A stretch of 64,000 nt of DNA from Treponema sp. UBA6852 (lineage in GTDB: Bacteria; Spirochaetota; Spirochaetia; Treponematales; Treponemataceae). Position 1 is the first letter of the stretch; every line of letters starts with the position of its first letter. Position numbers and translations under genes: made by a program. Location: NCBI RefSeq assembly GCF_002449305.1, contig NZ_DKDI01000034.1. One strand, written 5' to 3'. The notes under the pieces were generated by a model. It did not search any database and was not told where the DNA came from. It was given only the letters and a program-made list of their open reading frames with translations. This document shows positions 1 through 64,000 of this stretch, in pieces.

Positions 1-690
1 CCAGAAAGTCCTGGCGCAAACGACAACAGCGCGGCTGACTGGCAGCTTATGAACTGGGCAGTGTGGCTTAAAAATTATCCTTCATTCCATAATGTAAGAA
101 TTTTTTTTACAGACGGAGAAGAGCTCGGCTGGACTGTAACAAACCAAGGCGCATTTGGAATTGCAAAAACTTTTCAGCGTCTTGGAATTACAAACGATGA
201 TGTCTATGTTTTTGACGCTTGCGGACGCGGTGAAATTCCGATTCTTTCAAAAAGTGGTTTAAGTTCACTGGCTTCCGCAAAATTCAAATCTCAATTCAAC
301 GACCTTTACGCAAGAACACAAAATATTTTAAAGCGCGCCACAGACGGCAGATGGATGACACTTCCAGTTCCGTACAGCGACAACGCATCTTTTCTTGCCT
401 GTGGAATTCCAGCAGTCGCAATTACACTTTTACCAGCAGAAGAAGCTTCACTTTATGCAAGAAAAATCAACAGCGACAAATCTCTTGAAGATGCGGTTAT
501 GAACAGGGAAACTTCAAAGCAAAAACGCATTGAAGAAAATATTCCGGACTTTTCATACAAAGAGCACCTGCCCTACACTTGGCGCCTTTTCCACACACAA
601 AGCGACAACATAGACTCGCTGACTCCTGCAAGCTTTAAAGTAATGGAATCAATTTTAAAATCTCTTACGGAAAGCAAAACTCCATGCTAA
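1..690 (+). CDS. M28-family metallopeptidase-like protein, 5'-truncated by the window edge
   Basis: Frame 1 is open from nt 1 (PESPGANDNSAADWQL precedes the listed Met at 49). PGANDNSAA and FFTDGEELGW resemble M28 metal-ligand motifs. Confidence 0.5.
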   Translation, partial: PESPGANDNSAADWQLMNWAVWLKNYPSFHNVRIFFTDGEELGWTVTNQGAFGIAKTFQRLGITNDDVYVFDACGRGEIPILSKSGLSSLASAKFKSQFNDLYARTQNILKRATDGRWMTLPVPYSDNASFLACGIPAVAITLLPAEEASLYARKINSDKSLEDAVMNRETSKQKRIEENIPDFSYKEHLPYTWRLFHTQSDNIDSLTPASFKVMESILKSLTESKTPC

Positions 691-1592
691 TTTTCAGCTT
701 GCCTTTTAGCCGCAATTTTTGAATTGTAAATAAAAACAAAGACGGCAGTTCCAATTATAATAAAATATCCTGCAATGCTAAAAACGTCCGGAATCTGATC
801 AAGAAAAACAAATCCAAGAATTCCTGCAAAAACAATATTTGAATAATCATAAATTGAAATTTTTGAAGCCGGAGCATTAAAGTAAGCATTTGTCATTCCG
901 AACTGACCGCAAGCAGCTCCAAGTCCCGCGCAAAGCAAAATCAGAACTTGAAACAAAGTCATAGGCACGTGGCAAAAGAAAACAAACGGAATTGCAAGCA
1001 AACTTGAAAAAAGTGAAAAGAAAACAATTATAAAATCTCCGCAAACATTATACGAATGAAGTTTTCTTACAAAGCAAGACGCAAAGCCAGCTCCCATTCC
1101 GCCGACAAAAGCAAAAAGAGCCGGAAAAACTTTTACAAAATCAAATGTGGGCTTAATAACAAAAAGCGAGCCGGCAAAAACAACAATCAATGAAAATGCA
1201 GAAACAAAATTTGGCTTTTCACCAAGAATGAAAATGCTTGCAACCACAGCAAAAAATGGCGACATTTTATTCAGCATAGCGGCATCAGAAATATTCATAA
1301 AGCCCAAAGCATAAAAGTTTCCAAAAATTCCAAGAGAACCAACTGCCGATCTTAAAAGCAAAAATTTCCAAGCCTCACGAGGAATGTAAAGAACCGATTT
1401 GTCTTTTTTTGCCTTCATGCACAAAGTCGAAAAAGCAACAAAGAACGCAATGAGGTTTCTAAAAAGAGTTTTCTGAACAAAAGGAATGTTTCCTGCCAAA
1501 CGGACGCAAAGTCCCATTACCGCAAATCCAAATGCAGAAAATAAAATCCAGCAAACTCCAAGCTTTAAGTTTTCTTGCTTTTCCATATTCAC
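687..1592 (-). CDS. DMT (EamA-like) family permease
   Basis: 301 aa and uniformly hydrophobic, with about 10 predicted TM helices in two similar halves, as is typical of EamA/DMT transporters. Confidence 0.6.
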   Translation of the reverse strand: MNMEKQENLKLGVCWILFSAFGFAVMGLCVRLAGNIPFVQKTLFRNLIAFFVAFSTLCMKAKKDKSVLYIPREAWKFLLLRSAVGSLGIFGNFYALGFMNISDAAMLNKMSPFFAVVASIFILGEKPNFVSAFSLIVVFAGSLFVIKPTFDFVKVFPALFAFVGGMGAGFASCFVRKLHSYNVCGDFIIVFFSLFSSLLAIPFVFFCHVPMTLFQVLILLCAGLGAACGQFGMTNAYFNAPASKISIYDYSNIVFAGILGFVFLDQIPDVFSIAGYFIIIGTAVFVFIYNSKIAAKRQAEN

Positions 1593-1676
1593 AAGATTAT
1601 AAAACCTTGCATTTTTTTTGTAAATTAAAATTCAGCGGAAATTGAATTTATTCAAAATGAAGTTTATTATAAAGCG

Positions 1677-2600
1677 ATGATTGAAAAAACTTGGACATCA
1701 AACGAAAAGAAAACTTTAAATGAATTTTTAAGGCAAAAAATTCCAGAGCTTCTTGAAGGCGAAATTTCCAACAGCAAAATCAGACGCTTAATTGTTTCCG
1801 GCGCAGTTTATGTAAATTCCAATCAATGCAGAATTCCTTCATTTAAAATAAATTCAGGAAGCACAGTTAAAGTTTTAATTGACAAGGAAAAATTCTTTTT
1901 TGAAAAACAGCCGGAAGATACAGATTTCGAACTTACAGAAAAAGATGTTCTTTTTGAAGATGAATATTTAATCGCAATAAACAAACCGCCTTTTCTTCCA
2001 ACCGAACAGACAATTACAGGTCAAAGAAAAAACGCCCACGACTGCACAGTAAAATATTTGTGGCAAAAAAATCCTTCTCTTAGAAATCCGCCATACGTTG
2101 GAATAATGCACAGACTGGACAGAGAAACAAGCGGAATTCTTTTGTTCACAAAAAGCCGCAGTATAAACAAAGAAATTTCTGAAATGTTTAAAAACCGCGG
2201 AATAAAAAAAATCTACAGAGCAGTCTGCACTGGAAAACTTCCTGAAAAAAAAGAATTCACTGTTGAAAATTTTATTGCGCGGATTTCACCAAAAAGCTCA
2301 GCTTGCAAAATGGGAATTGTTCCAGAATCAAAGGGTGGACTTTTTGCAAAAACTGACTTTAAGATAATTTCAGAAAAAAGCAGCATTATCCAAATTGACT
2401 GCCAGCTGCACACGGGGCGGACACATCAAATAAGAGTTCAGCTTGCAAGTGTGAATCTTCCAATTGCAGGCGATGAGCTTTACGGCGGAATAAAATCAGA
2501 CAGAATAAAACTTCATGCAAGAAAAATGGAATTTGTGCATCCAGTTTCAAAAGAAAAAATTACAATTGAATCAGAAATTCCAAAGGACTTTTTTAATTGA
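1677..2600 (+). CDS. RluA-family 23S rRNA pseudouridine synthase (RluD-like, with S4 domain)
   Basis: Catalytic motif HRLDRETSGILLFTKS, an N-terminal S4-like segment (RRLIVSGAVYVN), and HTGRTHQIRVQL. Confidence 0.8.
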   Translation: MIEKTWTSNEKKTLNEFLRQKIPELLEGEISNSKIRRLIVSGAVYVNSNQCRIPSFKINSGSTVKVLIDKEKFFFEKQPEDTDFELTEKDVLFEDEYLIAINKPPFLPTEQTITGQRKNAHDCTVKYLWQKNPSLRNPPYVGIMHRLDRETSGILLFTKSRSINKEISEMFKNRGIKKIYRAVCTGKLPEKKEFTVENFIARISPKSSACKMGIVPESKGGLFAKTDFKIISEKSSIIQIDCQLHTGRTHQIRVQLASVNLPIAGDELYGGIKSDRIKLHARKMEFVHPVSKEKITIESEIPKDFFN

Positions 2601-2604
2601 AAAA

Positions 2605-3561
2605 CTAGTCGCCCCAAACGCCGGTTTTTAATTCCTCAAAAGTTTTTTTCCAGCTTTCGTAGCGCGCCTTTGAAATTTTTCCCTCTTCGACAGCTTTGCA
2701 AATTGCGCAGCCTTTTTCTTTTATATGTGAACAGCTCATTCCAAAACTGCATTTTCCAATAAACGGAAAAAATTCTTTGTAATAAAGCGCAAGATTTTCC
2801 GCGGAAATTCCGTGCAGCAAAAAAGTTTTTACGCCCGGAGTATCGATTATATTTGCAACCGCATCTTTTCTTCCGCCCATTAGAGCTTCGTTCAGCTGAA
2901 GATGAATCAGCGTGCCTTTTGTTGTTGTATGAGTTCCCTTGCCGTATTTTTTGGAAAGGCTGCCAGTTTTTAAAACAACATTGTTGTCAAGAACATTTAT
3001 TATAGAACTTTTTCCAACGCCGCTTTTTCCAACAAAGGCGCAAGTTTTGTTTTCAATGAAATTCGCAAGCTCTTCAATTCCTTCGCCAGTCTTTGCGCTT
3101 GAACGGATTATTTTGTATCCAATTTCTTCCCAGTTCAAAAGCCGCTCTTTAAATTCATCCGACTGCGGAAGTTCATATTTATTGCAGACAATCACTGGAG
3201 TTATTTTCTGAAAATCCGCCTGAACAAGAGCACGGTCAATAAAGCGCGGTTTAAAAGGAGGCTCGTCTGGAGTTGTAACAATCAGAAGATAATCCAAATT
3301 TGAAGCAAGAACCTGAGGCTGTCTTTTTTTTACATTCCAACGCACAAATTCATTTTTGCGAGGAACAAGATTTTTTATAAGACCTTTTTCATCTTCAAGG
3401 GAATCATCATCCAAAATAACAATGTCGCCTGGCGCAAGCGGATTGTAATAGCCTTTTCCGTCTTTTAAAATTTTTCCTTTTAGAGAACATTCTCGGACAT
3501 AGCCGTCATCGCATTCAACCTGAAAAACATTTTTACTTCCATCTAAAACAAGTCCATTCAT
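2605..3561 (-). CDS. rsgA: ribosome small-subunit-dependent GTPase A
   Basis: Circularly permuted GTPase: NKYEL (G4) precedes GKSGVGKSSIIN (G1) and DTPG (G3). C-terminal zinc knuckle CSFGMSCSHIKEKGCAI. Confidence 0.85.
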   Translation of the reverse strand: MNGLVLDGSKNVFQVECDDGYVRECSLKGKILKDGKGYYNPLAPGDIVILDDDSLEDEKGLIKNLVPRKNEFVRWNVKKRQPQVLASNLDYLLIVTTPDEPPFKPRFIDRALVQADFQKITPVIVCNKYELPQSDEFKERLLNWEEIGYKIIRSSAKTGEGIEELANFIENKTCAFVGKSGVGKSSIINVLDNNVVLKTGSLSKKYGKGTHTTTKGTLIHLQLNEALMGGRKDAVANIIDTPGVKTFLLHGISAENLALYYKEFFPFIGKCSFGMSCSHIKEKGCAICKAVEEGKISKARYESWKKTFEELKTGVWGD

Positions 3562-3649
3562 ATAACTAATAAAAGTAAAAAAGAAAACGCAAACTGTGTC
3601 AAGGGGAAAATTTTGTTCAAATTATTTTGCAAAAAACAATAAAATGCTC

Positions 3650-3678
3650 TTGACCAAATTTATTTTAGAGTATATGAT
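3650..3678 (+). promoter_or_regulatory. sigma70-like promoter for tRNA-Lys (TTGACC-17 nt-TATGAT)
   Basis: -35 TTGACC at 3650-3655, 17-nt spacer, -10 TATGAT at 3673-3678, about 24 nt upstream of the tRNA 5' end. Confidence 0.6.
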
Positions 3679-3701
3679 ACTAATCACGTTGAAAAACGGA
3701 T

Positions 3702-3774
3702 GGGCTACTAGCTCAGTAGGTAGAGCAACGCCCTTTTAAGGCGTGGGTCTCGTGTTCGAATCACGAGTAGCTCA
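3702..3774 (+). tRNA. tRNA-Lys (anticodon UUU)
   Basis: Cloverleaf read by hand: acceptor gggctac/gtagctc, D arm gctc-agtaggta-gagc, anticodon arm acgcc-cTTTTaa-ggcgt, T arm tcgtg-ttcgaat-cacga. Confidence 0.93.
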
Positions 3775-3780
3775 GTAAAA

Positions 3781-3808
3781 GGCACTTGATTTTCGAGTGT
3801 CTTTTTTA
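3781..3808 (+). terminator. rho-independent terminator after tRNA-Lys
   Basis: 8-bp stem ggcacttg/cgagtgtc (two G-U pairs), 5-nt loop, then TTTTTT. Confidence 0.7.
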
Positions 3809-3873
3809 TTTTTAAACAATTTTGAATTAATTAATTTGCAGCAAACATTGAAATATAAAAATCACCTTTCAAA

Positions 3874-5523
3874 CTATTTTATAACTTTCCAGTCCGCACC
3901 ATTTTTTCCGCCGAAAACTTTTGTTTTGTTTTTAAACTTCCCGCAATTTTCAGATAAAAACGCAACATCGTAGCCACTCATCAAATCGTCAGGATGATAA
4001 TGAAGTTCAACACAAGACTCTTTTCCTTCCGCAGTAAAAAGGCTCAGCGCATTATTCAAAACGATTATATCAGAAGCAACTAGAATCATTTTTTCAAGAT
4101 GCCGGTTTTTATATTGCGACAAAACAAATTCAAGCTGAAGTTTTTGAATTCCCAAAAATGAAAAATCCGCATTTTCTTTCAGCTCCAAAAAACGCGAAAA
4201 ATTTTCAAGGAAAACAGAAGGCTTTACATGAAGCGGAAATAAAATCAAATTGAACCAAGGAACGGCTCTGCCTTTGTTGTAAAAAATATCGGCAGCAAAA
4301 GAAAATTTTCTTGCTCTTTCAATGTCTTGCTGTGAGAACATTTTTGTTTTTAAAACATTGTAAGGCGGTTCTTGCTGCCACACAAGACCAAGAGATGCAG
4401 CCTTGTCATGCAAATCTGTTCCCGGCAAAACACTAAGACAAAAAAGTTCAAGATTGTTCGGGTAAAGAGAAAGCGCAAAATCTACGCTCTGTTTGAATCC
4501 AGAAAAACTGTCGCCCGGAAGTCCAAAAATCAAATCAAAACCAAAGACAACTCCTTCCCTATTTAGAATGCCAATGTTCTTTACAAATAATTTTTTATCA
4601 AAGCTTCTGTTCACTAGCTTAAGAACTTCTTTGTGCATACTTTGAAGTCCAAACTGAAGGCTGCACGGAATAGAAGCAAAAGCATGGGCAAGTTCCCTGT
4701 CAATAAATTCCGCTCGGGCTTCAAAACTAAAAAATGTCGCAGGAGATTTTCTTTTTATAAGCTTAAGAATTTCCAGTGCGCGTTTTTTATTCGCATTGTA
4801 AGTCGGATCAAGAACAAAGACTTGCGGCACTTTTTTTTCAGCAAAAAATTCAAGTTCGCGTTCTATGCGCTCCATTGAAAAATACTGAACTTTTTTTTCG
4901 CCTTTGCTTTCATAGCAATACGAACATTTAAAAGGACAGCCACGTGCAAGTTCCCACAACGCGCCGCAATAATCAGAAGGATTCAAAGTTCCATCAAGCC
5001 ATGGTGAAGACAAAGTTTGCAATGACGGAGGCAAACTTCGGCACAAGGAATTTTTATTTTCGTCTTTTTTATAGACTCCTTGAATATCAAAATTTTCATT
5101 TTTGTTTTTAGAGTTAAAAAGTTTATTCAAAAGCTGCGGAACAGACTCTTCGCCTTCACCGCAAATAGTCCAGTCAAAATTTTTAAATGAAAGAGGAGAT
5201 GCTGTAACTTCAGGACCTCCAGCAATAAGAATTGCAGAAGGAATTTTTTCTTTTATCTTTTGCGCCAAAGTTTCAAGCTGCGTTCTGTTCCATACAAAAA
5301 CACTAAAGCAAACCGCAAAAAGATTTTCTGCGCAAGAAAAAATTTCAGATTCAATCTTAGATGAATTTCCATTTTCAAGAGAAAAAGAAGACAAGTGAAC
5401 TTCAAAAATATTTTTTGTAAGCGGACTATTTTTTACAGCAGAAGCAATGCAAGCGGCGCCAAGAGGAACAGCCTGAGGTGATGTTTCCGCCAAAGCAGTA
5501 ACGCAGCAAACAATCTTGCTCAA
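3874..5523 (-). CDS. B12-binding-domain radical SAM protein
   Basis: CxxxCxxC cluster motif GCPFKCSYCYE, an N-terminal B12-binding-like Rossmann segment and a long C-terminal extension. The start appears to be TTG. Confidence 0.7.
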   Translation of the reverse strand: MSKIVCCVTALAETSPQAVPLGAACIASAVKNSPLTKNIFEVHLSSFSLENGNSSKIESEIFSCAENLFAVCFSVFVWNRTQLETLAQKIKEKIPSAILIAGGPEVTASPLSFKNFDWTICGEGEESVPQLLNKLFNSKNKNENFDIQGVYKKDENKNSLCRSLPPSLQTLSSPWLDGTLNPSDYCGALWELARGCPFKCSYCYESKGEKKVQYFSMERIERELEFFAEKKVPQVFVLDPTYNANKKRALEILKLIKRKSPATFFSFEARAEFIDRELAHAFASIPCSLQFGLQSMHKEVLKLVNRSFDKKLFVKNIGILNREGVVFGFDLIFGLPGDSFSGFKQSVDFALSLYPNNLELFCLSVLPGTDLHDKAASLGLVWQQEPPYNVLKTKMFSQQDIERARKFSFAADIFYNKGRAVPWFNLILFPLHVKPSVFLENFSRFLELKENADFSFLGIQKLQLEFVLSQYKNRHLEKMILVASDIIVLNNALSLFTAEGKESCVELHYHPDDLMSGYDVAFLSENCGKFKNKTKVFGGKNGADWKVIK

Positions 5524-5538
5524 GCGTCCTCCAAGAAT

Positions 5539-7584
5539 TTACGCCTTTACCTGGAAGTGGCTGAACACCATTCCAAAACTTGCTCTTCCTTGTGTTACAG
5601 AGCGAAGGTTTGTCGAAAATCCGAACATTTTCGCCATTGGAGCTTTTGCGTGAATTACGTTTTCGCCTGATTTTTCATCCATGCTTACAATCATTCCGCC
5701 ACGCTGTGTAATCTGGCTCATTGCATCTCCAACAAATTCAGAAGGACATTCAATATCAACTTCCATTACCGGCTCAAGCAGTTCTGGAGTTGCAGACTCA
5801 CACGCCTTGTCAAATGCTTCGGCCGCGGCGGCTTCAAATGCAAAAGTAGAAGCTGTAAGCTCATCGTATTTTATGTCAGTTACAGAAACTGCAATGTCTG
5901 TACAAGGATAGCCCATTCGTATTCCAGAAGCAAAACAGCTTTGAATGCTCTGCTCAATCGCTTCATAAATTTCCTTTGGAATTGAGTTGTCATGCACTGC
6001 GCAAGTATAAGAGTTTCCGGCTCCAGTTTCTCTTGGTTCAATATGAATTGCAAGGCAAGCAGCATTTTCTTTTCCGGCAAGAACTTTGCTGAACTCTTCT
6101 TTATAATCAGCAGCAGTAGAAATTGACTCTCTGTAAGTAACCTGCGGAGAACCAACTCTGCATTGAACTTTAAAGTCGTCTCTGATTCGAGTAACAAGAA
6201 CATCAAGGTGAAGCTCGCCCATTCCAGAAATAACAAGCTGCCCGGTTTCTTCGTCATCACGGAAAGTAAACGTAGGATCTTCGCGGCTAAGAATTTCAAG
6301 AGTTTCCTGAAGTTTTGCGCGATCCCCCATTGTTTCAGGCTCAATCGCAATCGAAATAACAGGCTCTGGGAATTTTACGCTTTCAAGAAGAACAGGCATT
6401 CCTTCGCTTCCCAAAGTATCTCCAGTCTGCGCAAATTTCAAGCCTACAAAAACGGCAATGTCTCCTGCACTTACGCTGTCCATTTGCTCCATTCTGTTTG
6501 CATTTACGCGAAGAATTCTATTTACACGCTCGCGCTTCTTTTTTCCAACATTGTAAACTTGAGTTCCGGTTGAAATTTTTCCAGAGTACATTCTAACAAA
6601 GCAAAGAATTCCTGCCTCGCGGTCATACTGAATTTTAAATACAAGACCTGCTGGAGTCTTTGAATCTGGATCACATTTTACAAGAATTTTTTCCTCTCCA
6701 TTTTTCTTTACATGGATTCCTTCAGCTGGAGGAACTTCATCCGGAGAAGGAAGATAAGAAACAATCGCATCAATTAGAGGCTGAACTCCCTGATTGTGCC
6801 GGCTTGAACCGCAAAGAAACGGAACAAGAGTTCTATTAATTGTAGCCTTGCGCAATGCAGACATAAGCTGCTCAACAGAAATTTCCTTGCCTTCTATATA
6901 AAGATCTGTAAGCTCTTCATCGTTTGAAGCTACTGTATCAACAAGTTTTTCCCGCCATTCCTGTGCAAGTTCTTTGTATTCATCGCTGATTTCTGATTCT
7001 GTAAATTTTTCGCCTTCAGTTTCTGCGTCCCAGCGGATTTCTTTCATTTTTAGAAGATCTATAACACCTTCAAAGTCCTGCCCGCTTCCCATAGGAATTT
7101 CAAGAGCAACAGGCTCGCAGCCGAATTTTTTACGAACATCTTCAATTGCTCCAAAGAAGTCCGCTCCTACTCTGTCCATCTTGTTTACAAAGCAAATGCG
7201 CGGAACATGAAATTCATCTGCCTGCTTCCAGACAGTTTCAGTCTGCGGCTGAACCCATCCAACAGCGCAAATTACGGCAACAGCTCCGTCAAGAACACGC
7301 AAAGAACGTTCAACTTCCGCAGTAAAATCAACATGGCCTGGAGTGTCAATGATATTTATTTTGTAGCCTTTCCATTCGGTTGTTATTGCAGCTGAAGCGA
7401 TTGTAATTCCACGCTCTTGTTCCTGCTTCATAAAATCCATTGTAGCCGCGCCATCATCAATTTCACCGATTTTATGAATTTTTCCAGAATAATAAAGAAT
7501 TCTTTCTGTTGTAGTTGTTTTTCCAGCATCAATATGAGCCATGATGCCAATGTTTCTCATTTTTTCAAGCATATAGATTTCCAA
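5539..7584 (-). CDS. fusA: elongation factor G paralog (stand-alone, outside an str operon)
   Basis: AHIDAGKTTTTERIL, DTPGHVDF and NKMDR GTPase motifs with full five-domain EF-G length. The true start may be one of the Met residues a few codons downstream (MLEKMRN). Confidence 0.88.
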   Translation of the reverse strand: MEIYMLEKMRNIGIMAHIDAGKTTTTERILYYSGKIHKIGEIDDGAATMDFMKQEQERGITIASAAITTEWKGYKINIIDTPGHVDFTAEVERSLRVLDGAVAVICAVGWVQPQTETVWKQADEFHVPRICFVNKMDRVGADFFGAIEDVRKKFGCEPVALEIPMGSGQDFEGVIDLLKMKEIRWDAETEGEKFTESEISDEYKELAQEWREKLVDTVASNDEELTDLYIEGKEISVEQLMSALRKATINRTLVPFLCGSSRHNQGVQPLIDAIVSYLPSPDEVPPAEGIHVKKNGEEKILVKCDPDSKTPAGLVFKIQYDREAGILCFVRMYSGKISTGTQVYNVGKKKRERVNRILRVNANRMEQMDSVSAGDIAVFVGLKFAQTGDTLGSEGMPVLLESVKFPEPVISIAIEPETMGDRAKLQETLEILSREDPTFTFRDDEETGQLVISGMGELHLDVLVTRIRDDFKVQCRVGSPQVTYRESISTAADYKEEFSKVLAGKENAACLAIHIEPRETGAGNSYTCAVHDNSIPKEIYEAIEQSIQSCFASGIRMGYPCTDIAVSVTDIKYDELTASTFAFEAAAAEAFDKACESATPELLEPVMEVDIECPSEFVGDAMSQITQRGGMIVSMDEKSGENVIHAKAPMAKMFGFSTNLRSVTQGRASFGMVFSHFQVKA

Positions 7585-7676
7585 AAATAAACGCGAAATT
7601 TTTTCAGTATTTTAAAAAAATACACACCAGATGTCAAGGCAAAGTATTTTTCCAAAAGTTTATTTCTTTACATTTC

Positions 7677-7704
7677 AAGATGATATGATATAATTATTTG
7701 ATAA
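7677..7704 (+). promoter_or_regulatory. sigma70-like promoter (TTTACA-16 nt-TGaTATAAT) for the response-regulator gene
   Basis: -35 at 7677-7682, extended -10 TGaTATAAT with the hexamer at 7699-7704, 54 nt upstream of the ATG at 7759. Confidence 0.55.
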
Positions 7705-7758
7705 CATTTAAAAATTCAGTTTCAGCGATTTTTTGATATTCAACAACTGGAGCAAGAG

Positions 7759-8784
7759 ATGACAACGATTTTAATAGTTGATGATTCTGAAATTGACAGA
7801 GCGGTTTTAAAAAACATACTGGCAAGTTTCTACAATGTAATTGAAGCAGATTCAGGATATGCGGCGCTTGATATTCTAAACAATCCGGCTGTAAAAATAG
7901 ACGGATTAATCATTGATATAAATATGCCCGGATTAAGCGGATTTGAAGTGCTCAGCCTGCTAGACAAGTCAAGACACTCAGGAATGGTGATTCTGCTTAT
8001 TTCTTCAGAAGCCAAAAAAGACAACATTATAAGAGCCGCAAATTTTGGAGCGTCAGGATTTTTCAAGAAGCCTTATGACAGCGAGCAAATTCTTTCAAAG
8101 CTGAAGTCAATATTCGCAAAAAAAGTTCTTGCCGCTTCAATGCTAAAAGGAACAGTTTCAGACAAAGAGCTCAAGGCGACAATTCTTTATGCAGACAAGC
8201 TTCGCCGTGTTTATCTTACTTATCTCAAAGGTGAAAAAAAGAGCGACGACCTTTATATTCAAGTAAGTGAAATTGTGCACATCATGCTTGAAAATTATTT
8301 TGCAACAAAAGCTCCAAAAGATCTTACGCCGGAAGGAATTGAAATAATCAGCCGCGCAGCATATTTTTACGACATAGGCAGAATGATTGTAAGCCACGAA
8401 AAATTCAAGGTTTATTCCCAGTCAGAAATCGATGACATTCCAGAAACACACACAATAGCAGGAGCAGATTTTGTAGGCGTGAACAGCTCGCCAAGTGTCG
8501 CATATTTTGTAAAAGTCTGCTCTGACATCTGCATGCACCACCACGAACGCTACGACGGAAGAGGAATGCCTCACGGACTAAAAAGCAGCATCAACAATAT
8601 CTACACCCAGATGTGCGCAATCGCAATAGAATTCTGCATAAACTTTTTTTCCGCGGAAGAAATAAGCGCAGCCGAATTCAACATGGCAATGAACACAATC
8701 TTAGAAGATAAAGACGCGTTCCGGCCAGATGTAATAGAGCTTCTAAAAAGCAGCCAGGACGACATCCTCGCCTGCTACACATAA
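7759..8784 (+). CDS. response regulator: REC domain fused to a degenerate HD-GYP-like domain
   Basis: REC: DDS...IIDINMPG...KKP. The C-terminal domain has YDIGR where canonical HD-GYP has HDIGK, and HHERYDGRGMPHGL (GMP instead of GYP). Confidence 0.7.
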   Translation: MTTILIVDDSEIDRAVLKNILASFYNVIEADSGYAALDILNNPAVKIDGLIIDINMPGLSGFEVLSLLDKSRHSGMVILLISSEAKKDNIIRAANFGASGFFKKPYDSEQILSKLKSIFAKKVLAASMLKGTVSDKELKATILYADKLRRVYLTYLKGEKKSDDLYIQVSEIVHIMLENYFATKAPKDLTPEGIEIISRAAYFYDIGRMIVSHEKFKVYSQSEIDDIPETHTIAGADFVGVNSSPSVAYFVKVCSDICMHHHERYDGRGMPHGLKSSINNIYTQMCAIAIEFCINFFSAEEISAAEFNMAMNTILEDKDAFRPDVIELLKSSQDDILACYT

Positions 8785-8824
8785 AAAAATTGAATTTTCT
8801 GCTGATAATTCGTATAATCAATTT

Positions 8825-10813
8825 ATGAACTACGGATTTTTCAGAGTTGCAAGCGTGTCCCCTTCACTTTCTGTGGCGGATTGCGACTTCAACTCTAAGC
8901 AGATAATTGAACTTGTAAAAAAAGCCCAAGACAAAAAAATAAAGCTTCTCGTTTTTCCAGAGCTTTCTATTTGCGCCTATACTTGCGCTGATTTATTCGC
9001 ACAAAAAAAACTTCAGGAAGAATGTTATATTGCCCTAAAAAATATTTGCGCTGAAACAAAAAACTGCAATGTTCTTTTTTGCGTTGGACTTCCTGTTGAA
9101 CTGGATTCAGAGCGGTTCAACTGCGCAGCTTTTATTTATAAAGGAAAAGTTCTTGCTTTTATTCCAAAGTCCTTTATTCCAAACTATTCTGAATTCTATG
9201 AAAGCCGCTGGTTTGCTTCATTTTCTGAAAACACAGTAAAACAAGTTTCAGTTTTCAAAGGCTTGGAAGACATTCCGTTTGGCACAAATATTTTTATTCA
9301 AGATGAAAATGATTCTTCCATAAAAATTTCCGCAGAACTTTGCGAAGATTTGTGGGTTCCGTTTTCACCTTCAACAAGACACGCCATAAACGGAGCTACA
9401 ATAATTGCAAATTTAAGCGCAAGCAATGAAGTCGCAGGAAAAGCTGAATACAGAAGGATGCTTGTAGCAGGTCATTCCGCAAAAACAGTGGGCGCATACA
9501 TTTACGCAAACGCAAGCCACGACGAAAGTTCAACCGACATGATTTTCAGCGGACACAGCATCATTGCAGCAAACGGAGCAATAAAAGCAGAATCCTCCCT
9601 TTTTGAAAACACACAGGACTTTCTTATAGCGGACATCGATTTAGAAAAGCTCACACAAGACAGAGTAAAATCCACAACTTTTTCAAGAAGCACAAGTTTT
9701 GCAAAGTCTGAATACAAGACAATTTTTGTAAGCGGACTTCAGCAGGAGTTTTTTGCCGACAACATAGACGAACATCTTTATGAGAAAATTGCTCTTCATC
9801 CATTTGTACCTTCTGATATTCAAAAAAGAAAAGAACGATGTTTTTCTATAATCGAAATGCAGTCGGAAGGACTTGCAAAACGGCTAAGGCATATTCATTC
9901 GCAGGGAGCAGTCATAGGACTTAGCGGCGGACTAGATTCAACTTTGGCACTTTTAGTATGCGCAAGAGCTTTTGACAAATGCAATATTTCAAGGCAAAAA
10001 ATTTTTTCTATAACGATGCCTGCATTCGGAACAACAGACAGAACGTTCAACAATGCCTGCCTGCTCGCAAATGAAATGGGAACAACTTTAAAAGAAATAA
10101 ATATCAAGGATGCCGTAATTCAACATTTTAAAGATATAGGACAAGACATAAACACGCACGATGTAACTTACGAAAATTGTCAGGCACGCGAGCGTACTCA
10201 AGTTCTTATGGATTTTGCAAACAAGTGCAATGGAATCGTAATCGGAACTGGAGATTTAAGCGAACTCGCGCTTGGATGGTGCACTTACAACGGCGATCAA
10301 ATGAGCATGTACGGCGTAAATTCCAGCATTCCAAAAACTTTAGTCCGCCACCTTGTTTCTTGGTTTGCTGACGAAGCGCTTGAAAAGAAAAACAAAAGTC
10401 TTTCAGATGTTCTGAATGATATTCTTGCAACTCCTGTAAGCCCGGAACTTCTTCCTCCTTCAGAAGGAAAAATAAGTCAGAAAACAGAAGAAATTGTAGG
10501 TCCTTACGAGCTTCATGATTTTTTTCTTTACTATGTTTTGCGCTGGGGATTTTCTCCACGGAAAATTTATTTTCTTGCGCAAAAAGCATTTCTTGGAAAA
10601 GAAGATAAGGCGACAAAAACAATATACACAAAAGAAATCATCTTAAAATGGCTCAAGAATTTCTACAAAAGATTTTTTAGCCAGCAGTTCAAAAGAAGCT
10701 GTATGCCAGACGGAGCAAAAGTTGGAACAGTAAATCTTTCGCCAAGAGGAGACTGGAGAATGCCTAGCGATGCAAACGCGCAGCTTTGGATAAAGGAAAT
10801 TGAAAAATGCTAA
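8825..10813 (+). CDS. nadE: glutamine-dependent NAD+ synthetase
   Basis: N-terminal CN-hydrolase (nitrilase-like) domain plus C-terminal synthetase with PP-loop GLSGGLDSTL. 662 aa is typical of the fused form. Confidence 0.85.
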   Translation: MNYGFFRVASVSPSLSVADCDFNSKQIIELVKKAQDKKIKLLVFPELSICAYTCADLFAQKKLQEECYIALKNICAETKNCNVLFCVGLPVELDSERFNCAAFIYKGKVLAFIPKSFIPNYSEFYESRWFASFSENTVKQVSVFKGLEDIPFGTNIFIQDENDSSIKISAELCEDLWVPFSPSTRHAINGATIIANLSASNEVAGKAEYRRMLVAGHSAKTVGAYIYANASHDESSTDMIFSGHSIIAANGAIKAESSLFENTQDFLIADIDLEKLTQDRVKSTTFSRSTSFAKSEYKTIFVSGLQQEFFADNIDEHLYEKIALHPFVPSDIQKRKERCFSIIEMQSEGLAKRLRHIHSQGAVIGLSGGLDSTLALLVCARAFDKCNISRQKIFSITMPAFGTTDRTFNNACLLANEMGTTLKEINIKDAVIQHFKDIGQDINTHDVTYENCQARERTQVLMDFANKCNGIVIGTGDLSELALGWCTYNGDQMSMYGVNSSIPKTLVRHLVSWFADEALEKKNKSLSDVLNDILATPVSPELLPPSEGKISQKTEEIVGPYELHDFFLYYVLRWGFSPRKIYFLAQKAFLGKEDKATKTIYTKEIILKWLKNFYKRFFSQQFKRSCMPDGAKVGTVNLSPRGDWRMPSDANAQLWIKEIEKC

Positions 10814-11649
10814 GCTATCAGCACGAGTATCACGCCGGAAACCTTGCAGACGTTTTAAAGCACACTAGCCTTTGCCTGATTTTGGATTCCCTTTGCAAAA
10901 AAGAAAAGCCTTTTACAATAATAGACAGCCATTCAGGAGCCGGAATATTCAATCTTGATGACGAGCGGAGCTTAAAAACAAACGAAGCAAAAGACGGAAT
11001 AGAAAAAATATACAGATTCTACAAACGGACTTCGCAAGAATTTCCGCACGGCTTAAAGGAATACATCGAACGTGAATCTCCCTATCTTGAAGAAAAAAAA
11101 TACGCAGGAAGCCCGGAACTTGAACACCTTTATTCAAGAGAAAAAGACAGCCTCCATTTTATAGAAAAGCATCCGCAAGCACTTGAATCCTTAAAAAACA
11201 ACATGAAAAGCCGCAAAGCCGTAATTCACAATGAAGACAGCTACAAGGCTCTTTGCGCGCTCACACCGCCGCTAATAAAACGCGGACTTGTTCTGTGCGA
11301 CCCAAGCTACGAAGACTCAGAGGATTACAAAAAAGTTTGCGACGCATTAAAAATTGTAAGAAGAAAATGGAACACGGCCATTATCGCGCTTTGGTATCCG
11401 CTTTTGCTCCGCCGAAAAAATGAAACTTCTCAGCTTCTAACAGAACTTGAAGACTTCTGCAAGTTAGGAACAACTCCTTGCGAAAGCTTTAAAATCGAGC
11501 TAATCACAAAAAATCCAGAGGAAACAAAAATAGAAACCGGCTCCCATCTTTACGGAAGCGGAATGTTTATAATGAATCCGCCATGGAAACTAAAGGAAGA
11601 TTTGGAAAAAAACTGCGCATTTATAAATAAAATCCTTGAAATTTTATAA
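10807..11649 (+). CDS. rlmJ: 23S rRNA (adenine-N6)-methyltransferase RlmJ
   Basis: N-terminus MLSYQHEYHAGNLADVLKH matches the RlmJ signature, and the DPSYE catalytic motif is present. 7-nt overlap with nadE. Confidence 0.8.
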   Translation: MLSYQHEYHAGNLADVLKHTSLCLILDSLCKKEKPFTIIDSHSGAGIFNLDDERSLKTNEAKDGIEKIYRFYKRTSQEFPHGLKEYIERESPYLEEKKYAGSPELEHLYSREKDSLHFIEKHPQALESLKNNMKSRKAVIHNEDSYKALCALTPPLIKRGLVLCDPSYEDSEDYKKVCDALKIVRRKWNTAIIALWYPLLLRRKNETSQLLTELEDFCKLGTTPCESFKIELITKNPEETKIETGSHLYGSGMFIMNPPWKLKEDLEKNCAFINKILEIL

Positions 11650-11652
11650 GAG

Positions 11653-12474
11653 TTAGTCGTTGTACCATTCTTCTTTTATTGAAATCGAGCCAAGGTGAAG
11701 CAATTTGCTGTAGGAAGGTGAATAACTTGAATCCCGCCCCACAGAAACCGCCCACATATCAACATACCAGACTCCGTCCTCAGAACTAGAACTTGACCAG
11801 TTTACATCTTCATCACTTGAAACAGGAAGCGGATTATCGTTGTCAGTTTTCTTAAAGTCAAATCCGTAGCCTGAGCCAGAACTAATATTGCGCAAAGGCT
11901 TTCCAATTAAAGTTACACCGCTTGAACCTAAAACATAACTTTCCATTGCAGAAGTTCCGTAGCAGACGGCAGCAGAGTATCCATCTTCTTCACCATAGCT
12001 ATTCAAGCGGATATAAACATATCGGTCGTCATTATTTTCTGGAATCAAAGGGGTTTTATTATAGGAAGAAAACAAAAGCGTCTTGTAATTTCTTGAGTTT
12101 ATAATATTTGTTGCCGCAGCTGAAACATCACTGCTTGAATTCAATGTGTCAATCGAACTTTGCGCGCTGACCATTGTAGAATAATTATTATAAATCTTGT
12201 AATAAACTTCAGTGCCAAGGAAAGAAAAATCAGACGAGCCGTAATCAGAATTATCGCCTTCTTCATTGGTTAAAAAAGAAAAATAAAGCTGAGCCCTATC
12301 ATCGCTTGTGTATTTTGTTGTGTGCCCATCAGTCTTTGGCGGCTCAAGGTAATAAAAAGTGTCAAGTCCGCAACTGGCAAAAAGCACGGCAAATAAAAAA
12401 AAGGCGGTCTTTAATTTTTTTGCAAAACAAACACCGCCAATTTTTTCTTTATAAGAACACTGATTTTTAGTCAA
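11653..12474 (-). CDS. hypothetical lipoprotein (Ser/Asp/Tyr-rich)
   Basis: Signal peptide with lipobox LFASC. No recognisable catalytic motif. 8-nt overlap with the upstream TPR gene. Confidence 0.5.
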   Translation of the reverse strand: MTKNQCSYKEKIGGVCFAKKLKTAFFLFAVLFASCGLDTFYYLEPPKTDGHTTKYTSDDRAQLYFSFLTNEEGDNSDYGSSDFSFLGTEVYYKIYNNYSTMVSAQSSIDTLNSSSDVSAAATNIINSRNYKTLLFSSYNKTPLIPENNDDRYVYIRLNSYGEEDGYSAAVCYGTSAMESYVLGSSGVTLIGKPLRNISSGSGYGFDFKKTDNDNPLPVSSDEDVNWSSSSSEDGVWYVDMWAVSVGRDSSYSPSYSKLLHLGSISIKEEWYND

Positions 12475-13141
12475 TTTTTCCTTTTGCCTTTAAATCAATA
12501 AGGCGGCTTTCAGAAAGATTTGCCCACTCGTATCCGCTATAAGAATCAACAGTTTTTTGATAAAGCTCCGCGGCATTAGAATAGTTTTCTGAAACTTCGC
12601 AAACTCTTGCAGCATTAAAAAGCGCATGAGAAGCAAGGTAAAAATCCTCAGTATCTGCAGCAACTTTATAATAAGCCACAGCATCGTCATTTTTAGAAAG
12701 TTCTTCTGCGCAAACACCGGCATTGTACATACATTCTGCATAAGTATAAGCTTTTTTAGAAGCATTAGCAGCTTTTAAGTAGCAGTCAAGTGCTTTTGTA
12801 AAATCCTTCTTTGCAAAGGCAATGTCAGCGTAAAGCATATTGGCGCGCACACCGGCAATATTTTTCTTTGAAAGATAAGGCGCAAGAGCTTCTTCTGCCT
12901 TTGCCTGACGAGAAGAAGCTTCATCTTCCTCTATTTCGCCAGATTTTGCAGCATAAGAATATTCAATTGAATCAATGGCAGCAAGATCTTTTTTCTTATT
13001 TGAATCAGAAATTGCAAATACAGTGCAAACAACTACAGCGGCAACAACTAAAACGGCTACTCCGCAAATAAATATTTTTCTATTTTTAATAATAAAATCT
13101 TCAATTTTTGCATTTGCAGTAGCTTTTTTTTCCTTAGACAT
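12467..13141 (-). CDS. membrane-anchored TPR-like repeat protein
   Basis: N-terminal TM helix (IFICGVAVLVVAAVVVCTVFAI) followed by Ala/Tyr-rich helical repeats of TPR type. Confidence 0.5.
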   Translation of the reverse strand: MSKEKKATANAKIEDFIIKNRKIFICGVAVLVVAAVVVCTVFAISDSNKKKDLAAIDSIEYSYAAKSGEIEEDEASSRQAKAEEALAPYLSKKNIAGVRANMLYADIAFAKKDFTKALDCYLKAANASKKAYTYAECMYNAGVCAEELSKNDDAVAYYKVAADTEDFYLASHALFNAARVCEVSENYSNAAELYQKTVDSYSGYEWANLSESRLIDLKAKGKID

Positions 13142-13163
13142 TTTTTACTCCGAATATTTTTTT

Positions 13164-13192
13164 ATTATATAGAATATCAGTCTTTTTGTCAA
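13164..13192 (-). promoter_or_regulatory. consensus sigma70 promoter (TTGACA-17 nt-TATAAT) for the TPR-lipoprotein operon
   Basis: The minus strand reads TTGACAaaaagactgatattctaTATAAT (-35 at 13187-13192, -10 at 13164-13169). A GGAG Shine-Dalgarno follows, before the ATG at 13141. Confidence 0.7.
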
Positions 13193-13203
13193 AACCTTGA
13201 AAG

Positions 13204-14751
13204 TCAAGTCCTGCGGATATTCAGTTCAGAAATAAGCTTTGAAACATAAGTGCGCTGAATATCAAGAATTTTTGCGGCGGCAGTCTGATTCCAGTTTGTT
13301 TCTCTTAGAATTCTTTCAACATACTGTCTTTTAAATTCCGAAAGCGCATTTTTTAAGCTGCGGTCTTTCATAAGCGAAAGTTCTTCTGCGCAGTTTTGAA
13401 TTTCTTCTGTTTCTGGCAAATTTTCAGAATCCACGGGAAGCCGTAAATCATTTAGTTGAATAAAAGGCGGATTTCCGATTATGCAAGCCCTTTCAATTGT
13501 ATTTTCAAGCTCGCGGATATTTCCAGGCCACATATAAGAATAAATTGCTTTTTTTGCAGCTTCTGAAAATCCAAGGAATTCTTTATGTATTTCAGCCTTG
13601 AATTTATTCAAAAAGAATTCGCACAAATCTTCAAGTTCATCCCTGCGCTCCCTCAAAGGCGGAACTGCAATCGGAAGAACATTCAGCCTAAAATACAAGT
13701 CGCTTCTAAAAGTTCCTTGTTTTATCATTGCTTCCAAGTCGCGGTTTGTTGCGGCAATAATTCTCACATCAACTGAAATTGTGTCGCAAGAACCAACTCG
13801 CTCAAACTTTTTTTCCTGAATCACACGCAAAAGCTTAGCCTGCAAATCAAAAGGCAACTCGCCAATCTCATCAAGAAAAATTGTTCCGCCGTCAGCCATT
13901 TCAAAGCGGCCTTTTCTTGAAGAAACAGCATCGGTAAAAGCGCCTTTTACGTGTCCAAAGAATTCAGATTCAAGAAGCGACGGACTTAAAGAAGCGCAGC
14001 TCACGCGGACAAAAGGCTTATTTTTTCTGTTGCTCAAAAGGTGAATCTGCTCTGCAAAAAGCTCTTTTCCAACTCCGCTTTCACCGGTAATCAAAACAGA
14101 AGAATTAATCGCAGAAGCACGCTTTATATTTTCAATTAACGAAAGAACAAGCGGATTCCGCGCAATAAAAGGATGATAGTCTTTGCCAGCGTCAACAACA
14201 TATTGAAGAGCGTTAAGCTGAACTTTATTTTTTCTGTAGCGCAAGGCATTTTGGTATGCAACAGCCGCCTGCTCGCCCAAAAGCTCAAGAATTTCAAGGT
14301 CGTCGGCAGTAAAGTCGCCTTTATTTTCCTTATTAATCAACTCAATAACGCCAACACAATCACCTTTCACGCTCATAGGAAAAGCAATCATGTTTCTTGT
14401 AACATATTTTGTTGTGTTTTGAACTGTGGAATTAAAGCGAGGATCACTGTTTACATCGTTGATTATGACCGACTGACAATTTTCAGCAACCCAGCCAGCA
14501 ATTGATTCTTTTTCAACAAGGATTTTCTTAACTTCGGAATTTTTAGGACCAAGACTGATATAAAATTCTAGTGAATTGATTTCTTTCCGCACAAGGAGGA
14601 GAGATGCGGCTTCACATTTAACCATAAGCATTGCTGATTCCAAAATTGAAACCAGCAATGTATCTGGATCCGCATAATTTAAATTTATGCGTGTATTAAT
14701 TTCAATGAGTGACTTTAGCCTGTCTAAAGAAATTAAGCTGTTTCCACTCAT
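13204..14751 (-). CDS. sigma-54-dependent transcriptional activator with an N-terminal GAF domain
   Basis: AAA+ Walker A GESGVGKELFA, GAFTDA loop (a variant of GAFTGA), C-terminal Fis-type HTH (WNQTAAAKILDIQRTYV), N-terminal GAF-like region. Confidence 0.85.
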   Translation of the reverse strand: MSGNSLISLDRLKSLIEINTRINLNYADPDTLLVSILESAMLMVKCEAASLLLVRKEINSLEFYISLGPKNSEVKKILVEKESIAGWVAENCQSVIINDVNSDPRFNSTVQNTTKYVTRNMIAFPMSVKGDCVGVIELINKENKGDFTADDLEILELLGEQAAVAYQNALRYRKNKVQLNALQYVVDAGKDYHPFIARNPLVLSLIENIKRASAINSSVLITGESGVGKELFAEQIHLLSNRKNKPFVRVSCASLSPSLLESEFFGHVKGAFTDAVSSRKGRFEMADGGTIFLDEIGELPFDLQAKLLRVIQEKKFERVGSCDTISVDVRIIAATNRDLEAMIKQGTFRSDLYFRLNVLPIAVPPLRERRDELEDLCEFFLNKFKAEIHKEFLGFSEAAKKAIYSYMWPGNIRELENTIERACIIGNPPFIQLNDLRLPVDSENLPETEEIQNCAEELSLMKDRSLKNALSEFKRQYVERILRETNWNQTAAAKILDIQRTYVSKLISELNIRRT

Positions 14752-14762
14752 TGATTTTGTTT

Positions 14763-17108
14763 TTACTCTGCGTGGCTCTTTACGCTGTCGCCAATTGTGT
14801 AAGCCCTGTCATCATTGCTAGAAGACATATACTGTGAAATTTCAGCGCGATCCTGAGCTCTCTTGTATTCTTTTACAGAGAAAGCAACACGCTCTTTGTC
14901 CACATCAATTGAAACAACATAAACATTAACTTTATCGCCAACATTGTATTTCTTTACAGCTTCTTCAAACGGAACATCACGGTCATCGCTAAGGTTTGCC
15001 TTGTTAACAAGACCTTCAATTCCATTAGGAGCTTTTACAAAAATTCCAAAGTCATTGATAGAAGTAACTTCGCCTTCAAGAGTTCCACCAACTCTATATT
15101 CCTCAGCAAAAGCCTTCCATGGATTGTCTGTAAGCTGCTTTACGCCAACGCGGATTCTGTGGTTTTCTGGATCGCAGTCCAAAACAACAACATCCAAAGG
15201 CTGGTCAACTTTGATTTCACTTCCAGGATGCTTGATTTTCTTTGTCCAAGAAAGATCCTCGCCAGCAAGGAAAGCGTCAATGCCTTCTTCAAGCTGAACA
15301 AATGCACCGCTGTTTGCAATCTTTACAACTTTTCCAGAAACTTTTGTTCCTACAGGATATTTGTCAGCAATTGAATCCCAAGGATTTTCTGTAACCTGCT
15401 TAAGACCAAGAGAAACACGTCCGCCCTGAATATCATAGCCAAGAATCATGCATTCAACTTCATCGCCTTCTTTTACCATGTCAGACGGCTTGTTGATTTT
15501 CTTTGTCCAGCTGAATTCAGAAATATGGGCTAGACCTTCAATTCCTTCTTCAAGCTCAATAAATGCGCCAAAGTCAGGAACTTTTGTAACTTTTCCCTTT
15601 ACAATATCATTTACATGGTACTTTTCTTCAAAGTGAACCCACGGATCTTCTGTAAAATGCTTAAGAGAAAGGTTGATTCTCTTTCCCTCTGGATCAAGGC
15701 GGATAACTTTAAGCTCTATTTCCTGACCTTTTTTTACAAAATCCTTTGGACGAGTTACGTGTCCCCAGCTCATATCATTAATATGAAGAAGACCGTCAAA
15801 TCCGCCAAGGTCAATAAATGCGCCGAAACTTGTGAATGACTTTACAACACCTTTTACAGTATCGCCAATCTTTACAGTTTCAAAGAATTTATCACGGTTT
15901 CCGTTAATCTGTTCTTCAAGATACTTGCGGCGGTTTACAACAACATTGCGCTTGCCGTTGCTATAAAGACGCTCAACATAGAACTTAGACTTTACGCCAA
16001 TAAGCTTGTCTTCTTTTTCAACTTTCTGAGCATCTGCCTGGCTGATTGGAAGGAATGCAGAAATTCCACCGCCAAGATTAACCATATATCCGCCTTTTGT
16101 AACAGAAGAAATTACACCTTCTACAGGAGTTTTCTGTTCAGCAGCAACTTTGAGCTCTTCCCAAAGGCGTTTTTCATCGGCCTTCTGCTTTGAAACAATA
16201 GGACCGTTTTTTCCAAACTGGCTTACGAGATATACTGTAATTACATCTCCCTCTTTTGGAAGGTTTCCAGCAAATTCAGATACAGGAATTTTTCCTTCTG
16301 ACTTGCAGTTTACGTCAACGAATACAATATCATCTGTAACTTGAACAACAGTAGCCTTTACATTAGCACCGTCTTCAACCGGCTCCATGTTATTAATAGA
16401 TGCTTCTAATTGTGTGTAAATGTTGTCGGAGCCCTGGGCACCATTCTTTTCCACTTCCTTTTCCATAGCAAACCCTTTTGATTTTATTTTGCTTTCGATT
16501 ATCGCACAAACATCATTTATGGTCAAGTCTGAAGTGTCGATATAGAATGCGTCTTTTGCTTTTTTTAGGGAGCCTTCCGCTTTATTTCTGTCCATTTCGT
16601 CGCGCTTGATTATGGCAGCCTTTATTTCTTCAAGTGAAAGTCCGCTCACGCCTTGATCAAAACGCCTCTTTGCCTGAACATCAATGCTAGCATCAAGATA
16701 AAACTTGAATTGCGCATCCGGGAACACAACAGTTGTCATGTCCCTTCCCTCGCAAATTATGCTAAGGCTTTTTACAATCTGTCTCATTCTTGAATTGACA
16801 AAATGCCGAAGTTCAACAAAAGAAGAAACTTTTGAAACGTTCGCGTCAACTTTGTCCTGATGAAGCAAATCGTCAACATCTTTTCCGTTTAAAATCAGCC
16901 TTGCATTCACATAGTCAAGCTTTTGCTTTTTTGCAAAGTCAACCACTGATTTTTCATCGTCAAGGTTTATTCCAGAATCAAGCAAAGCAAGCGTAAGCGC
17001 GCGGTAAAAGCTTCCGCTGTTCAAATATGTAAGGTTCAAGTCTTTTGCAACTTTTCCAGCAACCGTGCTTTTTCCTGTTCCTGCAGGACCGTCTATAGCA
17101 ACAACCAT
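14763..17108 (-). CDS. cmk-rpsA: bifunctional cytidylate kinase / 30S ribosomal protein S1 fusion
   Basis: N-terminal Cmk (VVAIDGPAGTGKSTVA) joined in one ORF to about six S1 OB-fold repeats (GxVxxxxxFGAFIxL pattern recurs). Confidence 0.9.
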   Translation of the reverse strand: MVVAIDGPAGTGKSTVAGKVAKDLNLTYLNSGSFYRALTLALLDSGINLDDEKSVVDFAKKQKLDYVNARLILNGKDVDDLLHQDKVDANVSKVSSFVELRHFVNSRMRQIVKSLSIICEGRDMTTVVFPDAQFKFYLDASIDVQAKRRFDQGVSGLSLEEIKAAIIKRDEMDRNKAEGSLKKAKDAFYIDTSDLTINDVCAIIESKIKSKGFAMEKEVEKNGAQGSDNIYTQLEASINNMEPVEDGANVKATVVQVTDDIVFVDVNCKSEGKIPVSEFAGNLPKEGDVITVYLVSQFGKNGPIVSKQKADEKRLWEELKVAAEQKTPVEGVISSVTKGGYMVNLGGGISAFLPISQADAQKVEKEDKLIGVKSKFYVERLYSNGKRNVVVNRRKYLEEQINGNRDKFFETVKIGDTVKGVVKSFTSFGAFIDLGGFDGLLHINDMSWGHVTRPKDFVKKGQEIELKVIRLDPEGKRINLSLKHFTEDPWVHFEEKYHVNDIVKGKVTKVPDFGAFIELEEGIEGLAHISEFSWTKKINKPSDMVKEGDEVECMILGYDIQGGRVSLGLKQVTENPWDSIADKYPVGTKVSGKVVKIANSGAFVQLEEGIDAFLAGEDLSWTKKIKHPGSEIKVDQPLDVVVLDCDPENHRIRVGVKQLTDNPWKAFAEEYRVGGTLEGEVTSINDFGIFVKAPNGIEGLVNKANLSDDRDVPFEEAVKKYNVGDKVNVYVVSIDVDKERVAFSVKEYKRAQDRAEISQYMSSSNDDRAYTIGDSVKSHAE

Positions 17109-17120
17109 AACAACCTCTTT

Positions 17121-17843
17121 TTAATTTTTGCAAAGCCTAAGGAGGGCTTTCACTTCATCCTGAGTCAAATCCCTGAACTGCCCAAACTGAAGCTCTCCAA
17201 CTCCAACGCAGCCAATTCTTATGCGCATAAGGCTTTTTATTCCGACTTCATACTTTTCAAACACACGGCGGATTTCGCGGTTTTTACCTTCAACAAGAAC
17301 AATTCTCATTCTATGCGAATTAAGCTCGCGGGCATCCTTGCAGCGGTAGAAAACTCCGTCGATTCTAATTCCGTCCATAAAGTCATCCGCAAGAAAACGC
17401 GGCATAGGAAGGCTTGTGTCTACAATGTACTCTTTTTCAAGTTCTGCGGAAGGATGTGAAAGTTTTGCAGCAAAGTCTCCATCATTTGTAAAAATAATAA
17501 GACCGCTTGAAAACATATCAAGCCTGCCAACATTGTAAAGACGCTCTGTATATGCTTCTTTAAGCAAGTCAGCCGCAACAGGACGGCCTTTCTCATCGCT
17601 TGCGGAACACACATACCCTGAAGGCTTATTTAAAAGGACATAACGTTTTTTTTCTTCAAGGTGGATTTCTTTTTCATCAACGCAAACTTTGTCTTGTGCG
17701 CTGACTTTAGTTCCAAGCTCTGTTACAACAGTTCCATTTACGCTAACACGTCCGGCGCAGATAATCGCTTCACTGGCACGGCGGCTTGCAACACCGCATT
17801 TAGCCATGTACTGTTGAAGACGCATAGCGTCTTCGAGGCGCAT
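17121..17843 (-). CDS. rluB: RsuA/RluB-family pseudouridine synthase
   Basis: MRLQQYMAKCGVASRR S4 N-terminus and GRLDMFSSGLIIFTNDG catalytic motif. I place the start at the Met at 17843 (or 17825). The longer listed ORF (to 17954) overlaps scpB by 83 nt. Confidence 0.8.
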   Translation of the reverse strand: MRLEDAMRLQQYMAKCGVASRRASEAIICAGRVSVNGTVVTELGTKVSAQDKVCVDEKEIHLEEKKRYVLLNKPSGYVCSASDEKGRPVAADLLKEAYTERLYNVGRLDMFSSGLIIFTNDGDFAAKLSHPSAELEKEYIVDTSLPMPRFLADDFMDGIRIDGVFYRCKDARELNSHRMRIVLVEGKNREIRRVFEKYEVGIKSLMRIRIGCVGVGELQFGQFRDLTQDEVKALLRLCKN

Positions 17844-17871
17844 AGCGTCTTCTTTCTTCTCTTTTGAATTA

Positions 17872-18510
17872 TTAACGGGCAAGTTCAAACCTCTCGCTTT
17901 CTTTTTCATCAAGCTGCGGCAAATCGGCAATGCTCTGCAAATGGAAGAATTCAAGGAATTCTTTTGTTGTGCCGTACATAACAGGTTTTCCGGGAATATC
18001 TTTTTTTCCGACTTCCTTTATAAATTTTCTGTCAAGCAAAACACGCATCATGTTGTCCACATTTACATGGCGGATGCTTTCGATTTCCGCACGCGTTATA
18101 GGCTGACTGTAAGCAATTATCGACAAAGTTTCAATAGCGGCGCGACTTAATCTGCCTTCATTCTTTTTTCCATACCGCTCTTTTACAAAGTCAAAGCATT
18201 CTCTTTTTGGCGTAAGAGTCCATCCGCCTATAATCATTGAAAGTTCAATTCCAGAATCAGCATTTGAATATTTTTCTTTTAAACGCTCAATGCATTCTTC
18301 AATTACATTAGGAGCCATTTTTGTTATCTTTGAAAGATTTTCAACAGTCTGAGGCTCGCTTTCCAAAAAAAGAACAGTTTCCAAAAGCGCAGTTTCTGTA
18401 TCAAGATTTAAATCTGCCCGACGTTTTTCAAGGTCGTTTTCAGCTTCATCCAAAGTATCTTCTGAAGCCTCTATATTTTCATTTACTTCTTTTTTTTCCT
18501 CTGAAATCAT
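17872..18510 (-). CDS. scpB: segregation and condensation protein B
   Basis: ALLETVLFLESEP and winged-helix ScpB pattern. The start chosen at 18510 gives an ATGA overlap with the scpA stop. Confidence 0.8.
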   Translation of the reverse strand: MISEEKKEVNENIEASEDTLDEAENDLEKRRADLNLDTETALLETVLFLESEPQTVENLSKITKMAPNVIEECIERLKEKYSNADSGIELSMIIGGWTLTPKRECFDFVKERYGKKNEGRLSRAAIETLSIIAYSQPITRAEIESIRHVNVDNMMRVLLDRKFIKEVGKKDIPGKPVMYGTTKEFLEFFHLQSIADLPQLDEKESERFELAR

Positions 18511-19262
18511 GCCGCTTTCTGCTTCCTGCATATTTTTATATCTCCAAACATTTTATTTTGATATATTTCAACTAAATTCAATTTTACTGCTTCAAGAATC
18601 GCCATAAAAGCGCAAATCACGTCAAGCTCATTGCCTTTTCTGGTTATCAAGTCTGTAAACATACATTCGCTTTTCTTTTCCAGAAGCTCGTTTATCAAGG
18701 CGATTTTTTCATTCGGAGCAATATCCTCGCCCATGTTCAAAAGCCGCTCATCAGGATTTACATTTGTAAGATTCCTAAAAATCTTCTGCATATCCTGAAG
18801 CAAAGCCCAAGTGTCCATTTTCTTCCACTGAGAATCGTCTTCGTCAAACGGAAGCGTTCTTTCTATTTTCTTGCGCTCAAAGCTCCATTCGCTCTGCTCT
18901 TCCTGTTCTTCCATTAAAACAGAAAGTTTTTTAAAACGCTGATATTCAATAAGCTGCTCAACAAGCTCTTCGCGGGGATCTTCCATGCTTTCGTCATCGT
19001 CATAGCGCACTTCAACAGGCAAAAGGAGACGGCTCTTTATACACGCAAGTTTTGCAGCCCAAAGATAAAATTCGCTCAAATCCTGAAGGTCAAGTTCCAC
19101 AGCATAATCAAGATAATCCTGAAACTGCTCTGTAATTTCCGCAATCGGAATATCGTAGATATTTATTTTATTTTCGCGTATAAGGCTCCATAAAAGATCA
19201 AGAGGTCCCTCAAAAGTTCCTGCCATAAATTTTCTATGACAAACTGTCCGTTCTTGTTCCAT
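18507..19262 (-). CDS. scpA: segregation and condensation protein A
   Basis: FEGPLDLLWSLI kleisin N-terminal motif. The start chosen at Met 19262 lies downstream of the folK stop. Confidence 0.8.
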   Translation of the reverse strand: MEQERTVCHRKFMAGTFEGPLDLLWSLIRENKINIYDIPIAEITEQFQDYLDYAVELDLQDLSEFYLWAAKLACIKSRLLLPVEVRYDDDESMEDPREELVEQLIEYQRFKKLSVLMEEQEEQSEWSFERKKIERTLPFDEDDSQWKKMDTWALLQDMQKIFRNLTNVNPDERLLNMGEDIAPNEKIALINELLEKKSECMFTDLITRKGNELDVICAFMAILEAVKLNLVEIYQNKMFGDIKICRKQKAA

Positions 19263-19284
19263 TTTGCGCTCCGAAGCAATATTT

Positions 19285-19791
19285 TTAAAACGGACAATAT
19301 ATTTCAACCCGCTGCTCTTTTAAAAGATCCAGTTTTTTTGCGTAGAATTCTATGTCCGCTTTATTAACATCGGCATTTTTTTTCAAAACTTCAAGAAAAG
19401 GAGCAAGAACAAATGCTCTTTCTAAAAGCCGCTCATGCGGAATCACAAGATTTTCTTTTTTTACAGTCTGATTTCCAAAAAGCTCTATGTCAATGTCCAA
19501 GGAACGCGGTCCGTTTCTAATTTCAAGGCTTCTGTCGCGTCCAAATTTCTGCTCAATTAAATGGATTTTTTCAAGAAGAGAATCAGGAGTTCCGCTGAAA
19601 TTTCCAACGGCAACCATATTATAAAAATCATCTTGCTCGCAGACATACATGGCCGCAGTTCTATATATAGAAGAAACTTTTAGCTCATGTATAAAATCTG
19701 CAAGACAAGAGCAGGCACTTTTTAAAAGCTCCAAGGAAGAAAACGCCCCGAAACTTTTATTAGAGCCAAGTCCTAAAACAACACGTTCCAT
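19285..19791 (-). CDS. folK: 2-amino-4-hydroxy-6-hydroxymethyldihydropteridine diphosphokinase
   Basis: LGLGSN N-terminus, RSLDIDIELF and PHERLLERAFVL motifs typical of HPPK. Confidence 0.8.
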   Translation of the reverse strand: MERVVLGLGSNKSFGAFSSLELLKSACSCLADFIHELKVSSIYRTAAMYVCEQDDFYNMVAVGNFSGTPDSLLEKIHLIEQKFGRDRSLEIRNGPRSLDIDIELFGNQTVKKENLVIPHERLLERAFVLAPFLEVLKKNADVNKADIEFYAKKLDLLKEQRVEIYCPF

Positions 19792-19796
19792 AAATC

Positions 19797-21086
19797 CTAG
19801 AAAAGCTCATCAGGAACAGGCTTATCTTCCGAAGCGGCTTTTGCAAGGCTCGCGGCCTTTGACTTTGCAGCTTTTGCAGGCTTTTCTTCTACGGCAGGAG
19901 CAACAGGAGCTTTTTCAGCTGGCTTTTCTTCCTTTGTAGGAGGTTCTGCAATAGAGCCAGTGCCAACACCTTTTGCCCTCATTTCCTTTTCATACTGAAG
20001 AATCTGCTCTTTTGTTACAACTTCGCCTTCTTTGGTGCGTAAAACTTGCCCGGGGAAAATCTTTTCACGCAGAGTATTTTCAAGTTCCATTTTAAATGCT
20101 GGATTGTTTTCTATATATGCAACCGCATTTTCCTTTCCCTGACCGACTTTTTCTTCTCCTCTTGTATACCAGGCGCCGCGCTTGTCTATAAGCCCATGCT
20201 TTACAGAAGAATCCAAAATGGATGCGGCAGAAGAAATTCCTTTTCCAAAGTAAATATCAAGTTCAACCTTGCGGAAAGGAGGCGCAACCTTGTTTTTTAC
20301 AATTTTTACACGCACGCGGTTTCCTACGGCATCCTCTTCGCCCTTGCCGTCAATTGATTCAATTCTGCGGATTTCAAGACGGATAGATGAATAGAATTTC
20401 AGCGCATTTCCGCCAGTTGTAGTTTCAGGGTTTCCAAACATAACGCCGATTTTCATACGAATCTGGTTTATAAAGACCACAATGCACTTGCTTTTTCCAA
20501 CAATTGCCGTGAGTTTTCTAAGCGCCTGGCTCATAAGACGAGCCTGAAGTCCCATAACGGAATCTCCCATCTCGCCTTCAATTTCTTTCTGAGGAGTAAG
20601 AGCTGCAACAGAGTCCACAACAATTATGTCAACAGCGCCGGAACGCACAAGGTTTTCACAAATTTCAAGAGCCTGTTCTCCTGTGTCTGGCTGGCTCACC
20701 CAAAGCTCATCAATGTTTACACCAAGATTTTTGGCATAAACAGGGTCTAAAGCGTGTTCCGCATCAATAAAAGCCGCAATTCCGCCAAGTTTTTGAGCTT
20801 CCGCAACAGCATGAAGCGCAAGAGTAGTTTTACCAGAGCTTTCAGGACCGTACATTTCTATTACACGTCCGCGTGGATAACCGCCAATTCCAAGAGCCTC
20901 GTCAAGCAAAATCGAGCCTGAAGGAACAACATCGATAGAAGCAGTGTCTGTTTTTGTTCCAAGCTTCATCAAAGAGCCTGTTCCAAACTGCTTTTCAATC
21001 TGAAGCCTTGCAGCTTCCAAGGCCTTTAGTTTTTCCGACATTTCAACCGGAAATTTTTCTTCTGTCTTAGCCATTTTTTTCTCCAA
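19797..21086 (-). CDS. recA: recombinase RecA with a long C-terminal low-complexity tail
   Basis: [12 protein letters not shown] Walker [10 protein letters not shown], and the L1/L2 regions. 429 aa, compared with about 350 aa for typical RecA. Confidence 0.95.
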
Positions 21087-21273
21087 TATAGCACTAGGAA
21101 TAAAATCTTAAAAAGAAAGCAACTGAAACAAAAGCGCAAAAACTTCTTATTTAAGATTTTATAACTTTATATACATTTTTTTTAATTTTATGCACTGAAT
21201 TTAAAAAAATCTTTAAAAAGATACCATAAATAAAAATAGTTTTAAAGTGGAAAAAGAAAGACAAAGGATTTTT

Positions 21274-21368
21274 GTCAGCACCCCTTGCAAAGAATTTTGG
21301 TCAGGGGGTCTTGCAAGTACACGTCAGGGGGTCTTGCAAGCATTTGTCAAGGGGCCTTGCAAGAATAT
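21274..21368. repeat. tandem array of about 4 imperfect 23-bp repeats (core GTCAGGGGGTCTTGCAAG)
   Basis: Two adjacent 23-bp units (21300-21322, 21323-21345) share an exact 18-nt core. Divergent units flank them on each side. Each unit contains the palindrome CTTGCAAG. Confidence 0.85.
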
Positions 21369-21415
21369 GCCATCCTATATGACGTGCACACGTAAGAACA
21401 TGATGTAGAATGTTG

Positions 21416-22345
21416 CTATTTTGCAGTGCGGACAACGCGGAAGCCATAGTCGTCGGAGCAGTTGTCTGGGTAGATGCCGACCCGAAAGGCAAGTTGCACG
21501 TAGGTGTCGAAGTATTGCCAAGCCCCACCGCGCTGAATGCGTTCAGAACCAGAAGCCGAACCTGAGTTTGGAGTGTCGCTTGATATGCTTCCGTCTCTTC
21601 TATCCCAGCACCATTCCCATACATTTCCGCTCATGTCGTAAAGTCCGTAGCCGTTTTTATTCTTGGTCTTTACATCTCTTGTTCCTTTTGTATTCCTTGC
21701 ATACCATGCTACCTTGTCTGTATTGTCGCTTCCAGCATACTCGTAGCTTTCGCCGCCACGCGCAGCCCATTCCCATTCTGCCTCTGTAGGAAGACGGTAG
21801 CCGTCCGCTTCAAAGTCGCATGTCGCGGCATTCCATTTACTGTCACTTGAAGCCGGAACTGTTCCCCATTCGCTTGGGTCTGTTTTTCCGTCAATTGAAT
21901 AGCAAGGGGTTAAGCTTTCTTTTATAGAAAGCGTATTGCAGTACACAAGCGCGTCATACCAGTTGATATTGTTCACAGGGTTGTTTTTTACATTGTCATC
22001 ACCTGTAAGCTCATTTCCGTCCTTGTCATAAGCATCGGCTTCGCTTGGGTCGCTGCCCATGACAGTCTTGTATTCTGCCCTCGTTACCTCATGGTCGCTC
22101 ATATAGAACGAGGCAACTTCAAGTTTACGTCCGCTTACGAATACTTTTGATTCTGGCGTCCAGTTTTCTGTTCCGTCAATCGAAGCGGCAGGAATTTTTA
22201 CAAAGTTTTCAGAAACCTGCCCGCTGCTACTAGCGCCGCTTTCAGAACAATTATTTGAGTCATCATCATCACTGCTGCATCCTGCAAACGAAAATGCCAA
22301 AGCAAAAACCGCAAATATAGACAAAATCTTAGTAATCTTTTTCAT
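21416..22345 (-). CDS. FGE-sulfatase (SUMF1-like) domain lipoprotein
   Basis: Lipobox FSFAGC. GNVWEWCWD and RGGAW motifs are typical of the formylglycine-generating-enzyme fold. The gene has markedly higher GC than its neighbours. Confidence 0.75.
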   Translation of the reverse strand: MKKITKILSIFAVFALAFSFAGCSSDDDDSNNCSESGASSSGQVSENFVKIPAASIDGTENWTPESKVFVSGRKLEVASFYMSDHEVTRAEYKTVMGSDPSEADAYDKDGNELTGDDNVKNNPVNNINWYDALVYCNTLSIKESLTPCYSIDGKTDPSEWGTVPASSDSKWNAATCDFEADGYRLPTEAEWEWAARGGESYEYAGSDNTDKVAWYARNTKGTRDVKTKNKNGYGLYDMSGNVWEWCWDRRDGSISSDTPNSGSASGSERIQRGGAWQYFDTYVQLAFRVGIYPDNCSDDYGFRVVRTAK

Positions 22346-22393
22346 AAACTTGCCCTTAAAAAGGAATTCTGCTAAAAAAATTCAGCAACGCTC

Positions 22394-22420
22394 ATTTTAC
22401 CCCCCCCTAAGTTTTGTCAA
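22394..22420 (-). promoter_or_regulatory. sigma70-like promoter with a G8 tract in the spacer (TTGACA-aaactta-G8-TAAAAT)
   Basis: Minus strand: -35 TTGACA (22415-22420), 15-nt spacer containing G8 (22400-22407), -10 TAAAAT (22394-22399), 48 nt upstream of the ATG at 22345. Confidence 0.6.
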
Positions 22421-22455
22421 GTACTTTTGAAAATTTTTGAATAAAAAAACAAAAC

Positions 22456-22484
22456 TTGCCTTTTTAGTAAATTTCAAGTATTAT
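22456..22484 (+). promoter_or_regulatory. sigma70-like promoter (TTGCCT-17 nt-TATTAT) for the ferredoxin gene
   Basis: -35 at 22456-22461 and -10 at 22479-22484, about 57 nt upstream of the ATG at 22542. Confidence 0.5.
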
Positions 22485-22541
22485 TTTTTAGAAGGCTTCT
22501 ATTTTTTAGGAGTTTTCCACACACACAAACCGAGGTATTTT

Positions 22542-22712
22542 ATGGCTTACAAAATTTCATCGGAATGCATCAACTGCGGAGCGTGCGAAGGCGAATGTCC
22601 TTCAGAAGCAATCAGCGAAGTAAACGACAAGCGTCAGATTAATGCTGACAATTGCGTAAGCTGCGGATCATGCGCTTCTGTATGTCCAGTTGGAGCAATT
22701 TCAGAAGAGTAA
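22542..22712 (+). CDS. 2x[4Fe-4S] ferredoxin (56 aa)
   Basis: CINCGACEGECP and CVSCGSCASVCP cluster motifs. A GAGG Shine-Dalgarno lies 7 nt before the ATG at 22542. The upstream extension of the listed ORF (from 22437) is unlikely to be translated. Confidence 0.85.
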   Translation: MAYKISSECINCGACEGECPSEAISEVNDKRQINADNCVSCGSCASVCPVGAISEE

Positions 22713-22737
22713 CAGCCAAAAGCTGTTAAAACACAAG

Positions 22738-22775
22738 GCTGTTCAGGAACATTTTCTTGAGCAGCTCTTTTTTTT
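22738..22775 (+). terminator. rho-independent terminator after the ferredoxin gene
   Basis: 10-bp stem gctgttcagg/cttgagcagc (two G-U pairs), 8-nt loop, then TCTTTTTTTT running directly into the next ATG. Confidence 0.65.
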
Positions 22776-23663
22776 ATGAAGAAAAAACTTTTTTTTATTC
22801 TAGGAACATTTTTTTCACTTTTTTACGTGCAGGCTCAAAGTTTTCCGCAAATTCCGTCCTTGGAATCGCGCGACTTTCTTTTTTCCCAGTATCAGCAGGA
22901 AGTCCAGCAGTGCCAGAAAGATTTTTTCAAGTCAAACACAAGTGTTCCAACTTTCTATTCATACAAAGCAAAAAAAGGCGACACAATTTTCACCGTGGCG
23001 GCAAGATGCAGCGTCTGGCAGGAAGCTTTGTCAACCGCAAATTCAATAGAAAACAGCGCAGAACTTCTTGAAGGCAAAACAATAGTTCTTCCTTCCGCAA
23101 ACGGACTTTTTATCCCTGAATCCCCTGCCACTTCCATTGAATTTTTGCTTGCAAGCGAGCATAAAGAAAGAATCTTTCAAGAATCTTTTGCAAAATACAA
23201 AATAAACGGAAGATTTTTCTATTTTATTCCCGGCGAAAGATTCAGTCCGGCTGAACGTGCATATTTTTTAAATCCTGGAATGTCAATGCCGCTAGAAAAA
23301 AGCATTCTTACTTCCGGCTACGGAAAAAGACAAAGCCCCATAACCGGCAGATGGCAGTTTCACAAAGGAATTGACCTTGCAGCTCCGGAGGGAACAACTG
23401 TATTTGCCTGCAAGACTGGAACTGTAAAATCCGTGGAAAGAGGAAACAGAATCTACGGAAACCACATCATAATTTCCCACGCAGGCGGAATGGAAAGCAC
23501 CTACGCACATCTTTCAGAAATCCTAGTTGAAGAAGGAGAGGCGGTTTCAACAGGGCAGAAAATCGGCAAAGTCGGAACAACAGGACTTTCAACAGGTCCG
23601 CACCTTCACTTTGAAATAAAGCAGAACGGCTCTTCATTAAATCCCGGAAAATACTTAAAATAA
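22776..23663 (+). CDS. LysM-domain M23 family metallopeptidase
   Basis: Signal peptide, LysM-like YKAKKGDTIFTVAARCSV, and M23 motifs HKGIDLAAPEGTTV and GPHLHFEI. Confidence 0.85.
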   Translation: MKKKLFFILGTFFSLFYVQAQSFPQIPSLESRDFLFSQYQQEVQQCQKDFFKSNTSVPTFYSYKAKKGDTIFTVAARCSVWQEALSTANSIENSAELLEGKTIVLPSANGLFIPESPATSIEFLLASEHKERIFQESFAKYKINGRFFYFIPGERFSPAERAYFLNPGMSMPLEKSILTSGYGKRQSPITGRWQFHKGIDLAAPEGTTVFACKTGTVKSVERGNRIYGNHIIISHAGGMESTYAHLSEILVEEGEAVSTGQKIGKVGTTGLSTGPHLHFEIKQNGSSLNPGKYLK

Positions 23664-23710
23664 AAGAAATTACACTAGAAATATAGAAGATTTAAGATTA
23701 TAATATCAAC

Positions 23711-24715
23711 ATGAAATCTTGCATTGGCAGGAAAAACAAAAAAGTTTTCTCTTTGATGCTTTTGGCTTTATGCGGAATTTTTATGTTAAAAGCCGAGCCT
23801 TTCCGTGTGCGCAAGACAAATTTAATAAGCATAGACTCACTGTTTGAAAAAAAATCAGTTGAAGCCGGTGTAAACGATGCAATTGTAATAAAGCTTCCAG
23901 AAGACAAAACTTTTATAGAAGGAATTGAAATTTCAATAAAAGTTCCAAAAATAGTCGCTGAATGGCGGGACTCCGTTGCCTGGTCGTTGTATTCAGGAAT
24001 TTCACCAGTTCCAGATGCCAAGCTTATTGACTATAACGGAACAAGAGCGGAAGTCGGAACGTTCGGTGAAAGTCTAAGTTTTAATATAAAAGTTCCAACA
24101 AAGAAAAACCACTCAATAAAAAACGATGCATATTCGTACATGGCGCAGATGATTCCTGCAAATGCCGACGGATTTTTGTTTTTTAGGCTTCAGCTTGCAA
24201 TGAAAGGTTCAAGCGATTCCATTTCAAAGTCAAAATTCAGCGTGTGCGCATATCCGATTCTTTCAAATGAAGGGAAAATTTCTCTTGCCATAAATTCAGC
24301 GGAAGACGAGGAAGCAAAGGAATTCACAGTTTTTGTTGACGGCAAGCAGTCGGAGCTTGGAAAAAAAGACATTCTTGTTCCAACAGGAAGCCACAACATA
24401 AACATTGTAAGCGACTCTTACCGCAATGAAGTGCGCACAGTAAGCGTTGAGCAGGCAAAAACTTCAAATATTGAAATTTCACTTAGGGAAATAAAGCCAA
24501 TAATCAGGCTTATTGCTCCAGAAGGCACAAAGATAACATTCGACAATAACGAATACACAGCTCCAGTAGAACAGTTCTACACAACGAGCGGCGACCACAC
24601 CGTAAAATTCATTGTGGGTGATTACGAAATAACAAAGGCAGTTTCCGCATTGGACGGCCGAAGCTACAACATTTCGCTAAACATTGACGCGATTATTGAA
24701 GAAACAGATGAATAA
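23711..24715 (+). CDS. secreted or lipoprotein with two PEGA-like domains
   Basis: Signal peptide with a possible lipobox LLALC. VFVDGKQSELGKKDILVPTGSHNINIVSDSYRNEVRTVSV fits the PEGA pattern, and a second similar segment follows. Confidence 0.45.
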   Translation: MKSCIGRKNKKVFSLMLLALCGIFMLKAEPFRVRKTNLISIDSLFEKKSVEAGVNDAIVIKLPEDKTFIEGIEISIKVPKIVAEWRDSVAWSLYSGISPVPDAKLIDYNGTRAEVGTFGESLSFNIKVPTKKNHSIKNDAYSYMAQMIPANADGFLFFRLQLAMKGSSDSISKSKFSVCAYPILSNEGKISLAINSAEDEEAKEFTVFVDGKQSELGKKDILVPTGSHNINIVSDSYRNEVRTVSVEQAKTSNIEISLREIKPIIRLIAPEGTKITFDNNEYTAPVEQFYTTSGDHTVKFIVGDYEITKAVSALDGRSYNISLNIDAIIEETDE

Positions 24716-24770
24716 ATCCTCTGACAATATTTTTAAATGCATAAAAACAAAAGGAATACTTCCTAAGAGG

Positions 24771-24922
24771 CTAAGTAAGTATCCATAAGAGCCTTAGGAA
24801 GTATCGCTCAGGGGCTTAGGAAGTATTCCTCAGGGGCTTAGAAAGTATCCCTCAGGGGCTTAGGAAGTATCCCTCAGGGTCTTAGGAAGTATCCCTCAGG
24901 GTCTTAGGAAGTATCCCTTCAG
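24771..24922 (+). repeat. tandem array of about 7 units of 22 bp (consensus CTTAGGAAGTATCCCTCAGGGG)
   Basis: Units start at 24771, 24793, 24815, 24837, 24859, 24881 and 24903. The last three full units are near-identical. An inverted 15-nt copy sits at 24753-24767. Confidence 0.9.
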
Positions 24923-25053
24923 AAATTAGATTCAACAAATAATCAAACAGTAAAAAAACAATTCAAGAAAAATGGAATGCGCTCCGATATATAAATTACC
25001 AGGTGTTCAATTTATCCCCTCCCACCCATTGGAGCCTGGATGCCAAAAGGCAT

Positions 25054-25083
25054 GGCCGGTGTAAAAGCCGGTCTTTTTATTTT
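25054..25083 (+). terminator. rho-independent terminator
   Basis: Stem ggccgg/ccggtc (25054-25059 with 25068-25073), 8-nt loop, then TTTTTATTTT. Confidence 0.7.
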
Positions 25084-25092
25084 AAAGACAGT

Positions 25093-25121
25093 TTGCTTTT
25101 TTAATGCAATTGGATTATCAT
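25093..25121 (+). promoter_or_regulatory. possible sigma70-like promoter (TTGCTT-17 nt-TATCAT) for the trpR-like gene
   Basis: -35 at 25093-25098 and -10 at 25116-25121. The Shine-Dalgarno AGAGG and the ATG at 25138 follow closely. Confidence 0.4.
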
Positions 25122-25137
25122 TCTTTTAGAGGTAAAA

Positions 25138-25440
25138 ATGCCAGAAACAAAAAACAGCCAGAGCGATCAGATTAAAGAAATATGCATGCTTCTTTCAAAA
25201 ATTCAGGACGAAAATCTTATATTTGATTTTTTCGGCTGTCTTTTTACAAAGTCTGAATTAAAGGATTTTTCCAAGAGATGGAGTCTTGTAAAGGAACTTG
25301 ACGAAGGAACAACCCAGCGCGAAATTGCAAAAAAATACAATTTGTCTTTATGCAATATAACAAGAGGTTCGAGGGAAATGAAAAAGGAAAATTCAGCGTT
25401 CCAAAAAGTTCTTGCCCTCTTGAAATCGCTGAATAGTTAA
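25138..25440 (+). CDS. TrpR-like (YerC/YecD family) DNA-binding protein
   Basis: 100 aa. FFGCLFTKSELKDFSKRWSLVKEL and TQREIAKKYNLSLCNITRGSR match the YerC/YecD helix-turn-helix pattern. Confidence 0.7.
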   Translation: MPETKNSQSDQIKEICMLLSKIQDENLIFDFFGCLFTKSELKDFSKRWSLVKELDEGTTQREIAKKYNLSLCNITRGSREMKKENSAFQKVLALLKSLNS

Positions 25441-25463
25441 TCGAATGCCGAATTTTTTATTTT

Positions 25464-25537
25464 ACTGTCATTATCGGGCTTGACCCGATAATCTAAATTT
25501 TAGAACAGATTCCCGTGTCAAGCACGGGAATGACAGT
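25464..25537. repeat. 74-nt perfectly symmetric palindromic element (two inverted about 30-bp hairpin units)
   Basis: Outer stem actgtcatt/aatgacagt. Internal arms are atcggg-cttga-cccgat, aatct-N12-agatt and cccgtg-tcaag-cacggg. It lies between convergent genes. Confidence 0.85.
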
Positions 25538-25577
25538 TAAGAATCCGTTTTTATTAAAATGGCTTCTTAATTTTTCT

Positions 25578-26291
25578 CTAGTTTTTGTTTATAATTTTTG
25601 TCTGGACCTTTCCTGTTGCAATTTCAATAAAGCGCACAAAAAGTGAAACCTTGTTGTCTTCGTTCAAGTTTTCCCAGATTGAATTTGCCGTTTCTTCTAT
25701 AGAAGTTCCGTCCAATTCCAAAATCTCAGGCTCGCCTTCAAAGCTAGGAAGCGGATTTCCGTTCTGCATATAGGTGTGAATGTAGCGGCCGATTCCTGCG
25801 CGCGGATTTTCAAAGTCAAAAGTGTATCTGTTTACAGAAGATTCGTTTCCGCAGTCGCTCTTTAAAATCGACATTGAAAAATTAAAGTTTCCGTTTTCAA
25901 CTTCAAGCAAAGCTGAAATGCGCGGTGTAAAATTCGGAGAATCTGGCTCAAACCTTCTTGACTGCAAGGATTTTTCAAAGCTAAGTCCGTTTTTAAGCCC
26001 ATCATAAACTGTGTCTGTCTGGTCGCCGTTTGTTACAATTGTCTTGGAGCCAAGAACTTTTACAGGCGCGTAGATTATAAGGCTTGGGTCTGTAAGTTTT
26101 GAAGGATCAAATGCCTGAGTGCGGATTCCGTCTCCGTCCTCCACAAAAATTCTATTGCGGCTGTTTTCGCTTCTTCCCATAATCCAGTAGGCAGAAACCG
26201 CGTATTTTCCGTCAGCAGATTTTCCTACAATAATTCCGCGTCCTGGATATTCATTTTTAGAAAGAGCTTCTTTCAATGTTTTTTGAATCAT
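25578..26291 (-). CDS. IMP cyclohydrolase, PurO-like (archaeal type)
   Basis: The N-terminal YPGRGIIVGKSADGKYAVSAYWIMGRSENSRNRIF resembles the PurO family signature. The length of 237 aa is consistent. Confidence 0.55.
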   Translation of the reverse strand: MIQKTLKEALSKNEYPGRGIIVGKSADGKYAVSAYWIMGRSENSRNRIFVEDGDGIRTQAFDPSKLTDPSLIIYAPVKVLGSKTIVTNGDQTDTVYDGLKNGLSFEKSLQSRRFEPDSPNFTPRISALLEVENGNFNFSMSILKSDCGNESSVNRYTFDFENPRAGIGRYIHTYMQNGNPLPSFEGEPEILELDGTSIEETANSIWENLNEDNKVSLFVRFIEIATGKVQTKIINKN

Positions 26292-26372
26292 AATTCCTCC
26301 GAATAAAATAAGTATAGCATGAAAGTGAAAGTTTGTGTATTGAAAGGCAAAATGTGTAGAAAAGTTTCTACA

Positions 26373-26401
26373 TTGACACTTGCATTTTACAATGATAAAA
26401 T
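26373..26401 (+). promoter_or_regulatory. consensus-like sigma70 promoter (TTGACA-17 nt-TAAAAT, with TGn extended -10)
   Basis: -35 at 26373-26378 and -10 at 26396-26401, preceded by TGa. It lies 30 nt upstream of the ATG at 26432. Confidence 0.65.
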
Positions 26402-26431
26402 AGTTTTTACTTCTATTTATATATAAAAAGG

Positions 26432-27961
26432 ATGAATCTTCTTATGGATCAAGAAAACAAAATCACTGAACAGAAAACAAAAAAAGACAGTTCAAAAATC
26501 GGAGCTGTAATCATACTTGTAATTTCGGCGCTGGTATTTCTTCCCTTTGGAGCGAGCGCAGTTTTTCAGTCAATCTTTAACAAGCAGAAGGCAAGCACTT
26601 TCGGTTCTTACAACGGAAAAAACATAACTTATGAGCCAGGCTCAAACTTCTATACTGCAGTTTCAAATCTTGCGCAGTCATATCAGGCTAGCGGCTACAA
26701 AGTTGACGAAAATTCTTATTACCGCATTATGAGCGAAGCCTTTTATCAGACTGTAATCAACATGGCGTTCACTGATTCAGTAAAAAAATCAGGCTACATA
26801 GTTCCAAAAGAAGCTGTAAACAGATTTGTAATTGAAAAATTCACAGATCCTTCAACAGGAAAATTCTCACAGAAAGCTTACAATCAGACAAGCGCAGTTG
26901 ATCTTGAAAAACTAAGAAAAGACATTGAAAGCAAACTTGTTTACAAACGCTATTTCTATGATTTATTCGGGACTGGCAATGAAGTTTCTTTCAACGGAAC
27001 TTCATTGTACGGACTTAAAAGAAGCGGCGCGGAAAAGAAATTTCTTGCTTCAATGGGAGCAGAAAAACATTCATTTGACGCAGTTGCATTCAGCACTTCA
27101 AATTTTCCAAAAGAAGAAGCTGTAAAATTCGGAAAAGAAAACGCTGAGAAATTCATTAAATACGACCTTTCTGTAATCACAGTTGACGATGAGCAGGAAG
27201 CAAAGGCGCTTTTAAAGCAGATAAATGGAAACGAAATTACATTTGCAGATGCCGCAAGTGAAAAATCCCAGAAATATTATTCTGACGCAGATGGAAAAAA
27301 TGCAGGAGCTTACCGCTACCAGATTGAAAATATGCTTGACAACGTGGATTCGCTTGCAGAGCTTGAAAAACTTCAGAAAGATGAAATCAGCGCAGTTATA
27401 AAAACAAAACGCGGATATTCAATATTCAAATGTGATGGTTCTGTAGCGGCAGCGGACTTTGAAGACAGCGCAGTTCAGGATGCAGTTCTTGACTATATAA
27501 ATTCAAATGAAAAAAGCTACATTGAAAATTATTTCCTTGAGATTGCGGAAAACTTTGTTTCAGAAGCCGCTATTTCAAATTTTGACAGCGCGTGCAAAAA
27601 GTTCAATGTGGAAAAATCAGAAGTTCAGCCTTTCCCTGTAAACTACGGAAGCTCAAGCATTTATTCTTCTGTTTCTGAAACTGGACCTCTTGCAAGAATC
27701 GCTTCAAATGAAGATGCATACAAGACAGCATTTTCTTTAAAGCAGGACGAAATCAGCTCGCCGTTTATTCTTGGCTCAAATGTCGTTGTTCTTAAGTGCA
27801 CAGGAATTCAAACTGATGAAGTGGAAGATGCAAGCGAAACTGAAATCCGCAATGCAGATTTGAATACAGCAAATTCCGCTCTTTTTGCAAGTCCAAAAGT
27901 TGTAGACAATTTCTTTGCAACTTACATTACTCTTATGAGTGAAAACAAAAACAGGAAATAA
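26432..27961 (+). CDS. PpiD/SurA-like periplasmic chaperone with a parvulin-type PPIase domain
   Basis: N-terminal TM anchor (GAVIILVISALVFLPF), a long helical chaperone region, and a parvulin-like segment ending ISAVIKTKRGYSIFKC. Confidence 0.5.
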   Translation: MNLLMDQENKITEQKTKKDSSKIGAVIILVISALVFLPFGASAVFQSIFNKQKASTFGSYNGKNITYEPGSNFYTAVSNLAQSYQASGYKVDENSYYRIMSEAFYQTVINMAFTDSVKKSGYIVPKEAVNRFVIEKFTDPSTGKFSQKAYNQTSAVDLEKLRKDIESKLVYKRYFYDLFGTGNEVSFNGTSLYGLKRSGAEKKFLASMGAEKHSFDAVAFSTSNFPKEEAVKFGKENAEKFIKYDLSVITVDDEQEAKALLKQINGNEITFADAASEKSQKYYSDADGKNAGAYRYQIENMLDNVDSLAELEKLQKDEISAVIKTKRGYSIFKCDGSVAAADFEDSAVQDAVLDYINSNEKSYIENYFLEIAENFVSEAAISNFDSACKKFNVEKSEVQPFPVNYGSSSIYSSVSETGPLARIASNEDAYKTAFSLKQDEISSPFILGSNVVVLKCTGIQTDEVEDASETEIRNADLNTANSALFASPKVVDNFFATYITLMSENKNRK

Positions 27962-29591
27962 ATTGAACGAATCAGTTCAGGAGAAGCCCCGTCTGGTAAG
28001 TGCCGGCCAGGGCTTTTCTGTTTTAAAGACAGTAGAATACAAAGGCCGCTTTTTATATTCAAAGTACAATCCTGCAAAGGCAATTGAAACTTACATAGAC
28101 AAAATACAGGTTTTGAGTGGAACTCTTGTAATACTTTGCTCTCCTCTTCTTTGGTACGGAATTGAAAAAATAAAATCACTGCTGCCAGAAAATTGTGAAA
28201 TAATCGCGCTTGAAAATGATGAGAATCTTTTTGGGCTTGCAATGCAAAACAACAGCGCAGGCATTCCGTTGTTTAAGTTAAGCGAAGGCGAAAAAATAGA
28301 TTCATTTGTAAGAAGTATTTGCAAAGGCGGAAGCATAAAGCGCGCATTGAAAATTGACTTTAGCGCAGGAGTAAATTTTTCAAAAGAAAAATTTGATTTT
28401 ACCGTCAATGCAATAAGTGAAATAATCGCCACATTTTGGAAAAACAGAATCACACTTGTAAAATTCGGCAGGCTTTTTTCCAAAAACTTTTTAAGAAACA
28501 TTGCGCGTCTTGAACATTCAAAAACGTTGGAAGATGAGGCAAATACAGTTTCAAAGCCGTTGCTTGTTTTAGGTGCAGGTGAAGGACTAGACAGTTTGCC
28601 GTATTCAACTTTCAGTCCAAATGATTTTTTTATAATTGCAGTTGATGCTGCTCTAGCTCCTCTAGTATCAAGAAACATAATGCCGGATGCAGTTGTTACA
28701 ATGGAAAGCCAGATTGCAATTGAAAAAGCGTTTTTAGGTGCAAAAAATAAAAACATTCTTTTGTTCGCAGATCTTTGCGCAAGACCTGAAGCCACAAAAA
28801 TTCTTAGCGGAAATATAATCTGGTTTGCAACAAAATATGCAGATGGAAATTTTTTTGATAATCTAAAGAATGAAAAAATCATCAAAAATTTTATTGAGCC
28901 AATGGGTTCTGTTGGACTTGCGGCAACATACATTGCGCTAAAACTTAGAAGAACTTCTTCTGTTCCAGTTTTTGTTGCAGGACTAGACTTTAGCTATAGT
29001 ATAGGAATAACTCATGCAAAAGGCACTATGGCTTTAAAGCAGCGTTTTATAAATTCAGGCAGGCTTATGCCAATAGAAAACTACGATGCGGCTTTTTCAA
29101 TGGCGGCGCAAACTGTCATTTCAAAAAGCGGGAAAAAGATATGCAGCACAAAAATCCTTTTGCAGTATGCCCAGCAGTTCTGCATGATGTTTAAAAATGA
29201 AAGAAATATTTTTGACTGCTCAAGCACAGGAATAAATCTTGGGATACCTCAAAGCAGCCTTTTTACAACAAAAGAAAATATGCAAAAAGAAAAATGCAAA
29301 TCAAATAAAAATGTTTCTAACTTCTGTGAAGAGGAAAAGAAAAAACTTGAAGAGCTTAGAAGCCTGCTTTCAGATGGAGAAAAGTCGCCTTTTAGAAAAA
29401 ATTTACATAAAGAAATTTCTCTTAGCGAGCAGATAAAAAAAATTGCGGAAGAACGGGAATACCTTTTTCTGCATTTTCCTGATGGATACGTATTCAAAAT
29501 GGAGCAGTCGTTTTTAAAAAGAATCAGAGCGGAAACAGATTTTTTTATAAAGCAGCTTGAAATCGCCATAAGAGAAAACAAGCCGCTTTAG
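27939..29591 (+). CDS. DUF115 / MptE-like (motility accessory factor-like) protein
   Basis: LVLGAGEGLD and AVDAALAPLVSRNIMPDAVVTMESQ resemble the Maf/DUF115 core. 23-nt overlap with the upstream gene, so the start is uncertain. Confidence 0.45.
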   Translation: MKTKTGNKLNESVQEKPRLVSAGQGFSVLKTVEYKGRFLYSKYNPAKAIETYIDKIQVLSGTLVILCSPLLWYGIEKIKSLLPENCEIIALENDENLFGLAMQNNSAGIPLFKLSEGEKIDSFVRSICKGGSIKRALKIDFSAGVNFSKEKFDFTVNAISEIIATFWKNRITLVKFGRLFSKNFLRNIARLEHSKTLEDEANTVSKPLLVLGAGEGLDSLPYSTFSPNDFFIIAVDAALAPLVSRNIMPDAVVTMESQIAIEKAFLGAKNKNILLFADLCARPEATKILSGNIIWFATKYADGNFFDNLKNEKIIKNFIEPMGSVGLAATYIALKLRRTSSVPVFVAGLDFSYSIGITHAKGTMALKQRFINSGRLMPIENYDAAFSMAAQTVISKSGKKICSTKILLQYAQQFCMMFKNERNIFDCSSTGINLGIPQSSLFTTKENMQKEKCKSNKNVSNFCEEEKKKLEELRSLLSDGEKSPFRKNLHKEISLSEQIKKIAEEREYLFLHFPDGYVFKMEQSFLKRIRAETDFFIKQLEIAIRENKPL

Positions 29592-29594
29592 TTT

Positions 29595-31400
29595 TTAAGA
29601 ATCTTCTTTTTCCTTTAAGACAGCAAGAAACGCGCTCTGCGGAAGTTCCACGTTTCCGGCCATAAGCATTCTCTTTTTTCCGGCTTTTTGCTTTTCAAGA
29701 AGCTTGCGTTTTCTTGTTACATCTCCTCCATAGCATTTTGCAAGAACGTCTTTTCTAACAGGATTCACAGTTTCTCTTGCAATTATCTGGCTTCCGATTG
29801 CACCTTGGATTGCAACTTTAAACTGCTGGCGGGAGATTTCTCCTTTTAGGCGTTCACAGACAACTTTTGCGCGCTCAACGGCACTCGGTCTGTAGCAAAG
29901 CTGAGCCAATGCGTCAACAGGCTTTGAATTTATAAGAATATCTATTTTTATTAAGTCAGTCGGTCGGTAATCAATAACCTCATAGTCAAAACTTGCATAT
30001 CCGCGGCTGTAAGATTTCAGTTTGTCATAAAAATCAAAAAGAACTTCGGAAAGCGGCATTTCATAAGTAAGCTCAACACGCTTTTCGTCAAGGTACTGCA
30101 TATTTTTTTGTGTTCCACGCTTTAGACGGCAAAGTTCCATGATTGAGCCAAGATATTCAGCAGGAGTTATTATTGAAGCTTTTATATACGGCTCTTGCGA
30201 CGACTCGATTTTTCCTTCAGGATAGTCAGCAGGATTGTCTACAAAAATTTCTTCATGCCCGGGAATCTTTACCTTGTACTTTACACTTGGAGCTGTAAAA
30301 ATTACAATCTGGTCAAAGTCCCGTTCAAGGCGCTCCTGAATTATTTCCAAGTGAAGCAATCCCAAAAATCCGCACCTAAAGCCGTTTCCAAGTGCAAGGG
30401 AATTGTCTTTTTCATAAATAAGAGAGGCATCGTTAAGTTTAAGTTTTTCCATTGCCTCTTTGAGTTCTTCATAGTCATTTGAATCAATCGGGTAAATTGA
30501 AGAGAAAACAACAGGCTTTACTTCTTTGAATCCTGGCAAAGGAGCTGCTGCTGGCTTTGAAGCAAGAGTTACAGTGTCTCCAACGCTTACATCGCTTACA
30601 GTTTTTATTCCGGCAATAATATAGCCAACGTCTCCAGCTTCAAGAACTCCAGTTTCTTCATATTTAATTTTAAAAACACCAACCTGCTCTACTTTATAGT
30701 CAGTGTTGTTGCTCATAAAGCGGATTATGTCGCCAGTTTTTACGCGGCCTTCCATTACTCTCAAATGAACGATAACACCGCGGTATTCATCATAATGGCA
30801 GTCAAAAATCAAAGCCTGAAGTGGCGCATTAACATCACCTTTTGGCGGCGGAAACTTTGTAACAATGGCCTCAAGCAAATCGTCAATTCCTTCTCCTGTT
30901 TTTGCGCTGACAAGCTGAGCTTCAGAAGATTCAAGTCCTAAATCATGGTCGATTTGTTTTTTTACAGATTCAACATCTGCGCTTGCAAGATCAATTTTAT
31001 TTATGACAGGAACAATCGTCAGGTCATGTTCCATCGCCATATAAAGATTGCTCACTGTCTGGCTTTCAACGCCTTGAGTAGCATCAATAAGAAGCAACGC
31101 TCCTTCGCAAGAAGCAATCGCGCGGCTTACTTCATAGCTAAAGTCAACGTGTCCTGGAGTGTCAACAAAATTCAACTCGTAGTCATGCCCGTCTTTTGCC
31201 TTATACGGAATTGTAACGGCCTGGCTTTTTATTGTAATTCCACGCTCACGTTCAATATCCATGTTGTCGAGGATTTGATTTTTCATCTGGCGGTCGTCAA
31301 CTATTTTTGCTTTTTGAATAAGCCTGTCCGCCAAAGTCGATTTTCCATGATCAATGTGAGCTGTAATACAAAAGTTGCGTTTATACTTTAATTCTGTCAT
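29595..31400 (-). CDS. lepA: translation elongation factor 4
   Basis: RNFCITAHIDHGKSTLADRL, DTPGHVDF, NKIDL, and the characteristic LepA C-terminal domain. Confidence 0.95.
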   Translation of the reverse strand: MTELKYKRNFCITAHIDHGKSTLADRLIQKAKIVDDRQMKNQILDNMDIERERGITIKSQAVTIPYKAKDGHDYELNFVDTPGHVDFSYEVSRAIASCEGALLLIDATQGVESQTVSNLYMAMEHDLTIVPVINKIDLASADVESVKKQIDHDLGLESSEAQLVSAKTGEGIDDLLEAIVTKFPPPKGDVNAPLQALIFDCHYDEYRGVIVHLRVMEGRVKTGDIIRFMSNNTDYKVEQVGVFKIKYEETGVLEAGDVGYIIAGIKTVSDVSVGDTVTLASKPAAAPLPGFKEVKPVVFSSIYPIDSNDYEELKEAMEKLKLNDASLIYEKDNSLALGNGFRCGFLGLLHLEIIQERLERDFDQIVIFTAPSVKYKVKIPGHEEIFVDNPADYPEGKIESSQEPYIKASIITPAEYLGSIMELCRLKRGTQKNMQYLDEKRVELTYEMPLSEVLFDFYDKLKSYSRGYASFDYEVIDYRPTDLIKIDILINSKPVDALAQLCYRPSAVERAKVVCERLKGEISRQQFKVAIQGAIGSQIIARETVNPVRKDVLAKCYGGDVTRKRKLLEKQKAGKKRMLMAGNVELPQSAFLAVLKEKEDS

Positions 31401-31433
31401 CTTTATTCCTTATTTAATTTTTTCGGTTTAGTT

Positions 31434-33098
31434 TTAAAAATAATATGGGCTGTCCAACCCTGCTGAAAATCCGAGGCTCACATCAAGATAGCCATTCTTT
31501 CTTTTCTTTGCGTAAAGCTTTATGTATGCGGCTTCTTTTTCCGGACTGAAATCAATTCCAAGAAGTTCAATAGGATCATTTTCGCTGAATCCAGTTTCAT
31601 CTGCAACAGAGCCTTTTATAATTTTTACTATAGAATACTTTTTTTTGTTTGAAGGCGAAACTCTTACCATCTTCATTCCAAACATTGGATAAAAAGAATT
31701 CTCAAGCGAATCACGTTTAAAAAATTCATAACCCGGAGATAACGGACGTTTTTCAAGGTAAACAATTTTCTCAGATTCAGTTCCATCCGAAGATAAAATT
31801 CCAAGCTTTGTTATGATTCCAGAAGGCTGCTTCATAAAAGCAATTTGCAAATCCGCAAGTGAATTGATTTTTTCACCGTTAACGGAAATCACAATGTCAT
31901 CTTCTTTTATTCCCGCACGGTCTGCGCTTCCACCGGGTAAAACATAAAAAACAGTAACGCCTTCATTTTTTGCGCCTGAACCAGGAAGACGTTTCGTCTT
32001 TCCGTAAGAAGCAACCCACGGATGCTCGCGCTCGCCTCCATTAAACAAAAACGGAAGCTCATTTTTTAAATACTCAACTGGAATTGCAAAGTTAAGTCCC
32101 TGAAAATTCTGAACTCCGGCAAAAACAACAGCCTGAACTCTGCCTTTTTCATCAATTAAAGGCCCGCCGGAATTTCCGCTGTTAATAGCCGCATCAACTT
32201 GAAAAACTGTTCCAGCCGTAAAAAGCTGTCTGTCTGTTGAAGAAATTATTCCGCTTGTCAAAGTTTTTTCCAAACCCAACGGAGAGCCAATCGCATAAAC
32301 TTTATCGCCTACAGAAAGGTCGCTGCTAGAGCCAAGAGCAAAAACATAAGGAGCTTCAATTTCAGTTTTTAAAAGCGCCAAATCCAAAGTCTTGTCATAT
32401 CCAACAACTTTGGCAGGAACTCTTGTGTCCGGGTCTTCCGCAAGTTTTATATAAAGCCTGGCAAATCCTTCATATTTTTTGTCAACCATGTCAGCAATAA
32501 CATGATGATTTGTTACAATGTATCCGTCTTTTGAAATAAAAAAACCGCTTCCCAAAACAGCATCAGCATAGCCTATTCCACGTTGAATTTTTATTCCCTT
32601 GTCAACAAAGACAGTTACAGTGCCTTTTATCATGTCGGAAACACTTGCATTTGAAACTGAAGGAACAGAACCGCCCGGAACATTTTTGTAAGCTAAATTT
32701 TCAAGCTCGTCTTTTGACTTTGGAATTGAATTAAGCTCAGAATATCCTACCGCTTGCAAAGACAAATAATATCCAAGCGCATCAAAATATTTTTCTTCAT
32801 CTATAGAGCGAATGCAAGATTCCACGCAAATTTTAGTTGTCTGCTCAAAAATCTGCTTGCATTTTTCATTTGAAGAAATTTTATCATACAAAATTTTTGC
32901 GCGCCACAAAGACTTTATTTCATTTTCTTTTGATAGCTTTTCAATAAGTTCAATTTCAATGTCAACTGCGCGTTCTTCACTGTAATCAACAGGTACAAAA
33001 ATTTCACTGCCGCCTTTTATTGTTCCACAGGAAAAAACAAACAGCGCACAACCAATAGCAAAAAATAAACTGAAAAGTTTTTTAATTTTTATTTTCAT
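31434..33098 (-). CDS. HtrA/DegP-family serine protease with PDZ domains
   Basis: Catalytic triad context VTNHHV, DLALLK and GNSGGPLID. PDZ-like C-terminal regions and an N-terminal lipoprotein-type signal (FVFSC). Confidence 0.8.
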   Translation of the reverse strand: MKIKIKKLFSLFFAIGCALFVFSCGTIKGGSEIFVPVDYSEERAVDIEIELIEKLSKENEIKSLWRAKILYDKISSNEKCKQIFEQTTKICVESCIRSIDEEKYFDALGYYLSLQAVGYSELNSIPKSKDELENLAYKNVPGGSVPSVSNASVSDMIKGTVTVFVDKGIKIQRGIGYADAVLGSGFFISKDGYIVTNHHVIADMVDKKYEGFARLYIKLAEDPDTRVPAKVVGYDKTLDLALLKTEIEAPYVFALGSSSDLSVGDKVYAIGSPLGLEKTLTSGIISSTDRQLFTAGTVFQVDAAINSGNSGGPLIDEKGRVQAVVFAGVQNFQGLNFAIPVEYLKNELPFLFNGGEREHPWVASYGKTKRLPGSGAKNEGVTVFYVLPGGSADRAGIKEDDIVISVNGEKINSLADLQIAFMKQPSGIITKLGILSSDGTESEKIVYLEKRPLSPGYEFFKRDSLENSFYPMFGMKMVRVSPSNKKKYSIVKIIKGSVADETGFSENDPIELLGIDFSPEKEAAYIKLYAKKRKNGYLDVSLGFSAGLDSPYYF

Positions 33099-35211
33099 TT
33101 TCTATTAAAATTCCAAAGTCAAATTTTTCAATGCGGATACAAAGCACTGACTGAGTTTCGTTTTCAACAGTAATCATAGAAAAGCCTTGAACATTTTTTT
33201 TATCAAGCTCTGATTTTGCATTTTTTGCCAGCGCGGAATATTTTTCAGGACTGAAAGAATTATTTTTCACGAGCCAGTAAAAATTTGAATCAGCATCTTT
33301 GCAAACAAAAAATTCTTCTTTTCCATTCGTTACTTTTTGCGGAATATTATTTTCAAATCTTACAACAACAAGATTTTTTTCTGGAACCGTGTAGAACATT
33401 GACTCTTCATAAATTCCGTCTGGATAAACAATATGGCGGACGTTCCATTTTCCATCACCGTCTGTATCCCAAGAAGAAATTTTTCCGCTGTTTTCTAAAT
33501 ATTCTTCAGTAAAATCAGGAACTGTATCTTTGTCCCTGTCAATCTGAATCATCCTAAGATAAAATTCCGCATTTTCAGATGGAAGCCCAAAAAGATTTTT
33601 TACAACTTGCCGCTCATCTTCAAGCGAATGGAAATTCATTTTTTTATCTGAATCAACTGAATAAAATTCTGTGGCCTCAAAAATTCCGTCTTTATCAAAA
33701 TCAACAGTTCTGAAAACCGGAATGTTATTTTCAAAATGCGCCTGAGCATAAAACGTTCCGTCAGATGAATAATACAACGCCTGCTGAATATTTCCATCTA
33801 AAAGAACAAACCGAATTTTTTCATTTGCAGAAGTTGTAATTTCAAAATCAGATGCGGAATCAAGAAGCTCTGCGACATTTAATTTTTGCCCATCATTTTT
33901 TACAGTTGGAATAAAAAAGTCAAAGGCAAACTTTTCTGAAATTTCAGAATCACGCTCAATCAAAACTGGAGACCAATTCAATGTATCTGGAACAAAATTA
34001 AATTTTTCAACTGGAATTTTTTCTTGCACAAACTCTGCATAATTTAAATACGGAAATTTTGCCCAAGAAAAATTCATTTTCATTTCTCTGCAATATCCCA
34101 AAACCGGCATTCCAAAGTCGCACTGAACAGTCCATTCAAGCTCGCCATTCTGATTTTCATCAAATGAAATTTCTTGAGGACGTCCGCGTGAAAATTTTAC
34201 AATTAAATTTTCAATTCCATCATTGTCAGTGTCAAAAGAAAACGCACCAGAAAAAGCTTCAAGGCATTTTTTTATATTATCGCAAGAATCATTTTCAGAA
34301 AGCTGCAAAATAAAATTCTTAAAAATCTCATAGTTAATTTTTTCGTCTGCGAATTCAAAAATGTAATCAACGGCTTCTTGCTCGCTGATAAGATTTTCAC
34401 TCAAAGCTTCCTGAGCATAAAGCGGATGTTTAAAACCTTTTGCACTGAAAGATTTTAAAATTCTATTTTTATTTTCGCCAGAAGAAAACAAAGCGGAAAA
34501 AATTTCAAGTTCTGAATTTTCAGGCTCAAGTTGCAAATAAAAATCCAGTTGGGAAACAAAAAATGAAGCAAGCCTTTTTACAGTTGAATCTGAATCGTTC
34601 GGATTTTCATTTTTAAAAAATACAAGCGGAAACCTTGTATCAGAAGGATAAATTCTTCTTGCGCCGTCAATTTTATTTCGAGCCTTAGAAACAGAAGAAG
34701 AATCTTTCAATCTGTAAAGGCATTTTATTCTAATCAATTCAGAATCAGAAGAATACAAAAACGGCTGACTGTCCAAAACTTTTAACGCATCGGACATTTT
34801 GCCAGTATCGCAAAGAATATCTGCGTACAAAAGACGCGCATTGTCGCGGTTGTAATTTGACCAGCTGTCATTTTTTATCGCTTTTTCAATCAAAGGAAGA
34901 ACAGCTGCCTTTGTTTTTCCCAACGCATTTTCAGAGACAGCATACAAATACCACAAGTCCGAAATTGAATCATCGTATGCAATTCCAAAGCAAGCCTGGC
35001 TTTTTGCAGCTTCCCAGTTTTTTTCAAAGATATAATTTGAAGCAGTTTCCAGACAACGCAAAGCAGTCTTTTTATTCGCAAGCTTAGAATTTTCATTTTC
35101 AGCAAAAGATAAATCCAAAAAATTCAAAAAGACAAAAATAAATAAAATTCTTTTTAAAAGATGCAGCGATTTCAATTTTTTATCCTGTTGCATTTTCATT
35201 TTACAATCCAA
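33082..35211 (-). CDS. large secreted hypothetical protein with N-terminal TPR-like helices and DxDxDG calcium-binding-type motifs
   Basis: Signal peptide. Motifs DTDNDGIEN, DFDKDGIFE and DTDGDGKWN. Overlaps tilS (16 nt) and the htrA-like gene (17 nt). Confidence 0.4.
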   Translation of the reverse strand: MDCKMKMQQDKKLKSLHLLKRILFIFVFLNFLDLSFAENENSKLANKKTALRCLETASNYIFEKNWEAAKSQACFGIAYDDSISDLWYLYAVSENALGKTKAAVLPLIEKAIKNDSWSNYNRDNARLLYADILCDTGKMSDALKVLDSQPFLYSSDSELIRIKCLYRLKDSSSVSKARNKIDGARRIYPSDTRFPLVFFKNENPNDSDSTVKRLASFFVSQLDFYLQLEPENSELEIFSALFSSGENKNRILKSFSAKGFKHPLYAQEALSENLISEQEAVDYIFEFADEKINYEIFKNFILQLSENDSCDNIKKCLEAFSGAFSFDTDNDGIENLIVKFSRGRPQEISFDENQNGELEWTVQCDFGMPVLGYCREMKMNFSWAKFPYLNYAEFVQEKIPVEKFNFVPDTLNWSPVLIERDSEISEKFAFDFFIPTVKNDGQKLNVAELLDSASDFEITTSANEKIRFVLLDGNIQQALYYSSDGTFYAQAHFENNIPVFRTVDFDKDGIFEATEFYSVDSDKKMNFHSLEDERQVVKNLFGLPSENAEFYLRMIQIDRDKDTVPDFTEEYLENSGKISSWDTDGDGKWNVRHIVYPDGIYEESMFYTVPEKNLVVVRFENNIPQKVTNGKEEFFVCKDADSNFYWLVKNNSFSPEKYSALAKNAKSELDKKNVQGFSMITVENETQSVLCIRIEKFDFGILIENENKN

Positions 35212-36560
35212 TCTTTAAAGCCAAAAAGACTTCCCCACACGCAGCAAATTTCCTGAGCGGAATTATTTTTTTCCGGACAGATATTCTGAATCAGCGGAAT
35301 TGAATCTCTGAGATTTCCAGTTTTCCAGTCATCCAAAATTTTTGAAACCTGCCTAAAAGAACCGTCTGCATTTTTCACAAAGTCGTCCGGCTGCCTGCTT
35401 CTGAACACAAACGGAAACTTCAAATTTTTCAAGCAAATCTCAGACGAATCAGTTCTTAAAAAAATTCCATCATCATGCGAAAAAACTTCAAAAGAAATTT
35501 CTCCAGCCTGATAACTTCCTTTTTTTTCTATTATAACAAAAAAACCGCTTTCTGTCGCTACTTTTCGTTTCTTTTGAATTAAAAACCTTCCGTTGCAAAA
35601 TGAAAATTCAAGTCCGCCGCATTCTGAACAGCCGGCATTTTCAAAACACCCAGAAGCCAAACTAGATGCAAACGAATAAGGAATTCTTTCGGAAGCCTTT
35701 ACAAAATCGATTCCTTTAAAAATTATTCTGATTTTTATTGCAAGCGGAAGTGAAGAAAATTTTTCAGCATCAAATGAAACTTTCTCATTTTCAAATTTGC
35801 AGTTAATTTTCAAAAGTTCTTGTTCAGCAAAAAAAGAAAGAGCTTCGTTTTCCGCGCGGCTCTTTTCAGCCAAAGAAAAAACCGCATTCTGCCAGCCTGA
35901 AAATTCATTGTCCAAAAAAGGAACGAGCTTATTTCGAATTCTGTTTCTGAAAATTTGATTGTCAAAATTCGTGCGGTCAGTTCTAAAAGCTATTTTTTGC
36001 AACTGAAGGTATTTCTCAATTTCACTTCTGGAAATATTTAAAAGCGGACGAATAAACTTTTCTCGCGTCAAAGGAATTCCACAAAAATTAGCCGAACCTT
36101 GCAAAAATCGCATGGCAAGAGTTTCAATCTGATCGTTTTTATTGTGGGCAAGGCACAAAAAAGAAATTCCTTCATTTTCTATAAAATCTGAAAATTTTTC
36201 ATACCGAATTTTTCTAGCGGCATCTTCAATTGAAGTTTTAAGTTTTTTTGCAAGAGAAAGAATTTCACCTGGAGCCACATCATAGCGAACACATTTCACA
36301 TCAAGGGAACGGCATACGGACTCAACATAATCGGCGTCAGCAGAGCTTTCCTCGCTGGCTCTGATGTTGTGATTTACGGTAACAGCTTTAACTTGAATGT
36401 TTAGAATTTTTTTCAGAGCAACAAGAAGCGAAATCGAATCAGCGCCTCCAGAAACTGCAACTCCGCCACAATTGCAAGAATCAAGATTTATATTTAGCCT
36501 AGAAAGACATAAGTTTAAATTTTCCAAAACTCTAGCTTGAAAATCCAAAATAAATTCCAT
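35196..36560 (-). CDS. tilS: tRNA(Ile)-lysidine synthase
   Basis: PP-loop VAVSGGADSISL, HNKNDQIET, and the TilS substrate-binding C-terminal region. Confidence 0.85.
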   Translation of the reverse strand: MEFILDFQARVLENLNLCLSRLNINLDSCNCGGVAVSGGADSISLLVALKKILNIQVKAVTVNHNIRASEESSADADYVESVCRSLDVKCVRYDVAPGEILSLAKKLKTSIEDAARKIRYEKFSDFIENEGISFLCLAHNKNDQIETLAMRFLQGSANFCGIPLTREKFIRPLLNISRSEIEKYLQLQKIAFRTDRTNFDNQIFRNRIRNKLVPFLDNEFSGWQNAVFSLAEKSRAENEALSFFAEQELLKINCKFENEKVSFDAEKFSSLPLAIKIRIIFKGIDFVKASERIPYSFASSLASGCFENAGCSECGGLEFSFCNGRFLIQKKRKVATESGFFVIIEKKGSYQAGEISFEVFSHDDGIFLRTDSSEICLKNLKFPFVFRSRQPDDFVKNADGSFRQVSKILDDWKTGNLRDSIPLIQNICPEKNNSAQEICCVWGSLFGFKDWIVK

Positions 36561-36602
36561 AATTCATCTGCCTTAAAAAAGTTCCATTTTGAAAAAGCAC
36601 AA

Positions 36603-36635
36603 TAAAAAAATCCCCCTGCAAAACACAGAGGGATT
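36603..36635 (-). terminator. rho-independent terminator after the L25/Ctc gene
   Basis: The minus strand reads aatccctctg-tgttttg-cagggggatt (9 of 10 positions paired) followed by TTTTTTTATT. Confidence 0.65.
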
Positions 36636-36681
36636 CCATTCAGCAACTAAAAAATCTCATAATATGATTTTTAAAAACTGA

Positions 36682-37236
36682 TTATTTTTTTGGAGGTGCA
36701 ATAGAAACAACGAGAGATGCAGGATCAGAAAGAACTTCGATTTTATCACCAAGATTAAAATCAGCAATTGTAAATTTCTGTCCAATTTCAAGCTTAGAAA
36801 CATCAGCTGAAATAAATTCAGGCAAATCCTGTGGGAGAGCCTTTATCTTGATTTCAGGAACATGTTTAACCATGAATCCGCCTTTAAGAACTCCAGCTGC
36901 AGTTCCAGAATAACGAATCTTATAAACATAAGTAAATTTCTTCTGACCGCTTACAATATGGAAATCAGCATGAAGAGATTTATCTGTTTTAATATCATAT
37001 TCTGTATCTTTTATAAACGCCTTGTTTTCAACACCGTCAATTTTTAAAACAACAAGTGTAGTCTTTGTAATTGATCTCCATGCTTTTGAAAATTCATTGG
37101 CATCAATTTCAAGCATAAAGGATTCACCTTTTTCATTGTATGCAACTGCTGGAATCTTTCCCTGTGCACGAAGTTTTTTTGCATATTTTTTTCCTGATTC
37201 CGTGCGTGTTGTTGCATTAATAACAAACTGTTCCAT
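36682..37236 (-). CDS. rplY: 50S ribosomal protein L25 / general stress protein Ctc
   Basis: LRAQGKIPAVAYN motif and two-domain Ctc-type length (184 aa). Confidence 0.85.
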   Translation of the reverse strand: MEQFVINATTRTESGKKYAKKLRAQGKIPAVAYNEKGESFMLEIDANEFSKAWRSITKTTLVVLKIDGVENKAFIKDTEYDIKTDKSLHADFHIVSGQKKFTYVYKIRYSGTAAGVLKGGFMVKHVPEIKIKALPQDLPEFISADVSKLEIGQKFTIADFNLGDKIEVLSDPASLVVSIAPPKK

Positions 37237-37274
37237 TTTTAGAACTCCTTACAAATTTTAAAATATGTATAAAA

Positions 37275-37347
37275 CTGGGACGGCTGGACTCGAACCAGCG
37301 GAATGATGGCACCAAAAGCCATTGTCTTACCACTTGACAACGTCCCA
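37275..37347 (-). tRNA. tRNA-Gln (anticodon UUG)
   Basis: The reverse complement folds as acceptor tgggacg/cgtccca, anticodon arm atggc-ttTTGgt-gccat, T arm gctgg-ttcgagt-ccagc. Confidence 0.92.
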
Positions 37348-37368
37348 AAATATATGTGGACTAAAAAC

Positions 37369-37647
37369 TTATTCTTCAGAAGAACCAGTTTCTATATGTC
37401 CCGCATTATATTCTTCAAGAATTTTGGACTGAATCGCATTGCGAAAGTCCGGGCTGATTGGATGAGCAACATCCTTATACTCACCATTTGCAGTCTTACG
37501 GCTTGGCATTGCAATAAAAAGTCCAGAAGATCCTTCGATAATCTTTACATTATGAACAACAAAGCAGTCGTCAAATGTAACAGTAACATAAGCCTTTAGC
37601 TTTCCTTCGCCTTCAACTTTGCGGATCCGAACATCTGTAATCTGCAT
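37369..37647 (-). CDS. spoVG: septation/regulatory protein SpoVG
   Basis: [11 protein letters not shown]...[21 protein letters not shown]...FIAMPSRK is a near-canonical SpoVG sequence. Confidence 0.92.
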
Positions 37648-37743
37648 AACAATCTTCCCTCTTTATAATAAAAATCTATAAAATCCCAAGCAAAATGCCT
37701 TAGATTTTCCTTTATCAAGCCATGAAGCTTGCATTTTATTATA

Positions 37744-38631
37744 TCAGTCGCCTAAACAAAGCGCAAGATTGAATTCTTTTTCAAGAAGAACTTTCGCCTT
37801 TAAAGCCGTTTCTTTTTTTTCAAAAATGCCGAACACAGTTGAACCTGAACCGCTCATGTCAGCAAAATCCGCGCCACAAGACTTGAGCCTATCCAAAGCT
37901 TCAGCAATTCCTGCATATTTTTTTAAAACAGGAACTGTAAAATCATTTTTAAAGTTCCAGTTTTTTACAGACAGATTGTAAATCTCTTCAAGTGAAATTT
38001 TACTCTGCTTGCATTCCAAAGAAAGAGTTTCATCTACAAGAGCATAAGCATCTTTTGTAGAAACACTGACATTTGGAAAAACCAAAAGCACAGAAAAATC
38101 ACTTCTATGCTGTATCTGCCTGACTTTTTCTCCACGACCTTCAACTACAGCTGCAAAAGGTTCAAATTTGCCGAACCGTTTTCCACCCTGCGCAGAAAGT
38201 GCATAAGTAAAGAAAAAAACATCGCTTCCGACTTTTCCTGCAATTGCAGAAAGAGAATCAATGCCCAAACCAGCTTTAAATAGATTATTTACGGATTGAA
38301 TAAAAGAAGAAGCATCACTTGAGCCGCCCCCCAATCCACCGCCGGCAGGAATCCTTTTCTTAATTGAAACATGAACCCCTGAATCTATGCCAGTCAGCAC
38401 GCAGAAAGCTTTGTACGCCGCAGTTATTGTATTTTGCTTCGGAAGTTCCATTCCAAAAGACTCAACTATGCAAGTATTTTTTTTATCGATTTTAGAAACA
38501 CAAATTTCATCAAACAAACCGACAGTTGTAAAAATACTATGCAACTCGTGATAACCGTCAGCACGCTTAGGAAAAATTTCAAGTCCAAGATTTATTTTCG
38601 CAGGTGCCAAAACAGTTATACTGTCAGACAT
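37744..38631 (-). CDS. ispE: 4-(cytidine 5'-diphospho)-2-C-methyl-D-erythritol kinase
   Basis: APAKINLGLEI, DGYHEL and the GHMP kinase motif IPAGGGLGGGSSDAS. Confidence 0.88.
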   Translation of the reverse strand: MSDSITVLAPAKINLGLEIFPKRADGYHELHSIFTTVGLFDEICVSKIDKKNTCIVESFGMELPKQNTITAAYKAFCVLTGIDSGVHVSIKKRIPAGGGLGGGSSDASSFIQSVNNLFKAGLGIDSLSAIAGKVGSDVFFFTYALSAQGGKRFGKFEPFAAVVEGRGEKVRQIQHRSDFSVLLVFPNVSVSTKDAYALVDETLSLECKQSKISLEEIYNLSVKNWNFKNDFTVPVLKKYAGIAEALDRLKSCGADFADMSGSGSTVFGIFEKKETALKAKVLLEKEFNLALCLGD

Positions 38632-38798
38632 ACACGAATATTATAGTGTTTTATTTTATTTCTTGTCAATAAGAAGAATTGAATTATGCATGTTTCTTTG
38701 TAAAAAAATAAAATTCAATTGACAAAAACATAACAGTATTTTACTCTTTGTATGAGGCTTTGTCAGCGGCAAACTAAATTACAAAAAGGAATATAGCA

Positions 38799-39092
38799 AT
38801 GCTCAATGACGACAATGTTGAATTTTCATCAATGACCGGATTTTCTTATGAAGACGATGATTTTTCAGAAGAAATGTCTGATGACAATTTTGACGACGAT
38901 TTCGAAGATGATGAATACGAAGATGATTTTGAGGATGATTTTCTAGAAGAATCTGACAATTACGACGAGCCTTATGATGATCAAGAGCCGGAAGACGGAT
39001 ACGACAACAGAATCCACGGATTTGACGATGGATTTTACAATGATGAAGAAGAAATAGAAGAAGATTCAGATCCTGCTGACATGAAAGGTTAA
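38799..39092 (+). CDS. hyper-acidic small protein (97 aa, roughly half Asp/Glu)
   Basis: A Shine-Dalgarno AAGGA lies 9 nt upstream of the ATG. The sequence is dominated by D/E interspersed with F/Y (DDFEDDEYEDDFEDDF). A terminator hairpin lies downstream. Confidence 0.55.
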   Translation: MLNDDNVEFSSMTGFSYEDDDFSEEMSDDNFDDDFEDDEYEDDFEDDFLEESDNYDEPYDDQEPEDGYDNRIHGFDDGFYNDEEEIEEDSDPADMKG

Positions 39093-39098
39093 ATTTAT

Positions 39099-39142
39099 AA
39101 AAGCATTGGTTGGATTTCAGTTGTCTTGCCAATGCTTTTTTT
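39099..39142 (+). terminator. probable bidirectional terminator hairpin between convergent genes
   Basis: Stem aaagcattgg/ccaatgcttt with a long (about 20-nt) loop, followed by a T-run. An A-rich tract lies upstream for the opposite strand. Confidence 0.45.
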
Positions 39143-39177
39143 GTACAAACAGTTTTTTTTTAGCAATGAAATATTTT

Positions 39178-40395
39178 TCAGTCTATAAATTCTTGAAATA
39201 GCTTTTTTGCATCGATTCCATTAATAATTTTTCCGTCGTCATAAACTTTCAAAAGATTCGCCTTTCCATCTGTAAGCTGCTGGCTTGTTATTCCGTAGCG
39301 AATTGAAAGTCCAGCCTCAAGCAATGCAGAATAATGGTCAGCAACACGAACCAAGCGGCCGTCCACTGGATTATATTTGTCTTCATTGAATGCAGAATTC
39401 AATTCCTCAAAACTTACAGGAAGAACGCAACCATCAAAAACACACCTATTCATAAATTCATCGCTAGTAAAATAAAGTATTTCATCGCAATAAAATTTTT
39501 CCATAAGCGGAACAAGCTCTTTTGAAACAATTTTATCTTCAATATCTTTTACAATCGCAGGAAGTCCATCTGTCGCTCGTTTTACAGGTGAAATTATATC
39601 GCGCGTAACACTTTCAGGCAAATCATGAAAAAGCCCTGAAAAGAAATTATTGTAAAGCCGTTTTGGGCACATTTTTACACCAGAATCACGGCACAAAAGC
39701 AAAGTCAAAATCGCAACAAAAAAACAATGTCCCAGCACAGAAGTCCGCGGAACTCTCGGAGTTTGATTCCATCTTGTCTGAAAACGAAGCTGCTCAATCC
39801 GCATTAAAAATTCAAATGGCTTCTGCTTCGTAATCAAAAGCTGAAGTCCTCGCAAATCAAGATATTTTTGCAAGTCGGCATTAAGTTCTTTACGAATTGA
39901 ATCAAGACGCTCAATTTCATTTACCGGTGAAATCATTTCAAGTTCACGCAAAGTTGAATATTTATGCGCTGCCCTGAAAATTTTCACAGTAAGAGGAAGC
40001 TCTTTTTTTTCAGCGGAAAAACTGCTCAAATCCTTCAAATAGAATTCAAACTTTTTTAAAAGCTTCTTATCATCGATTAAATCTTTGTAACGTTCCAAGA
40101 CCCATTCGTTAAGCCGAGCATATTCTTCTGGATATTCATTTTTTATAAGAGTCTGAACCGGGCTTTTTATATCGCAAAGCTGAATTTTTCTGAGCAAATC
40201 AAAAAGGCTCGCATAAATCAGCCATTCCCAGTCAATTTTTGCGCCGAGATTTTCTTCATATTTTGCAATTATGTACGCAACGACAGTTTTTTCAGCGTGC
40301 TTGTCCATTTCGATTATCTCAAAAGGACGAACCAAATCGTTCCAGCGTTCAATGGAAAATGCTTCGAAAATTTTCAGCGTAAATTCTTTTTTCAT
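39178..40395 (-). CDS. HD-domain phosphohydrolase, YfbR-like, with an N-terminal degenerate duplicate domain
   Basis: C-terminal half: RFQTRWNQ...SVLGHCFFVA...LFHDLPESVTRDIISP (H...HD...D pattern). N-terminal half: ERWNDL...DKHAEK. The start at 40395 forms a TAATG overlap with the upstream stop. Confidence 0.55.
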   Translation of the reverse strand: MKKEFTLKIFEAFSIERWNDLVRPFEIIEMDKHAEKTVVAYIIAKYEENLGAKIDWEWLIYASLFDLLRKIQLCDIKSPVQTLIKNEYPEEYARLNEWVLERYKDLIDDKKLLKKFEFYLKDLSSFSAEKKELPLTVKIFRAAHKYSTLRELEMISPVNEIERLDSIRKELNADLQKYLDLRGLQLLITKQKPFEFLMRIEQLRFQTRWNQTPRVPRTSVLGHCFFVAILTLLLCRDSGVKMCPKRLYNNFFSGLFHDLPESVTRDIISPVKRATDGLPAIVKDIEDKIVSKELVPLMEKFYCDEILYFTSDEFMNRCVFDGCVLPVSFEELNSAFNEDKYNPVDGRLVRVADHYSALLEAGLSIRYGITSQQLTDGKANLLKVYDDGKIINGIDAKKLFQEFID

Positions 40396-41195
40396 TATTT
40401 TGAGCTTCCAGCCTTTACATCGGCTTCCATTTTTGTTTTCCAAACAAGAGCTTTTTTTCTTATATTTTCAGATTCTGTGTTATCGCCAAGAGCCATTGCA
40501 ATTCTTCTGTTTGCAATAAGAAGGTTTATCGCCATCCGCATATCGTCAAGCCGCCGGGAAGCAAGTTCGTAACGGTCTCGGTATTCCATTGCGCATTTGT
40601 CCAAAAGGCTGCGCAAAAGCCTTACGTAAATCACAGTTGTTTCGTAAACTGGAGAATTGTGGTCAAAATAATCTTTGCAAGCCTGCTTCATGTCTATAAA
40701 ATTTTTTGCAACAACAGCATGACGGCCACGCATTTCAACAAATGATTCTTTCCATTTTGAATTTTCACCGAAAGCTTCAACAAGAAGATCAATCGCAAGT
40801 CCAATTTTTTTTACAATGTCAAGTTTTCTTCCAACCGGAACAAAAGCAACAGATGCCAAATGAGTTTCCAAATCAGAAAACGGACAGTCAACAATATTTG
40901 TAACAAGTTCTTCAAGATAAATTATAGATTTATAAATTGATTTTCTGGCATCGTTAAGAGTGTCATTGTTTTTTGTTTCAAGCATTTCAAGAGATATGCT
41001 GTTTATGCTCATTTGCAAAGTCGCCGTATAAATCATTTCTTCGCAAAGAAAAATCTTCTTTTCTTCAATTCCATCTTTCGCGCTTCTAAGAGCAAATGAC
41101 TCGTCCTTTTCTTTTTTTAGGCAATCGTTGATTTTTTCTTTTATAGGGCGGACTCTTTCATTAAATTCTTTTCGCAACTCATCTGATATAGCCAT
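40395..41195 (-). CDS. hypothetical all-helical protein (266 aa)
   Basis: No recognisable motif. TAATG stop-start overlaps with recN upstream and with the HD gene downstream. Confidence 0.5.
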   Translation of the reverse strand: MAISDELRKEFNERVRPIKEKINDCLKKEKDESFALRSAKDGIEEKKIFLCEEMIYTATLQMSINSISLEMLETKNNDTLNDARKSIYKSIIYLEELVTNIVDCPFSDLETHLASVAFVPVGRKLDIVKKIGLAIDLLVEAFGENSKWKESFVEMRGRHAVVAKNFIDMKQACKDYFDHNSPVYETTVIYVRLLRSLLDKCAMEYRDRYELASRRLDDMRMAINLLIANRRIAMALGDNTESENIRKKALVWKTKMEADVKAGSSK

Positions 41196-42892
41196 TACCT
41201 TCCTCCGAATTTTTGCAGCATGGCAGCTGCGTGTTCAAGCGACTGGGAAGAATCTGAATCTCCAGACAGCATTCTAGCAATTTCTTTTACGCGCTCTTCG
41301 CCGGAAACTTCAAAAATATTCGAGGCAGTTGTATTTCCTTCCACGCCTTTTTGAATCTTAATTTGATTATCGGCATAAACGGCAATGCTCGCAAGATGTG
41401 TTATGCAAAGAATTTGCTTTTTTTCTGCAAGAAGCTTCATGTGGCTTCCAACTGAAACCGCAACTTCTCCGCCAATTCCAGTATCAATTTCATCAAAAAC
41501 AAGAGTTCCCGCCAAATCTCCGTCTGAAAGAATTGTCTTCAATGCAAGCATTACACGGCTAAGTTCTCCGCCAGATGCGATTTTTGCAAGCGGATTCAAA
41601 GGAGAACCAGGATTCGCGCTGATTAAGAATTCGATATTGTCCATTCCGTAAGGACCGCATTTTTGCTCAACCGCATTTCCTTCTTTTTCAGTAAGCCCAA
41701 CGCAAAATTTTGTGTCTTTCATTCCAAGACTGCAAAGAATTTTTTCAACATCAAGCGACATTTTTTCCGCAGAAACTTTCCGCTTTTCACTAAGCGATTT
41801 TGCAAGAATATAAACTTTTTTTTCAAGTTCTGAAATTTCTTTTTCCAAAGCTGATTTATCCAAAGCTGAACCGCCAAGCTCTTCAAGCTGCCTAGAAGCA
41901 TTTTCAGCATAAGAAAGAAGATCGGCGACAGATGAATTTCGGCCTGTGTATTTTTGTTTCAGTCTAAAAATAAGTTCAAGCCGCTCCTGAACTTGCTCAA
42001 GTCGCTCCGGGTCAAAAACAAGCGAACTTGAATATCTCCTAAACTCGCCTGCAATGTCGTCAATTTCGTAAAACGCAGACTGAAGCCTGTTTTCAAGAGG
42101 CTCAAGGGATTTATCAGAATCCAAGGCTTTTGATGCAGTTCCGCAAACTTTTTTGAGCAGGAAAACAATTCCGTTTTCACCTTTACCTTCAAAAGCGGAA
42201 TTTATTTCTTCAATATCAGCGTAAAGTTTTTCAAATGATGACAATCTGTTTTCTTCCGCCTCAAGTTCTTCATCTTCTCCAGCTTTTAAATTTGCGTCGG
42301 AAATTTCAGAAACCGCAAAATTCAGCATATCGATTTTTGCATTTCGCTCAGATTCATTGCTGTTAAGGTTTTCAAGAATTTTTCTTTTTTCAACAAGCTG
42401 ATTATAAATTGAAGTGAATGACGAAACTTCGCCGACAATTCCAGCGTAAATATCAAGATAACGGCGATGCTCGGCAACTTTCATAAGCGACTGTTGCTCA
42501 TGCTGCCCGTGAATATCAACAAGAAATGCAGAAAACTCAGCAAGAATCGCTCTTGTTACAGGAGTTCCGTCAATCCAAGCTGAAGATTTTCCATTGTCGC
42601 GGATAACTCGCCGGATTATTATGCGGTTTTCTTCAGATTCAATTCCATGCTCTTCAAGCCAAAGAAAAGTCTCTTTGTTTTCAAGGAAAAATACACCGGA
42701 AACTTGAGCTTCATGGCAGCCAGTGCGAATTTGTTCTGAGCCAGATTTTCCACCGAGCAAAAAGGCAAGGCTCCCAATCAAAATTGATTTTCCAGCTCCA
42801 GTTTCACCGCTTAAAACAGTAAAGCCTTTTTCAAATTCGATGTGCGCGCTTTCAATAAGAGCGAAATTTTTTATATCGAGTTCTTCAAGCAC
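41195..42892 (-). CDS. recN: DNA repair protein RecN
   Basis: MLEELDIKNFALIE N-terminus, Walker A GETGAGKSIL, SMC-like coiled coil, and signature SGGELSRVMLAL with LVFDEIDTGIGG. GTG start. Confidence 0.92.
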   Translation of the reverse strand: MLEELDIKNFALIESAHIEFEKGFTVLSGETGAGKSILIGSLAFLLGGKSGSEQIRTGCHEAQVSGVFFLENKETFLWLEEHGIESEENRIIIRRVIRDNGKSSAWIDGTPVTRAILAEFSAFLVDIHGQHEQQSLMKVAEHRRYLDIYAGIVGEVSSFTSIYNQLVEKRKILENLNSNESERNAKIDMLNFAVSEISDANLKAGEDEELEAEENRLSSFEKLYADIEEINSAFEGKGENGIVFLLKKVCGTASKALDSDKSLEPLENRLQSAFYEIDDIAGEFRRYSSSLVFDPERLEQVQERLELIFRLKQKYTGRNSSVADLLSYAENASRQLEELGGSALDKSALEKEISELEKKVYILAKSLSEKRKVSAEKMSLDVEKILCSLGMKDTKFCVGLTEKEGNAVEQKCGPYGMDNIEFLISANPGSPLNPLAKIASGGELSRVMLALKTILSDGDLAGTLVFDEIDTGIGGEVAVSVGSHMKLLAEKKQILCITHLASIAVYADNQIKIQKGVEGNTTASNIFEVSGEERVKEIARMLSGDSDSSQSLEHAAAMLQKFGGR

Positions 42893-43739
42893 GTGGACCT
42901 CCTGACCAGTTTAGTTTGCTCTGCAATGCAGAAAAAAATTTTTCCTGTGTAGAACAAATAAGCTTTGCCCGAAATTCTGGTATCTTTAAAATTAAAGCAT
43001 CGCCTTCTTTCAATTCAAAATCAATCTGACCATCGCAAGTCAAAGAAGCATCTGAACGGCTGCTCATCAAAGTTATTACAATTTCGCCTTTTTCTCCAAA
43101 AACCAAAGGTCTCGCAGACAAACTGAAAGAACTTACCGGCGTCAAAACTAAAGCAGAAAGCTCCGGCTCCACAATCGGCCCGCCAGCAGCAGCAGAATAA
43201 GCAGTAGAGCCTGTCGGAGTTGAAACAATTATTCCGTTTGTTTTAAAAGGTCCTAAAAGAGCGTGATTGTAAGCCACATTTAAATTTACAAGATGAGAAG
43301 ATGGACAACTTGAAATAACACAGTCATTCATTCCGCAGCACCTGAAAACAGTTTTTCCTTTTCTCAAAACTTCACACTGAACTAGAGAGCGGCTGCTTAT
43401 GTAGCATTTTTTCTTTAAGAAAAGCTCCATTTCTTTTTTCCAATTGTCTTTTGGAACTGCCGCGATAAAACCAAATTCACCCAAGTTTATTGGAAAAACT
43501 GGAATTCCTAAAGGCGCGCATCCACGGCAGGCAAACAAAACAGTTCCGTCGCCTCCCAAAGTTACAACAAAATCATAGCCTGAAAAATCAATGTTAAGAA
43601 TTTTTGAGCGGACCTCTTTTCCGTCATATAAAAAAAGTGAATTTTCAATATTTTCTTTTTTCAAAAACGCTGAAATTTCATTTCCCAAAAACTCGGCGTT
43701 TTCTTTAAAAGAATTAGCTATGATAAGACATTTTTTCAT
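42885..43739 (-). CDS. nadK: NAD+ kinase
   Basis: TLGGDGTVLFA and INLGEFGFIA motifs. The start at Met 43739 gives an ATGA overlap with the upstream stop. 8-nt overlap with recN. Confidence 0.85.
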   Translation of the reverse strand: MKKCLIIANSFKENAEFLGNEISAFLKKENIENSLFLYDGKEVRSKILNIDFSGYDFVVTLGGDGTVLFACRGCAPLGIPVFPINLGEFGFIAAVPKDNWKKEMELFLKKKCYISSRSLVQCEVLRKGKTVFRCCGMNDCVISSCPSSHLVNLNVAYNHALLGPFKTNGIIVSTPTGSTAYSAAAGGPIVEPELSALVLTPVSSFSLSARPLVFGEKGEIVITLMSSRSDASLTCDGQIDFELKEGDALILKIPEFRAKLICSTQEKFFSALQSKLNWSGGPRA

Positions 43740-44812
43740 GGTAAAGAAGACAACACCTTTACAATCTGAGCCGCATCTTTTTGACCCAGCCGAGGATACA
43801 ATGGGAATAATGCGCAGCGCAACAAAAGTGAATTCGCGCAAATACATTCAGAAGCCAGTTCTTCCTGCCTGAGAGCAATTACAGAATTTTCAAAAGCCTG
43901 GCGGATTTCAATGTTTTTTTTCTGCGCATAGGACTTTACATCTTTAAATCCTGAATTCAAAACCAAAGGAAATGAATAAATTGTAGAACCGTCTTCCGCC
44001 GCGCGCACAAAGGTTTTATGCCGGCCAGACATTACAGCTCTTGAAAACAAAGCAAACAACTCGCGCCTTGTTTTTTCATTCCGCGAAAATTCTTTTAACT
44101 CAACAAGTGCTAAAGCCGCATTCATGTCAGGCAAAATATCTGTAAAAGGAGCTTCGTCCGCAATATGCTTTAAAACTGTCCATTCTCGGCGATTTGGAGC
44201 TATAAGCAATGCGCCGCCGCCAGAAGTTATAATATCCTTGTCTTCCATTCCAAGAATAGCGTAAAGACCGTACATTCCGGCTTTTTTCTCTACAGCGGCT
44301 TTCTGCTCTTCTCCTTCTTTTTTTTCAGGCTGTTCTTCAGCAGGATAAGTTGCAAAAACCGATTGCGAAATATCTTCAACGATAGGAATTCCAAGCTCCA
44401 AAAATGATTTAATTTCAGGAAGGATTCCCATTGTTTCATTTAAAATCAAAAGACGTCCACCATTTTTTATACATTTTTCAACAGACTCAATTGTTACAAG
44501 CCCATTTCCTTCACAAACATCAGCAGCAAGAACTTTATATCCTAATTTTTCCGCAGTAAGCAACTGATAAGACGGAGCAAGCGCGCTTACAATAACACCG
44601 CTTTCTTTTGGCAGATTCAAGGCTTTAAAAATGTACTCCAATGCAATAGCTGGACTTCTCAAGGCAATTGCGCCATCAAATCCAATCAGTTCTTTTGCAG
44701 TCTGAACAAGCCTCGTGTTCATTTCACCAGGTCCGATTTTTTCATCAACCATGCAGGTAAGAACAGCTTCCATTTCTTTGCGGCGAATTGTAGAACTATA
44801 AGTATGAATCAT
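43736..44812 (-). CDS. DegT/DnrJ/EryC1/StrS-like PLP-dependent aminotransferase family protein
   Basis: The N-terminal region and the segment MEDKDIITSGGGALLI resemble the family's Lys-containing active-site strand (K.ITTGEGG). It carries a charged insertion (EEQPEKKEGEEQKAAVEKK). Confidence 0.45.
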   Translation of the reverse strand: MIHTYSSTIRRKEMEAVLTCMVDEKIGPGEMNTRLVQTAKELIGFDGAIALRSPAIALEYIFKALNLPKESGVIVSALAPSYQLLTAEKLGYKVLAADVCEGNGLVTIESVEKCIKNGGRLLILNETMGILPEIKSFLELGIPIVEDISQSVFATYPAEEQPEKKEGEEQKAAVEKKAGMYGLYAILGMEDKDIITSGGGALLIAPNRREWTVLKHIADEAPFTDILPDMNAALALVELKEFSRNEKTRRELFALFSRAVMSGRHKTFVRAAEDGSTIYSFPLVLNSGFKDVKSYAQKKNIEIRQAFENSVIALRQEELASECICANSLLLRCALFPLYPRLGQKDAAQIVKVLSSLP

Positions 44813-44850
44813 TTTAAATTCCTAAAAACATAATATTCACAGAAACAATA

Positions 44851-44878
44851 ATTCTATTTCCGCATAAAAACACATCAA
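44851..44878 (-). promoter_or_regulatory. possible sigma70-like promoter (TTGATG-16 nt-TAGAAT) for the degT-like-nadK-recN operon
   Basis: Minus strand: -35 at 44873-44878 and -10 at 44851-44856. A Shine-Dalgarno AGGAA lies before the ATG at 44812. Confidence 0.4.
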
Positions 44879-44924
44879 ACGGACAAAAGAGAAGATGTTC
44901 TGAGAAAACAAGCATGAAAAGAAA

Positions 44925-45437
44925 TCAGACAGCTTCCGGCTCAAGAATTTTCTGAAGTTCCTTTGCGCTGAACAACCTGCGTGTATCAAGGATAATAAGA
45001 TAATTATTTTCCTGACGAACTACGCCGTGAATATATTCAGTACCAATTCCGCTGAGCATCTGTGGCGGCGGTTTAATTTCATCACCTTGGACAGGAACGA
45101 CACGCGCAATTCTATCTATAATAATTCCGATTTTATTTCCTTCAATATCAAGAATAATAAATCCGCCTTCATCTTCACCGATTTCATCATCTGAAGCCTT
45201 CGCCATTTTCTTGATATAAAATCTTTTATGCAGATTTATAATGGGAATGACTTCTCCGCGCAAATTTATAATACCTTCAACATAAAAAGGAGCATTCGGA
45301 ATAGGACGCACATTCTGAATCTTAACGATTTCCTTGACATCCATAATGTCCACACCATAAAGCTCATCTCCAAGCTGAAAAGTTACAAGCTGCAACAATG
45401 TATCTTCATCTGCCATAGATTTCTCCCATGAATCCAT
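44925..45437 (-). CDS. cheW: chemotaxis coupling protein CheW
   Basis: LVTFQLGDELYGVDIMDVKEIV and INLRGEVIPIINL are typical CheW-domain strands. 170 aa. Confidence 0.85.
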   Translation of the reverse strand: MDSWEKSMADEDTLLQLVTFQLGDELYGVDIMDVKEIVKIQNVRPIPNAPFYVEGIINLRGEVIPIINLHKRFYIKKMAKASDDEIGEDEGGFIILDIEGNKIGIIIDRIARVVPVQGDEIKPPPQMLSGIGTEYIHGVVRQENNYLIILDTRRLFSAKELQKILEPEAV

Positions 45438-45485
45438 AAAGATTTTTAAACTAACACTTCTATTATTTTAATTCATAAAACAATT

Positions 45486-46250
45486 CTAGTCTACTACAAA
45501 TAAAGACAAAACGTCTACTTTTGAAATTCCGGCATTTTTCAAAATTTCACAGCAACTTTCAACAGTAACGCCAGTTGTTAAAACATCGTCGATTAAAAGA
45601 ACTTGTTCCGGCAAAGAATTTTCAGAATAGAGGCGCTTTAAAAGCTTTGACTCTGTGTAAATTTTTCCTTTAGAAGACAAACGCTTTTTTCTGTCTAGTT
45701 TTTTCTGCTGAATTTTTTCTGTGCGCACCAAAAGCTTTAAAACTTTATATCCAAATTTTACTTTGAGAATTTCGGAAAGCTCTTCAATTTGATCCCAGCC
45801 TCTTGATTTTATTTTTCCAGGACGAGGCGGAACAGGAACAATAAAAACATCTTCTGAAATTCTTTTTTTAATTACTGAATTGCAAATTTCAGCAAAGAAA
45901 AGCGAAAGGCTTCTTTGGTTTTGCATTTTCCATTCGAATAAAAGAGTTTTTGCCCAAAGTCTGTATGGAAAAACAGGAACAACTTTATCTGAATTTTTCA
46001 GAATGCGCTCCTCACGGCAAGACATGCAGATTTCATCTTCGCTTATTAAAGATTTTCCGCAGATACGGCATTTTTCACAATGAGAATTTTCTGCTTCATT
46101 ATAAAGTTTTTTTGAACACGAAAGACAGATTTTTCCATTGAAAGTGGAATTTCCGCAGACACAACATTTTCCGTTTCCGAACATGAAGTTCAAAGCAAGC
46201 ATTGCAAAACGTTTAAAATCATAAATTGTAAATTTTCTAAAAGTCATCAA
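45486..46250 (-). CDS. comF: ComF-family phosphoribosyltransferase-like protein
   Basis: N-terminal Cys-rich zinc-finger repeats (CCVCG, CLSC, CEKCRICG, CMSC) and PRTase motif LLIDDVLTTGVT. Confidence 0.75.
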   Translation of the reverse strand: MMTFRKFTIYDFKRFAMLALNFMFGNGKCCVCGNSTFNGKICLSCSKKLYNEAENSHCEKCRICGKSLISEDEICMSCREERILKNSDKVVPVFPYRLWAKTLLFEWKMQNQRSLSLFFAEICNSVIKKRISEDVFIVPVPPRPGKIKSRGWDQIEELSEILKVKFGYKVLKLLVRTEKIQQKKLDRKKRLSSKGKIYTESKLLKRLYSENSLPEQVLLIDDVLTTGVTVESCCEILKNAGISKVDVLSLFVVD

Positions 46251-46297
46251 TATATGATTACTCGGAAAATAAAAAAAATGCAGTTTTTGTAAAAAAT

Positions 46298-48901
46298 TTA
46301 TTTTTCAGCCAGACATTTTTTCCATCGCAAAATATTTTGCAATGCCGCCATAGGAGTCATGTTATCAATGTCGCAAGAAAGAATTTCGTCAAGCACAAGT
46401 TCTTCTTCAGAAAACAATGAACCTGAAAAAATTTCAACTTTTGTTTTTGAAATTTCTTCTGTTTCAGTTTCGGGAATTATAACGGACGCATCGCCTTGAA
46501 TTTTCTCTAATATTTTCCCTGCGCGTTCAATGACGGACTCTGGAATTCCTGCAAGCCGGGCAACATGAATTCCGTAGCTGTTCTCACTTGAACCTTCAAC
46601 AACTTTTCTAAGGAAAACAATATCATTGCCGTTTTCCGCAACAGCCATGCAAAGCCGTTTCAAAGACTTATGCTCAAGCCTTGTAAGCTCATGATAATGC
46701 GTCGCAAAAAAAGTCTTGCACTTCAACGTATTTAAAAGATACTCGCTTACAGCCCAGGCAATCGAAAGTCCATCCTCCGTGCTAGTTCCCCGACCGACTT
46801 CGTCCATTATAACAAGAGAATTTTGTGTTGCGGAACGAAGTATTCTTGCAGTTTCAGTCATTTCAACAAGAAAAGTAGATTCTCCACGCGCAAGATTATC
46901 GCTAGCTCCAACACGGCAAAAAATCCTGTCAACAATTCCAATTTTCGCTTCATCAGCCGGAACAAAACTTCCAGTCTGGGCAAGAAGCGCAATAAGAGCA
47001 TTCTGACGCAAAAATGTACTTTTTCCAGCCATATTCGGACCTGTAATCAAAGCGAACGATGCGGAATTTTCAGGCTCAGAGCCGCAAAGAGAAACATCGT
47101 TCGGAACAAATTCGCCGGCAGGAAGATGACGCTCAACAACAGGATGCCTTCCGTTTTTTACAAAAAATTCCAAGCTGTTTGACAAGACGTGCGGTCGGTT
47201 CCAATTGTAAAGAATTGCTGATTCTGAAAAAGAACAGATTACATCAACGTAAGCAATTTTTTTTGCAGCCTGCTGAAGATACGGAATATATTTTTTCAGT
47301 TCATTTCTTACTTCAATAAAAAGATTGTGTTCTAGCTCAAGAATCTTTGCTCCGGATTCATTTAAAGAATTTTCAAGTTCCTGAAGTTTTTCAGTTGTAT
47401 AACGCTCAGCATTTAAAAGTGTTCTACGCATAATAAAATGTGGCGGAATTTTGTCAAGCTTGCCTTTCGTAACTTCTATAAAATATCCAAGGTTGCCGGT
47501 ACTTTTTATTTTTAAATTTTGAATTCCAGTTTTTTCTTTTTCTGATTCAATGTATTCCTCAAGAATTCCGTTAAAATCATTTCGCACTTTTTTCCAGTAA
47601 TCAAGCTCTTCCGACCAGCCGTCTTTTATAATCCGACCTTCCGTAAAAACTGTAGCCGGATCTTCGGCGATTGAATTTTCTATAAGATCAATAATTTTTT
47701 GCGCGGAGTCTTTTTCAGGCATAGAAAAATCGTAGCGTTCCAAAATTGTCTGGGACTTAAGCCAAAATTTAAGGCTGACTTTTAATGCCTGCAAATCTTT
47801 TGCATGAGCTCTGTCCATCGCAATTCTTCCAGCCAGCCTTTCAACGTCAAGAATTCCATCAAGATTTTCACGCACGCAATGCAGCAAATTTCTGTCTTTT
47901 ACAAAAAGTTCAACATGGTTCTGCCTTGAATTTATTTCATTTTCGTTTGTAAGCGGAAAAGAAAGCCAAGAGCGCAAAAGGCGGCTTCCCATTGCAGTTT
48001 TTGTATTGCTAACAGATTCAAGCAAAGTATAACTAGAAGTTCCGTCACGCAAATTAAAAGTAATTTCAAGATTCCTGCGCGAAGAATCATCAATTATTAC
48101 AAACTGCGAATCCTGATAAACTGAAATTCCTGAAATATGTGAAACTGGAGCGTTTGTAGTTTTTTCTATATAATCAAGAAGAAATCCTGCTGGAGGAACT
48201 TCTGGGCTTTCTTTTGTAAGTGAAAATGAATTTAAATTCGCAACTTTAAATTGCTTTACAAGATGCTCATAATTTTTTTCAGCATTGAAGTGCCAGTCTG
48301 GATACCAGGAAACGGACGCAACAGAAATCGTTTCAAGGACAGTTTGAATTTCCTTGTTACTTTTTAAACTTTCAGGAAGAATTATTTCCTTTGGACTGCA
48401 CCTTCCAAGTTCTTTTGAAACATTCTCCGCAAATTTAGACTCTGGAAATTTTGTAGCCCGAAACTCTCCTGTCGTTACGTCAATGTAAGCAAGTCCTGTA
48501 AATCCGCCAGAAATAAAAATGGAAGCAAGAAAATTATTTGAGCCGCCGTCAAGATACTCGCTTTCAACAGTAGTTCCAGGCGTTACAATTTCAACAACCT
48601 TGCGCTCGGTAAGTCCGCGCTTTGCAACTTCGCCAACCTGCTCTGCAACCGCAACCTTTTTTCCCATCCGAAGCAGCCGTGCAATATAGCCTTTTGCAGA
48701 ATGATATGGAATGCCGCACATAGGATTGTCGCCCTTATGCGTCAATGTAAGATTTAAAAGCCGTGAAACCTCAACAGCGTCTTCATTGAACATTTCATAA
48801 AAATCCCCTAGCCTAAAAAACAAAACATCATTCGGATGCTGTTTTTTTATTCCAAGATACTGTGTAATAACCGGGGTTTCTTCTGCCATTTTTTGCTCCA
48901 A
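46298..48901 (-). CDS. mutS: DNA mismatch repair protein MutS
   Basis: TPVITQYLGIKKQHPD, Walker A GPNMAGKSTFLRQ, DEVGRGTST, and full MutS1 length. Confidence 0.95.
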   Translation of the reverse strand: MEQKMAEETPVITQYLGIKKQHPNDVLFFRLGDFYEMFNEDAVEVSRLLNLTLTHKGDNPMCGIPYHSAKGYIARLLRMGKKVAVAEQVGEVAKRGLTERKVVEIVTPGTTVESEYLDGGSNNFLASIFISGGFTGLAYIDVTTGEFRATKFPESKFAENVSKELGRCSPKEIILPESLKSNKEIQTVLETISVASVSWYPDWHFNAEKNYEHLVKQFKVANLNSFSLTKESPEVPPAGFLLDYIEKTTNAPVSHISGISVYQDSQFVIIDDSSRRNLEITFNLRDGTSSYTLLESVSNTKTAMGSRLLRSWLSFPLTNENEINSRQNHVELFVKDRNLLHCVRENLDGILDVERLAGRIAMDRAHAKDLQALKVSLKFWLKSQTILERYDFSMPEKDSAQKIIDLIENSIAEDPATVFTEGRIIKDGWSEELDYWKKVRNDFNGILEEYIESEKEKTGIQNLKIKSTGNLGYFIEVTKGKLDKIPPHFIMRRTLLNAERYTTEKLQELENSLNESGAKILELEHNLFIEVRNELKKYIPYLQQAAKKIAYVDVICSFSESAILYNWNRPHVLSNSLEFFVKNGRHPVVERHLPAGEFVPNDVSLCGSEPENSASFALITGPNMAGKSTFLRQNALIALLAQTGSFVPADEAKIGIVDRIFCRVGASDNLARGESTFLVEMTETARILRSATQNSLVIMDEVGRGTSTEDGLSIAWAVSEYLLNTLKCKTFFATHYHELTRLEHKSLKRLCMAVAENGNDIVFLRKVVEGSSENSYGIHVARLAGIPESVIERAGKILEKIQGDASVIIPETETEEISKTKVEIFSGSLFSEEELVLDEILSCDIDNMTPMAALQNILRWKKCLAEK

Positions 48902-48956
48902 ATTTCAGACCATTGCCTGAATGAAAATTCAAAGGCAGGTTTTTATTTTTATAAAA

Positions 48957-49490
48957 TCACATAAGCCCAAGTTGCGAAATAACTTGATCTGTAATATCAA
49001 CAGAAGAACTGTACCACAAAATTGAATTTGATTCCTGAAGATTCAAAATCATGCTGTAGCCGCCAGTTTCTGCAACACGCGCAAGTGTATCATAAAGTTT
49101 TTTATAAAAACTGTTGTTTTCCTGAAGCGATTTTTTTAAGGACTCAAGCTCAGTGTTTTTTGCATTTGTATATTCATTTATAAAATCTGATTTCTTTGTA
49201 ATCTGCGCTTCAATTTTCATAGCTTCCGTGTCATTGCCTTTGCGCTCAAATTCTATTTTCTGATCATTCAAACGCTGAAGCTCTGCAACAAGGCGGTCAA
49301 TTTCTCTTTTAAATTCTTCTTTTTTATTTTCATAATTTCTTACAGGAGCGGAATTTCTAAAATACGCCTGATAAACTTTTGAAGTATCAACAACAGCGAA
49401 TTTTGTAATCTGCTGCGCAAACGAAAATGCCGCCGAAAAGATTCCGAGCAAAACAAAAACAGCAATTCTTTTTGTAAAAAAAACTTTCAT
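48957..49490 (-). CDS. skp: OmpH/Skp-family periplasmic chaperone
   Basis: Signal peptide plus a long coiled-coil region. Its position immediately downstream of bamA is typical for skp. Confidence 0.7.
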   Translation of the reverse strand: MKVFFTKRIAVFVLLGIFSAAFSFAQQITKFAVVDTSKVYQAYFRNSAPVRNYENKKEEFKREIDRLVAELQRLNDQKIEFERKGNDTEAMKIEAQITKKSDFINEYTNAKNTELESLKKSLQENNSFYKKLYDTLARVAETGGYSMILNLQESNSILWYSSSVDITDQVISQLGLM

Positions 49491-49527
49491 AAAAACTCCA
49501 ATTAATTTTAAATTTCCACCATAAATA

Positions 49528-52005
49528 CTAGCGATTTGTCATGCTGAATGAAAGAACAAAATGCCAGTTCTTACTCCAGTTGTAATCTCCATCTGCGTCC
49601 TGGTCAGTAAACACAGGAGAACCGTCCTTGATTTTAAATGTGTTGGCAAACAGCAAGCGCAAAGGAAACTGCTGAATAGAAAATCTAAAACTCGGACCAA
49701 AACTAAAATACCAGTCTTCTTCTTTTAAATTAAAGAACTGATAAGGCTCGTCTGTAATTGCAACTGCATCACCCCAAAGGTCAAGAGAGAAAATTCCTGG
49801 AATTACAGGCATTCTAAGCTCAAGAGAGTTGCACCACAAAGCTTTTCCACGGCCCTTGTCTGAATTATAAATTGTCCAGCCGCGTCCATTGAACATTCCG
49901 TCTATATAAAGCTGGTTGTTCTTTTTTATTGTTGAATCCAAAGCCGAGAACTGGAACGAAAGTCCAGAATATCCCATAAGGACAAGCTTTAATGCCCAAG
50001 AATCTGTTATTGGTTTATTTACAAGAGTGAAATATTTTTCAGCCTTTGTGTCTGTGCGCAAATAGAATTCCGTTTCTCCCCAGTCAGGTGCAAAAGGCAA
50101 AAATCCTTCGTGCATAAGTCCATACCAAGAAAGACGCTGGCTTGCAAACCATCCGCTTGAAGGATCCCATGAAATATTTCTTCCGTCCATAGAAAATGAA
50201 GTCCAGATAGAATTACGCGGTTCCCAGTTATCAGAATACTGGCTTATTGAAGTATCATAAGGAATCCAAAGTGAATCATCGTAAAGATTATTAATAAGAC
50301 TGCTCGTAACACCGCCAGAAAGTGTAAGAATCGCAAAGTTCGGAGTCCAACGGTGTCCTAAAGAAAGTCCAAGGCTAAACTGATTCTGCTCATACTGCAT
50401 ATAATAGTAATCATTGTCAATGTCGCCGCTTGGAAGCATCTTGTCTCTTAGCGCGTAATTATTTGAATGAGAATAACTAAGTGAAACGTTTGTGCTTATA
50501 GGTTTATTGAAAAGCCAGTTCTGACCGTAGCTTACAGAAACAGACTGTTCATTTGTAGAAAGCGTTGTTCCAACAGAAGCAAGTTTTCCTTCACCAAAAA
50601 TATTAGAATCCTGAATTCTTGCAGTAAGCGCAATCGGAATTTCTCCAGGATCTGAAACTCCACTGAACGTAAATCCAAAGTCAAGTGAGGTTGTGCTCTG
50701 CTCTTCCACGGTGAAAACAATGTCAACAAGATTTTCTTCTGAGCCTTGAAGAACTTCCGGGGAAACAGCAGAAAAATATTGAAGGTTGTAAAGGTTTCGC
50801 ATTCCGTTTGAAATTTTTGCATTTGAAAAAATATCGCCTTCTTCAATCGGAATTTCACGGCGGATAACAAAATCCTTTGTTTTTTCATTTCCTTTTATAA
50901 GAATATTTTCAATGTGGCTACGCGGATTTTCCTGAATTCTTATTGTATATGAAATAACTTTGGATTCCGCATCTTTGTTTATATCAGTTGCAAATCTGTT
51001 TGAAGTGTAGCCGTTTTCATAATACAAGTTCTGGATATTCATTCTTGTTTCTTGAAATTTTGTCTCGTTGTAAACCGCTCCGGTCTTCAGGGTAACGAGA
51101 TTTTCAAGTTCTTCAGTTGTAAAAACATGGTTTCCGTCAAAAGTAATTCCGCCGAAGTTGTACTGAATTCCTTCCTGAATCTCAAAAGTTATTTCTATTT
51201 CCTCGCGGTTCTTTTTTTCATTGTACGAAGTTTTTTGATCAATATTTACAACCTTTGCATCTGCATATCCGCGGTTCTGATAATAAGCAACAATCGCCCT
51301 AGAATCCGCAGACAAAGATGATTCCTGAAATGAACCTTTCTTAAAAAGTCCGGCTTCTTTTAATGAAATCTTTCCTTTTAGAGTTTTTGAGGAAACAACT
51401 TGATTTCCTGCAAAGCCAATGCTTTTTACAACAGTCTGGCGGCCTTCTCTGATTTTAAAAGTAACATAAGCCCCGTCGTCGCGCATTTCAAAAGAAGATT
51501 CCACAGAAATTTTAGTATAGCCTTTTTCAATGTAATAATTTCTAATAGCCCTTTCATCTTCAAGAACTTTGCTTTCTACAAAAATGTCCTTTGCCTTTAA
51601 AGAAATTTTTGACTTTAAATCAGCATCATGAATATATCTGTTTCCATCAAAATTTAATTTTATAACGACAGGACGCTCAACAACACTCAATATAAGATTT
51701 ACGGTTTTGCCGTTGTCGGTATTTTTTGCAGCTTTGATTTCAACATCGTCAAAATATTCAAGGGAAAAAACTCTGTCATAAAGCTCGCTGATTAAATCAT
51801 CAGAAAACGGCTTGCTTATAAAACTGCTTGTAACGCCGTCCAAGTCGCTTTGCTTTACATTTTTTAAATTATCAAAAACTATATTTTTTATAGGCTTTCC
51901 GTAAAACCAATCTTCCGAATCTGTCTGAGAAAAAACAGGAGCAGCAGAAAAAATAGCCACAACACAAAAAACAGCAAACACAAAAAAAGTGTTCTTAACG
52001 CGCAT
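49528..52005 (-). CDS. bamA: outer membrane protein assembly factor BamA
   Basis: Signal peptide, repeated POTRA-like units (I..I.F.GN pattern), and a C-terminal aromatic-rich beta-barrel. 825 aa. Confidence 0.85.
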   Translation of the reverse strand: MRVKNTFFVFAVFCVVAIFSAAPVFSQTDSEDWFYGKPIKNIVFDNLKNVKQSDLDGVTSSFISKPFSDDLISELYDRVFSLEYFDDVEIKAAKNTDNGKTVNLILSVVERPVVIKLNFDGNRYIHDADLKSKISLKAKDIFVESKVLEDERAIRNYYIEKGYTKISVESSFEMRDDGAYVTFKIREGRQTVVKSIGFAGNQVVSSKTLKGKISLKEAGLFKKGSFQESSLSADSRAIVAYYQNRGYADAKVVNIDQKTSYNEKKNREEIEITFEIQEGIQYNFGGITFDGNHVFTTEELENLVTLKTGAVYNETKFQETRMNIQNLYYENGYTSNRFATDINKDAESKVISYTIRIQENPRSHIENILIKGNEKTKDFVIRREIPIEEGDIFSNAKISNGMRNLYNLQYFSAVSPEVLQGSEENLVDIVFTVEEQSTTSLDFGFTFSGVSDPGEIPIALTARIQDSNIFGEGKLASVGTTLSTNEQSVSVSYGQNWLFNKPISTNVSLSYSHSNNYALRDKMLPSGDIDNDYYYMQYEQNQFSLGLSLGHRWTPNFAILTLSGGVTSSLINNLYDDSLWIPYDTSISQYSDNWEPRNSIWTSFSMDGRNISWDPSSGWFASQRLSWYGLMHEGFLPFAPDWGETEFYLRTDTKAEKYFTLVNKPITDSWALKLVLMGYSGLSFQFSALDSTIKKNNQLYIDGMFNGRGWTIYNSDKGRGKALWCNSLELRMPVIPGIFSLDLWGDAVAITDEPYQFFNLKEEDWYFSFGPSFRFSIQQFPLRLLFANTFKIKDGSPVFTDQDADGDYNWSKNWHFVLSFSMTNR

Positions 52006-52026
52006 AAAATAAAATCCTCTATATAG

Positions 52027-55000
52027 TTAGAATGATACACGCCATGACAGTGTAATAGAAGTTGCCTGTGTCCACGATTGCTGGAGTTCGCCCAAGTCAG
52101 GAGCAAAATTCCATCTTATGTTGGCAAAAGGCGCTTCAAATTCCAAACCGATTTCCGGCTGAAAAACAAGACCGCTGCCAGAAGTTCCGCCAGAATCAAC
52201 TTTAGTCTTGTCATAAGTCCAATGCAGCAAAGCATCAGCATAAATGTCATCGCCGAAGTATTTACCAATATAAACAGTCGAATTGTCAAATAAGTTACCA
52301 ATTATAGAATTATTATCTGAAGCTCTGTTCATATTAAGTCCCTGCATAATTGAATTCTGCAGGATAGTGGTTCTGACAGAAAATATATCAAAATTACTCA
52401 AATCACGCAATGCACTTTCAATTTTTCTAAGAAGCGTAACCTGAACTCCATAGTCGCCTGCTGCAACGAGAAAGTTTCCGACAGAAGACGCATCGCCTGA
52501 AGCAATCTGTCCCAAAATTTCCATAATTTCATTTTCAGATTTTGCAGGACTCGAAGAAAGAACCGCATTGAACCTTGAAATATTTTGCGAGACTGCGGAA
52601 AGTGTAATTGTAACAGGGTCGCCGTTTGTGTCGTGCTCACGAGTTTCCGCGCGCACAGTTATAACAGGATCAAATTTATTCTGAGTTTCATCCAAAATAA
52701 GCTGACCTTGCTTAAGATAAAAGTTTCGGCTTAAATATGAAACTTCCCCTCCGCGCAAAACAATATCACCCTTTATTCCCCAAAGTCCAGTCGCAGTATC
52801 GGCATTTACAGAAATCGGAGTTGATGGAGCAACAAGGCTTCTAACCAATGGATTTATCGCAATCTGAACTTTTTTTCCAATCATCAAATCCAAGTTTATT
52901 GAAAAGTCAATGTCATTTGACGCAGCGGGCTTTTTCTTTTGAGTAAAGTCAGAGGCATTCATGGAAACTGAGAGCTCAGCATTCCGCAAACCAACAGAAC
53001 CATTCAAACTTACAGAGCGATCTTCCATAACAAGAGAAGCATCTACAGAAGTGTAGCCTTTTATTCTAAAGTATGAAACCTTTGAGTCAATCGGAATATC
53101 CTCGTCCTCCAAAGTTGCAAGATTCAACTCAAGAGTTCCAAGCGACCATCTGTCCAAGGAAACAACCGCATTTGTCGCAAGAATTCCGTCTTTGATTTTA
53201 AAGTTTGTTTCTGGAATTGAAATTTCTTCCTGCGAAAAATCCACATTCATTTCGTCAGTTGTAAAATGCTCTGGAACAAACTGAGGTAGATTAAAGTCAA
53301 CATCTGAAACAACAAACCGTCCGTCCATATCAGGATCTGTTATGACACCAGACAAATTTAAATTTCCTTCAACAATTGCTGAATAAATAGAAAAAAGTTT
53401 CGTATTAAAAATGCGGGCGCATCTTGAAACGTCCCAAAATATATTTTCAAAGTCAAGATCAACAATTTGCTTTTTTACACTTCCATTCAAATCAAAATGA
53501 AAAGGCTTGTCTTTGCCAACAGAAAAATTGATTTTTCCATCATCAAGAATTTCTCCAAATGCACCGAGATTTTCATCAGTAACAACATCGAATCTTCCTG
53601 GAGAGCGGATTACAGAAAACTTAAATGGAACAAAATCTGTAATAAGCTCGCTTTCAACAGAAGCAAAAGTTGTTTCAACTGAATAGGCTTCCGGGAAAAA
53701 GCCTTCTGGATTTTCAGAAAGATTTGAAAGCGCAAGTTCTATTCCCGATTCAATTTTCTTTTCTCCAAGATGAGCTTTAGCTTTTAATGAAGCAGTTCCA
53801 GAAAAAGTTTCAAAGTCAACATTTGAAGAAACTGAATCTATCTGAAAATTCTTCCATGAAACATCCGCGCCTGAAATTGTAAAAATATTTTCTATTAAAG
53901 AAGCCTCTGCCGATACCGTTAAATTCGAACCGCCAAGCAGAACAGAAGAGTCTATTAATTTTGCAGACAAATAAGGATTTTCAAAAGTACCGCTTGCAGA
54001 CAATTCCGCATTTAAAACATTGCTTTCGTTTTGCCTCAAAAGGAAACGGCTAAAAGGAAACGAATCAACTTTTGCACCTGCTGAAAAATAAAAGTCACGT
54101 TTTAAATTATCCATTGAAAAACTTTCTTTCATAGGATTTGTAAGCTCAGCCTGAAAAGAAATTTTTTCAGAACTTTTTGGATCCTTCAGGTGAACCGACA
54201 AAGTTGAGCTGTCAAAAGTTTTTTCATTTATATTCCAGAAAGCATATCCTTCGCCTTCCAACTGCGCAAAAGAATCTTTGTAAATAACGCTAGAAGCAAG
54301 GAAACTTTTTTCATTCACCTCGCCTTTTATAGCAATTTCTGGCTTCAAACGGAATCTTCCAGAAAGTTCAGAAGCAGAAAAATTTTCAATAAAAAAGTTC
54401 CAGTCATCTTTTGACAAAACAGAAAAATTTGAATCCAAAGAAAATGCAACTGTAAAATCATTTACAGAAACCGGCAAATCTTTAAAACGCAAAGAACCGT
54501 CTATAAAATTCTTAAAGTCAACAGCGACATCAAGTCCGTAGTCCCCAGAAATGTTCAGCCAGTCTCCAAAAACAAAAAGTCCGTTAAACGCATAAGGAAT
54601 CGAATTAAAACTAAAATCTGAAGAAAATGTCATCTGATGCTTTGGAAACTCCACATCAAGTCCGCCAGATACGCTCAATGAATTTTTTCCATAAATCAAA
54701 TCAGCTTTACTTACTTGAACAGAAGTTCCAGTTTTTCCGCCTGTTCCATCAACAGATAAAAGCAAAACTTCTTTGTCTTTTTTTGTGTTAGCAAAAATTG
54801 CAAGCGGTGAATTGTAATTGTAATCTTTAAAATCTGTTGCAAAATAAGCTTCAATATTTGAAATATACGGCTCGGAAATTTTAACAACGTTGTCTAAAAC
54901 ATTCTTTCCATTTTTTTCTGTAAAAAAAGCCCCAGTCTTAACACCTGTTTCAACAAAGAAATTTTTCAATTCAGCAGAAGCTTGCAAGTACATATTTTTT

Positions 55001-56430
55001 CCAAGCTGAAGACTTCCGCTCGCATTTATTCTGCCAGGCTCACCATACTCAAGATGAGAATAATCGCTAGCTTCAATTGCAAGCTCAATAGACATTCCAA
55101 GCGATGAATATCCTTGAAAAGCCGTGAAGCAGCTATAATCTCCAAAATACAATTGCGGAATAAAAAAATCAAAACCTTTATTTTTTCGCGGCTCAAAAAA
55201 AATCTCAGCAGAAATTTTATTCCCATTAAAAAATGCGTAATGCTCAAGATTTAAATATCCAGAAGGTTGGAGTTTTGGAATATAAAAAGAACCTTCAAAT
55301 GTTCCTTGCACGATTCCGCCAGTTGCAGAAATTTTTTTTATGTTTATATCAGTATTGTTTCCTGAAGCTTCAACATTCAAAGTCTGCGTTCCTTTTGAAA
55401 AGCGTTTTGGCAAGGAAAAAAAAGTTTTTGACTTCCAATTATATTTTAAAGAATTTAAATCAAATAAAAATTCTGAATCGGTTGAAAAAATAGTTCCTTT
55501 AAAAAAATTTACAACGGAGTGAAGTTTATGAGTTCTAACAACTTTAAGCGGATCAAAAGAATTTGACTTCAGCTTTGCTAAGATTTTTTTTGAGCTAACA
55601 TCAAAGGAAAACATTGCGGAAAAAGGAAAAACTTCGCGCACAGAAAATATTTCAATCTTAGGACTTTTATAAGCCGCAAGAAATTCAACTTTCCTAAGAG
55701 AAACTTCGGCCTTAGAATAATTGTCAAGTTTTACAGTGCAGGAACTTCCAGAAATAGAATTTAAAATTCTTCCGTTCAATCCAAAAGTCGCGCCAAAACT
55801 TTTTTCTCCAGAATAGAATAAAAAATTTCCTTCGGATTTTAACCAAGCATCAACAGCAGTTTCGTTCTTTCCAAAATAAAAATTCTTTACTGCCAGAGAA
55901 AAAATTTTATTTTCCGCAGTAAAACTTAATTTAAAATTTTTTACCTGAACATCAAAAGGAAGAACAAAAGCAATTTTTTTAACCAAGGATTCAATTTTCT
56001 CAAAAGAAATTTCATCTGAATTATTTTTCTCTTCAGAAACAATTTTTGCAGAAGATTTTTTGCTTTTAATATTAACAGAAGCGTCTTTTAGCAAAAGTTT
56101 TTCAAACGCATTTTCAAAATCACCTTTTAAAATTTTGGACAAGCTGAAATGAATATAAATTTTATTTACAAAAATAATTTGCTGTCCGCTTTTTGAATCC
56201 AAAACCTCTATACCTTTTATGCAGATTTTTGATAAAATGGACGGAGACAAAGATTTGTATGAAATTTTCATGCCAGTATTTTTTTCAAGTTCCAGCACAA
56301 CTTTTTTCTCATAACTTCTGATTGCTCCGTCAACTTTGCTATAAACAGGTTTCATCGCAGCAACAAAAGACGCAGCTATCAAGAGAAAAATAAGAATGCC
56401 AATGCTTGTCTTTAACACTTTAGATTTCAT
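52027..56430 (-). CDS. tamB: TamB-like translocation and assembly module protein (DUF490 family)
   Basis: 1467 aa with an N-terminal TM anchor, a very long beta-rich body and a C-terminal DUF490-like segment. It lies directly upstream of bamA. Confidence 0.7.
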   Translation of the reverse strand: MKSKVLKTSIGILIFLLIAASFVAAMKPVYSKVDGAIRSYEKKVVLELEKNTGMKISYKSLSPSILSKICIKGIEVLDSKSGQQIIFVNKIYIHFSLSKILKGDFENAFEKLLLKDASVNIKSKKSSAKIVSEEKNNSDEISFEKIESLVKKIAFVLPFDVQVKNFKLSFTAENKIFSLAVKNFYFGKNETAVDAWLKSEGNFLFYSGEKSFGATFGLNGRILNSISGSSCTVKLDNYSKAEVSLRKVEFLAAYKSPKIEIFSVREVFPFSAMFSFDVSSKKILAKLKSNSFDPLKVVRTHKLHSVVNFFKGTIFSTDSEFLFDLNSLKYNWKSKTFFSLPKRFSKGTQTLNVEASGNNTDINIKKISATGGIVQGTFEGSFYIPKLQPSGYLNLEHYAFFNGNKISAEIFFEPRKNKGFDFFIPQLYFGDYSCFTAFQGYSSLGMSIELAIEASDYSHLEYGEPGRINASGSLQLGKNMYLQASAELKNFFVETGVKTGAFFTEKNGKNVLDNVVKISEPYISNIEAYFATDFKDYNYNSPLAIFANTKKDKEVLLLSVDGTGGKTGTSVQVSKADLIYGKNSLSVSGGLDVEFPKHQMTFSSDFSFNSIPYAFNGLFVFGDWLNISGDYGLDVAVDFKNFIDGSLRFKDLPVSVNDFTVAFSLDSNFSVLSKDDWNFFIENFSASELSGRFRLKPEIAIKGEVNEKSFLASSVIYKDSFAQLEGEGYAFWNINEKTFDSSTLSVHLKDPKSSEKISFQAELTNPMKESFSMDNLKRDFYFSAGAKVDSFPFSRFLLRQNESNVLNAELSASGTFENPYLSAKLIDSSVLLGGSNLTVSAEASLIENIFTISGADVSWKNFQIDSVSSNVDFETFSGTASLKAKAHLGEKKIESGIELALSNLSENPEGFFPEAYSVETTFASVESELITDFVPFKFSVIRSPGRFDVVTDENLGAFGEILDDGKINFSVGKDKPFHFDLNGSVKKQIVDLDFENIFWDVSRCARIFNTKLFSIYSAIVEGNLNLSGVITDPDMDGRFVVSDVDFNLPQFVPEHFTTDEMNVDFSQEEISIPETNFKIKDGILATNAVVSLDRWSLGTLELNLATLEDEDIPIDSKVSYFRIKGYTSVDASLVMEDRSVSLNGSVGLRNAELSVSMNASDFTQKKKPAASNDIDFSINLDLMIGKKVQIAINPLVRSLVAPSTPISVNADTATGLWGIKGDIVLRGGEVSYLSRNFYLKQGQLILDETQNKFDPVITVRAETREHDTNGDPVTITLSAVSQNISRFNAVLSSSPAKSENEIMEILGQIASGDASSVGNFLVAAGDYGVQVTLLRKIESALRDLSNFDIFSVRTTILQNSIMQGLNMNRASDNNSIIGNLFDNSTVYIGKYFGDDIYADALLHWTYDKTKVDSGGTSGSGLVFQPEIGLEFEAPFANIRWNFAPDLGELQQSWTQATSITLSWRVSF

Positions 56431-56506
56431 AAAAAATCTCTTTTCTATTTTAACAGAAAAAATTATTTGAGGAAATGCCCGAATTTAGGCAACGGAGCTG
56501 TTTAAT

Positions 56507-57151
56507 ATGGTCTTAGAAAATTTTATTGTATTCGAGGGAATTGACGGAGCAGGAACAACTACTCAGCTTGAAATTTTAAAATCAAAATCTCCAGAATTTT
56601 TATTTACAGCAGAGCCAACATCATCAGAAACTGGAAAATTTCTTCGCAAAATGCTAAAAGGCGAAATTCAGGTTACAAACGAAACTGCCGCATATATTTT
56701 TGCAGCAGACAGAAACGAGCACATAAATGGAAACCTTATAATAGAAGAAAACAAACTAATCACAGGAATAAAATCAGCCTGTGAAAAAGGAAAAATCGTT
56801 GTGAGCGACCGTTATCTATTTTCAAGCCTTGCATATCAAAGTATAGATTGCTCTCCAAAAATTCCACGGACACTTAATAAATTTTTTCCATTGCCGCGGC
56901 TTCTATTCTTTTTTGACATCGAGCCTGAACTTTCACTAAAAAGAATTTCATCAAGAGGGCAAAAAGAAATTTATGAAAAAATAGATTTCTTAAAAAAGAC
57001 AAAAGAAGAGTATGAAAAAGTTCTTGCGGAATACAACGGAACAAAAATCGGAAAAGGAATGAAAATAGTCCGCATAGACGCAACACTTGACAAGGAAAAA
57101 ATCAGCCAGAAAATTGAAAAAGAAATAAATTCAATTTGCAAAATATTCTAA
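56507..57151 (+). CDS. tmk: thymidylate kinase-like protein with an atypical P-loop
   Basis: FIVFEGIDGAGTTTQ (Thr where the Walker A Lys is expected), with the DRY motif (VVSDRYLFSS) present. 214 aa. Confidence 0.65.
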   Translation: MVLENFIVFEGIDGAGTTTQLEILKSKSPEFLFTAEPTSSETGKFLRKMLKGEIQVTNETAAYIFAADRNEHINGNLIIEENKLITGIKSACEKGKIVVSDRYLFSSLAYQSIDCSPKIPRTLNKFFPLPRLLFFFDIEPELSLKRISSRGQKEIYEKIDFLKKTKEEYEKVLAEYNGTKIGKGMKIVRIDATLDKEKISQKIEKEINSICKIF

Positions 57152-57813
57152 AAACAACAGGCATTTTTTCCGATATTCAAAAGGTGAAAAAGTCTTTTTT
57201 TAAAGCAACCAAGATTTTATTTTTGTTTCTCATCGCGCTTCTTTTTTCAGCAGAGAAAACCAGCGCTTATATGGTTAAATACAAAGAAGATTTTTACAAG
57301 CTTTACCACGTTCATTATCAGCAGCAACCAGATGACTGCATAGAAAATATTTACTGGCTAGAAAAAGCAGTTAAAGCAGATTTTTGTAATCCGCTTTATG
57401 CATACACAAAAATTGAAAATGAACTTCAATGGGAAAAATATCGTTATCTTTTTCAAATGCACTTAAATTTAAAATTAATAGAACAGCACTTGCGGCTTGG
57501 ACGAATTTACGATAAAAACGTCGCATATTTTTACGATGCTCCTTGGAAAGATGAATATTTGCGCAATCTTGAAAAAGCAAAAACTTGCTATGAAACAGGA
57601 TACATTTACTGGCAGGAAGCATCTCTTTGGGCTGAAAAAGCAAACGTTGGAAAATTCAAATTTTTATTCTTGACAGGATTGCAAAATTGGGAAGATGAAA
57701 GGGAACGAATAAATTCAGGATCTTTGGATTATAAAAAAACTTTGGATCGAGAGCTAAAAAGACTTAACAAAGTTATAGATAATTTAAAATCAATGGAAAA
57801 GAAAAGCTACTAG
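57136..57813 (+). CDS. hypothetical secreted helical protein
   Basis: Hydrophobic signal-like segment ILFLFLIALLFSAEKTSA. The start codon is uncertain (the listed start is TTG and overlaps the tmk end). Confidence 0.4.
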   Translation: MQNILKTTGIFSDIQKVKKSFFKATKILFLFLIALLFSAEKTSAYMVKYKEDFYKLYHVHYQQQPDDCIENIYWLEKAVKADFCNPLYAYTKIENELQWEKYRYLFQMHLNLKLIEQHLRLGRIYDKNVAYFYDAPWKDEYLRNLEKAKTCYETGYIYWQEASLWAEKANVGKFKFLFLTGLQNWEDERERINSGSLDYKKTLDRELKRLNKVIDNLKSMEKKSY

Positions 57814-57865
57814 CTTTTTTAAATACCAATTCACTATCCATTTTAAATCTGATATACTCTTGCAA

Positions 57866-59314
57866 ATGTCTTTAAACTGCAATGAAATAAATTTAATACT
57901 GAGTGAACTCAACATTGAAGGTTCTTTTATACAAGAAATAATCCAACCGGGATACGACACAGTTTCATTTAAAATTGTCGGAAAAACAGAGCCTTGCAAT
58001 ATTGTAATTTGCACATCGCCACAATCATGCAGAATAAACAAAACAAATTCAAAGCCTCCAAAAAATGAAAAGCCTTTAAGATTCAATGAGTTTTTAAAAT
58101 CACGTGTTCAAGGAATGAGAGTCAATTCATGCAAACAGCTAGGACTTGACAGAATTGTAAAATTCGATGTTTCAACCTGGAAAGACAGGCTTTTTATTTA
58201 TGCCAGGCTTTGGTCAAACGCGGCAAACATTATCGTAACAGATGAAAATGGAAAAATCCTTGACTGCTTGTACCGCCGACCAGCAAAAGGCGAAGTCACT
58301 GGCGGAGTTTTTGTTCCGCAAGAAAAAATTCCAACTGAAGAAGAAAAAGAACTTTCACTTCAAAAATTTTCTATAAGAACATTTAATGATAACGATTTTT
58401 TCAAAGGCAAAGAAAATCTTTCGTTCAATGAAAAAATCAATCTATATTACACAGAATGCGCTGGAAAACTTTCAAGAGAAAATCTCCTTATTCAAGCTGA
58501 AAAATGGTACAATGTAAAAAGAAGCAAAATGGAAAATGCGCTTCAGCATCTTATAGAAAAAAAAACAGAATTTGAAAATGCAGAAAAACTAAAACACATA
58601 GGAGACTTAATTCTTTCGTTCGCAAGTCAAATAAAAGGCTCTTACTTGGATTGCACGGACTACAACACAGGCGAACAAATTCACATCAGGCTGAACGAAA
58701 AACTAAGTCCACAGGAAAATGCCGCGTCTTACTATGAGCAATATAAAAAAGCCGTATCTGGAACAGAGTCTCTTGAGAATGACATTGAACTTTCAAAAAA
58801 AACAATTGCTTCGCTAGACGAAGAATACAACCGGATAATTTCAGAAAAAAACACTTTAAAAATCGAGCAGCTTCTTAGACATGACACAAAGCCAAAACAG
58901 CAGATTCAAAAAAAACATCCAGGACTTCACTATGAAATTGACGGTTGGACAATAATCGTTGGAAGAAATTCTTCTGAGAATGACGATCTTTTAAGACACA
59001 CTGTAAAAGGCCAAGATATGTGGCTGCATACAAGAGATTATGCCGGCGGATATGTTTTTATAAAAGCACAGAAAAATAAAACCATTCCACTTGAAATTCT
59101 TCTTTACGCAGGAAACCTTGCAGTCTACCATTCAAAAGCAAGAAAAAACAAACAGGCAGACTTATACTATACCCAAGTAAAATTTTTACGTCGTGCAAAA
59201 AACGGGCAAAAAGGGCTTGTACTTCCAACTCAGGAAAAAAACTTGTTTATAAAAATCGATGATGAAAAATTAAAACGTCTTGATGAAATTGAAAAGGCAA
59301 GCGCAATTCTATAG
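57866..59314 (+). CDS. NFACT-family (RqcH / FbpA-like) ribosome quality-control protein
   Basis: NFACT-N-like N-terminus (MSLNCNEINLILSEL), coiled coil, and NFACT-R/DUF814 motif GRNSSENDDL...DMWLHTRDYAGGYVFIK. I prefer the ATG at 57866 over the TTG at 57860. Confidence 0.7.
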   Translation: MSLNCNEINLILSELNIEGSFIQEIIQPGYDTVSFKIVGKTEPCNIVICTSPQSCRINKTNSKPPKNEKPLRFNEFLKSRVQGMRVNSCKQLGLDRIVKFDVSTWKDRLFIYARLWSNAANIIVTDENGKILDCLYRRPAKGEVTGGVFVPQEKIPTEEEKELSLQKFSIRTFNDNDFFKGKENLSFNEKINLYYTECAGKLSRENLLIQAEKWYNVKRSKMENALQHLIEKKTEFENAEKLKHIGDLILSFASQIKGSYLDCTDYNTGEQIHIRLNEKLSPQENAASYYEQYKKAVSGTESLENDIELSKKTIASLDEEYNRIISEKNTLKIEQLLRHDTKPKQQIQKKHPGLHYEIDGWTIIVGRNSSENDDLLRHTVKGQDMWLHTRDYAGGYVFIKAQKNKTIPLEILLYAGNLAVYHSKARKNKQADLYYTQVKFLRRAKNGQKGLVLPTQEKNLFIKIDDEKLKRLDEIEKASAIL

Positions 59315-59317
59315 AAT
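59289..59317 (+). promoter_or_regulatory. sigma70-like promoter (TTGAAA-17 nt-TAGAAT) for metF-metH
   Basis: -35 at 59289-59294 and -10 at 59312-59317, overlapping the end of the upstream CDS. A Shine-Dalgarno GAGGA lies before the ATG at 59336. Confidence 0.55.
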
Positions 59318-59335
59318 AGAAAACCGAGGAAACAA

Positions 59336-60208
59336 ATGACAATATCTAAAATTCTTGAACAAAAAAAGACGCTTCTATCATTTGAAGTTTTTCCACCAAA
59401 ACAACAAGCTAATTTTGAAAACACAGTCAATGCGGCAAAAGAACTTTGCAACCTAAATCCTGATTTTATAAGCGTAACTTATGGAGCTGGAGGAACAACA
59501 AGAGAAAACACAGTTGAAATAGCCTCTAAGATTTTATCATTTGGAACACCAGTTCTTGCGCACCTTACTTGCGTTGGAAATACAATTGACGAAGCTAAAA
59601 ACATAATTTCTCAAATGAAGAAAAACAAAATTGAAAATGTTCTTGCGTTGCGCGGAGATATTCCGCAAGGAATTTCAAATCCACTAAGCAAGGAACTTGA
59701 GCATGCAAATGTTCTTGCAAAGATTTTAAAGGACGAAGGCTTTTGTGTTGGAGGAGCCTGCTACCCAGAAGGACACCCAGAAAGCCATAACAGGCAAGAA
59801 GATATAGACAACTTAAAATACAAAATAGATGCTGGCGTTGACTTTCTTACAACACAAATGTTTTTTGACAACAATATGCTCTACAGCTATCTTTACCAAA
59901 TCCAGTCAAAAGGAATTCATGTCCCGGTTTTTGCAGGAATTATGCCGATTACAAACAGCAATCAAGTTTCAAAAATGGTAAAACTTTCATCCGCATATAT
60001 TCCAGCAAAACTCCTTTCAATTTGCGACCGCTTTTCTGAAAATCCAGAGGCAATGCGCCAGGCCGGAATTGCCTATGCAACAGACCAGATTATAGACCTT
60101 ATTTCAAACGGAGTAAGGGGCATTCATATTTACACAATGAACAAGCCTTCTGTTGCTCAAGAAATTTACAAAAACGTTGATAAAATTATTTCCGCAACAA
60201 ACAGCTAA
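59336..60208 (+). CDS. metF: 5,10-methylenetetrahydrofolate reductase
   Basis: SFEVFPPK, ISVTYGAGG, ALRGD and FLTTQMFFD motifs. Confidence 0.9.
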   Translation: MTISKILEQKKTLLSFEVFPPKQQANFENTVNAAKELCNLNPDFISVTYGAGGTTRENTVEIASKILSFGTPVLAHLTCVGNTIDEAKNIISQMKKNKIENVLALRGDIPQGISNPLSKELEHANVLAKILKDEGFCVGGACYPEGHPESHNRQEDIDNLKYKIDAGVDFLTTQMFFDNNMLYSYLYQIQSKGIHVPVFAGIMPITNSNQVSKMVKLSSAYIPAKLLSICDRFSENPEAMRQAGIAYATDQIIDLISNGVRGIHIYTMNKPSVAQEIYKNVDKIISATNS

Positions 60209-60223
60209 CAAAAGGAGTTTGTC

Positions 60224-62797
60224 TTGAGCGAATTTAAAAATTTCCTATTTAATAAAATGCAAAAACGTGAACCCATTTTCTTTGACGGCGGAATGGGAAC
60301 AATGATTCAAAAAATTCCAGGTCTTTCCTACTCTATTCCGGAAGACTTGAATTTTTATAATCCAGAAGCAATAAAAGAAATTCACAAAAAATATATAATG
60401 GCCGGAAGCAACATTTGCACAACAAACACATTCGGAGCAAATCCTATCAAGCTTGAGAATGCATCTCATTCAGCACAAGAATTTATTGAAAAAGGAATTG
60501 CTCTCGTAAAAGAAGCAATCGCTGAATGCAAAAAGCAAAATGAAAACACAATCTGCTTTACCGCATGGGATTCAGGACAGATTGGAAAACTACTTGAGCC
60601 AAACGGACCTCTTACATTTGATGAAGCATACAATTCATATAAGGCTGCTGCAATTGCCGCAGAAAAATCAGGCGCAGACCTTGCAATAATCGAAACGATG
60701 AGCGACCTTTATGAAGTAAAAGCCGCAGTCCTTGCAATCAAAGAAAACACAAAGCTTCCAGTTATAACAACAATGACGTTCCAGTCTAACTTCAGAACCT
60801 TAACAGGAGCAGACGTTCTTACGTGCGTAACTTATCTTGAATCTTTGCACGTTGATGTTCTTGGTTTTAATTGCGGAGGAAGCCTTGAAGAAGACATTGA
60901 GATTGCAAATCAATTCTGCAAATATTCGCACATTCCAGTTCTTTCTCAGCCAAACGCAGGACTTCCAGAAGTCATAAATGGAAAAGATGTGTTCAAAGTA
61001 ACTCCAGAAGAATTTTCAAACGCGCAAGAAAAAATTCTTGACTCTGGAGTTTCAATTTTTGGAGGCTGCTGCGGAACAACCCCAGACCATATAAAAACAA
61101 TGGCAGAAAAACTTTCAGAAAAAAAACTGAAGGCAAGCAAAGAAAAATTCCAGTCATTTATCTGTTCTTACAACAAAACCGTTCAAGCTGGTGGAACAGT
61201 AGGTCCTGTAATTATCGGTGAGCGCATAAATCCAACTGGAAAAAAGAAATGCAAGGAAGCGCTTCAAAATAACGATATGCAGTTTATAATTGATGAAGCA
61301 GACAGCCAGATAAATTCAGGTGCGCACATTCTTGATGTAAACGTTGGACTTCCTGGCATAAACGAAAAAGAAATGATGCTTCAAGCTGTAAAGTCAGTTC
61401 AAAAAGTTTTCAATACGCCGCTGCAAATTGATTCAAGCGAAAGTGATGTTCTGGAATACGCATTGCGATATTACAACGGAAAAGCTCTTGTAAACAGCGT
61501 CAACGGCAAGCAAGAAGTCATGGACAAAGTTTTTCCTCTAATAAAACATTACGGCGGAGCTGTTGTCGCACTTTGCATAGACGAGGACGGAATTTCCCCG
61601 ACTGCGGAAGGAAGAGTAAAAGTCGCTGAAAAAATAATTCATGAAGCCGCTAAATACGAAATCCCCATAAGAGATATTTTTATTGACACACTCACACTGA
61701 CTGTAAGCTCAGAACAGAAGGCATCACTTGAAACTGTAAAAGCAATCAGAATCTTAAAAGCGAAATTCGGAAAAGAAGGAATCCAGTTTGTGCTTGGAGT
61801 TTCTAATATTTCATTTGGACTTCCAAGAAGAGATATTATTAATTCAAGATTTTTTATGCTTGCACTTGAAGCAGGACTTAGCGCAGCAATTATAAATCCT
61901 GCAAGCACTCCTATGATGGACACATATAGAGCTTACAGAGCACTTGGCTGCTTTGATGAAAACTGCCTTGACTACATTCAGACTTACACAGGAACTATTG
62001 ATTCTACAACTGAAAAATTCCGGCAGAAAATTATCTTGGATGCAGTTAATGACGGAACAATTTCCATTCAGATAAACGGAACGCCAATCGCATCTCCCCA
62101 AAAAGAAGGAGAAAAAAAAAACACTTTAACTGAAACTAGCAATACAGAAAAAAACACGGAAGAAAAAGAGCTTATTCAGATAATTGAAAAAGGTTTCAAG
62201 GATAAGGCGGCAGATGCAACTGCAAGGCTTCTTGAAAAAAATGCCCCTGTAAAAATAATCGATAACTGCATAGTTCCAGCTCTTGACAACGTAGGAAAAG
62301 ACTTTGAAATTGGAAAAAAATTTCTTCCGCAGCTTTTGCTTAGTGCAGAAACTGTGGGCAATTCATTTCTTAAAATAAAAGAAACGCTTGCAGCTTCAGG
62401 AAAAGAACAAGAAGAAAAAGGAACTATAGCAATTGCAACTGTCTTTGGAGATATTCATGATATTGGAAAAAACATTGTCAAGGCAATGCTTGAAAATTAT
62501 GGATACAAAGTAATCGACCTAGGAAAAAATGTTCCGGCAGAAACAGTTGTAAAAACAGTTATAGAAAACAAAATCCGGCTTGTAGGTTTAAGTGCGCTAA
62601 TGACTACAACGGTCGCTAATATGGAAGAAACAATAAACCAGCTTCATAAAGCGTTAAAAGAAAATAATTTGGAATGCAAAATTGTAGTAGGCGGCGCAGT
62701 TTTAACACCAGACTATGCAAAAAAAATCGGAGCTGACTTCTATGCAAAGGACGCAATGGAAACTGTATCAGCTGCAAAGGAAGTTTTTGGAAAATGA
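60224..62797 (+). CDS. metH: cobalamin-dependent methionine synthase, short form lacking the C-terminal reactivation domain
   Basis: Hcy-binding domain (GGCCGTTP), pterin-binding domain, and B12 cap plus Rossmann domain with GDIHDIGKN (DxHxxG). 857 aa, against roughly 1230 aa for full-length MetH. TTG start 7 nt after AAAGGAG. Confidence 0.88.
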   Translation: MSEFKNFLFNKMQKREPIFFDGGMGTMIQKIPGLSYSIPEDLNFYNPEAIKEIHKKYIMAGSNICTTNTFGANPIKLENASHSAQEFIEKGIALVKEAIAECKKQNENTICFTAWDSGQIGKLLEPNGPLTFDEAYNSYKAAAIAAEKSGADLAIIETMSDLYEVKAAVLAIKENTKLPVITTMTFQSNFRTLTGADVLTCVTYLESLHVDVLGFNCGGSLEEDIEIANQFCKYSHIPVLSQPNAGLPEVINGKDVFKVTPEEFSNAQEKILDSGVSIFGGCCGTTPDHIKTMAEKLSEKKLKASKEKFQSFICSYNKTVQAGGTVGPVIIGERINPTGKKKCKEALQNNDMQFIIDEADSQINSGAHILDVNVGLPGINEKEMMLQAVKSVQKVFNTPLQIDSSESDVLEYALRYYNGKALVNSVNGKQEVMDKVFPLIKHYGGAVVALCIDEDGISPTAEGRVKVAEKIIHEAAKYEIPIRDIFIDTLTLTVSSEQKASLETVKAIRILKAKFGKEGIQFVLGVSNISFGLPRRDIINSRFFMLALEAGLSAAIINPASTPMMDTYRAYRALGCFDENCLDYIQTYTGTIDSTTEKFRQKIILDAVNDGTISIQINGTPIASPQKEGEKKNTLTETSNTEKNTEEKELIQIIEKGFKDKAADATARLLEKNAPVKIIDNCIVPALDNVGKDFEIGKKFLPQLLLSAETVGNSFLKIKETLAASGKEQEEKGTIAIATVFGDIHDIGKNIVKAMLENYGYKVIDLGKNVPAETVVKTVIENKIRLVGLSALMTTTVANMEETINQLHKALKENNLECKIVVGGAVLTPDYAKKIGADFYAKDAMETVSAAKEVFGK

Positions 62798-63732
62798 AAA
62801 AGAAAAATCTAAAATACAAATTCAAAATTAAAAACGCTAAAAAGCCAGAGCAAAAGAAAATCAAAAAGACACTAGGAAGAACTTTAAAAAGTTTTAACGT
62901 TCTGTATGCTTATGCGATGTTCACTTTTCACTGGACAGGTCTTAAGTATTTTGCAGTTTTTATTTTAAACGTAATACAAAAATTCTTTATAGTTCAGTAT
63001 CTTGAAAAATTCCATATAATACACATTCCAGTAAAAAGAGTAGACCATAAACTGGATTCAAAAATTCCATTCAAACCAGAATTCGCACAATGCTACCTTG
63101 ACTTTGTAAATTACTGGATTCGTCCTATGTGCATGACAATGAAACGCTACGGAAGTTTTGAAGGAATCAAGCTCAGCGCAGAATATGTCCAGTACATGAT
63201 TATGATTTACAAGGAAGCGTATAAAATTTATTCACACTGCCTCACAACGACAGTGCGCCCAAAGCCAACAACAAAAGCATCCAAAGGCATTCAGTTTTGG
63301 GATCCGCATTATCTTTGCGTGCCAAGCCTGCATATTGCAATAGTCGTTCTTACAATCGGATTTTATAAAATGCTTTTTGAGCGTGAAGAATTTACAGAAC
63401 CAGAAAAAGAACAGTGGAACAGTGAGCTTTACACTCACGGAATAGAAATTGCTGAATCAGTCTTATACATGAAGCAGCATAGCGTAAACTGTATTTCAGC
63501 AGCAATATATATGGTAACAAAAACTGCGCCAGAACTTTTAACAGAAGAAATGTCTATTGATTTTATTGATTCGATGTTCAAAAATTCTATTTATATTGAA
63601 AAATCCGATTCAAAAGAAATCACAAGTTACATAAAGGAAATGTACAAAAATTTAATAGAGAAAAGCCAGCATTCCAATGAATGGACAGTTCCGCTTAAAG
63701 AGTGGCTGAAAAATTATCAAAGTCAAACATAA
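62794..63732 (+). CDS. hypothetical protein (Lys-rich N-terminus, hydrophobic segments), translationally coupled to metH
   Basis: ATGA overlap with the metH stop. I could not assign a family. Coding status is supported by the 312-aa length in AT-rich DNA. Confidence 0.45.
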   Translation: MKKKNLKYKFKIKNAKKPEQKKIKKTLGRTLKSFNVLYAYAMFTFHWTGLKYFAVFILNVIQKFFIVQYLEKFHIIHIPVKRVDHKLDSKIPFKPEFAQCYLDFVNYWIRPMCMTMKRYGSFEGIKLSAEYVQYMIMIYKEAYKIYSHCLTTTVRPKPTTKASKGIQFWDPHYLCVPSLHIAIVVLTIGFYKMLFEREEFTEPEKEQWNSELYTHGIEIAESVLYMKQHSVNCISAAIYMVTKTAPELLTEEMSIDFIDSMFKNSIYIEKSDSKEITSYIKEMYKNLIEKSQHSNEWTVPLKEWLKNYQSQT

Positions 63733-63756
63733 AATCAAAATGTAAAAATTAATAAG

Positions 63757-64000
63757 CTACTTTGCAGAAATTTTCATAAGATTTAAATGACCTTTTATTT
63801 CAACGGATTCTCCAGGCTCAAATGCAAAAATATCTTCCGCATTTGCAGGAAGTCCGTTTACAGTTCCGCTTCCTTCAATTACAAAGCCAAGAACTATATC
63901 ATGGGGATTTTTTTTGCCGCAAGCATTTTCTATTTTTGAAGAATAAAAATCTTCAACATTGATTTCTTCAAGAGAAAAATACGGACAAGAAAAGGAACCT
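63757..64000 (-). CDS. C-terminal fragment of a cupin-fold protein, possibly a type I mannose-6-phosphate isomerase (5' part lies outside the window)
   Basis: Hand translation of the minus strand gives ...CPYFSLEEINVEDF...DIVLGFVIEGSGTVNG...FAFEPGESVEIKGHLNLMKISAK*, which resembles the PMI C-terminal beta-barrel. Confidence 0.35.
   Translation of the reverse strand, partial: GSFSCPYFSLEEINVEDFYSSKIENACGKKNPHDIVLGFVIEGSGTVNGLPANAEDIFAFEPGESVEIKGHLNLMKISAK

Follow-up and report, generated by a model that had tools for sequence, protein, structure and literature searches.

Genes and predicted promoter at the locus

In the window, by which we mean the whole 64-kb stretch of Treponema sp. UBA6852 DNA that was analysed (GC content 37.6%), a lipoprotein gene on the minus strand is divergent from a small ferredoxin gene on the plus strand. 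A LysM/M23 peptidase gene follows the ferredoxin gene, and recA lies downstream of the lipoprotein gene. The intergenic region between the divergent pair contains a run of eight G residues placed within the predicted promoter of the lipoprotein gene. The features of the locus are listed here in the order in which they are met from the ferredoxin gene towards recA.

22542-22712, plus strand: ferredoxin gene, 2x[4Fe-4S], 56 aa, divergent from the lipoprotein gene.
22415-22420, minus strand: predicted -35 hexamer TTGACA, with 6/6 consensus positions and the same in 9/9 cassette variants (alignment A1).
22408-22414, minus strand: non-repeat part of the spacer, AAACTTA; AATCCCC, AATCTCT or AATCCC in other variants, in which the G tract is kept.
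22400-22407, minus strand: G8 homopolymer, the proposed slippage tract (C8 on the plus strand).
22394-22399, minus strand: predicted -10 hexamer TAAAAT (TACAAT in variants B and D).
22369-22388, minus strand: leader stem-loop UUGCUGAA UUUU UUUAGCAG, conserved, at or near the predicted transcript start.
22353-22357, minus strand: ribosome-binding site AAGGG, 7 nt 5' of the ATG, as read from the sequence.
21416-22345, minus strand: TvpA-like lipoprotein gene, 309 aa (Pfam FGE-sulfatase PF03781, E = 1.6e-39; C-type-lectin fold).
22277-22345, minus strand: lipoprotein signal peptide MKKITKILSIFAVFALAFSFAGC with lipobox FAGC and Cys23, recognised by sequence features only.
21431-21532, minus strand: C-terminal segment resembling a DGR variable region (RGGAW...GFRVV), a scaffold common to homologues.

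A TvpA-like product

The protein is an exact match to WP_296690296.1 of Treponema sp. UBA6852. Its relatives carry the names Treponema succinifaciens or uncultured gut Treponema, and the related contigs include Hadza gut samples. The initial annotation had called the product an FGE lipoprotein. The second half of this name was supported by the lipobox signal peptide, but the first half was not: the top solved structure was 2Y3C, the T. denticola variable protein TvpA (E = 3e-47), whereas true FGE structures scored about 5e-14, more than 30 orders of magnitude worse, and the NCBIfam matches were all far under their cut-offs with no equivalog reached. These scores rule out a true formylglycine-generating enzyme, and the label 'FGE family protein' is misleading for this gene. 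TvpA is a C-type-lectin-fold lipoprotein and a target of the T. denticola diversity-generating retroelement, or DGR (PMC4891356). The window gene shares with it both the homologous FGE/C-type-lectin fold and the lipoprotein signal, and judged by homology its product is a TvpA-like, DGR-family lectin-fold lipoprotein, which is predicted to be exposed at the cell surface.

The C-terminal segment has the RGGxW...GFRVV scaffold of a variable region together with NNC-rich codons of the AAC-derived type: 16 of its 24 codons end in C, compared with 70/275 in the remaining gene (p = 6e-5). Neither a template repeat, or any second copy of the segment, nor a reverse transcriptase was found within the 64-kb window. 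The segment has one and the same sequence in 13 loci (at least 8 samples) and the differences between alleles reach past it, so that adenine-directed diversification confined to the variable region was not seen to be ongoing. From these sequences, active retro-mutagenesis is not evident at the window gene.

The gene is nevertheless a hot spot of strain diversity. Up to 160 of its 930 nt differ between strains, in mosaic blocks, compared with at most 1.2% in the flanks; alleles of 308, 309 and 312 aa occur, and the ORF is split in two assemblies. Several contigs stop within the gene, including two obtained by the recA look-up, which yielded no further contig extending as far as the promoter. 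In L089 (at about 2288 in L087 coordinates, equivalent to about 22060 of the window) and in L138, the gene is broken by a 168-bp insertion with a 9-bp direct repeat AGCCTTGTA at its flanks, imperfect terminal inverted repeats and two internal hairpins, and in these features the insertion resembles a MITE. L101 and L102 have a hairpin akin to those of the insertion, ATTGCCGTACTTGATACGGCAAT, between their ferredoxin and lipoprotein genes. On the other side of the gene, three to four tandem copies of a ~23-nt unit, GTCAGGGGGTCTTGCAAG, occupy window positions 21262-21372, between the lipoprotein stop codon and the recA upstream region. They are kept in L099, which has no lipoprotein gene, and therefore probably belong to recA regulation.

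A G8 tract in a short promoter spacer

The minus strand of the window reads AGTAC-TTGACA-AAACTTA-GGGGGGGG-TAAAAT-GAGCG, with a hexamer spacer of 15 nt and with 48 nt between the -10 hexamer and the ATG at 22345. This arrangement is the one that the initial annotation had described, and its positions were confirmed in the sequence, as was the claim that the tract is the longest G/C homopolymer of the window. It is in fact the only G/C run of at least 7 nt, and the second longest is a C6 at 38327. From base composition, 0.19 runs of at least 8 nt are expected per 64 kb, and a G8 run by itself is therefore just mildly unusual. Its placement exactly between TTGACA and TAAAAT is not plausibly a product of chance. 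The window has here a homopolymer of at least about 7 nt between the -35 and -10 hexamers of a predicted sigma-70-type promoter, the arrangement by which promoter-spacer phase variation is recognised.

Other roles for the tract were also considered. The tract lies 55-62 nt 5' of the ATG and outside every ORF, which rules out an in-ORF frameshift role; one G8 tract alone cannot make a G-quadruplex; and the site has no hairpin followed by a U run as an intrinsic terminator would.

The length of the spacer was compared with promoter spacing elsewhere in the window. Hexamer pairs with at most one mismatch in each hexamer occurred 13 times at 16-17 nt spacing in the whole window, against 5.2 expected from Markov shuffles, and at all other spacings the counts were at expectation, with no enrichment. 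Therefore, in line with the usual sigma-70 rule, 15 nt is sub-optimal in UBA6852 too, as the initial annotation had assumed. A by-eye check found no acceptable alternative in the form of a shifted hexamer pair with 16-17 nt spacing. A consensus promoter scanner misses the site because it takes spacers of 16-18 nt only.

The leader downstream of the promoter folds with -9.4 kcal/mol over 46 nt (leader plus start codon; z = -1.4), a value that is statistically weak alone. In alignment A1, its hairpin shows a compensatory change from G-C to A-U in variant C (L101/L102) and a G-U pair in the window. This pattern of conservation suggests that the stem-loop has a function.

Tract length varies between closely related strains

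The initial annotation had proposed that tract length be compared across related strains. We carried out this comparison in 26 assemblies, the window and 25 others from this and sister Treponema lineages, whose loci were gathered by exact-protein look-ups with the lipoprotein, the peptidase, the ferredoxin and allele P0021. The tract was G7, G8 or G9, giving spacers of 14-16 nt, and its flanks and the control tracts were essentially invariant. The lengths are those of assembly consensus sequences, and many of the samples belong to three accession series, which probably represent three studies, and are only partly independent of one another. All four promoter sequence variants (4/4) showed variation in tract length.

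Variant A (window type), AAACTTA-Gn-TAAAAT: G8 in the window and 11 other assemblies; G9 in 3 (L085, L089, L090).
Variant B, AATCCCC-Gn-TACAAT: G9 in 5 assemblies; G8 in 1.
Variant C, AATCTCT-Gn-TAAAAT: G9 in L101; G7 in L102.
Variant D, AATCCC-Gn-TACAAT: G9 in L100 and L107; G8 in L004, a paralogous locus in the MAG shared with L107.

The commonest spacer is 15 nt in variant A and 16 nt in variant B. The expectation that gain of G would bring the spacer to 16-17 nt was borne out for the first step, since a natural G9 with a 16-nt spacer occurs on the variant A background in three samples; for the second step it was not, as none of the 26 assemblies has a 17-nt spacer.

The length differences occur on nearly identical backgrounds. 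L119 and L120 align over 3001 nt with zero mismatches and a single gap, which is one extra G, and over 2293 nt L085 and L084 differ only in the G and at one mismatched position. Identity is 99.5% between L090 (G9) and L095 (G8), and 99.2% between L101 (G9) and L102 (G7). Therefore, the tract has changed length independently at least five times. A tract that is polymorphic in length between close strains while its flanks are unchanged is a further mark of promoter-spacer phase variation. L089 and L090 have both G9 and one gene allele in common, indicating a tract stable enough for inheritance from one host to another.

As controls, A/T tracts of 7-8 nt in the 6.9-kb locus were followed through the same strains, and only 1 of 14 varied. 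The varying one is a T8 at about 22766-22775 of the window (L087 2993-3000), in the ferredoxin-peptidase intergenic region directly 5' of the M23 peptidase start, and it is T9 in the related strains L093 and L098. In P0104, a paralogue of the same species that has no poly-G, the 130 nt upstream, with runs of T7, A6 and T7, are identical in 10 assemblies. At a second TvpA-like locus without poly-G, from a related species, the upstream sequences of 20 assemblies are identical or one SNP apart.

Two JGI contigs also touch the region. L081 bears the promoter sequence. L086, a short contig with the gene, begins 13 nt past the -10 hexamer (L086 1-20), with the tract about 19 nt away; this start could reflect an assembly break at a heterogeneous homopolymer, although it is not conclusive. 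A scan of genome contigs gave homologues of at most 63% identity among the matches listed, none of them from the species itself.

The tract moves with the lipoprotein gene

In the lineages compared in alignment A1, conservation extends from just 5' of the -35 hexamer, at ACTTGACA, and the DNA upstream of this point is unrelated between them. Between these two hexamers and the ATG, conservation takes in the hexamers themselves, the G tract, the leader hairpin and, beyond them, the first codons; within the spacer the G tract is retained while the remaining bases differ between lineages. The flanking genes of these lineages are only 84-91% identical and the lineages are therefore distinct species. 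The cassette begins at the -35 hexamer and ends with the signal peptide, and three or more species-level lineages accordingly share it.

Related Treponema differ in what they have between recA and the ferredoxin gene (window 21087-22541), which makes this a plastic slot. The Hadza-gut lineage L099 has nothing there, the L100/L107 lineage has an inverted lipoprotein gene, and in two others the orientation is that of the window. L099 has neither the lipoprotein gene nor the tract, and the ferredoxin upstream region of about 100 nt is still there. In L100 and L107 the cassette is inverted along with the lipoprotein gene. In L004 the gene is duplicated and the cassette stands at another locus, with no ferredoxin gene nearby. 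These rearrangements, as read from the contigs, show that the tract belongs to the lipoprotein gene. The surveyed TvpA-like loci P0104 and P0033/P0071/P0049 have no poly-G, nor do most of the TvpA-like loci examined; the tract is therefore specific to this cassette and not a family-wide trait.

Poly-G tracts and DGR-like elements in related Treponema

An in-ORF tract, by which translational phase variation is recognised, is absent from the window gene and was found in three genes of related Treponema MAGs. The TvpA-like genes of L001 (2525-2534) and L015 (2794-2803) and a neighbouring lipoprotein gene in L012 (622-631) have a G10 inside the part that encodes the signal peptide. In all three (3/3) the frame is broken at the G10 as assembled, and a G9 restores a precursor with a lipobox, making these tracts candidates for translational phase variation. 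Together with the promoter tract, they would make poly-G a device of transcriptional as well as translational control around this family.

Two further arrangements were noted. A repeated coding sequence, AVPGGAVEFDEVDAGSYT, contains an in-frame G8 and is present on two contigs of one MAG (tract at L003 494-501 and L004 5008-5015). In a goat-abomasum Treponema MAG (L009 2341-5450), an FGE-domain ORF ends in an Asn-rich, template-like segment, RGGSWNNNASNCAVSNRNNNNPYNRNNNNGFR, and is followed by an HRDC-domain gene and then a reverse transcriptase; this layout agrees with the DGR core known from T. denticola.

A proposed expression switch and its alternatives

Five things were observed directly: how the promoter is built, that the cassette is conserved, that tract length varies recurrently on identical backgrounds, that the tract belongs to the lipoprotein gene, and that other promoter-like sites in the window favour 16-17 nt spacing. 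On this footing we propose, with a probability of roughly 0.7, that the G8 tract, located in the promoter spacer of the TvpA-like lipoprotein gene, is a simple-sequence contingency locus and acts as a slippage-driven expression switch. Slipped-strand mispairing at replication, the probable mutational mechanism, would add or remove one G. Each such change would shift the -35 hexamer against the -10 hexamer by one base pair, or about 34 degrees of helical turn, and spacers of 14, 15 and 16 nt would bind RNA polymerase more or less well. The lipoprotein would in this way be turned up and down, or on and off, in a heritable yet reversible manner. Under the usual sigma-70 spacing rule, the G8 of the window (15 nt) is predicted to give low or no transcription, while a 16-nt spacer (G9) should give an intermediate level and a 17-nt spacer (G10) the full one. 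The selective agent may be host IgA, phage or a changing ligand.

The main alternative, which we regard as unlikely, is that the promoter is static or mildly tuned and weak, and that G7, G8 and G9 are near-neutral indels at a mutable site with no adaptive switching. This would fit the spacers, which are all 14-16 nt and never 17 nt, as well as the single length common to many samples and the co-inheritance of G9 with one allele in L089 and L090. The lack of a 17-nt spacer, together with 15 nt as the commonest state of variant A, means that the gene is mostly low or off, or else that tract length matters less than assumed. A neutral run of G8-9 in a genome of 38% GC should decay, however, and the tract has been kept in the three or more species-level lineages and in the paralogue while the adjacent spacer and the upstream DNA diverged. 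Length has also changed on at least five backgrounds, and the in-frame and out-of-frame poly-G tracts of the sister genes form a pattern typical of contingency loci.

Sequencing or assembly errors at an invariant homopolymer would be a far less probable source of the length differences. Homopolymers are prone to such errors, and some of the minority-length contigs have low coverage (L085 5.7x, L098 4.0x), but G9 is also present at 13.6x and 14x, and the G9 of variant B recurs in five independent assemblies (ENA, NCBI, Logan). The gap between L101 and L102 is two G residues, and A/T tracts of equal length are stable in the same contigs. No assembler bias was seen: SPAdes, MEGAHIT and JGI assemblies alike gave differing lengths, and did so over a coverage range of about 3x to 41x, and an assembly artefact is therefore unlikely. 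Least probable of all is that the tract, as C8 on the plus strand, serves the divergent ferredoxin gene, for example as an upstream promoter element; the best promoter-like site of that gene, TTGCCT-17-TATTAT (22456-22484), is only about 50 nt from the tract, but control of ferredoxin expression is ruled out by L099, where the gene and its upstream region persist and the tract is gone, by L100 and L107, where the tract is on the far side of the inverted gene and about 1.3 kb from the ferredoxin gene, and by the L004 cassette.

The contingency-locus reading may be extended, as a tentative proposal that we think could be right but somewhat doubt, to the cassette as a whole. The -35 hexamer, poly-G tract, leader hairpin and signal peptide would then be a portable unit, which copying would have carried to TvpA-like lipoproteins at different loci and in different species of gut Treponema, and together with the poly-G tracts of the sister genes would form a two-tier system of variation: stochastic on/off slippage in one tier, and in the other a binding site diversified through a DGR or recombination. 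Such a combination is not known to have been described for DGR-type variable proteins.

Significance

The mechanism proposed here is not new, being of the porA/tp0126 type; the host group and the gene family are. Poly-G phase variation in Treponema was previously documented for the syphilis agent, and the same device is now seen in treponemes of the T. succinifaciens group from the gut of humans and animals. The proteins concerned belong to another family, that of the lectin-fold lipoproteins, which in T. denticola are diversified by a retroelement. In the literature searched, no paper describes poly-G control for gut Treponema genes or for DGR-type variable proteins. For cultivable treponemes, a comparative study gives G/C tract counts only (PMC8049484). 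If confirmed, the switch would mean that commensal gut spirochetes, too, run contingency loci on surface proteins. The gene would then stand out as one on which host or phage probably exert pressure, and would provide a concrete locus for tests on existing metagenomic reads.

Comparison with known systems

The initial annotation had pointed to T. pallidum, where poly-G tracts lie upstream of tpr genes, and this precedent is real. According to PMC7864442, tprE/G/J and tprL have poly-G upstream, and tracts of at most 8 G's are permissive. The window gene resembles the tpr genes in that poly-G stands upstream of members of a paralogous surface-protein family with a common promoter sequence. It is unlike tprL, whose tract overlaps the -10 region and leaves the hexamer spacing unchanged.

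Closer still is tp0126, the OmpW homologue of T. pallidum, for which the same source places the poly-G between the -35 and -10 hexamers and gives optimal transcription at 17 nt (PMC7864442). The two share the genus, a poly-G tract in the spacer of a sigma-70 promoter and an envelope protein gene under its control. The tp0126 product is a beta-barrel OMP in a pathogen, whereas the present one is a TvpA-like lipoprotein of an uncultivated gut commensal lineage, known from sequence and with 14-16 nt states only.

With TvpA itself, the product has in common the lipoprotein signal, the FGE/C-type-lectin fold and the C-terminal variable-region scaffold. It differs in its setting, a 64-kb window with no template repeat or reverse transcriptase, and in a segment that stays the same across the eight or more samples.

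Outside the spirochetes, the nearest arrangement is porA of Neisseria meningitidis, in which spacers of less than 17 nt lower or abolish transcription, as summarised in PMC7864442 with reference to van der Ende 1995. The window promoter is like that of porA in having the homopolymer within the -35/-10 spacer; it differs in that porA belongs to an unrelated phylum and encodes a porin, while the gene here encodes a lipoprotein. In the 1995 work of van der Ende, porA spacers of 17, 16 and 15 nt are said to have given high, medium and no expression, respectively. Variable surface lipoproteins under such control are known from Mycoplasma hyorhinis, where each member of the vlp family has a switching homopolymer between its -35 and -10 hexamers. 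The vlp tract is poly-A and its organism is unrelated, whereas the tract described here is poly-G.
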